A stretch of 11,747 bases of DNA. It comes from a virus. Taxonomy: Duplodnaviria; Heunggongvirae; Uroviricota; Caudoviricetes. The translations under genes were made by a program, and so were the position numbers. The stretch lies in IMG/VR virus record IMGVR_UViG_2671180828_000003; one strand, given 5' to 3'. The notes under the pieces are model-generated. The model did not search any database, was not told the DNA's origin, and saw only the letters and a program-made list of their open reading frames with translations. Position 1 is the stretch's first letter. Every line of letters begins with the position of its first letter. Below are positions 1 through 11,747 of this stretch, piece after piece.

Positions 1-259
1 TACATGAGAAGAATAAGCTATAGGTCTTTCTTTTAAAGTTTTATTTATTGCATTAGTGCCTTTATCTTTTTGTACTTTGTAGGTAGTGGAAGTAAAGGTA
101 ATGAAAGGAAGAAAAGAATGAGCTGCAACAGCTCGAGGGTTTGTTACTATGTCTAAAGCGTGTTCAATGGAAATTGGCTTATCGAAATGAAGATAACCAC
201 GCTTCCTAAACCAAGGATGTTCACGGGATTCCATTTTGTGAATTCTCAAAATTGTGAAA

Positions 260-305
260 CCGGGGCAATTTCGAACTGCGGTCGTTCAGAAAAACATTGC
301 CCCGG
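260..305. repeat. Perfect 10-bp inverted repeat with a 26-nt spacer holding a nested 4-bp hairpin
   Basis: CCGGGGCAAT (260-269) and ATTGCCCCGG (296-305); the spacer contains GAAC-tgcggtc-GTTC. On the minus strand it is followed by TTTCACAATTTTG. Confidence 0.6.
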
Positions 306-394
306 CTTAACAAAGTGGTCTTTATCCAACCTTCTCATACACATAGCACTACAAGTAGGCTAAGTGCATTTCACCGCAAATGTTAGAAACACTG

Positions 395-400
395 TATAAT
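395..400 (+). promoter_or_regulatory. Consensus -10 hexamer TATAAT (candidate plus-strand promoter)
   Basis: Exact TATAAT in an AT-rich context, preceded by TG at 393-394; no good -35 (TTTCAC lies 20 nt upstream). About 15 nt upstream of GGAG and an ATG. Confidence 0.25.
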
Positions 401-424
401 GTAATCAGTATCATGGAGACCGTT

Positions 425-526
425 ATGAGCATCGTCCACCTGTTAATCAGCCTCTGGGAGGTATTCAGCGAAGGTCGCTGTCCGAGAGTTGACAACCTGT
501 ACATCACCCCTAAGCCTTACGCTTAG
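425..526 (+). CDS. Candidate small ORF (33 aa) with hydrophobic N-terminus; unknown function
   Basis: GGAG (415-418), 6-nt spacer, ATG 425; product MSIVHLLISLWEVFSEGRCPRVDNLYITPKPYA. The stop TAG lies in the 3' arm of hairpin CCCTAAGC-CTTAC-GCTTAGGG (508-528). Below the track's size cutoff; coding status unproven. Confidence 0.2.
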   Translation: MSIVHLLISLWEVFSEGRCPRVDNLYITPKPYA

Positions 527-682
527 GGCGATTAATTTATAGCATTTAGTAATGCTTAGTGACAAGTAGAATTTCAATAACATGGCCAATTTTTATATTC
601 ATAACTGTCATAATTTAAATGAGATCAATATTACTTCAGCTTATCTCCAAACTATCGATATAAAAACGATTCCGGCCCAATG

Positions 683-713
683 AGAAAGCCCCGCATATGC
701 GGGGCTTTCTTTT
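683..713. terminator. Strong hairpin terminator between ogr and the AT-rich flank, possibly bidirectional
   Basis: AGAAAGCCCCGC-ATAT-GCGGGGCTTTCT, a perfect 12-bp stem. The plus strand follows with TTTGG (T-tract TTTCTTTTGG); the minus strand follows with CATTGG (weaker tract). Starts 3 nt after the ogr stop. Confidence 0.7.
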
Positions 714-715
714 GG

Positions 716-937
716 TCACTGCCAGTGCATTTGTTGCTGGCCTGAAGATGAAGGGTGCGGTGCCGCTGGTACTACAACCCCCGGCGATACGATAAAGCGC
801 TCGACCGTCTCAGTGGTAACAAACGTCGCGCTGCAGTTGATGTTTGTGCACTGGTGATAGCGCTCTTTGGTCGTGTCAGTAAAATAGCGACTTGTGCGGG
901 CGTGAGCGGCAAAATGGCATTTTGGACAGTGAAACAT
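716..937 (-). CDS. ogr: Ogr/Delta-family zinc-finger late transcription activator
   Basis: 73-aa product MFHCPKCHFAAHARTSRYFTDTTKERYHQCTNINCSATF... with a CxxC...CxxxxC motif, matching my recollection of P2 Ogr (72 aa). ATG at 937..935 has a GAGGTG Shine-Dalgarno 6 nt upstream; the track ORF starts at GTG 946, which I consider a less likely start. Sits immediately downstream of D as in P2. Confidence 0.85.
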   Translation of the reverse strand: MFHCPKCHFAAHARTSRYFTDTTKERYHQCTNINCSATFVTTETVERFIVSPGVVVPAAPHPSSSGQQQMHWQ

Positions 938-964
938 GGCGAGCACCTCATTTATTTTCCGATG

Positions 965-1000
965 CGCTAATTTTACTCAATTTATCTTTATATAACAAAC
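965..1000 (-). promoter_or_regulatory. Candidate sigma70-type promoter for ogr in the AT-rich D-ogr gap
   Basis: On the minus strand: TTGTTA (993-998), a 17-nt spacer, then TAAAAT (970-975), about 30 nt upstream of the ogr Shine-Dalgarno. No hairpin separates D from ogr, so read-through from the FI operon is also possible. Pattern match only. Confidence 0.35.
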
Positions 1001-1013
1001 ACATAAAAATAAA

Positions 1014-2183
1014 TCACTGCGTTAATTCTTCGCTTTCGTACTCCACATCCGAAACCTTAACCTCAAGCTCTAAGCCCGTCGTGTAGCCGCTCCCGTTGAG
1101 GTTATGCACCACCCTACTGATTATCCACGCCTGATCGTCTATGACACGCTTAAACCCTTTCACCGCGACTGGCGTTTCAGGAAATAAATCTGCCCGGCCA
1201 ATCGCCAGCGAAATTGAAAACTCCGCGACACCTCGCTGCAGCTTGTCCCACTTCGCCTGAGCGGCGCGCATGGCCTGCGCCTTTGTCGCGTAAATGGTCG
1301 TCAGCTCCAGCACGTTGTCAGCCTCACCGGCCATATACTCACCCTCGCGCGCTTCCTGCTCTTTTTTGGCTATGGCCTTTGCCGGTGCTTTGGTCGCTTT
1401 CGGGTGCTGCAGCGCGCGGAGGTGTTGCTCTTTGGGCTTTCTCTTGAGCTTCACCTTTTGCTTTTGCGGCTTTGGGTCTTTGGTGTGCAGCCACTTTGCC
1501 GTAACGCCGGTGTAGGCTTCCCGGTCAGCAATGGCAAACTGATGACGATCGCCGTCCCCGCGCTCAAGCGTCATCTGCGGAATGGGCTTTCCGCTGGCAG
1601 TCTTACCGCTCCCCGCTTTCAGGAATAACAGTTTCCCTGCTTTTACCGAAACCGACGCCCCGTTCCGTTCCGCCAGGCGGGACAGAAACACCGCGTCTGA
1701 TTCCTGCGACTGGTCAATGTGAGGCACGGCGACGGCTTTCAGCATGTCGGCCACGCTGGCCGTCAGCTTATTGCGTGCCGCAATCGTCTCCACAATTTGC
1801 CCGAGCGTGGTGTCGTGCCATGACTGTTCCCGGCGAGAGTTCAGCGACCCGCGAAAATCGGCGCTTCGCCCCCGGATGGTAAGCGTATCAGGCGCGCCCC
1901 TGTGCTCGATTTCGTCGACCGTGAACGTCCCTTTTTTTATCAGCGCGGAATCCTGCCAGCCTAACCACAGCGTCAACGTTGCGCCACGCGGTGGCAAAGC
2001 TATCTGACCGTCAGTGTCATCGAGCTCGATATCGAGCTGGTCGGCCTCGAATCCGCGATTGTCGGTCATGGTCAGGCTGATAAGGCGGTTACTAAAATCC
2101 TGCGTGATATCGTCGTTATCCAGCTTGAGCATAAACGCCGGGGCTATCTTCGCCCCGGCCTGAATATTCATACCCGTAATCAT
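1014..2183 (-). CDS. D: Tail protein D (late control gene D family)
   Basis: 389-aa ORF, the last large gene of the FI-FII-E-T-U-D operon. Its ATG overlaps the U stop (ATGA), indicating translational coupling. Length and position match P2 gpD. Confidence 0.85.
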   Translation of the reverse strand: MITGMNIQAGAKIAPAFMLKLDNDDITQDFSNRLISLTMTDNRGFEADQLDIELDDTDGQIALPPRGATLTLWLGWQDSALIKKGTFTVDEIEHRGAPDTLTIRGRSADFRGSLNSRREQSWHDTTLGQIVETIAARNKLTASVADMLKAVAVPHIDQSQESDAVFLSRLAERNGASVSVKAGKLLFLKAGSGKTASGKPIPQMTLERGDGDRHQFAIADREAYTGVTAKWLHTKDPKPQKQKVKLKRKPKEQHLRALQHPKATKAPAKAIAKKEQEAREGEYMAGEADNVLELTTIYATKAQAMRAAQAKWDKLQRGVAEFSISLAIGRADLFPETPVAVKGFKRVIDDQAWIISRVVHNLNGSGYTTGLELEVKVSDVEYESEELTQ

Positions 2184-2644
2184 CCCGCCAGCCCTCCCAG
2201 CCAGTCACCGGCAGACGTGACCAGATTGTCAGCCTGCGTTTTCAGGTCGCCATAAATGGCCGCCAGCGATTTATCGACCCGCTTAAGCGAAAGGCTAAAC
2301 TCGATTTTTCTCGCCGCTCCGTCGCTGAATAGCTCGGTGTGCGTGTGCGTCACTTTGTCGATGACATACATGCCGTGGATCATGCCCGTTCCGTCAATCA
2401 GCGGCCACGCGCGCCCCTCGTCTGCCATCAGCTCGATGGCGGTCAGTGACAGACGCCCCCCGGTAATTTCGGGATAGAGCACGCCCGACAGCGTGCGCGT
2501 GGTTTCACCTTCCCCGAGATACTGGTAAGCCGGTGGCTTGCCGATACGGTCGTTTGACGCCCAGCGGTAATCCTTTGAATACTGCATGGACTGATAGGGC
2601 AGCGTGCGGCGCTCAAACACAAACAAACCTAAAACCATTAACAT
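2180..2644 (-). CDS. U: Tail protein U (tail tube terminator / tail completion)
   Basis: 154-aa product starting MLMVLGLFVFERRTLPYQSMQYSKDYRW..., closely resembling recalled P2 gpU. A GGGGGA Shine-Dalgarno sits 6 nt upstream; the gene lies 12 nt downstream of the T stop. Confidence 0.85.
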   Translation of the reverse strand: MLMVLGLFVFERRTLPYQSMQYSKDYRWASNDRIGKPPAYQYLGEGETTRTLSGVLYPEITGGRLSLTAIELMADEGRAWPLIDGTGMIHGMYVIDKVTHTHTELFSDGAARKIEFSLSLKRVDKSLAAIYGDLKTQADNLVTSAGDWLGGLAG

Positions 2645-2656
2645 GCTTTATCCCCC

Positions 2657-5104
2657 TCAGTCATGGCGCATACTTGAGCGCTTACGCGCACGGTTTTCAC
2701 GGTCGAATCTATCGACAGCCTCGCGGAGTTGCCGGTCAAGGTCGCTGCCCGGCGCGATGCCACCATTCAGGTTGATGTTATATTCAGGCTTGCTCTGGTC
2801 GACGTAAGTCTTACCAGTGGGTGCTGTTACCGGCTGATATGCCTGATAACCGCCATATGCTGAGGTTGCCGGAATATAAGCCCCATTTTGCGAGCCGGTG
2901 GCGGCACTGGCTTTAGCGGCCTTCTGGTCAAGGTCGCTCGATTCTTTATTGATAACCCCGAGCTTTTCCAACAGCCAGTTAACGCCGGTGCGCAATGTAT
3001 TAAAGCTTTTGAGCGGTAACATCAGCGCTTCGGCCAGCATCTTACCGAACATCACACCCGCATTTTTGCAGCTGTCGAGCGTCTCCTGCGTCGACTTAAC
3101 CGGGGCTATCAGGTCTTTAAACCACTGCCATGCCGCTTTCAGTTTGTCACCCAGCCAGTCAAAAACCGGCTTTAACGGTTCGAATAGTTCCACTACAGGG
3201 GCAAAAGCCTGCTTTAGCCCCTCCATTACGCCTGAGAAAAACGCGCTTATGGGCTCCCAGTATTTGCGGATAAGCAGCGCACCGGCGACGATGGCAACGC
3301 CAATAGCCACTATCGGCCAGGTAAGCGCCCCGAGCACGGCCATAATGGCACCACCCACCACCGAGAAAATCGTTCCTAGCAGCGATGCACCGGCTATTAA
3401 CATATTAATGCCGGTAATAACCGGCCAGGCAACGAGACCAATTGCCCCGAGGATGCCAATAATTGCCAGTGCACCGCCTGCGATGATGCCGATGGTTTGC
3501 GCCAGCCCCTGATTTTTCTGGATCCAGCCGTCGAGCTTTAACACATATTTCGTGGCGGTCTGGGTGAGCTTTCGCAGTGAGCCCTCCTGCTGGTCAAACA
3601 GGTCAGTACCGACGGCCTCATAGGCTGACTGGAATTCTTTGAAGTCACCGCCGAGGTTGTCCTGCATAATTTTAACGAGCTCAGCGGTTTTCCCGTCCGA
3701 GGCTTTAAACGCCGCCGTGAGCTGGTCGAGCTTGCCGCTTGAGGCAGCGGTCATCAGTACCGCCGCCGCCGAGCTGGCTTCCTCACCAAAGATGGTTTTC
3801 ATGTACTCGCCTTTCTGGCTTGTTCCGAGATTATTTTTCTCAAAACTGCGCTGCATTTCTTTCAGAATGGCGAATATCGGGCGCGTGTTGCCCTTGCTGT
3901 CAGACGTTTTAACGCCGAGCTCTTTGATAGCCTCGTATGCCTTACCGGTCGGAGCCTGCAGGCGACTCAGGACGGCACGGCTGCCCGTCCCCGCCATCGA
4001 GCCGGTGATTTTGGCGTCATGGAGCGCGCCGACCATTGCGGCGGTCTGCTCGATACTGACCCCGGCATTTTTTGCCACCGGCGCAGCATACGTCAGCGCG
4101 TCGCTCAGCCCGTCAAAGTCAGCAGCCGTTTTGTTCATGGTCATCGACAGCACGTCGCCGATGTGTGCGATCTGGTCGTTTGACATCTGAAACGCGGATT
4201 TCATACCCGTCAGCAGCGCGGCGTTTTCTTCCATCGAGCGACGGTTAGACAGCGCCATATTCAGCGTGACCGGCGTCGCCGCCTGAATCGCTGCGGCATC
4301 CCCGCCGCTTTTCGCAATGATAATCTGCGCGCTCGCCGCATCATCTGCAGACGCAGCGGTATTATCCCCGAGCTGGCGCGCCTGTTTGCGCAGCGCCTCC
4401 ATTTCGGGTGACTGTTTATCAACGCCGAGCACGGCCTGCAGCTCAGAGTTTTTCTGTGCAAACTCATAACCGGGCGAGAGTAATTTCACTCCGGCCATTG
4501 TTCCCGCAGTGGCGATACCGACGCCCGCCGCGCCTGCCGCTGCAGCGCCTCCGGCAAGGGATTTACCGGCCTGATAACGCTCTTTAACGCGACTGAGTCG
4601 CGCCTGCTGTTGACTGACCCGCGCCAGTGCCTCGCGCTGCCGGTTAAGTTGCGCGGTCGTCTCACTGATGCTGGTTTTCAGGCGGCGCTCATCCGCCGAG
4701 AGAGTACGGGAGTTAATCCCGGCCTGCGCGAGCTCGGTGCGCTGGCGCTGTACCGACTGCCTGAGGCTGTTGTATTTGAGCTGCAGGTCAGCGGCGGATT
4801 TCTTTGCCGCCTCCATCGCGCGCGCCTGCGCGGTTGTAGGGTTCTGCGTGTTTTTAAACTGGACGGCCAGCGCGGCGGCTTCCTGTTTCGCCTTGTTAAG
4901 CGACTGGCCTGTCACGGCAAGCTGTGCGCTCGCTTTCCTGAATCCGTCAATTCGTCCAGCCTGCGCATTCAGATCGCGCAGGCTGTTCTGAGAAGTGCGG
5001 ATATCGCCAGCAAGGGTCTTGCTGGCAGTCTGGATAGCTTTGAGCGGTCGGCTTGCCCGGTCTACTGCGTTCAGCAGTACCTCAATCCTGACGTTATTGC
5101 TCAT
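2657..5104 (-). CDS. T: Tail tape measure protein
   Basis: 815-aa ORF. The N-terminal half is rich in A/Q/R/L/K, consistent with coiled coil; a Gly/Ala/Ile-rich hydrophobic segment sits mid-protein. It follows E/E' and precedes U, the canonical tape-measure position. Confidence 0.9.
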   Translation of the reverse strand: MSNNVRIEVLLNAVDRASRPLKAIQTASKTLAGDIRTSQNSLRDLNAQAGRIDGFRKASAQLAVTGQSLNKAKQEAAALAVQFKNTQNPTTAQARAMEAAKKSAADLQLKYNSLRQSVQRQRTELAQAGINSRTLSADERRLKTSISETTAQLNRQREALARVSQQQARLSRVKERYQAGKSLAGGAAAAGAAGVGIATAGTMAGVKLLSPGYEFAQKNSELQAVLGVDKQSPEMEALRKQARQLGDNTAASADDAASAQIIIAKSGGDAAAIQAATPVTLNMALSNRRSMEENAALLTGMKSAFQMSNDQIAHIGDVLSMTMNKTAADFDGLSDALTYAAPVAKNAGVSIEQTAAMVGALHDAKITGSMAGTGSRAVLSRLQAPTGKAYEAIKELGVKTSDSKGNTRPIFAILKEMQRSFEKNNLGTSQKGEYMKTIFGEEASSAAAVLMTAASSGKLDQLTAAFKASDGKTAELVKIMQDNLGGDFKEFQSAYEAVGTDLFDQQEGSLRKLTQTATKYVLKLDGWIQKNQGLAQTIGIIAGGALAIIGILGAIGLVAWPVITGINMLIAGASLLGTIFSVVGGAIMAVLGALTWPIVAIGVAIVAGALLIRKYWEPISAFFSGVMEGLKQAFAPVVELFEPLKPVFDWLGDKLKAAWQWFKDLIAPVKSTQETLDSCKNAGVMFGKMLAEALMLPLKSFNTLRTGVNWLLEKLGVINKESSDLDQKAAKASAATGSQNGAYIPATSAYGGYQAYQPVTAPTGKTYVDQSKPEYNINLNGGIAPGSDLDRQLREAVDRFDRENRARKRSSMRHD

Positions 5105-5557
5105 GGTGGTGTCCGCTTCGCTGCAGCGCCTTTTCGCGCCATGTGATGAGCTCGGTCACGCTCAGGGAATTCAGCTCTGATGGCGGCCAGTGAAATATCA
5201 CCGCGATATCCGCCATCAGGTCATCGACCGAAAGGTTGTCCGGGAACGTCAGCGAGCCGAAGATGGCGACAAAAAACCGACCACCTTACCGGCGAACAAA
5301 ATCAGGTCTGATGCTTCCAGACGCATGACCTCGGGCTCGGTCAGCGCCGGGTACGTCATGCGCGGCAGCACCTTAATCAGCGCATCGACGTCAGAGTTTG
5401 CCAGCGAGGCCAGACTCACACCGCGCAGAGTACCGGCGTTGGGTTTGGACACGGTCACCTGTTCGATTTTTTGCTCACCGCGCATGATTGGATTATCGAG
5501 GATCACAATGTTTGGGTTTTCGGTTTCGATGGTGGCGGTTTCGTTGATGTTTTCCAT
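5094..5557 (-). CDS. E': E+E' fusion product made by programmed -1 ribosomal frameshift (about 154 aa)
   Basis: Hand translation of the -1 frame after the heptamer at 5270-5276 gives an open extension VAIFGSLTFPDNLSVDDLMADIAVIFHWPPSELNSLSVTELITWREKALQRSGHHHEQ, ending at TAA 5096..5094, which overlaps the first codons of T. Confidence 0.7.
5249..5557 (-). CDS. E: Tail assembly chaperone E
   Basis: 102-aa ORF directly upstream of T. Its 3' end contains the slippery heptamer T_TTT_TTG, the P2 E/E' arrangement. Confidence 0.85.
   Translation of the reverse strand: MENINETATIETENPNIVILDNPIMRGEQKIEQVTVSKPNAGTLRGVSLASLANSDVDALIKVLPRMTYPALTEPEVMRLEASDLILFAGKVVGFLSPSSAR
5270..5276 (-). other. Slippery heptamer T_TTT_TTG (programmed -1 frameshift site)
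   Basis: Minus-strand sequence GG TTTTTT G; in the E frame the codons are GGT TTT TTG, giving the X_XXY_YYZ pattern, 22 codons before the E stop. Confidence 0.7.
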
Positions 5558-5617
5558 GATGTTGCTCTCTTTGAATGTGAGTAAGTGACCGGCCAGCCTG
5601 GCTGACCGGTTAACGGG

Positions 5618-6136
5618 TTACAGGCCAATCGCCCGGCGGTGCTCAGCGAGACGGTCAACGCCGTCGACTTTCATCACCATGTTGACGACGTCAATCTCGA
5701 TGACCTCTTTGCCGTCAATCGTGAGCTGGTAATACGAGCACTCGGTCGCGATTTTGGTCGTGCCGCTTTCGCCCTGTTTGTTCTCGCCGCCGTCGTACTC
5801 CTTGTGACGGCCACGCATGACCACCTCAACGGCGGAAATTGCGCCGGTATCATCGCGCTGGAATGAGCCGGTGAAGCGCAGCGGCACGCTGTCGGCACCC
5901 GGTGACGCATACTGCGCCCACAGCGCGACGTCAGGCAGGCCGCCCAGCGTCCACTCAAGCGACAGCGCGTCGTCGTCGAGGCCGAGGTCAATAGACACCG
6001 AGCCCGGCATCCCGCCGCCGCGATATTTCTCAAGCTTGCGGGTCAGCTTTGGCAGGGTGACGGATTCAACGACGCCCATGTAGCTGAGACCGTCGTTAAA
6101 CATGTTCAGGTATTTCAGTTTGCGTGGTAACGCCAT
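5618..6136 (-). CDS. FII: Tail tube protein
   Basis: 172-aa product MALPRKLKYLNMFNDGLSYMGVVESVTLPKLTRKLEKYRGGGM..., strongly resembling recalled P2 gpFII (also 172 aa); lies directly downstream of the sheath gene. Confidence 0.9.
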   Translation of the reverse strand: MALPRKLKYLNMFNDGLSYMGVVESVTLPKLTRKLEKYRGGGMPGSVSIDLGLDDDALSLEWTLGGLPDVALWAQYASPGADSVPLRFTGSFQRDDTGAISAVEVVMRGRHKEYDGGENKQGESGTTKIATECSYYQLTIDGKEVIEIDVVNMVMKVDGVDRLAEHRRAIGL

Positions 6137-6148
6137 GCTCTGAGCTCC

Positions 6149-7342
6149 TTAGCTGTTGACCGAGTCTGACAGGTCTGCCAGATAGGTATCGGTGATGCGC
6201 TGGCGCAGGGTCAGGTTTTCCAGCGGCGGGACGGGGGTGTAGTCGTAATCGATATACAGTTTCCCGGCTTTGAGGGTTTCCACGCTGTTTGACTCCGGGT
6301 CGTACCAGCAGGAGCCGTCAACGATATAGCCGTTGTTTTTCAGCTCGCGGAATTTGGCATTGATACCGGCGACGATGTCGCGGATGAGCGTTGCAGAAAC
6401 GGGCTTATCCATCGCCCACGCGTGCGCTTCCGCCATCGTGTCGGCCAGCACCTGCGCCGTGCGGGTGTAGTTTTCAAACACGAATAATGGATCGTCCGAG
6501 CAGGTTCGGTTACCCCAGAATTTAAAGCCATCGTTGCGGATGAGCGTTGTCACCCCGGCCTGATTCAGCAGGTTGGCGTCGGTGGCCTGCTCCTGCAAAT
6601 CCCATGAGACCGAGGCGCTGACGCCGGTGACGCCATTCACGCCGACGTTGGACAGCGTTTTGTGCCAGCCGGTATCCTGGTCGATTCTGGCGCGCAGGCC
6701 GAGCGCGCGGGCGGTCGCCCATGCAATATCGGTTTCGTTCGCCGTGGTGTCCCATGCCAGAAAATCAGGGTGAATGACCATGAGCTCGCGCTGGCTGAAG
6801 TTCTCACGGTATTTAATGGCGTCGGAAATGGTCTTGCAGCCCCACGCGCTCACATAGCCGAACGCGCGCAGGCTCTGGCAGGTCGACGCAAGAGCGGTCG
6901 CCACTTCCTGCGTATCCAGCCCCGGCACGCCGAGAATGCGCGGCTTAACACCGGTGACGGTTTTCGCTGTTAACAGCGCTTTCAGCCCGGTGTATTTGCC
7001 GTTTTCGTCGGTCGTGCCGATGATGTTGGAAATGGTTTCTTTCTGCGCCGCTTCCGGGTCTGACGGGTCGTCGACACCTTCGGGAACGCGCACCACCACA
7101 ATGACCGGCTTGCACTGGTCGGCAATGGCCTGCAGGGATTTTGCCAGCGTGCCTTTTTTACCGGCCTTACCGATCGCCGTTTGCACGCTGGTAATCAGCA
7201 CCGGCTCGTTCAGGGGGAATGTCTTTGCGTCAGCATCGCTGGCCGTGCAGACCATGCCGATGATGGCCGTCGAGACGGTGGAAATGGTGCGCGTGCCATC
7301 ATTAATCTCGATGACCTCGACGCCGTGATGATAGTCGCCCAT
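6149..7342 (-). CDS. FI: Contractile tail sheath protein
   Basis: 397-aa product from the internal ATG at 7342 (MGDYHHGVEVIEINDGTRTISTVSTAIIGMVCTASDADA...), matching recalled P2 gpFI (396 aa). GGAG sits 8 nt upstream. The track ORF extends to 7438, but that extension runs into the promoter/terminator region and is rejected. Confidence 0.9.
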   Translation of the reverse strand: MGDYHHGVEVIEINDGTRTISTVSTAIIGMVCTASDADAKTFPLNEPVLITSVQTAIGKAGKKGTLAKSLQAIADQCKPVIVVVRVPEGVDDPSDPEAAQKETISNIIGTTDENGKYTGLKALLTAKTVTGVKPRILGVPGLDTQEVATALASTCQSLRAFGYVSAWGCKTISDAIKYRENFSQRELMVIHPDFLAWDTTANETDIAWATARALGLRARIDQDTGWHKTLSNVGVNGVTGVSASVSWDLQEQATDANLLNQAGVTTLIRNDGFKFWGNRTCSDDPLFVFENYTRTAQVLADTMAEAHAWAMDKPVSATLIRDIVAGINAKFRELKNNGYIVDGSCWYDPESNSVETLKAGKLYIDYDYTPVPPLENLTLRQRITDTYLADLSDSVNS

Positions 7343-7378
7343 CTGTTTAACTCCGTGGTTAGGGGTGCGACTATTTTC

Positions 7379-7433
7379 TGTTGTGTGTCGCGCAGGCGCG
7401 ATGCAATGCCGTTGGTGGAGGGATAACACAACA
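7379..7433 (-). promoter_or_regulatory. Nested dyad symmetry in the G-FI gap; candidate late promoter or operator region for the FI operon
   Basis: 8-bp inverted-repeat arms TGTTGTGT (7379-7386) and ACACAACA (7426-7433) enclose an inner palindrome TCGCGC-AG-GCGCGA (7388-7401). Lies between the terminator after G and the FI Shine-Dalgarno. No exact TGT-N12-ACA Ogr site found. Confidence 0.3.
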
Positions 7434-7435
7434 TA

Positions 7436-7462
7436 CAAAAAAGCCCTCCGGGTGGAGGGCTT
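7436..7462 (-). terminator. Rho-independent terminator ending the V-W-J-I-H-G operon
   Basis: Minus strand reads AAGCCCTCC-ACCC-GGAGGGCTT followed by TTTTTTG: a 9-bp GC-rich stem, 4-nt loop and T-tract, starting 4 nt after the G stop. Confidence 0.75.
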
Positions 7463-7465
7463 CGT

Positions 7466-8062
7466 TTATTCAGGTCTTTCCGGCCACTCAATATACGGCG
7501 CAGCAGAGGTGTCGATCACGTTCAGCGACTGAATGTATTTCATCCACGCAATCAGGCTGGCCTTGTCATCGTCGCTGATGATGCCGAGCTGCAGCTCAGT
7601 CTGCCACAGGCTGATAGTGCTTTGTGCCTTATTCAGCAGCGCGGATTTTTTCTGTTCTGCCTCCTTAACCTGACCGTTTTTCTGCGCGTCCTTATCCGTG
7701 ACCCATTCGCTACCGTTCCAGCGGTCACAGGGGGTAGACGGTGCAAACGTAGTTACACCGGGGGCATAGTCACCGGGTGCGGTAATGTTGACCGGCTGAC
7801 CGGTTTCCGTGTCATAAACCGTCTCACCGCGATGGTCTGCGACATACTCCCACCCGTCAAGACTGGCCGCTCGGCACACCGCGAAACCCTCCTTTTTTTC
7901 GACCGGTGCATCGGTGCAGGAATTAGCAGGAATCCCCACGCCCAGCGCCAGAAACTCGACAGAGGACGTCAGATATTCGCGGGTTTCACCGTCATAGTTA
8001 TAAACCGTCATATCACCGGCTTTTGTGGTAATGCCCTGTTTGTTAAGTGTCGCTTTTGCCAT
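7466..8062 (-). CDS. G: Tail fiber assembly protein (Tfa chaperone)
   Basis: 198-aa ORF immediately downstream of the tail fiber gene (TAATG stop/start overlap). The C-terminal region ...LWQTELQLGIISDDDKASLIAWMKYIQSLNVIDTSAAPYIEWPERP looks like the conserved tail fiber assembly domain. Confidence 0.85.
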   Translation of the reverse strand: MAKATLNKQGITTKAGDMTVYNYDGETREYLTSSVEFLALGVGIPANSCTDAPVEKKEGFAVCRAASLDGWEYVADHRGETVYDTETGQPVNITAPGDYAPGVTTFAPSTPCDRWNGSEWVTDKDAQKNGQVKEAEQKKSALLNKAQSTISLWQTELQLGIISDDDKASLIAWMKYIQSLNVIDTSAAPYIEWPERPE

Positions 8063-9048
8063 TATGCCGCCCTCACGATGTAGTTAAATGCAATGTTGCG
8101 TGGGCGAGCGCCGAATGATGACCGTTGACCACCAATTGAAGAAATCAGCCCTGCGGTATTTACATGTGACCATGACGGGCTGTTGTCGACAACGCTGTCG
8201 AAATCACTCAATGGGATATATGCGGTCCCATCTGAATGACCACCGAGGAACATCCCAACTCCAGAGCCGACCTGAGCGGATAATAGCGCTCGTCCATTGT
8301 CTATCCCGCGCCCGTCATCCCACCCTCGCAAAAACTCACCGCGCAAGTCAGGCAATTTACCGGATGGATAAGCGACAGCCAGCTTTGGATATTTCACCTT
8401 GTCAAAAACCGCGCCGTTGCATTTAAGCCAGCCCTCCGGCGGTGTTGCCTGCGGCCACGGCAGCGGAAAACCGACCGGAATGTATTTATCAATATCCGCC
8501 GTTTTGAGGTATTGCGTGTGCGGGTCTGCAGCGGCGAGGTGTGCGGCCAGCAGATTATCGGCATAGGCTTTCACCTCGATAACCTTATCCTCGACATACT
8601 GCCGCGTTGCCAGCACCACCGACGGGTCGATTTTCAGGGTAACGGCCGACGTGCTCGACACAATCAGAATCATGCGAATGGTCTGCGTGCGGCCGCTTCC
8701 CTCCTGCAGTTGCGGTTTGTAGGTCTCCGGGCAGTTTGCCACGGCAATCAGAATCCCCTCATCATCGTAGAGACCAATCTCTCGGATCCAGAAACCGCCC
8801 TCATTCTCGGGAATAATTTGTTCCGCGATAATCTGGCTGGTATTGGCCGGATCAACGTTCAGCAGGTTCAGCGGCGCGATGCGCTTCTGGTTAATGAGCT
8901 TCGTCTGCGCCGGGTCAGGTGTAGGCAGCGTACCATTCGCATCACCGACGGCCATCTGCGTCAGGTTTAGTCTGGTACCGAGTGCCGCCGCGTTCGCCAG
9001 CCGCGCCGCGCCCTGATTGGTCAGAATGGCTAAATATTTTGCGGTCAT
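8062..9048 (-). CDS. H: Tail fiber protein (P2 H-like N-terminal domain, tail-collar-type C-terminal domain)
   Basis: 328 aa. The N-terminus (MTAKYLAILTNQGAARL...QMAVGDANG...GGFWIREIGLYDDEGILIAVAN...EGSGRTQTIRMILIVSS) resembles the recalled baseplate-attachment region of P2 gpH. The C-terminus (GWLKCNGAVFDKVKYPKLAVAYPSGKLPDLRGEFLRGWDDGRG) fits the phage tail collar motif. Confidence 0.85.
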   Translation of the reverse strand: MTAKYLAILTNQGAARLANAAALGTRLNLTQMAVGDANGTLPTPDPAQTKLINQKRIAPLNLLNVDPANTSQIIAEQIIPENEGGFWIREIGLYDDEGILIAVANCPETYKPQLQEGSGRTQTIRMILIVSSTSAVTLKIDPSVVLATRQYVEDKVIEVKAYADNLLAAHLAAADPHTQYLKTADIDKYIPVGFPLPWPQATPPEGWLKCNGAVFDKVKYPKLAVAYPSGKLPDLRGEFLRGWDDGRGIDNGRALLSAQVGSGVGMFLGGHSDGTAYIPLSDFDSVVDNSPSWSHVNTAGLISSIGGQRSSFGARPRNIAFNYIVRAA

Positions 9049-9653
9049 GCGTTCACTCTCAGGTTATCAATCAAATGGATGGCCGAGGCCGGGTAATATT
9101 CACCGCCGACGACAATTTCCTCGGGGGTGTAGGGGTAAACGGTGAGCGCGTCGCCGTCGTAGCATCCCGCGCCGACATACAGCTCGCCGGTGGCACTCAG
9201 GCTGATAGCCAGCCCGGTGAGGTGGCGGCTTGCCGGTTTGGCGTCATCAATCAGGCGCTCGAGCTCCTGATACATTTCATCAGTGATGCCGCTGTCGAGC
9301 ACGCCGACAACGAGGCGGAAAGTGCCTGGCGCCTCGTTGAGCTGCCACCACTCGCGCACCTCAATCAGAAAGCCGAGCGGCTCAACCACCCGACGCAATG
9401 CGCTGATGGTGCCTTTGTGCTGATGGACGAAAAACGAAGATGCGCAGACGCTGCGCTTTGTCGCCTCCGGCCACTTCTCATCCCACCGGTCGACCGACAG
9501 CGCCCACGCCAGATACGGCAGCAGGTTTACCGGGCAGGTGCGCCAGTTCCACAGAGTGCGGAGCGTTACCGGCACGCGCTGAATCTCAGAGAGCGCGGCA
9601 GCGGCGGCAACCTCCAGCGGCGACGAGCCAACGGGTAACAGCCGGTCACTCAT
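9045..9653 (-). CDS. I: Baseplate protein I (tail fiber attachment)
   Basis: 202-aa product MSDRLLPVGSSPLEVAAAAALSEIQRVPVTLRTLWNWRTCPVNLLPYLAWALSVDRWDEKWPEATKR..., strongly resembling recalled P2 gpI; overlaps the J stop and the H start. Confidence 0.85.
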   Translation of the reverse strand: MSDRLLPVGSSPLEVAAAAALSEIQRVPVTLRTLWNWRTCPVNLLPYLAWALSVDRWDEKWPEATKRSVCASSFFVHQHKGTISALRRVVEPLGFLIEVREWWQLNEAPGTFRLVVGVLDSGITDEMYQELERLIDDAKPASRHLTGLAISLSATGELYVGAGCYDGDALTVYPYTPEEIVVGGEYYPASAIHLIDNLRVNA

Positions 9654-10554
9654 CCGAGCCCCCGATAGTTATCTGGTACTCGGTACAGTTCGACGCCTGC
9701 GACTTGCTCAGCACAATATCGGCCTGTGGTGATGCCAGCTCGACACGCTGTACCCCCTCAACATGCAGCACCGCGTAAATGGCTGACAGCCGGATATCAC
9801 GCCCGAGGCGGTGCTGCGCGCTGATATAACTCTGCAGCTTCTGCTCTGAGGCCTGCCTGATGGGTTCAGATTCGGGACCGGGGTAAACGTATATCGTCGC
9901 GTCAATCTGGTACGGCACAATTTCGGCTGACTGGACGGTCACCCGGTCAGCCAACGGGCGCACATCTTCGGCGTTCAGTGCTTTTTCAACGATTGCCAGT
10001 AACTCAGGGCTCGCGGTGCCGTCACCCTCACGGGATAACACGGAAATCGTCACGCAGGCGGGCGACGGGCTTTCGACAGAGACGTCGGCGACCCGTCCGT
10101 CAGCGCTTCGACCGTGATACTCATAAGCGCCAACCGGACCCGCCACACTTAATCCTTCAAAAGCTTGTTGTGTGCGCAGTCGCAGGTCAGCATCTGATTC
10201 CATAACGGCAGGCGTTGGCGGTATGGTGGTGTCATCAGCAGGGGTAATGGTCAGGCGTCCGGTATTATTGTTCCCGGCCACAACGTCAAGGTCGCGACCG
10301 GTTGAATAGGCCAGCGTTACCGCCTGCGCGGCTTCGTTCACACGCTGACGCCAGATAACTTCACGATAGGCGTTTTCCTGTAACAGCTTAACAATCGGCT
10401 CTGATTCAAGTGTGAGCGTCCGGGCAATGGCCTCCTGCTGGTCTTCAGGATAGAGTGAAATTAGCGTCGCAATGCGTTCGGCAAGAATGGTTTCAAAGTC
10501 CAGTTCTTCCACCACATCGGGAACGGGTAACTGATTCAGGTCAACGGTTGCCAT
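9646..10554 (-). CDS. J: Baseplate assembly protein J
   Basis: 302-aa ORF in the canonical position between W and I; length is consistent with P2 gpJ. Confidence 0.85.
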   Translation of the reverse strand: MATVDLNQLPVPDVVEELDFETILAERIATLISLYPEDQQEAIARTLTLESEPIVKLLQENAYREVIWRQRVNEAAQAVTLAYSTGRDLDVVAGNNNTGRLTITPADDTTIPPTPAVMESDADLRLRTQQAFEGLSVAGPVGAYEYHGRSADGRVADVSVESPSPACVTISVLSREGDGTASPELLAIVEKALNAEDVRPLADRVTVQSAEIVPYQIDATIYVYPGPESEPIRQASEQKLQSYISAQHRLGRDIRLSAIYAVLHVEGVQRVELASPQADIVLSKSQASNCTEYQITIGGSDE

Positions 10555-10560
10555 AGTGAT

Positions 10561-10911
10561 TTAACTCAGTGGAATGGTGATGGAAAATGGCTGGCCGCCG
10601 GTCGAGCGGGTGCCGGTGATGTCGACATACAGCCCGCCGTCGGTCTCCGACCGTTCAAAGGTAATGGTCGAGAGGTCTACGCGTGGCTCCCACTTCTGGA
10701 TCGCGGAATAGCACGCGGCCATAATCTGCAGGCGCAGCGCCGGGGTCTGCGGCTGGTCAATCATCTGCGACAGGAGCGAGCCGTATTCACGGCGCATGAC
10801 ACGCGACCCAACCGGCGTGACCAGAATGTCGCGCACGCTTTGCCGGATGTGCTCAACCTCAGAGATACTGAGGCCGGTCCGGCTGTTCATTCCCAGATAA
10901 CGCACCGTCAT
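10561..10911 (-). CDS. W: Baseplate protein W (gp25-like)
   Basis: 116-aa product MTVRYLGMNSRTGLSISEVEHIRQSVRDILVTPVGSRVMRREYGSLLSQMIDQPQTPALRLQI..., closely resembling recalled P2 gpW (115 aa); its ATG overlaps the V stop. Confidence 0.85.
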   Translation of the reverse strand: MTVRYLGMNSRTGLSISEVEHIRQSVRDILVTPVGSRVMRREYGSLLSQMIDQPQTPALRLQIMAACYSAIQKWEPRVDLSTITFERSETDGGLYVDITGTRSTGGQPFSITIPLS

Positions 10912-11549
10912 TGCGTCCCCTTTGTCCAGCTTCCGCCGCTCTGTACGTTGCCGTGCGCGTGGTTATCCACCTGCACGCCGTTTGATTTCAGTATCCCGCC
11001 GGTGTGCTCGATGCTCCCACTCATCTTCCCGCCTTTCAGCACTTCGAGCGTGCCGGTCGTAAGCTTGTTGGTGCAAACCACCTCCGGCGTATCGAGCGTG
11101 ATACGACTCGACGCTTTCACCAGCACCACCGGTACGGTGGCCGTAATGGAATCCGACGCGGTGACGTCAGCGGTTTTGATACCTGACACGGTGAGCGCGC
11201 CGTTTTCGGGCTCATACTCGATAACCGCCCCGTCAGGAAAGGACATGTGAAACGCATCAGGGGAGGCTGACGGCGCGGGATTGTCGTCAGAGAAAATGCC
11301 GGGCAGCACAAAGGCCGTATCGAGCTCGCCGCCGACAGCAAGTACAAGCACCTGCTCGCCGACGGACGGAGCCCACCATACGCGCGAGCGACCGGCGCGA
11401 CAGGCCAGCCAGTTCAGCCAGGTGGTTTGCATGCCGCCGGTCTGGACACGACACAGCCCCTCGTCGTGGTCGACGTCGGTCACGATGCCGGTGCGGATAA
11501 GGTTGCGGATCGCGCGTGCGATTTCCTGCAGAGAATTTAGATTATTCAT
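10908..11549 (-). CDS. V: Baseplate spike / hub protein V
   Basis: 213 aa from the ATG at 11549 (MNNLNSLQEIARAIRNLIRTGIVTDVDHDEGLCRVQTGGMQTTWLNWLACRAGRSRVWWAPSVGEQVLVLAVGGELDTAFVLPGI...), matching recalled P2 gpV (211 aa). The track ORF's 40-codon upstream extension is rejected. No obvious Shine-Dalgarno before this ATG. Confidence 0.85.
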   Translation of the reverse strand: MNNLNSLQEIARAIRNLIRTGIVTDVDHDEGLCRVQTGGMQTTWLNWLACRAGRSRVWWAPSVGEQVLVLAVGGELDTAFVLPGIFSDDNPAPSASPDAFHMSFPDGAVIEYEPENGALTVSGIKTADVTASDSITATVPVVLVKASSRITLDTPEVVCTNKLTTGTLEVLKGGKMSGSIEHTGGILKSNGVQVDNHAHGNVQSGGSWTKGTQ

Positions 11550-11632
11550 GGGGAAAGGATGCCGCTTGGTAAATTCATCGGCAATCGAGCGAAGTTTTGT
11601 CAGGAATGGAACAACAGGCAAGGAATTGAGAT

Positions 11633-11659
11633 TATTAGAAAGGCGGACGAACCCGCCTT
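11633..11659 (-). terminator. Candidate rho-independent terminator upstream of V
   Basis: Minus strand reads AAGGCGG-GTTCGT-CCGCCTT followed by TCTAATAAT: a 7-bp GC stem and 6-nt loop with a moderate T-rich tail, about 10 nt after the TAA at 11670-11672. Confidence 0.5.
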
Positions 11660-11669
11660 CCTGAATCAA

Positions 11670-11747
11670 TTAAAAACTATTAATAACTTCATTTTTCTTC
11701 AAAGAGGAATATATTCTATTTACACACCACAACAACAAGGAAACCAT
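11670..11747 (-). CDS. Possible 3' end of an AT-rich minus-strand ORF running off the window edge (or a 25-aa micro-ORF); unknown product
   Basis: Only one minus-strand frame is open from the window edge to TAA at 11672..11670 (...MVSLLLWCVNRIYSSLKKNEVINSF*). Codons are AT-rich, unlike the phage genes. Too short to judge coding status. Confidence 0.2.
   Translation of the reverse strand: MVSLLLWCVNRIYSSLKKNEVINSF

Follow-up and report, generated by a model that had tools for sequence, protein, structure and literature searches.

Here we have analysed an 11,747-nt stretch of DNA from a Caudoviricetes virus (IMG/VR record IMGVR_UViG_2671180828_000003; the whole stretch is hereafter called the window), and find that positions 1-565 very probably make up the 5' portion of a minus-strand defence operon. 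The operon is that of a type 2 defence-associated reverse transcriptase (DRT2), of which the locus in all likelihood holds the upstream half. The plus-strand signals in this region can be read with high confidence as the scrambled parts of a toxin gene, neo, which would work only after the reverse transcriptase (RT) has copied an RNA of the opposite strand into tandem DNA repeats; it is thus very likely in the cDNA concatemer, and not in their chromosomal arrangement, that these signals function. An initial annotation, made from the sequence alone, had grouped the features at 395-713 into a candidate compact plus-strand transcription unit with a -10 box, a small hydrophobic open reading frame (ORF), an internal hairpin and a strong terminator. 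These features are not a single plus-strand transcription unit.

DRT2 systems have a ~280-nt ncRNA upstream of the RT, with a central ~120-nt template between two ACA motifs that is copied by rolling-circle reverse transcription into concatemeric cDNA (Wilkinson 2024, PMC12039810; Tang 2024, doi 10.1101/2024.05.08.593200). In the cDNA sense, TATAAT is found close to one end of the template and TTGACA close to the other, and across the junction 17 bp separate them; a ribosome binding site (RBS) and an ATG follow the -10 box, the repeat length is divisible by three, and the stop-free frame is neo, whose product is a hydrophobic, growth-arresting repeat protein (PMC12039810; doi 10.1101/2024.05.08.593200). 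Rolling-circle reverse transcription, the phage-triggered double-stranded concatemer, arrest by Neo and defence are known only for KpnDRT2 and a few homologues (PMC12039810; Tang 2024).

Features of the locus

The picture of the region changed from a plus-strand to an opposite-strand unit on account of a minus-strand match to the Rfam family RT-12, the sole above-threshold match in a scan of window positions 1-1200 on both strands. In a megablast search against complete E. coli genomes, window positions 2-546 match three loci annotated 'drt2: antiviral reverse transcriptase Drt2' at 79-85% identity, and positions 685-1100 match, separately, ogr and gpD of P2-like prophages. The GC fraction is 0.38-0.46 in the AT-rich flank (the first ~1 kb) against 0.52-0.63 from ~1000 onwards. 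The features that we assign are as follows.

Positions 1-234, minus strand: N-terminus of the Drt2 RT, 78 codons from an ATG at 234-232; the remainder of the gene lies beyond the left edge.
Positions about 529-251, minus strand: DRT2 ncRNA of ~278 nt (5' handle, template and 3' scaffold), both ends predicted.
Positions 251-385, minus strand: 3' scaffold of the ncRNA (Rfam RT-12), the tower, buttress and pseudoknot region of the cryo-EM description.
Positions 381-383, minus strand: ACA-2, just 3' of the template, which would receive the jumping 3' end of the cDNA; kept in all 38 listed loci.
Positions 384-500, minus strand: template, 117 nt or 39 codons, bounded by ACA motifs; its complement repeated head to tail is neo.
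[quoted passage not shown]
Positions 415-427, plus strand: RBS (GGAG, 415-418) and start codon (ATG, 425-427) of neo, conserved in relatives.
Positions 489-494, plus strand: -35 box of neo, an exact TTGACA, genomically downstream of the -10 box.
Positions 498-500, minus strand: ACA-1, the first three template bases, which would be copied last in each round; kept in all 38 listed loci.
Positions 501-505, minus strand: left half of a basal stem, GAUGU, which can pair with ACAUU at 383-379; read from the sequence.
Positions 508-528, minus strand: 5' handle hairpin of the ncRNA, 8 bp with a 5-nt loop, from fold and covariation.
Positions 536-565, minus strand: promoter of the ncRNA-RT operon, with a -35 box TTGTCA (565-560), an 18-nt spacer and an extended -10 box TGcTATAAA (544-536).
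Positions 566-682, no strand assigned: AT-rich spacer between the phage backbone and the DRT2 promoter, unconserved, holding an ORF at 582-683.
Positions 683-713, no strand assigned: hairpin of the intrinsic terminator of a P2-like ogr, symmetrical, with an A-run and a T-run; not part of DRT2.
Positions 716-937, minus strand: ogr-like late transcription activator, 73 aa (NCBIfam NF007241, 134 bits against a cutoff of 116); not part of DRT2.

The initial annotation does not mention the TTGACA (489-494), the RNA of the minus strand or the RT gene cut by the left edge.

The ncRNA, its promoter and its handle

The match to RF03016 (RT-12) spans 385-251 on the minus strand at 87.1 bits (gathering score 44.2, E 1.5e-15) and takes in the whole 117-position model, 1-117, of this motif, a structured RNA adjoining RT genes. 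The model describes the 3' scaffold only, and the template, handle and neo signals of the window lie outside it. A structured 3' scaffold is present between the template and the RT gene, as DRT2 membership requires.

When the window is aligned with eight relatives (nine enterobacterial DRT2 loci), the ncRNA stands out as a block of conservation. The first conserved block is 'TTG...AATG(T/C)TATAAA', from which conservation runs on through the RNA to the RT start; upstream of the -35 box of the ncRNA promoter, no alignment was found among the nine. A transcript from this promoter would start at about 529, and for KpnDRT2 a single start site has been reported upstream of the ncRNA (Tang 2024, doi 10.1101/2024.05.08.593200). 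A generic promoter scan left the promoter at 565-536 unflagged because the final base of its -10 box is an A. The fold likewise differs between strands, the ~280-nt stretch reaching -94.7 kcal/mol (z -4.0) as minus strand against -80.4 kcal/mol (z -2.9) as plus strand.

The hairpin at 508-528, with its eight pairs, does overlap the TAG at 524-526, as the initial annotation had described. Among 34 loci, 94.1% of the cells of this helix are paired, where shuffles give 60% and sliding the partners gives 58.5% at most; changes on both sides are seen in seven of the eight pairs, and the covariation score of 0.97 (0.29 in shuffles) was reached by none of 500 shuffles. Owing to 29 G-U cells, the figure of 94.1% holds for minus-strand RNA and falls to 86.0% for plus-strand RNA. 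A 5' handle upstream of the template is another element that DRT2 membership requires, and in the cryo-EM structure it docks into the fingers insertion of the RT (Wilkinson 2024, PMC12039810). On this covariation, 508-528 corresponds to the 5' handle of the minus-strand RNA and not to an attenuator placed over the stop of an ORF, as had been proposed; the genomic stop and tail are irrelevant and variable. A call of the same hairpin as a 'terminator' by the generic scan was rejected, since it covaries as an RNA handle on the other strand.

The template lies between its two ACA motifs in the manner of DRT2, with ACA-1 just inside and ACA-2 just outside; ACA-2 falls in the first bases of the RT-12 match, UAACAUUUGCGG. 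The role given above to ACA-1 is taken from Tang 2024 (doi 10.1101/2024.05.08.593200) and Wilkinson 2024 (PMC12039810), and that of ACA-2 from Tang 2024 (doi 10.1101/2024.05.08.593200). In the window a UGU directly abuts ACA-1, where more distant homologues have one extra base. By analogy with SL2 at the template borders (Tang 2024), the GAUGU/ACAUU stem could bring the two ends of the template together.

A promoter and reading frame completed by concatenation

The signals from which a plus-strand unit had been built are real: the TATAAT at 395-400 is present, as is the GGAG at 415-418, with 6 nt between it and the ATG at 425, and the 33-codon ORF at 425-526 reads MSIVHLLISLWEVFSEGRCPRVDNLYITPKPYA, followed by a stop at TAG 524-526. 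Their arrangement is that of a split sigma-70 promoter as found in DRT2, in which the boxes come to lie 17 bp apart only after concatenation: across the junction of 500 with 384 the spacing is 17 bp, against 88 bp and reversed order in the genome (script check). The position of the -10 box agrees with the published one (Wilkinson 2024, PMC12039810). The GGAG starts 14 nt after the -10 box, the published neo RBS and start being '13 nt downstream of the -10' (PMC12039810), and a further in-frame ATG is found at 413-415.

The frame of ATG 425 (and of ATG 413) contains zero stops in the concatemer by script check, against 8 and 16 stops per four repeats in the two remaining plus-sense frames. A repeat length divisible by three and a single stop-free cDNA-sense frame running across the junction are features of DRT2, as are an RBS and start shortly after the -10 box that open a hydrophobic repeat protein. 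Here the Neo unit is MSIVHLLISLWEVFSEGRCPRVDNLLETLYNVISIMETV, 39 residues of which 51% are I/L/V/F/M/W/C, with a GRAVY of +0.65. The first 25 codons of the ORF at 425-526 are the start of Neo, and the last 8 (YITPKPYA, then the stop) are chromosomal read-through into the handle hairpin; past position 500 the tail of the genomic ORF varies, giving 33-41 codons among close relatives.

A chromosomal unit would draw on these same elements. In that reading, a ~300-nt transcript from the TATAAT at 395 encodes a 33-aa type I toxin-like peptide, or acts as a small RNA or leader, and ends at 683-713; the exact -10 box, good RBS and ATG, hydrophobic peptide and strong hairpin with a plus-strand T-run all exist, and a single Neo repeat has already been found mildly toxic (PMC12039810). 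We nevertheless consider such a unit very improbable. The generic scan of 200-1050 calls no plus-strand promoter, because the TATAAT has no -35 box upstream in genomic order. The -35 box that partners it lies 88 bp downstream, and the primary transcript is on the minus strand (RT-12 at 87 bits, promoter 565-536). With the non-concatemerised arrangement of the Klebsiella system, a reporter was not expressed (PMC12039810). Both the stop of the ORF and the 8 codons before it fall within the covarying handle and differ in length and sequence among relatives. Further downstream, 566-682 is unconserved, and the terminator belongs to the phage backbone.

The small RNA, leader and attenuator readings also found no match at threshold to any plus-strand Rfam family; the nearest, Leu_leader (30.2 bits against 50) and STnc100 (27.5 against 47), score below threshold and do so at all because the terminator hairpin drives them. 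A leader would further be expected to precede a gene, and no plus-strand gene lies downstream, the next gene being ogr on the minus strand. For a type I toxin-antitoxin or small membrane peptide locus, the ORF has no -35 box upstream, no promoter call and a stop that varies (33-41 codons).

The initial annotation had itself allowed that its signals might be a coincidence of AT-rich DNA. The -10 box, RBS, ATG, first 25 codons and hairpin are conserved in homologous loci, which takes them beyond chance; the last 8 codons of the ORF, and the second ORF proposed at 582-683, are not conserved. The suggestion of a small, hydrophobic toxin-like peptide came close, in that the signals and the ORF probably serve, by analogy, to express and encode a peptide that arrests growth, and it fails only as a chromosomal unit. 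In the same way, a transcript start near 405-410 would agree with the expected start of the neo mRNA, and is not supported as the start of a chromosomal unit.

Comparison across DRT2 loci

To place the window among its relatives, 80 DRT2 loci were collected from species-representative genomes with a 23-protein alignment, plus two IMG/VR loci and the E. coli locus; an earlier scan of genome contigs with the single E. coli Drt2 protein had given no match, and the 23-sequence alignment then gave the 80 loci. Under a strict motif rule (TGT...TGT boundaries, hexamers with at most one mismatch), applied to 83 regions upstream of Drt2 (82 fetched loci and the window), the neo architecture is recognised in 40. 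The rule was not satisfied in the other 43 of 83, which belong mostly to distant clades, and such distant clades are likewise reported by Tang 2024 (doi 10.1101/2024.05.08.593200).

In 38 of these 40, the window included, the unit length is divisible by 3, the spacer is 17 bp, and exactly one frame is open, in the same register throughout. Seven unit lengths occur among the 38 (105, 108, 111, 114, 117, 120 and 129 nt), all of them multiples of 3. In the neo sense the frame is open in 38/38 loci, where ~27% of shuffled units are open on a given strand. A stop-free frame in the ncRNA sense was found in 15/38 loci against about 27% expected, and this second open frame was judged not significant given the relatedness of the loci. 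Variable sites in the enterobacterial clade number 10, 9 and 15 at the three codon positions (39 sites each), so that the third position is mildly enriched; this skew is weak, and with RNA-structure constraints overlapping the coding constraint it is not used as evidence of coding. The anatomy, conservation, covariation, junction-promoter and open-frame arithmetic are established for this locus.

The reverse transcriptase

The window ends inside the RT gene, and its 78 RT codons are assigned to Drt2 by NCBIfam (NF041746, E 5e-22) and PADLOC (E 1e-29), with 87% identity to the annotated Drt2 of E. coli N921. These 78 residues are 100% identical to the N-terminus of a 429-aa protein (P0020); this protein carries the YCDD motif ('FRYCDDMLF') and, at 591 bits, exceeds the Drt2 equivalog cutoff of 390. 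The Logan contig encoding it (ERR11457555; locus L086) is 100% identical to the window over positions 1-6234, with the same order of gpU, gpD, Ogr and RT. Read at full length from this identical contig, a Drt2-family RT with YCDD lies directly downstream of the RNA on the same strand, as in DRT2 systems. An exact-match search of viral contigs with the spacer returned only a near-copy of the window, likewise cut inside the RT.

It could be argued that the locus is a decayed DRT2 remnant in which RNA and neo signals are still recognisable and function has been lost, for example through truncation of the RT or degradation of cargo at a prophage end. The window does hold only 78 RT codons, and its AT-rich junction lies beside a prophage end, where remnants accumulate. 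We regard this as highly improbable, as the 429-aa RT of the identical contig is uninterrupted, has YCDD and scores far over the family cutoff, all cis elements are consensus-perfect (TTGACA, 17 bp, TATAAT, both ACA motifs, open frame, handle), and the RT-12 match spans the full model. Since the RT of the identical contig is uninterrupted, with YCDD and a score above cutoff, the DRT2 system here is very likely intact, as judged from sequence, the completeness of the RT resting on a contig identical over 6.2 kb.

The prophage border

Homology to P2-like prophages without DRT2 begins at 685, that is, at the hairpin of 683-713, which the initial annotation had taken for the end of its unit. The hairpin is strong and has its plus-strand T-run as described: 683-710 is perfectly palindromic (14+14), and the hairpin folds at -29 kcal/mol as plus strand (z -7.2) and at -27.6 kcal/mol as minus strand, the most stable among the hairpins folded in the window. 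It lies 3 nt downstream of the ogr stop and belongs to the phage backbone downstream of ogr, common to prophages that lack DRT2. We conclude that 683-713 is the ogr terminator, marking the border of the phage backbone, and it may act bidirectionally. It was absent from both generic promoter/terminator scan listings, which we think is due to its stem extending into the A and T runs.

Between this border and the DRT2 promoter, nothing aligns to 566-682 among the nine enterobacterial DRT2 loci, and phages gave no match left of about 685; in a distant blastn search of 530-730 against phages, matches fell on the terminator/ogr side only. The second 33-codon ORF (ATG 582, TGA 681-683) exists, and we agree with the initial annotation in finding it unconvincing: it is unconserved, Pfam gave no match for either 33-aa peptide, and the gene calls of the identical contig L086 leave this stretch empty. 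With no conservation, no family match and no call in L086, its candidacy as a gene was judged spurious.

Beginning at position 716, the sequence is that of the late/tail region of a P2-like prophage on the minus strand: ogr and gpD come first, the tape measure protein follows, and the tube and sheath proteins come after it. Pfam Ogr_Delta matches the identical ogr gene in L086. A tblastn search with Ogr and gpD against the DRT2 loci fetched before L086 found neither protein nearby in any of them; the only locus matched, L084, is an E. coli P2-like prophage without DRT2. L086, identical to the window, is the sole DRT2 locus with this ogr/gpD neighbourhood. We suggest tentatively that the P2-like prophage may carry the DRT2 cassette as cargo, at a variable locus that lies past the ogr terminator and before the prophage end and is distinct from the gpA-gpQ (old/tin) hotspot, which Rousset et al. 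2022 described for P2-like phages. A position in host DNA immediately beyond the prophage is just as possible.

Proposed mechanism and likeness to known systems

By homology, cDNA synthesis, promoter activity, Neo toxicity and defence would be expected of this locus. The RT would bind the ncRNA and copy the template repeatedly, in an RNA-primed reaction with a jump from ACA-1 to ACA-2, giving tandem-repeat cDNA. Upon phage infection, double-stranded concatemer would accumulate, and each junction would set the TTGACA at 489-494 17 bp upstream of the TATAAT at 395-400, forming a strong sigma-70 promoter. Transcripts from ~407 would be translated from the GGAG and ATG 425 in the endless frame, and the predicted product, a repetitive hydrophobic Neo with the 39-residue unit MSIVHLLISLWEVFSEGRCPRVDNLLETLYNVISIMETV, would arrest the cell and abort the infection. 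It is from KpnDRT2 that we infer double-stranded concatemer, Neo-dependent growth arrest and phage defence for the present system.

The likeness to KpnDRT2, drawn against its published description and not as sequence identity, extends to the order of promoter, ~280-nt ncRNA and RT, the 5' handle, the template bounded by ACA-1 and ACA-2, the 17-bp spacer after concatenation, the RBS and ATG after the -10 box, the stop-free frame, the hydrophobic repeat and a YCDD RT. The window ncRNA also agrees in layout with the Klebsiella RNA, which is 280 nt long and has bases 29-148 as its template (PMC12039810). Differences lie in the repeat, 117 nt (39 aa) against 120 nt (40 aa) in KpnDRT2, 117 nt being the commonest length among relatives (Wilkinson 2024, PMC12039810); in the RT of 429 aa against 425 aa; and in genomic context, which for the window system is the ogr-proximal end of a P2-like prophage.

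Two further comparisons are of note. Type I toxin-antitoxin loci likewise pair a short hydrophobic peptide that arrests growth with an antisense RNA overlapping it; in the present locus the RNA of the opposite strand serves as a template, not as a repressor, no promoter drives the chromosomal ORF, and in the characterised DRT2 homologue several concatenated repeats are needed for toxicity. Junction promoters of circular IS and transposon intermediates also carry their -35 and -10 halves at opposite ends of a unit, joined by DNA rearrangement, whereas the junction here would arise by reverse transcription of an RNA and not by DNA excision; this analogy has been drawn in Wilkinson 2024 (PMC12039810) and Tang 2024 (doi 10.1101/2024.05.08.593200).

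Implications

The locus is an ordinary further member of the known DRT2 system, whose homologues are already annotated as drt2 and whose mechanism is published, and it leaves knowledge of that mechanism unchanged. What the window adds is a natural variant with a 117-nt repeat, a 39-aa Neo unit and a defined promoter, template and junction beside the end of a P2-like prophage, which is useful for annotation and for the choice of homologues. It also illustrates that a reading of raw sequence can pick out the expression signals of neo, their interpretation requiring the DRT2 mechanism, and that gene finders and promoter scans miss neo: no promoter is called, and the chromosomal 33-codon ORF is an artefact of the endless frame. 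Should the cassette prove to be prophage cargo, P2-like phages would possess an abortive-infection system, RNA-templated and gene-synthesising, with which to exclude competing phages, and it would be worthwhile to search the ogr-distal site as one more hotspot.

Coding potential and repeats in the template

A three-repeat version of Neo, the protein predicted to be encoded by head-to-tail cDNA copies of the template at window 384-500, matched the Pfam family ARM_CPL3 at 34.4 bits (cutoff 26). As judged from sequence, this match fits the HEAT/alpha-solenoid-like prediction reported for Neo by Tang et al. (2024; doi 10.1101/2024.05.08.593200); alternatively, the score may have been raised by the repetition of the Neo query itself. 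The template also carries an imperfect 17-nt direct repeat, with copies at 402-418 (TAATCAGTATCATGGAG) and 444-460 (TAATCAGCCTCTGGGAG) that share 76% identity and are spaced 42 nt (14 codons) apart, a hint that Neo may have a half-repeat inside its unit or that the template is structured.

The concatemer of window 384-500 has one frame without stops in the ncRNA (minus-strand) sense, too. This ncRNA-sense frame is stop-free in all nine aligned enterobacterial loci and in 15 of the 38 loci overall, against a chance expectation of ~27% per strand, and is probably a by-product of locus relatedness and codon usage. [quoted passage not shown]

Genomic setting of the DRT2 cassette

The DRT2 cassette starts directly beyond the terminator of a P2-like prophage's ogr gene (window 566-716; L086:5519-8608, L086 being a locus on an ERR11457555 contig), and at the equivalent ogr-distal site of an E. 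coli P2-like prophage lies a gene for a trypsin-like peptidase (L084:2376-3530). The cassette may belong to the prophage, on the inner side of attR, or to host DNA next to it. This ogr-distal place differs from the published P2 hotspot, which is located between gpA and gpQ (Rousset et al., 2022). Among the other fetched DRT2 loci, the ogr and gpD neighbourhood recurs only in L086, a locus identical in sequence to the window. Megablast against complete E. coli genomes (5,426 in all) detected a relative of this DRT2 RNA/RT 5' region in only 3 of them, the remaining 57 matches being confined to the flanking ogr/gpD segment.

A generic scan of window 200-1050 made a single promoter-like call, in the gpD-ogr intergenic region directly upstream of ogr:

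970-998, minus strand: promoter-like site (TTGTTA, 17 nt, TAAAAT)

Its position would fit an ogr promoter.

Beyond the window, the AT-rich DNA downstream of the RT in L086 contains further features:

within L086:7290-8608: two terminator-like hairpins
within L086:7290-8608: ORF of 76-90 aa, MKKIIVFFNSEPAVV...
within L086:7290-8608: small gene of the GnsAB family

These hairpins, the ORF and the GnsAB-family gene could represent either more cargo or host flank.

Follow-up and report, generated by a model that had tools for sequence, protein, structure and literature searches.

The segment from position 11550 to position 11747 of the 11,747-nucleotide stretch analysed here (the window) corresponds to the downstream junction of a horizontally acquired, low-GC island of approximately 2.2 kb, which lies between genes S and V of a P2-like prophage of E. 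coli and Enterobacter and bears a gene whose likeliest role is in anti-phage defence or exclusion. We put the probability of this reading at about 0.8. The anatomy of the segment, in which the end of the cargo gene is followed by a hairpin, by the late promoter of V (P_V) and then by a leaderless V, can be assigned with high confidence. An uncharacterised cargo gene is thus present in the already known S-V slot, beside an ordinary P_V. The earlier note on this DNA had proposed either an unusually long, AT-rich S-V spacer or foreign cargo inserted between the preceding operon and V. The second proposal proved correct, as a 2.2-kb low-GC island with a 598-aa open reading frame (ORF) lies between S and V, and the first had to be abandoned, because the frame at the window edge continues into this ORF. 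The AT-rich edge is therefore explained by a cargo, and is neither gene S nor a spacer.

The reverse complement of the window matches the E. coli assembly GCA_041099655.1 (L001) from position 9803, with 5 mismatches over 10,840 bases, and this assembly was used to extend the window past its edge. The window also matches public contigs of E. coli and Enterobacter, and the exact V protein is found on many public contigs. The minus-strand genes of the window constitute a P2-like tail module (D, U, T, E, FII, FI, G, H, I, J, W and V). The features discussed below are the following.

716..937, minus strand: ogr (PF04606, Ogr_Delta), whose 73-aa product, encoded after D, is a zinc-finger late activator with the V dyad as its expected target
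10908..11549, minus strand: gene V (baseplate spike), 213 aa, with its ATG at 11549-11547, assigned by translation and by the Pfam domains Phage_base_V and Phage_spike on an identical protein
11556..11561, minus strand: -10-like hexamer CATCCT, at -12 to -7 relative to the A of the V ATG, assigned by conservation in relatives
11597..11616, minus strand: putative Ogr binding dyad TGTTGT-N10-ACAA of the V late promoter, assigned by alignment with the annotated P2 activator site
11617..11636, no strand: boundary where the cargo island meets the phage backbone, the right-hand end of the island in phage orientation, placed by BLAST homology and the rise in GC
11637..11662, minus strand: GC-rich hairpin with a 10-bp stem and a 6-nt loop, found by folding, which starts 7 nt after the cargo stop codon
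11670..11747, minus strand: last 25 codons and TAA of the 598-aa cargo ORF, ending in MVSLLLWCVNRIYSSLKKNEVINSF, which maps to L001 8084-9880

Two further observations concern the backbone. Three contigs encoding an identical V protein (L004, L006 and L007) diverge beyond T, at about 18800-20500, where they carry Caudo_TAP tail-fibre-assembly genes, a resolvase/invertase and IS1 or YnaE, with no U-D-ogr, which suggests that they are rearranged or truncated prophage copies. The tail-fibre gene H (8062-9048, minus strand) encodes 328 aa, as against 625-642 aa in Citrobacter-type relatives, and its receptor-binding part evidently differs among relatives.

The AT-rich composition upstream of V was confirmed, with 38.9% GC at 11550-11747 compared to 57.8% in the phage genes at 1014-11549. 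The drop is really limited to 11620-11747 (32.8%), as the stretch from 11550 to 11619 contains 50% GC, and the profile across the junction thus shows an AT-rich island followed by backbone from about 11620. In L001, S occupies positions 7319-7780 and is followed by a gap of 303 bp (30% GC), the ORF at 8084-9880, a gap of 120 bp and V at 10001. The GC content of the ORF is 33.6%, whereas the flanking backbone has 57-58% and the phage 57.5%. Rightward extension placed the S homologue 2.2 kb from V, and not within tens of base pairs of 11747.

The limits of the island were drawn by comparison with relatives bearing other cargo. BLAST homology to these relatives stops at L001 7663-7756, within the last 25-115 nt of S, and restarts at L001 9930-9952 (window 11620-11598), at or within the V dyad. 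In L016 and L017 the restart point coincides with the dyad or just precedes it; in L019 and in phage ENT4 it falls inside the dyad or shortly past it. Phages with different cargo are unrelated in sequence upstream of the dyad and conserved downstream of it. The last 66 nt of S (L001 7713-7780 region) contain 25-38% GC in L001, L010, L016, L017, L019 and L020, and 51% in P2. Since the 3' end of S, encoding the C-terminal residues (approximately 20), is AT-rich and variable in the enterobacterial relatives, the variable cassette starts inside S. These limits suggest that cassettes are exchanged by recombination between the 3' region of S and the P_V dyad.

At this position P2 carries the non-essential orf30, of 261 aa and on the opposite strand. 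The orf30, TO and Z regions have been described as three sites for horizontally acquired genes in P2-like phages (PMC3091744), and phage R18C bears a different ORF in the orf30 slot (PMC6823313). A 2026 preprint reported defence hotspots within P2 late genes, which we do not equate here with the S-V slot. Among the relatives, the slot holds a full-length Tin homologue in the E. coli P2-like prophage L016 (2501-3214, minus strand; PADLOC E 2e-88), a PIN_12 protein in ENT4 and a 543-aa uncharacterised protein in L017; in L030, S adjoins V and the slot is empty. The cargo studied here is absent from P2 and most of its relatives, and from all 5,426 complete E. coli genomes searched. In P2 itself tin resides in the Q-A region, yet its homologue in L016 sits in the S-V slot, which implies that defence genes move between the two slots. 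Together with the presence of the cargo family studied here in both slots, this is further evidence for an exchange of cargo between the old/tin hotspot, which is well known, and the S-V (orf30) slot, which has received little study.

The sequence in front of V shows the features of a normal P2-type late promoter. The earlier note had pointed to an imperfect TGT-N13-ACA dyad at 11598-11616 as an anomaly. The dyad is present at that position, but is better described as TGTTGT-N10-ACAA, and it belongs to normal P_V architecture. It aligns with P2 positions 10239-10266, annotated in NC_001895 as 'activator binding site; activation of pV promoter'. The centre of TTGT...ACAA lies 56.5 nt upstream of the V ATG, as compared to 57 nt in P2. 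L010, L016, L017 and L019 share this dyad and its distance from the ATG; ENT4 has it in the same position with a right half that reads ATAA, and L020 retains the TGTTGT half only. By itself the dyad pattern is not rarer than expected by chance (2 matches with at most one mismatch versus 3.6 expected), so that statistical significance of the dyad on its own was rejected; its significance lies in the conservation of its position in relatives.

The lack of a Shine-Dalgarno sequence before V, likewise raised as an anomaly, was confirmed, as GGCATCCTTTCCCC precedes the ATG at 11549, but it is normal for the V late promoter and expected, because V of P2 is transcribed as a leaderless mRNA. In the P2 record, transcription of the V operon starts at 10308, on the very first base of the V coding sequence, and P2 counts as a classic source of leaderless genes (PMC4633059, with reference to Christie and Calendar 1985). 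In addition to the missing Shine-Dalgarno sequence, V has an ATG start, as it does in all relatives compared, and a -10 element ending approximately 7 nt before it. Across 7 enterobacterial relatives the motif GGCGGCATCCTT(T/C)(C/A)C(C/G)(C/T)-ATG is conserved, and CATCCT retains the key A and T positions. The features of an Ogr-dependent promoter are also present, namely a dyad homologous to the P2 site at a similar distance and an ogr gene in the same element (716-937). By homology with the P2 annotation, transcription of V most likely starts on the A of its ATG, giving a leaderless V mRNA in this phage. The TGTTGT-N10-ACAA dyad and the CATCCT -10 hexamer would thus direct a transcript from the V ATG, which would undergo leaderless translation. 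The odd-looking start of V matches the normal leaderless late promoter of P2-like phages.

The window contains another late promoter, P_F (7428-7460), which is leadered, unlike P_V. It comprises a canonical terminator after G (GCCCTCC-ACCC-GGAGGGC and a T-run, 7460-7443, minus strand) and TGTTGT at 7433-7428; the FI ATG (7342) lies 91 nt downstream of TGTTGT and has a GGAG Shine-Dalgarno sequence.

The GC-stem hairpin terminator that the earlier note had placed at 11633-11659 is real as a hairpin, at 11637-11662, but it is not a canonical terminator. Its stem contains 7 perfect G/C-rich pairs (AAGGCGG/CCGCCTT), and in a 56-nt context it folds with -18.3 kcal/mol (z = -3.37; 2 of 200 shuffles were equally good). 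The tail that follows on the gene strand is UCUAAUAAUCU, with only 3 U in the 8 nt past the stem. Because of this tail the terminator scan called 0 sites at the cargo-V hairpin, and a canonical intrinsic terminator was rejected for the missing U-run. Probably the hairpin acts as a weak terminator or as an insulator, or else stabilises the cargo transcript at its 3' end. That it works as a functional rho-independent terminator has, in our estimation, slightly less than an even chance. Such a function would fit the stable stem beginning 7 nt past the stop codon, the canonical hairpin followed by TTTTCAT at the equivalent place in the Citrobacter allele (62% identical) and the similar succession of a terminator and TGTTGT at the F promoter of the window. 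Against it stand the 3 U in 8 nt, the silence of the terminator scan and the L020 allele, which has no hairpin; the L013 allele has one. In the arrangement that we propose, the hairpin would end or stabilise the cargo transcript and shield the tail operon from read-through; the phage backbone restarts approximately 20 nt past it, at the Ogr-dependent P_V.

The cargo ORF is the single gene of the island and lies on the same strand as S and V. Its last 25 codons form the minus-strand frame open from 11747 to the TAA at 11672-11670, which is the true C-terminus of the 598-aa ORF and would encode the end of a predicted C-terminal membrane helix and a short cytoplasmic tail. The edge-truncated AT-rich frame described previously is therefore real, although it is not the sole frame open to the edge, as plus-strand frame 3 is open for 207 nt; the latter found no support as a gene. 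The ATG of the cargo gene is preceded at 5 nt by GGAG. An identical protein is encoded in E. coli, Enterobacter asburiae and E. roggenkampii, and all copies are annotated as hypothetical. In some E. coli (L002 8085-9880; P0164, P0168, P0170 and P0176) the ORF is split into 185 aa and 431 or 409 aa, or truncated to other lengths, which points to frameshifted or pseudogenised copies and implies that the gene is dispensable.

Homology searches linked the cargo protein to no function in Pfam, NCBIfam, PADLOC or PHROGs. The search of the extended ORF against defence collections, proposed earlier, yielded 0 matches in PADLOC-DB 2.0; there was no match in Pfam or NCBIfam and only noise in PHROGs. Sixty distant family members compared with Pfam, NCBIfam, PADLOC and PHROGs likewise gave noise only, with a single marginal PADLOC match (E 0.008), and a Toast_rack_N match in one distant member (E 0.096) and a DUF456 match were discarded as noise. 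A sequence-profile search of the PDB found no solved relative, a literature search by protein accession found nothing, and tblastn against 50,697 phage records found no copy; one distant copy was detected by tblastn on a Rhizobium plasmid.

The family itself is large. Close homologues form 14 clusters, all of approximately 598 aa, in Cronobacter, Citrobacter, Xenorhabdus, Pantoea and Yersinia. An 85-sequence alignment, used in a second, word-indexed search for homologues, returned the close family only, and a search for related loci with the close alignment found only 1 genome locus and 3 viral loci. A profile search covering 1.84 billion representatives retrieved 286 representatives at E<=1e-3 (286 clusters at 50% identity), nearly all of 570-620 aa and matching over their full length. 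They span Gamma-, Beta- and Alphaproteobacteria, and no member is annotated.

Hydropathy and an AlphaFold model (pLDDT 72.5) predict membrane helices at approximately 21-45, 86-101, 103-128, 134-160 and 173-202, and a C-terminal one at 566-588, and the same model predicts a beta-rich domain of about 340 residues at 207-547. The positive clusters KRK16-18, KK162-163 and the C-tail are all located in predicted cytoplasmic segments, so that the beta domain is predicted to be periplasmic. The cargo would thus be an inner-membrane protein with five N-terminal helices, a periplasmic beta domain and a C-terminal anchor. Among 60-85 distant members, G38, Q42, D122, N144, G147, C285, C417, R551, T555, W557 and E558 are invariant or nearly so. 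D122 lies in helix 3, N144 and G147 in helix 4, and R551, T555, W557 and E558 just before the last helix, where a conserved R-x-N-x-T-x-W-E motif adjoins the membrane. A disulfide likely links C285 and C417, in keeping with a periplasmic location. Conservation is stronger in the membrane module and the membrane-adjacent motif than in the beta domain.

All loci examined lie on mobile elements, and the cargo gene is always solitary. They are distributed as follows.

S-V slot of P2-like phages: L001; L010-12 and L019 (62% identity); L020 (49%)
Q-A slot (old/tin hotspot): L013 (40%); L021 (36%); L025, in Klebsiella, beside PARIS AriA/AriB; L030, beside a DUF4760 protein
Integrative/conjugative elements: L008, beside MobA; L031, with TraG, ParE/RelB and ThiF with JAB
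Rhizobium plasmid: L029, flanked by RES-Xre and PIN-HTH pairs
Island with D5_N primases: L022, beside HEPN_AbiU2
Inovirus prophage edge: L023, beside ParDE
Beside a resolvase and a primase island: L024
Edge of an unrelated prophage: L018

The backbone proteins of L019 and L020 are mostly 65-95% identical, so that the cargo (62% and 49%) is far more diverged than the backbone. A DUF4760 protein adjoins the cargo homologue in L030 (7194-7694, Q-A slot) and in L024 (11745-12386, a Burkholderia island), and it may be a recurrent neighbour of the family.

Elsewhere in the same prophage, an RT-12 RNA (Rfam RF03016, 87 bits, E 3.5e-14) was found at window positions 251-385 (minus strand), downstream of ogr. 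It is followed on the extended contigs L026-L028 (8950-10239) by a 429-aa RVT_1 reverse transcriptase that crosses the left edge of the window. The GC content of window positions 1-715 is 37-41%. Between ogr and the end of the prophage there thus seems to be a cargo of retron type, a second low-GC, defence-type module of this prophage.

From its architecture and neighbours, we give even odds to the cargo being an anti-phage or exclusion factor. Such a 'moron' would protect the lysogen or the element from other phages or incoming DNA, either through envelope-level exclusion or through abortive infection that acts at the membrane. The association of the family with defence hotspots is suggestive only. 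More tentatively, and with somewhat more doubt than belief, we propose a new single-gene inner-membrane family of anti-phage or DNA-entry-exclusion proteins, with at least 286 clusters and a fold without a solved relative, that moves between P2 hotspots, conjugative elements, plasmids and filamentous prophages. In these proteins the variable beta domain would sense or block a phage component, and the conserved membrane module, with its invariant membrane Asp, would be the effector. As a single gene of an unannotated family with no detectable structural relative, most examined copies of which lie beside defence or toxin-antitoxin genes, the cargo is a compact candidate for cloning; if active, it would represent a new membrane-level defence or exclusion family.

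An unlikely, though not negligible, alternative is a lysogenic-conversion or envelope factor unrelated to defence, acting on LPS, peptidoglycan or a lipid carrier, or conferring on the host a trait of fitness or virulence. Such a role could suit a polytopic membrane protein whose predicted periplasmic domain is large, the more so as Q42, D122, N144, R551, T555, W557 and E558 cluster near the periplasmic membrane face and could form an active site, and P2 defence hotspots are known to hold non-defence cargo as well, for example partition systems and toxins (PMC9122126). However, the protein has no similarity to glycosyl-, acyl- or other transferase or envelope enzyme families, the genes around it belong to defence and toxin-antitoxin systems and not to surface polysaccharides, and the solitary gene has none of the partners usual in seroconversion operons.

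It is less probable still that the cargo is a late-expressed phage accessory, read from the O operon and involved in lysis timing or in blocking re-adsorption or re-infection by the progeny. The gene is co-oriented with S and V within the late gene cluster, and read-through from the late O operon may be all that transcribes it: just one weak terminator-like site (L001 7881-7906) separates it from S, and no convincing sigma-70 promoter was found upstream, the matches being no more frequent than in shuffled sequences. Yet members of the family also occupy the Q-A slot, conjugative elements, a plasmid and the edge of an inovirus prophage, where P2 late transcription does not operate, and P2 and most of its relatives lack the gene. 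Finally, a long non-coding S-V spacer, or the 3' end of S in the edge frame, could be considered only because 25 codons are visible inside the window, so that extension was needed to exclude either; the chance of this is minimal, as gpS (PF05069) is encoded at L001 7319-7780, 2.2 kb upstream of V, and the edge frame leads into an ORF that has no Pfam match and is conserved at 17-87% identity over hundreds of clusters.

The anti-phage or exclusion reading can be set against known systems. P22 SieA and T4 Imm are prophage superinfection-exclusion membrane proteins. By analogy, the cargo would resemble them as a single, element-borne inner-membrane protein with no partner gene, its membrane location being predicted. 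It differs in being much larger (598 aa) and in its big predicted periplasmic beta domain, and no homology to them was found, PHROGs included.

The other comparisons are with P2 itself. Its V promoter (Christie and Calendar 1985, as annotated in NC_001895) is similar to the one described here in the distance of the dyad, the absence of a -35 element and of a Shine-Dalgarno sequence, the ATG start and the presence of ogr; it differs in the dyad spacer (N11 in P2, N10 here) and in the -10 region (CAATCT/AATCTC in P2, CATCCT here). The orf30 region of P2 is alike in its S-V position, its non-essential content, its foreign composition and its variation between related phages. Orf30 itself, of 261 aa and encoded on the opposite strand, is unrelated in sequence to the cargo, a predicted membrane protein of 598 aa encoded on the late-gene strand, and the variable segment here also takes in the last 20 or so codons of S, unlike the orf30 region as described for P2. 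The Q-A ('TO') region is a defence hotspot (Rousset et al. 2022, PMC9122126), and in one Klebsiella prophage a cargo homologue lies there beside PARIS. The cargo resembles neither Tin nor Old nor any PADLOC model in sequence or fold. Its family shares with Tin the occurrence in both the Q-A and the S-V slots of P2-like phages.
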